From: a phage
Sequence record: X15718.1
Direction: 5' to 3' (one strand)
DNA: 263 nt
Within the stretch, counting starts at the first letter, position 1. Every line of letters begins with the position of its first letter. Positions 1 through 263 of the stretch are shown here, piece by piece. The translations under genes and the position numbers were made by a program. The notes beneath the pieces are model-generated. The model had not been told where the DNA came from and did no database searches. It saw nothing but the letters and a program-made list of their open reading frames with translations.

Positions 1-170
1 GTTCTGCTCGCGATTGTGCTACTGTTGATATTCATCCTCGTACTTCTGGTAATAATGTTTTTGTTGGTGTGATTTGTTCTAGCGCTAAATGGACCTCCGG
101 TCGTGTGATTGGTACCATCGCTACGACTCAGGTTATTCATGAATACCAAGTCCTTCAGCCGCTTAAATAA
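1..170 (+). CDS. G: Major spike protein G of a phiX174-like microvirus, C-terminal portion; 5'-partial (ORF enters from upstream, first complete codon 3-5, stop TAA 168-170)
   Basis: Seen in sequence: the frame with codons at 3-5, 6-8 ... is open from the window start to TAA 168-170 and translates to [55 protein letters not shown]. Established knowledge (from memory): phiX174 G ends ...[52 protein letters not shown]; shared blocks are DC-T-D-PRT-GNNV-VG, QVI and a terminal LQPLK*, with a one-residue length difference. Codon usage is strongly NNT-biased (36 of 55 codons end in T by my count, 21 of the first 22), which is typical of phiX-like phages. The nucleotide sequence differs from phiX174, so this is a related phage. 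No alignment software was run. Confidence 0.86.
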
Positions 171-196
171 AAGGCTGCCGCACTCCCGGTTAGATG

Positions 197-216
197 CCTG
201 CCCAGTGTAGGGCAGG
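197..216 (+). repeat. Perfect inverted repeat / stem-loop: 7-bp GC-rich stem (CCTGCCC 197-203 pairs with GGGCAGG 210-216) and 6-nt loop AGTGTA (204-209)
   Basis: Seen in sequence: GGGCAGG is the exact reverse complement of CCTGCCC. T195/A218 could add one pair across a G196/T217 mismatch, and CTCC 183-186 could pair with GGAG 220-223 as an outer helix. A CTG trinucleotide lies at 198-200 in the 5' arm. There is no T-run after the stem, so it does not look like an intrinsic terminator. Because the phage genome is single-stranded, this hairpin can form in the packaged or infecting DNA. Confidence 0.7.
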
Positions 217-248
217 TACGGAGATACCCGATAAACTAGGAACGTGGA

Positions 249-263
249 AGGCGTTAGCCGCCT
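249..263 (+). repeat. Second short stem-loop, cut by the window end: AGGCG 249-253 pairs with CGCCT 259-263, loop TTAGC 254-258
   Basis: Seen in sequence: AGGCG and CGCCT are exact reverse complements (5 bp). The stem reaches the last base of the window, so its true length is unknown. Short stems like this arise by chance fairly often in GC-rich DNA. Confidence 0.35.

Follow-up and report, generated by a model that had tools for sequence, protein, structure and literature searches.

The stretch of phage DNA analysed here (263 nucleotides, referred to in its entirety as the window) begins inside an open reading frame and continues past a stop codon into non-coding sequence. This raises the question as to which phage it comes from and whether the DNA downstream of the gene merely separates two genes or has a function of its own. 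On the + strand, frame 3 is open for 55 codons (3-167) and closes with a TAA stop codon at 168-170; its translation, a Pfam match and its identity to phage alpha3 mark these as the last codons of gene G, which encodes the major spike protein. The translated fragment matches the Phage_G profile (PF02306) with an E-value of 5.7e-11 and a score of 42.9 bits, above the curated cut-off of 25 bits, over profile positions 123-175 of 175, which correspond to the C-terminal third of the profile. The C-terminal motifs PRT.GN.V..G and LQPLK-stop are present, and in an alignment of the fragment with the G proteins of phiX174, G4, ID21 and St-1 the residues P12, R13 and T14, G16 and N17, V19, G22 and L51-K55 (LQPLK) are invariant. 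T occupies 65% of the third codon positions in the gene G frame, compared with 16% and 27% when either of the remaining frames is read. The preliminary description of this DNA had recognized the 3' end of a Bullavirinae gene G from the motifs PRT-GNNV-VG and LQPLK-stop and from an extreme third-position T bias, and on each of these points it is borne out. Within gene G, a two-copy direct repeat (GTGTGATTTGTTCTAGCGCTA at 67-87 and GTGTGATTGGTACCATCGCTA at 103-123, 81% identical and 36 nt apart) is also present and is probably due to chance.

A megablast search of 50,697 phage records returns full-length matches to Alphatrevirus phages only, headed by alpha3 itself (X60322/NC_001330 and DQ085810; E = 2e-124, 100% of the window covered), and the alignment runs through the stop codon of G into the G/H intergenic region. 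The alpha3 records NC_001330, X60322 and DQ085810 have the same reading frame, stop codon and intergenic sequence as the window: all 263 aligned bases are identical (NC_001330 4790-5060, a comparison that rests on 4% of the alpha3 genome), interrupted by a single 8-nt gap that wholly explains the shortfall in the 97% identity given by megablast. The partial alpha3 record M25640 is likewise identical to the window from base 99 onwards (165 bases), the gap excepted. In protein sequence, the fragment shares 100% of its residues with the alpha3 G protein (CDS 4396-4959 in NC_001330), 95% with that of St-1, 60% with that of ID21 and 45-48% with those of phiX174 and G4. A complete G protein is expected to measure about 175-187 aa and to be followed by gene H; the gene order around the fragment in alpha3 is F-G-H, and the window ends short of H. 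At a probability of about 0.9, the window is viral (+) strand DNA of Escherichia phage alpha3 (Microviridae, Bullavirinae, Alphatrevirus), comprising the end of gene G followed by the upstream two-thirds of the complementary-strand origin.

A near-identical match to an alpha3-like genome, spanning the stop codon of G and the sequence beyond it, had been anticipated in the preliminary description, and alpha3 provides exactly that. The same description had called the phage diverged from phiX174; the divergence is real, and the phage is, more exactly, alpha3 itself. Identity between the G fragment and its phiX174 counterpart reaches no more than 45-48%, so the window is not the standard Illumina control, as had been proposed, and phiX174 is missing from the nucleotide matches both in the window search and in a sensitive search with bases 171-263; the phiX174 sequencing control is hence ruled out as a source. 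Megablast with the whole window was run on 72,556 PLSDB plasmids and on 5,426 complete E. coli genomes, and finds no copy in either set. An exact search of the assembly collection for the 55-aa product likewise returns no record. Neither end of the window falls at a recognisable restriction site, and a permissive Rfam scan of the window yields only a chance match to IsrM (E = 8.2).

Downstream of the stop codon, 135 nt separate the end of G (4959) from the start of H (5095) in alpha3, as opposed to the 8 nt of the G/H junction in phiX174 and the 10 nt in G4; bases 171-263 of the window represent the first 93 nt of this region (101 nt in wild-type alpha3). Together with the stop codon, this part (168-263, 96 bases) is 95-97% identical to ID21, WA13 and ID62, whereas the coding part (bases 1-167) is only 64-65% identical to the same three phages; the intergenic DNA is therefore more constrained than gene G itself. 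A sensitive blastn search with bases 171-263 further detects, at 75% identity (E = 7e-8), the F/G spacer of G4-like phages (ID52, NC6 and a Shigella phage). In the annotation of G4 (NC_001420), an "RNA primer of replication" is placed at 3970-3997 and the "origin of compl. strand synthesis" at 3998, and this annotated primer/origin region and the alpha3 intergenic region align column for column. The preliminary description had treated this DNA as a downstream spacer; its location 3' of G was correct, but a mere spacer it is not, given that it is a replication origin far better conserved than the adjoining gene.

Homology to the annotated G4 origin and the literature on the origins of G4, St-1 and alpha3 lead us to assign the alpha3 G/H spacer to the primase-dependent complementary-strand origin (oric), of which the window (171-263, + strand) holds the 5' two-thirds. 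Judging from the sequence, it is a DnaG-primase-dependent origin common to alpha3-like and G4-like phages, and it probably acts as folded single-stranded viral (+) DNA. In the G4 origin, which contains three stem-loops, primase and SSB alone suffice for primer synthesis, which begins at a CTG located 3' of the stem-loops, on the T of this triplet (PMC6783573). St-1 and alpha3 possess a homologous hairpin I with a GCGTTAGC mini-hairpin (PMC13037366); the sites at which the negative strand is initiated in St-1, phiK and alpha3, and priming by DnaG and SSB alone in these three phages, were, according to PMC13037366, reported by Sims, Capon and Dressler (1979).

By analogy with the published biochemistry of G4, the following sequence of events can be proposed for alpha3. 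On entry of the single-stranded genome, SSB of the host cell would coat all of it except the region folded into stable hairpins; these hairpins would phase SSB and leave SSB-free DNA accessible to the E. coli DnaG primase, dispensing with a primosome. Primase would then synthesize the RNA primer from the CTG situated just 3' of hairpin I, starting opposite the T of that triplet, and would copy hairpin I into the primer, which DNA polymerase III would extend to yield the double-stranded replicative form. The predicted start in alpha3 lies opposite the T at NC_001330 5068, 8 nt past the window end; the CTG itself, located 7-9 nt past the last window base, is present in alpha3 and in all the relatives aligned. 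Because this CTG is absent and hairpin I lacks its last 3 nt, the origin is incomplete in the window.

Two of the stems of this origin display covariation. In wild-type alpha3, the 5' arm of hairpin III, GGCTGCC (173-179, + strand), pairs with GGCAG, a bulged A and then CC, forming a 7-bp stem. Across 12 diverse homologues, all 84 stem cells are paired (100%), with compensatory changes in two columns (CG/UA/GC and GC/AU); when the partner arm is slid by 1-3 columns as a control, pairing falls to 17-52%. In the window, the remaining part of the 3' arm (GGCAG, 211-215, + strand, identified from pairing in the homologues) leaves five of the seven pairs, the gap having removed the bulged A together with both closing C's. 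A 5-bp extension of hairpin III (GCACT/AGTGT) suggested by constrained folding was discarded, as judged by eye on the alignment, on account of mismatches in several relatives.

The 3' arm of hairpin III is also involved in a second potential fold. An inverted-repeat search and DNA folding both identify a local hairpin between CCTGCCC (197-203) and GGGCAGG (210-216) on the + strand, so that GGGCAG (210-215) may serve as the 3' arm of either the long-range stem or the local hairpin. For naked DNA, the minimum-free-energy structure combines CTGCCC/GGGCAG with two lower helices, and the folding probabilities are about 0.94 for the local hairpin versus about 0.02 for the long-range stem. In the phages, the local fold is compatible with the sequences by way of G-T wobbles; it has no compensatory changes, however, and breaks in the plasmid homologues described below (89% paired), which is why the long-range stem is taken as the conserved fold. 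On the same grounds, the three-tier local model of hairpin III derived from the minimum-free-energy structure was set aside as the conserved structure and kept as a possible alternative. The phage substitutions in the GGGCAG arm are all transitions that keep the local wobble and are compensated in the distal arm, a possible sign of two alternative folds, between which hairpin III could switch by means of the 3' arm that they have in common.

Downstream of hairpin III, a central block (TACGGAGATACCCG, 217-230, + strand) is near-invariant between alpha3-like and G4-like phages and is mostly preserved, as ACAGAGATACCCG, in the plasmid homologues. The counterpart of G4 hairpin II (GGAGA/TCTCC) is paired in only 38% of cells in the alpha3-like phages and is thus not conserved, and around 220-238 of the window only a 3-bp CGG/CCG stem is predicted in these phages. 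With no equivalent of hairpin II and only this short stem, the DNA between the conserved blocks seems to be mainly spacer, and the three-hairpin picture of G4 is not exactly transferable to alpha3. Hairpin I (246-263, + strand), the putative template of the RNA primer, is supported by covariation and by the G4 primer annotation, which spans its homologue, and is cut by the window end. It consists of a 5' arm GGAAGGCG (246-253), a loop TTAGC (254-258) and a 3' arm CGCCTTCC, of which the window retains CGCCT only (259-263; five of eight nucleotides). The GCGTTAGC mini-hairpin motif lies inside hairpin I at 251-258, and the loop expected for G4-type origins is GCGNNAGC or GCGNAGC. In the relatives for which the full length is available, the 8-bp stem is 100% paired and includes one compensatory AU<->CG pair.

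The G4 origin resembles that of alpha3 by its hairpin III (GGCCGCC.../...GGCGG-A-CC), its central TACGGAGATAC block, its 8-bp hairpin I with a mini-hairpin loop, the CTG followed by AAGCC and, by inference, the primase-plus-SSB mechanism (PMC6783573). It differs by its location at the F/G rather than the G/H site, by an overall identity of about 75%, by the presence of hairpin II (GGAGA/TCTCC), by a hairpin III that is 2 bp longer and by the loop of hairpin I, which reads GCGAAAGC in G4 and GCGTTAGC in alpha3. A further relative of G4, ID2, has a 99-nt F/G spacer (L029 181-279) that is not alignable to the G4/alpha3 origin; this spacer contains a long hairpin (CTGACAGGGGG...CCCCCTGTCAG), a mini-hairpin-like motif (GCGCAAGC) and a CTG nearby, and may be a different, shorter origin. 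In comparison, phiX174 shares with alpha3 a homologous gene G with the same C-terminal PRT-GNNV-VG and LQPLK motifs, but its 8-nt G/H spacer lacks an origin and it has no nucleotide match to the intergenic part of the window. Complementary-strand synthesis in phiX174 depends on a PriA-dependent primosome assembly site and not on primase alone.

Homologues of the alpha3/G4 origin also exist outside the Microviridae. A pattern scan of bacterial genome contigs and sensitive plasmid searches detect them at 68-83% identity over about 120 nt in five records of small, non-mobilizable E. coli plasmids (8.0-9.7 kb) from pig and sheep faeces, among them pRHB29-C22_2, pRHB34-C15_2 and CP062859/CP062904, and in an 8.8-kb contig (JAEWGQ010000432) of a metagenome-assembled genome (MAG) binned as "Actinomycetes"; the best plasmid homologue and the origin of alpha3 agree at 83% of positions along 117 nt. 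In the plasmids and the MAG contig, the homologues are located at L053 1067-1201 (- strand), L054 7009-7158 (- strand), L055 3001-3151 (+ strand) and L052 2700-2830 (- strand). They share with alpha3 the hairpin III stem, in which they add G-C/A-T compensatory changes, as well as AGAGATACCCG and CCCTCCTGCTAAGCC with its CTG; unlike alpha3, they have another GC hairpin in place of hairpin I, and these elements are best regarded as candidate origins. G4-type priming signals are known to occur on plasmids. The origin homologue and the genes occupy opposite strands, few ORFs being present where the homologue lies, and the element is found in 2 of 5,426 complete E. coli genomes, never on the chromosome. 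The one plasmid that was scanned for genes, pRHB29-C22_2, encodes an AlpA-like helix-turn-helix regulator, a small-terminase-like protein and a serine invertase, a gene content that suggests a phage-satellite-like episome; the origin-bearing plasmids may be episomes of this type. For the origin pattern, about two chance matches are expected in the 596 Gb scanned. A match in a 578-kb Latescibacterota MAG contig (L051 2641-2661) is attributed to chance, its flanks not being alignable to the origin.

Two other explanations of the window as a whole can be weighed against alpha3 DNA carrying a primase-dependent origin. One is that the DNA belongs to an alpha3-like phage newly isolated from the environment, or to a contaminant, and not to alpha3. 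Alpha3-like phages do occur in wastewater and metagenomes (Lilleven; IMG/VR contigs), so a source of this kind has precedent, but every aligned base of the window is that of alpha3, and the next closest phages are already well apart in the coding part (bases 1-167), with nucleotide identities of 94% for St-1, 92% for phiK and 89% for Lilleven. These phages evolve fast, and isolates obtained independently show many third-position differences, which also counts against a separate isolate, and this explanation is very unlikely. The other is that the region 3' of G merely keeps G and H apart, as a passive spacer, or terminates transcription between them, as its intergenic position and its GC-rich hairpins might invite one to think. 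A consensus scan of alpha3 4749-5149 nevertheless returns no terminator-like and no promoter-like site, and hairpin I is followed by CTCCTGC and not by a run of T's as in a terminator. Neither a spacer nor a terminator sits well with a conservation exceeding that of coding sequence, with compensatory changes in the stems, or with homology to an annotated G4 origin that adjoins different genes, and this explanation is scarcely credible.

The gap is the only difference between the window and alpha3, substitutions elsewhere being zero, and it requires an explanation of its own. Alignments with alpha3 and its relatives place its junction at 215..216 (+ strand), where ACCGAGCC (alpha3 5005-5012 by alignment) is absent; besides lacking ACCGAGCC, the window differs from the alpha3 origin in ending 8 nt short of the CTG predicted as the primer start. 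Of hairpin III, the missing octet takes away the bulged A and both closing C's; GAGCC makes up the rest. It is present in all three other alpha3 records (X60322/NC_001330, DQ085810 and M25640), and its columns are present in 19 of 19 relatives and invariant, one A/T position excepted; it is also mostly preserved in the plasmid homologues. The exact junction pattern is absent from IMG/VR, JGI metagenome contigs and GTDB genome contigs, and a relaxed version of it has no viral match; its 19 metagenome matches have only the 11-14 nt core of the pattern in common and are ascribed to chance. No microhomology flanks the gap. Older gel methods are prone to losing bands at GC-rich hairpins, and the gap sits in one. 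Short sequence records of the alpha3 origin probably go back to Maxam-Gilbert sequencing (Sims, Capon and Dressler, 1979); if this holds for the present record, the loss of eight bases from such a hairpin would be an error. The three-tier local model of hairpin III places its two lower 3' arms precisely on the eight deleted nucleotides, so that an explanation by gel compression would have fitted that model.

The gap is probably a record-specific error or omission or else a one-off laboratory variant, representing no natural lineage. Perfect identity elsewhere and the invariance of the lost bases make this likelier than a real loss, in which the window would derive from an alpha3 deletion variant that is viable, has only a truncated hairpin III and uses, for example, the local CCTGCCC/GGGCAGG hairpin instead. 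Such a variant is conceivable on structural grounds: five of the seven hairpin III pairs survive, the junction extends the local hairpin to 7 perfect pairs (CCTGCCC/GGGCAGG), and the folding energy of the deleted form is close to that of the wild type (-22.7 versus -23.1 kcal/mol). It has to be reconciled, however, with eight positions that are, one A/T column aside, invariant in 19 phage relatives and mostly kept in plasmids, with no second case in the viral, metagenome, genome, phage, plasmid and E. coli collections, with no substitution elsewhere that would signal an independent lineage and with no microhomology to drive the deletion, all of which makes a real loss rather unlikely. A loss that is both genuine and viable, implying that the invariant base of hairpin III (the bulged A, the two closing G-C pairs and GAGCC) is dispensable, is unlikely. 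Were it true, recognition by primase and SSB could make use of the local CCTGCCC/GGGCAGG hairpin, and the origin would possess two interchangeable folds built on one 3' arm.

With an error or a one-off variant as the preferred explanation of the gap, the meaning of the window can be stated at several levels. Its assignment to a named, long-sequenced phage and the exclusion of a phiX174 spike-in are mainly housekeeping, and both the alpha3 gene G and the G4-type primase-dependent origin are well-described entities, with nothing new in either. The gap flags a probable error in the record and, if real, would constitute a natural test of the fold that primase needs. The module carried by the plasmids, with its new compensatory changes in hairpin III, may repay further study better than the window does. 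For alpha3 and its relatives, what looks like a spacer downstream of gene G is one of the classic model origins for the recruitment of primase.

Follow-up and report, generated by a model that had tools for sequence, protein, structure and literature searches.

The window, i.e., the whole 263-nt stretch of DNA analyzed here, comprises the 3′ end of a spike protein gene and the first part of the intergenic spacer that follows it. In a megablast search of phage genomes, coliphage alpha3 was the best match, followed by St-1, phiK, Lilleven and about 10 further Alphatrevirus genomes. An exact string search showed that all 263 of the 263 window bases are those of alpha3, with zero substitutions, in two blocks spanning positions 1–215 and 216–263 (215 + 48 nt); the last window base corresponds to alpha3 position 5060, and the two blocks are separated in alpha3 by 8 nt that the window does not contain. 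The earlier note, which was made from the letters alone, had missed both the identity with alpha3 itself and this 8-nt gap. Reading frame 3 is open from window position 3 to 170, where translation ends at a TAA stop (168–170), and the alpha3 record annotates the CDS of gene G at 4396–4959. The features of the window are collected in Table 1.

Downstream of gene G, the spacer that leads to gene H is 135 nt long in alpha3 vs 8 nt in phiX174 (G stop at 2922, H start at 2931), which bears out the remark in the earlier note that phiX174 has almost no spacer at this place. The annotated start of gene H lies 135–136 nt past the G stop in alpha3, St-1, phiK, Lilleven, WA13, WA45 and NC3. Window positions 171–263 are non-coding because annotated H begins only 34 nt downstream of the window end, and every plus-strand frame of the spacer contains one to three stops. 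The suggestion that at least 93 nt of hairpin-containing, non-coding DNA follow the G stop thus stands: the segment contains a 9-pair hairpin as well as part of a second one, termed hairpin I below. Nor does H begin directly beyond the window, an arrangement that would have turned most of the spacer into its leader; the 34 nt in between carry the rest of the putative origin described below and the ribosome-binding site, the M25640 annotation placing the H ribosome-binding site at 194–199 and H itself at 208.

Two further reading frames touch the spacer. A 33-aa ORF with a TTG start (window 109–210, plus strand) begins inside G and crosses the G stop into the spacer; gene evidence for it was not found. 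On the minus strand, a 135-aa ORF, also with a TTG start (alpha3 L001, 1383–1790), stretches over the spacer as well as the 3′ end of G, covers the entire window and was considered as a gene. The stop-free stretch on this strand measures 76–193 codons in most alpha3-like phages and is reduced to only 47–48 codons in IMGVR_L008 and G4. The ORF was rejected as an antisense-frame artefact because it is short in these two, is of low complexity and runs antisense to G, and because microviruses transcribe one strand only. Its frame would be shifted by the 8-nt gap.

Table 1. Features of the 263-nt window, with coordinates counted from its first base
Feature	Position	Strand	Basis or remark
3′ end of gene G (major spike protein)	1..170	+	Equals alpha3 NC_001330 4790–4959, within annotated CDS G
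First 93 nt of the G–H intergenic spacer; very probably the 5′ part (~70%) of the alpha3 complementary-strand origin (oric)	171..263	+	Alignment to G4 oric and conservation
Stem III, 5′ strand GGCTGCC	173..179	+	Long-range pairing with GGYRG-A-CC in relatives
Local hairpin, 195–203 with 210–218, loop AGTGTA, 9 pairs	195..218	+	ssDNA fold
Stem III, leftover 3′ strand GGCAG	211..215	+	Bulged A and two closing C absent from the window
Gap junction, ACCGAGCC (alpha3 5005–5012) absent	215..216	.	Comparison with alpha3
Block TACGGAGATAC	217..227	+	Near-invariant in alpha3-type and G4-type spacers; in G4, the 5′ arm of stem-loop II falls within it
Predicted primer template, first 20 of 28 nt	244..263	+	Homology with G4 3970–3997
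Hairpin I, incomplete at the window end	246..263	+	5′ arm GGAAGGCG (246–253), loop TTAGC (254–258), CGCCT (259–263)

Similarity of the spacer to the G4 origin

The G4 record (V00657/NC_001420) annotates an ‘RNA primer of replication’ at 3970–3997 and an ‘origin of compl. strand synthesis’ at 3998, both within the 136-nt spacer between genes F and G. The alpha3 G–H spacer aligns to this G4 F–G spacer from end to end. Window positions 171–263 align to G4 over their full length, with 70 of 90 positions identical (78%) and a local score of 34, compared with 8.1 ± 1.3 (maximum 15) for 1000 dinucleotide shuffles. This score is the best obtained anywhere in the G4 genome, and the matching segment falls on the primer and origin annotated there. 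The comparison with G4 oric had been proposed in the earlier note, which placed a candidate primase-dependent origin of the alpha3/St-1/phiK type at this locus; its proposal is upheld by the homology to G4 oric and by the description of Hairpin I in PMC13037366, considered below. The F–G interval, named in the same note as a place where the origin might lie instead, measures only 33 nt in alpha3.

The alpha3 spacer resembles G4oric in the CTG start, which lies beyond the window end, in hairpin I with its GCGNNAGC loop, in a long-range stem (stem III) that carries a bulged A, as well as in the blocks CTGCCCARTGTRGGG and TACGGAGATAC. Also common to the alpha3 and G4 groups are AAAGGC at the 5′ edge of the spacer, CCCTNCTGC, which contains the CTG start, and AAGCC directly upstream of the ribosome-binding site of the next gene. 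The two elements differ in map position, the alpha3 origin lying between G and H and G4oric between F and G. They differ as well in hairpin I, where one pair is A–T in alpha3 and C–G in G4 and the loop is TTAG in the former and AAAG in the latter, and at the junction of stems III and II, where the alpha3 type carries the palindrome CCGTACGG whereas G4 lacks it and has GCCTACGG.

Among 16 alpha3-like genomes, the spacer is 90–98% identical to that of alpha3; the identity of the adjoining 168 nt of G and 168 nt of H goes down to 55–70% in most of these genomes. In ID32 (L020), WA13 (L021) and WA45 (L022), the spacers are 96–98% identical to that of alpha3 and contain the same T...A variant of stem III, whereas on either side the G and H DNA shows an identity of only about 66–69%. 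This mosaic pattern, read from the sequences, suggests that the origin module has been exchanged by recombination as well as selectively held. A search with a degenerate pattern of hairpin I plus CTG recovered two further true loci in IMG/VR (L029 and L034), and in metagenomes it yielded only chance matches in G+C-rich bacterial DNA.

Pairing and conserved blocks across relatives

Structures were compared in an alignment of 21 sequences (A3), to which the window was added alongside 16 spacers of the alpha3 type and 4 of the G4 type. Every pair of hairpin I is kept in this alignment (100% paired), and an A–T pair is replaced by C–G in the four G4-type sequences. Its complete 8-bp stem pairs positions 246–253 with 259–266, so that five of the eight nucleotides of the 3′ arm fall inside the window; the earlier note was therefore right that only the 5′ part of the element is held here, the window ending within this arm after about 70% of the whole. 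Apart from hairpin I (5043–5050 with 5056–5063), the alpha3 genome has no perfect inverted repeat that reaches 8 bp and encloses a real loop, and the string composed of hairpin I and CTG is likewise unique there. The mini-hairpin motif GCGTTAGC, at window 251–258, has a single occurrence in the alpha3 genome (5048–5055), within the G–H spacer. The hairpin I loops of all 21 sequences (A3 columns 109–118) keep GCGNNAGC or GCGNAGC, with the loop variants TTAG, CAAG, TAAG and AAAG, and a 3-nt TAG in ID52 and NC6.

A replication origin of St-1 and alpha3 with a Hairpin I, in which an 8-bp stem surrounds GCGTTAGC, is described in a review (PMC13037366), which cites Sims, Capon and Dressler 1979, lists GCGTTAGC with a Tm of 69.5 °C and gives GCGAAAGC as its counterpart in Hairpin I of G4. 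The motif belongs with the GCGNNAGC/GCGNAGC mini-hairpins of Hirao and co-workers (PMC13037366), and it is kept in all relatives. Unlike the mini-hairpin DNA itself, the alpha3 motif sits inside a longer, 8-bp stem, and the same review puts forward a hypothesis on which of these two forms, the short or the full one, is active.

By homology, the full primer template of alpha3 would extend over 5041–5068, equivalent to window positions 244–271. The predicted start, T5068, is equivalent to position 271, and the window ends 8 nt before it. CTG is found at the homologous place in alpha3 (5067–5069, outside the window) and in 20 of 20 relatives. The predicted alpha3 primer reads pppAGGAGGGAAGGCGGCUAACGCCUUCCAC, as compared with AGUAGGGACGGCGGCUUUCGCCGUCCAU in G4.

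Stem III, formed by GGCYRCC with GGYRG-A-CC, is paired in 99.3% of the cells of alignment A3, and two of its seven pairs show compensatory changes, namely C–G to T–A in six sequences and G–C to A–T in Lilleven and NC28. In WA45 the bulge has moved (GGCA-T-GCC) while all seven pairs are kept. The compensatory changes in hairpin I and stem III may represent as few as two or three events among close relatives, and we treat them as supportive, not conclusive. When folded as ssDNA, the G4 spacer gives exactly three stem-loops (z = −4.69), and stem III is part of its minimum-energy prediction.

The local hairpin of the window competes with stem III for GGGCAG. For alpha3 alone, thermodynamics favours the local hairpin over stem III, and in the window version its pair probability is at least 0.98. 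Whether its CTGCCC/GGGCAG pairing (198–203 with 210–215) could be the conserved form of stem III was considered. T·G wobbles are weak in DNA, and in 15 of the 21 sequences this pairing is maintained only through such wobbles. The long-range stem III was preferred and the local form disfavoured because the latter relies on these wobbles in the relatives.

Stem-loop II behaves differently from stem III and hairpin I. Its G4 form, CGGAGA/TCTCCG, has no complement in the alpha3-type spacers according to both alignment A3 and the folds, and thus no paired equivalent in alpha3. The stem-loop II region of G4 (L007, 3945–3966) has its counterpart at window 217–245, where only a 3-bp CGG/CCG stem (219–221 with 228–230) is predicted for the alpha3 type, and stem II is imperfect also in the G4-like ID52 and NC6. 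Stem-loop II does not seem to be a family-defining feature, as far as these comparisons go. Only two of the 21 sequences in A3, those of WA45 and ID11, depart from the block TACGGAGATAC, both by a single substitution. Its near-invariance without a conserved stem II hints that the sequence itself, not a hairpin, may be recognized.

The ssDNA folding that the earlier note had recommended in the expectation of two or three conserved hairpins returned hairpin I and the local hairpin, the G4-like stem II being absent from the alpha3 type. The folding energy is modest, with z = −1.83 for the part in the window and z = −1.88 for the whole alpha3 spacer as ssDNA. The case for more than chance structure rests on conservation and homology, not on folding energy.

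The 8-nt gap

The bases missing from the window, ACCGAGCC, are present in the alpha3 records X60322.1/NC_001330.1, DQ085810.2 and M25640.1 and in an IMG/VR copy (L010). Corresponding bases occur in 20 of 20 relatives, as 8 nt or, in the G4 group, 7. The deletion junction was absent from the IMG/VR, JGI/ENA metagenome, GTDB genome, plasmid, E. coli genome and paper-text collections searched. What the window has lost with these bases is the bulged A of stem III, both C of its two closing G–C pairs, and the linker to the TACGGAGATAC block. Their absence lengthens the local hairpin from 6 to 9 pairs, so that it dominates the ensemble. The missing stretch is G+C-rich and self-complementary and adjoins the palindrome CCGTACGG, and no microhomology flanks the gap. 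The 5′ half of this palindrome (alpha3 5010–5017) is destroyed by the gap, and window 216–221 retains GTACGG.

As nothing else in the 263 bases departs from alpha3, two readings of the gap are left, namely a faulty source sequence and a real variant with a deletion. In the latter case, a viable alpha3 isolate or laboratory line would have a shortened origin that has lost the base of stem III and the III–II linker and has a new 9-bp local hairpin instead; we regard this as a tentative reading, and a rather doubtful one.

Proposed complementary-strand synthesis from the G–H spacer

We conclude that positions 171–263 are very probably the 5′ part of a G4-type complementary-strand (minus-strand) origin of coliphage alpha3, located in the G–H spacer of the packaged viral strand. 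The basis for this in the present analysis is the identity with alpha3, the homology to the G4 origin, the strong conservation, and the compensatory changes in hairpin I and stem III. The element corresponds to the alpha3 complementary-strand origin, known along with those of St-1 and phiK, in its locus, in its DNA, which is that of alpha3 base for base, and in the 8-bp stem of hairpin I around GCGTTAGC. It differs from the known alpha3 origin in that the window is without ACCGAGCC and ends before the CTG start site. The origin of the alpha3 group is reported to lie between G and H. To go by its title, given in the references of PMC13037366, a 1979 study by Sims, Capon and Dressler (J Biol Chem 254:12615) reportedly found in vitro priming with just SSB and DnaG, without RNA polymerase, DnaB or PriA, for St-1, phiK and alpha3.

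In G4, SSB and primase are enough for priming, which starts at the T of a CTG lying 3′ of three stem-loops and gives a primer of at most 28 nt; owing to the stem-loops, regions free of SSB arise that can take two primase molecules (PMC6783573). Applied to alpha3, this scheme would proceed as follows. The ssDNA circle entering the cell would be coated by SSB, which would be kept off the folded stem III, the conserved region around TACGGAGATAC, and hairpin I, a very stable structure that contains the GCGTTAGC mini-hairpin. Host DnaG primase could then bind without DnaB or the PriA primosome and would begin an RNA primer opposite the T of 5′-CTG-3′ just 3′ of hairpin I, copying back through the hairpin. 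Extension of this primer by DNA polymerase III would give the double-stranded replicative form. From homology and the literature we infer that SSB is kept off, that primase recognizes the element and where exactly priming starts; for the mapped alpha3 start we draw on homology and a secondary citation.

The spacer could instead act mainly at the level of mRNA, either by terminating or stabilizing the G message at its 3′ end or by forming a structured 5′ leader that governs translation of H, with the likeness to G4 being secondary. In Bullavirinae the spacer is transcribed within the polycistronic late mRNA; it ends just upstream of the H ribosome-binding site, and stable hairpins could slow 3′ decay. 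However, a terminator scan of alpha3 4689–5189 on both strands detected no site of the hairpin-plus-T-run kind, hairpin I being followed by CTCCTGCTAAGCCC and not by a T run, a promoter consensus scan in and around the spacer returned nothing, and Rfam gave only chance-level matches for the window and for alpha3 M25640, none of them in the spacer. Moreover, the module precedes another gene in G4, where it lies in F–G and not G–H, which means that its conservation is not tied to any one gene, and the G4 copy is annotated as an origin. A predominantly mRNA-level function is therefore very unlikely, while an added, secondary role of the spacer in the transcript is possible.

Module exchange, as suggested by the alpha3-like spacers of ID32, WA13 and WA45 between their more divergent flanks, also lends something to the idea of a functionless spacer that owes its conservation to recent recombination spreading one copy among phages. 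Yet recombination alone leaves unexplained both the 78% identity with G4, in which the module occupies another map position, and the double changes that preserve Watson–Crick pairing in two stems, and CTG and the blocks are invariant or near-invariant across both phage groups; we consider this explanation extremely improbable. A primosome assembly site of the phiX174 type, in which a hairpin recognized by PriA (n′) loads DnaB before primase, is barely conceivable. The phiX174 primosome assembly site is located in the F–G spacer, hence in the same gene block, and both elements are hairpin-bearing ssDNA signals; but a distant BLAST search gave 31 matches to the alpha3 spacer, all alpha3-like or G4-like and zero phiX174-like, and the homologous G4 element needs SSB and primase alone (PMC6783573). 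More broadly, the phiX174 site and, in filamentous phages, the minus origin that depends on RNA polymerase are likewise hairpin signals that start complementary-strand synthesis on SSB-coated ssDNA. These two systems differ from the G4-type origin in that no sequence similarity to them and no promoter-like hexamers were found, and another host enzyme is recruited.

The G4-type origin proposed for positions 171–263 is an element already known: what has been re-identified is the alpha3 complementary-strand origin, not a new candidate. The re-identification as such adds nothing new, and the earlier reasoning from sequence alone was sound. The origins of alpha3, St-1, phiK and G4 are the classic model of a primase that recognizes a folded ssDNA signal without a helicase. 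The comparison of about 20 genomes provides compensatory support for stem III and hairpin I, not for a conserved stem II. If the shortened origin of the window were real, recognition by primase would tolerate an unclosed stem III as well as an 8-nt shift in the distance that separates the two SSB-free primase sites, and the gap would offer a test, made by nature, of what the two-primase model demands of spacing and of stem III.

Follow-up and report, generated by a model that had tools for sequence, protein, structure and literature searches.

The G–H junction of phage alpha3 as a G4-type complementary-strand origin, with comparative support for long-range pairing of the 3' arm of an upstream hairpin

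The window, by which is meant the whole 263-nt stretch of DNA analysed here (record X15718.1), is matched at all of its 263 bases by positions 4790–5060 of the phage alpha3 genome NC_001330, with one 8-nt gap (megablast; 263/271 = 97.0%), and on the strength of this match it is the junction between genes G and H of alpha3. The reading frame that occupies its first part terminates at 170, the position equivalent to the end of the G coding sequence in NC_001330, and in the annotation of alpha3 genes G and H flank a spacer of 135 nt. Inside gene G an imperfect direct repeat of 21 nt was observed at 67–87 and 103–123 (81% identical, 36 nt or 12 codons apart), as was an inverted repeat of 11 nt at 25–35 and 139–149, which lies in coding sequence. 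Past the window end, the origin described below runs on for about 25 nt. The features in window coordinates are as follows, "near" and "far" referring to the two possible partners of one shared 3' arm.

1–170, plus strand: 3'-terminal part of gene G, for the major spike protein; stop codon TAA at 168–170.
171–263, plus strand: first 93 nt of the G–H intergenic region, the 5' and central part of the probable origin, as indicated by conservation of the spacer.
173–179, plus strand: putative far 5' arm GGCTGCC, containing CTG 175–177, as indicated by covariation and by the minimum-energy DNA fold of the G4 group.
187–190, plus strand: CGGT, whose partner in relatives is the ACCG of the eight missing nucleotides; predicted outer helix of the near fold.
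197–203, plus strand: CCTGCCC, near 5' arm in the reported hairpin, containing CTG 198–200, from the listing of inverted pairs.
204–209, plus strand: loop AGTGTA of the reported hairpin, with the A-TGT positions invariant.
210–216, plus strand: shared 3' arm GGGCAG(G), with 197–203 (near) or 175–179 (far) as its partner.
217–231, plus strand: conserved block TACGGAGATACCCGA, near-invariant in the alpha3 and G4 groups; in G4 the 5' arm of stem-loop II lies here, but its G4-type partner is absent from alpha3.
232–245, plus strand: spacer of similar length in the alpha3 and G4 groups, with different sequences.
246–263, plus strand: hairpin I, 3 nt short at the window end, identified by pairing in 23/23 origins, the G4 primer annotation and the literature.

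The features on which the earlier note had built its case, namely a perfect 7-bp stem, CTG triplets at 175–177 and 198–200 and the absence of CTG from 218–263, are all present. The stem is formed by CCTGCCC (197–203) and GGGCAGG (210–216) around the 6-nt loop AGTGTA, and the DNA fold energies of the segments alone are −7.2 kcal/mol for 197–216 and −8.3 kcal/mol for 195–218. Taken alone, the hairpin is only mildly unusual: a perfect hairpin of at least 7 bp with a loop of 3–8 nt is found in 5.7% of the dinucleotide shuffles of the whole window and in 2.7% of those of its non-coding part, and the z-score of the DNA fold of 171–263 is −1.83. On the plus strand CTG occurs at 4, 22, 46, 175 and 198, and no enrichment of this triplet was found in the window, where nine copies on both strands compare with a shuffle mean of 7.5 and nine are reached by 59 of 200 shuffles. 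The triplets at 175–177 and 198–200 are alternative partners of one and the same CAG (C213-A214-G215).

The seventh pair of the stem, C197–G216, exists because the window is without eight nucleotides, ACCGAGCC, that are absent between positions 215 and 216 (NC_001330 5005–5012), right after the 3' arm of the reported hairpin. These nucleotides are contained, nearly invariant, in four alpha3 records and in 22 other origin sequences, and the perfect stem of the alpha3 genome records has 6 bp (CTGCCC/GGGCAG; −6.1 kcal/mol). No match to the sequence across the gap junction was found when viral, metagenome and genome collections were searched. The absent bases make up the 3' strands of both outer helices (ACCG/CGGT and AGCC/GGCT) predicted for alpha3, at a place prone to gel compression, and an error of this kind in an old record is suggested; the gap is probably an old sequencing artefact. 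It is also because of the gap that only five of the seven pairs of the far stem described below are possible in the window. The 263-nt sequence seems to carry an 8-nt omission in a structured stretch, and structural work or mutagenesis should be designed on the genome records.

The comparison was based on 23 distinct origins, 19 of them alpha3-like (including five metagenomic or viral contigs) and four G4-like. A gapped pattern anchored outside the hairpin returned only alpha3-like and G4-like microviruses, together with one chance match (L134), and provided the new metagenomic or viral origins L022, L068, L133, L135 and L136. Two other patterns were set aside: the 14-base TACGGAGATACNCGA gave mostly chance matches, in large unrelated contigs, and the matches to hairpin I plus CTG (for example L145 and L148) had no upstream homology and were attributed to chance.

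Among the alpha3-like phages the origin spacer is 91–100% identical, whereas the adjacent G-gene sequence is about 60–65% identical. With the G4-like phages ID52 and NC6 the identity amounts to 81% over 132 of the 135 nt (blastn, E = 8e-23), and the spacer is collinear with the F–G spacer of G4 along its whole length. Judged by this homology, the alpha3 G–H spacer is a G4-type, primase-dependent complementary-strand origin, an element that is already known; a review cites Sims, Capon and Dressler (1979) for primase-dependent origins in St-1, phiK and alpha3. In G4, according to the literature, primer synthesis requires only SSB and primase and begins at the T of a CTG; three stem-loops lie 5' of this triplet and create two SSB-free regions, to which two primase molecules bind.

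The assignment of the reported hairpin to a G4-type origin, considered in the earlier note, holds as far as the region is concerned, which has the character of a G4/alpha3 primase origin, and in the alignment with G4 the hairpin falls inside the conserved origin and not outside it; the hairpin adjacent to the start, however, is hairpin I and not 197–216. The G4 record is annotated with the primer at 3970–3997 and the complementary-strand origin at 3998; the primer reads AGUAGGGACGGCGGCUUUCGCCGUCCAU and starts opposite the T of CTG 3996–3998. Alignment to this primer places the homologous alpha3 CTG (CCCTCCTGCTAAG) at NC_001330 5067–5069, corresponding to virtual window positions 270–272, that is, 7–9 nt past the end, where the note had allowed that the initiation triplet might lie. 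Situated 3' of hairpin I and outside the window itself, this start CTG is invariant in 23/23 full-length relatives. The alternative that the note had left, a start at one of the two CTGs in the window, was not upheld: CTG 175–177 is replaced by CCG or CCA in 18 of the 23 relatives, and CTG 198–200 is invariant (23/23) but situated some 70 nt 5' (upstream) of the homologue of the mapped start.

Hairpin I consists of GGAAGGCG (246–253), the loop TTAGC (254–258) and CGCCTTCC, a 3' arm of which CGCCT (259–263) is in the window and TCC lies beyond it, so that 18 of its 21 nt are included. Its GC-rich stem of 8 bp is 100% paired in 23/23 origins, one of its pairs having changed in a compensatory manner between the groups (A-T to C-G), and its G4 homologue is covered by the annotated primer. 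The mini-hairpin motif GCGTTAGC is found at 251–258, and the review describes hairpin I with this motif at the priming site of St-1 and alpha3. Across the 23 origins the loop (columns 116–125 of A3) reads GCGTTAGC in 12, GCGCAAGC in six, GCGAAAGC in two, and GCGTAAGC, GCGTAGC or GCGAAGC in one each. Every one of these variants fits the mini-hairpin consensus GCG(N)NAGC (PMC13037366), and they provide comparative support for selection on the motif.

The conservation of the reported hairpin, which the earlier note had treated as decisive for its relevance, is divided. The near stem retains six Watson-Crick pairs in only 3/23 origins and contains a T.G mismatch in mid-stem in 18/23. Its 5' arm stays CTGCC(C/T), three of the six pairs are weakened to G.T, each change being a transition that leaves G.T possible, and no compensatory change was found in this stem among the 23 origins. 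The variation resides in the shared 3' arm, which reads GGGCAG, GGGCGG or GGGTGG, and GGGGCGG in the G4 group, and it is matched by an arm located about 20 nt further upstream in the combinations GGCTGCC-GGCAG, GGCCGCC-GGCGG and GGCCACC-GGTGG. In alpha3 this far stem joins 175–179 (CTGCC) to 211–215 (GGCAG); beyond a bulged A it is continued by GG 173–174, whose CC partner belongs, in relatives, to the eight nucleotides absent from the window. Of the 23 origins, 22 have Watson-Crick pairs only; the exception is WA45 (L142), in which GGGCATGCC stands in place of GGGCAGACC at the equivalent of window 210–216 and the bases that follow, two substitutions that leave 7 bp and displace the bulge by one position.

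Two compensatory pairs distinguish seven of the far stems (C-G to T-A in five, G-C to A-T in two), with neither wobbles nor intermediates, and the resulting covariation score was reached by 0/500 shuffles; it rests on two alignment columns, and recombination of the spacer could lower the number of independent events. The A-T state is found in Lilleven, of the St-1/phiK lineage, and in NC28, of the ID32/ID62 lineage, the nearest relatives of both being G-C and their flanks 62–74% identical to each other, and the T-A state spans three flanking backgrounds; by their distribution, the compensatory changes do not appear to be confined to one clade. These data support the view that complementarity of the 3' arm GGCAG with the far arm CTGCC (175–179) has been kept in evolution. 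Two additions were tried and rejected: an inward extension of the far stem (GCACT/AGTGT), obtained from constrained folds, has mismatches in Lilleven, L022, L133 and L135, and pairing of T176 with the A of AGCC does not serve as the source of the covariation, the A being invariant in the alpha3-like group where 176 varies. CGGT 187–190 varies on one side only, by C to T. No variation is seen in the near arm CTGCC or at the A-TGT positions of the loop (23/23), a constancy for which a model with the far stem only does not account; this constraint may reflect a protein contact or a second conformation.

The fold energies do not point in one direction. By DNA nearest-neighbour energies, the near fold of alpha3 (the hairpin with CGGT/ACCG and GGCT/AGCC) is favoured by about 3 kcal/mol, with a mean pair probability of 0.93 as against 0.02 for the far stem, and the near fold is the minimum-energy DNA fold in alpha3, St-1 and Lilleven. 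In most of the other alpha3-like origins the two folds are within 1–2 kcal/mol of each other, and the far fold is that of minimum energy in 9/19 alpha3-like sequences, by 4.7 kcal/mol in NC28. The RNAalifold consensus is the near fold, RNAalifold being a program that rewards G.U pairs. The same consensus includes a long-range closure of GGC at the 5' edge of the origin (window 173–175) with GCC just 3' of the start CTG (columns 30–32 with 142–144 of A3; AAGCC past the window end), all positions of which are invariant. For G4, the far stem of GGCCGCCCC with GGGGCGG-A-CC is the minimum-energy DNA fold by about 6 kcal/mol, and on the basis of this predicted fold we take it to be the published stem-loop III. 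That prediction comprises three stem-loops, in agreement with the number given in the literature. For alpha3 itself thermodynamics and evolution are in conflict; what is new is the comparative support for a long-range stem in the alpha3 group, where thermodynamics alone would choose the local hairpin.

This conflict gives some room to other readings of the upstream block. The near hairpin might itself be the functional structure of alpha3-type origins, within a bulged stem of about 14 bp that includes CGGT/ACCG and GGC(T)/(A)GCC, and the far pairing would then be relevant in the G4 group alone or its covariation fortuitous. Such a role would suit the minimum-energy fold of alpha3, St-1 and Lilleven, the RNAalifold consensus, the invariance of the near arm and of most of the loop, and the fact that all changes leave at least a G.T pair; it is nevertheless unlikely, given that in 23 sequences no change is compensated, that a T.G mismatch lies in mid-stem in 18/23 and two mismatches occur in Lilleven and NC28, costly in DNA, that nine of the 19 alpha3-like sequences, NC28 among them by its 4.7 kcal/mol, prefer the far fold, and that the far arm exactly compensates the same substitutions. 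A more tentative, and rather doubtful, reading is that the upstream block is a bistable element of single-stranded DNA in which GGCAG toggles between the near and the far arm. Each state would belong to a step of its own, one perhaps to naked or packaged DNA and the other to the SSB-coated priming complex, and a protein, possibly the second primase molecule, would make contact with the invariant CTGCC and A-TGT; if true, this would account for the maintenance of one arm by compensation and of the other by invariance together with wobble-compatible change. Very little, by comparison, speaks for a function of the hairpin in RNA, where it would terminate the gene G transcript or stabilise its 3' end. 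The hairpin does lie directly past the gene G stop codon, the viral strand has the sense of the mRNA, and with G.U pairs the near hairpin would be stable as RNA in all relatives, but neither hairpin is followed by a T-run (TACGGAG comes after the reported one), scans found no terminator-like site in positions 400–800 of the alpha3 locus and no promoter-like site, Rfam gave no matches at E-value ≤1, and the G4 group has the same module after gene F, where it has been shown to be a single-stranded DNA origin. This transcript-level explanation is accordingly held to be highly improbable.

Two further alternatives concern the record and the start site rather than the partner of the 3' arm. The window could derive from a natural variant of alpha3 that has truly lost the 8 nt and that carries a lone near hairpin of 7–8 bp in place of the composite upstream structure, and its sequence indeed folds into the near hairpin with a pair probability of 0.99. 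A deletion is nonetheless improbable in view of the retention of the eight nucleotides in four alpha3 records and 22/22 other origins, the absence of the junction from three large collections, the position of the missing bases in the 3' strands of the outer helices, where gel compression is expected, and the base-for-base identity of the rest of the window with the reference. The least credible possibility is that the reported hairpin is the start-adjacent one and that primase initiates at CTG 198–200 or 175–177: both triplets exist and the former is invariant, yet homology to the annotated G4 primer moves the start past the window end, 3' of hairpin I, CTG 175–177 is missing from 18/23 relatives, CTG 198–200 would be sequestered in the stem of the near fold or in the inner part of the far fold, and the literature places the CTG 3' of all stem-loops. 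A start within the window can hardly be entertained.

The reading that we prefer, with a probability of roughly 0.8, is that the region is the G4-type origin of alpha3, in which the reported hairpin lies upstream, has its 3' arm paired with the far arm, and is an architectural element and not the initiation site. The mechanism is that of published work on G4, extended to alpha3 by homology. The sequence from 171 onward would be the viral-strand template of the complementary-strand (minus-strand) origin. After the single-stranded circle has entered the cell and become coated with SSB, a cluster of stable DNA stem-loops would resist and phase the SSB and leave SSB-free stretches, to which the DnaG primase of E. 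coli would bind without DnaB. The RNA primer would begin at the T of the 5'-CTG-3' just 3' of hairpin I and would copy back through hairpin I. The far stem would be the alpha3 counterpart of the large upstream stem predicted for G4, and the near hairpin a mutually exclusive alternative for the same 3' arm, preferred thermodynamically in alpha3 and without compensation, its perfect 7-bp form being probably in part a by-product of the eight missing nucleotides. The role of the upstream structure would be architectural, in the exclusion and phasing of SSB and in the positioning of primase.

G4-type origins are the classic minimal system for the question of how DnaG finds a start without a helicase, and according to the literature they are still used in studies of primase, SSB and the hand-off to polymerase. 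A correct assignment avoids mistaking an upstream structural hairpin for the initiation hairpin, and CTGs of the window for start sites.

The closest comparison is with G4oric, located in the F–G intergenic region (G4 nt ~3893–3998), with which the alpha3 spacer is homologous throughout. Shared features are hairpin I, whose loop is of the GCG(N)NAGC type, a start CTG that follows this hairpin by 3 nt, the far stem GGCCGCC.../...GGCGG-A-CC and the block TACGGAGATAC. They differ in the far stem, of 7 bp in alpha3 and 9 bp in G4, which leaves the far stem of the alpha3 group with a stability roughly equal to, or below, that of the near hairpin, and in stem-loop II of G4 (CGGAGA/TCTCCG; G4 3946–3965), which has a counterpart in 0/19 alpha3-like origins, with four of its six pairs unpaired in all of them. 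Stem-loop II is a defining feature of G4 proper and not of the wider family that, according to the literature, includes St-1, phiK and alpha3. The block at 219–231 (CGGAGATACCCGA), equivalent to the 5' arm of stem-loop II and the bases that follow it, was observed to be near-invariant across both groups, and since the stem-loop itself is missing from the alpha3-like origins, this block is probably kept for a reason other than its formation.

The element in the window is one of the sites at which negative strands are initiated in St-1, phiK and alpha3 (Sims, Capon and Dressler 1979, as cited in the review). The St-1 and phiK spacers are 94–95% identical to that of the window, which differs from the sites of the three phages in being without ACCGAGCC and in ending 7 nt short of the start CTG. 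Outside this family, the phiX174 primosome assembly site (PriA/n') likewise lies, as a structured signal, in an intergenic part of a Bullavirinae viral strand and initiates complementary-strand synthesis, although it works through a PriA-dependent primosome with DnaB, DnaC and DnaT and leads to many priming sites, not to one CTG used by SSB and primase; to our knowledge, it has no sequence similarity to the G4-type origin. In the M13/fd minus-strand origin and in the G4-type ssi signals of plasmids, SSB-resistant hairpins of single-stranded DNA mark a unique priming site as well, but the M13 minus strand is primed by host RNA polymerase and not by DnaG. The plasmid G4-type ssi signals, as far as we know, are similar in their working and are not sequence homologues. 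Plasmid RSF1010 ssiA, for its part, uses its own primase, RepB' (review).

The slot of the origin also differs, being G–H in alpha3 and F–G in G4 and ID52 (alpha3 L001 571–705 compared with G4 L013 285–420 and with ID52 L009). By genus, the module occupies F–G in Gequatrovirus and G–H in Alphatrevirus, and it is far better conserved than the flanking genes, which suggests that the origin module may have been moved by recombination. Within the alpha3-like phages, the spacer of ID32 is 97.8% identical to that of alpha3, and the flanks are 61–74% identical.
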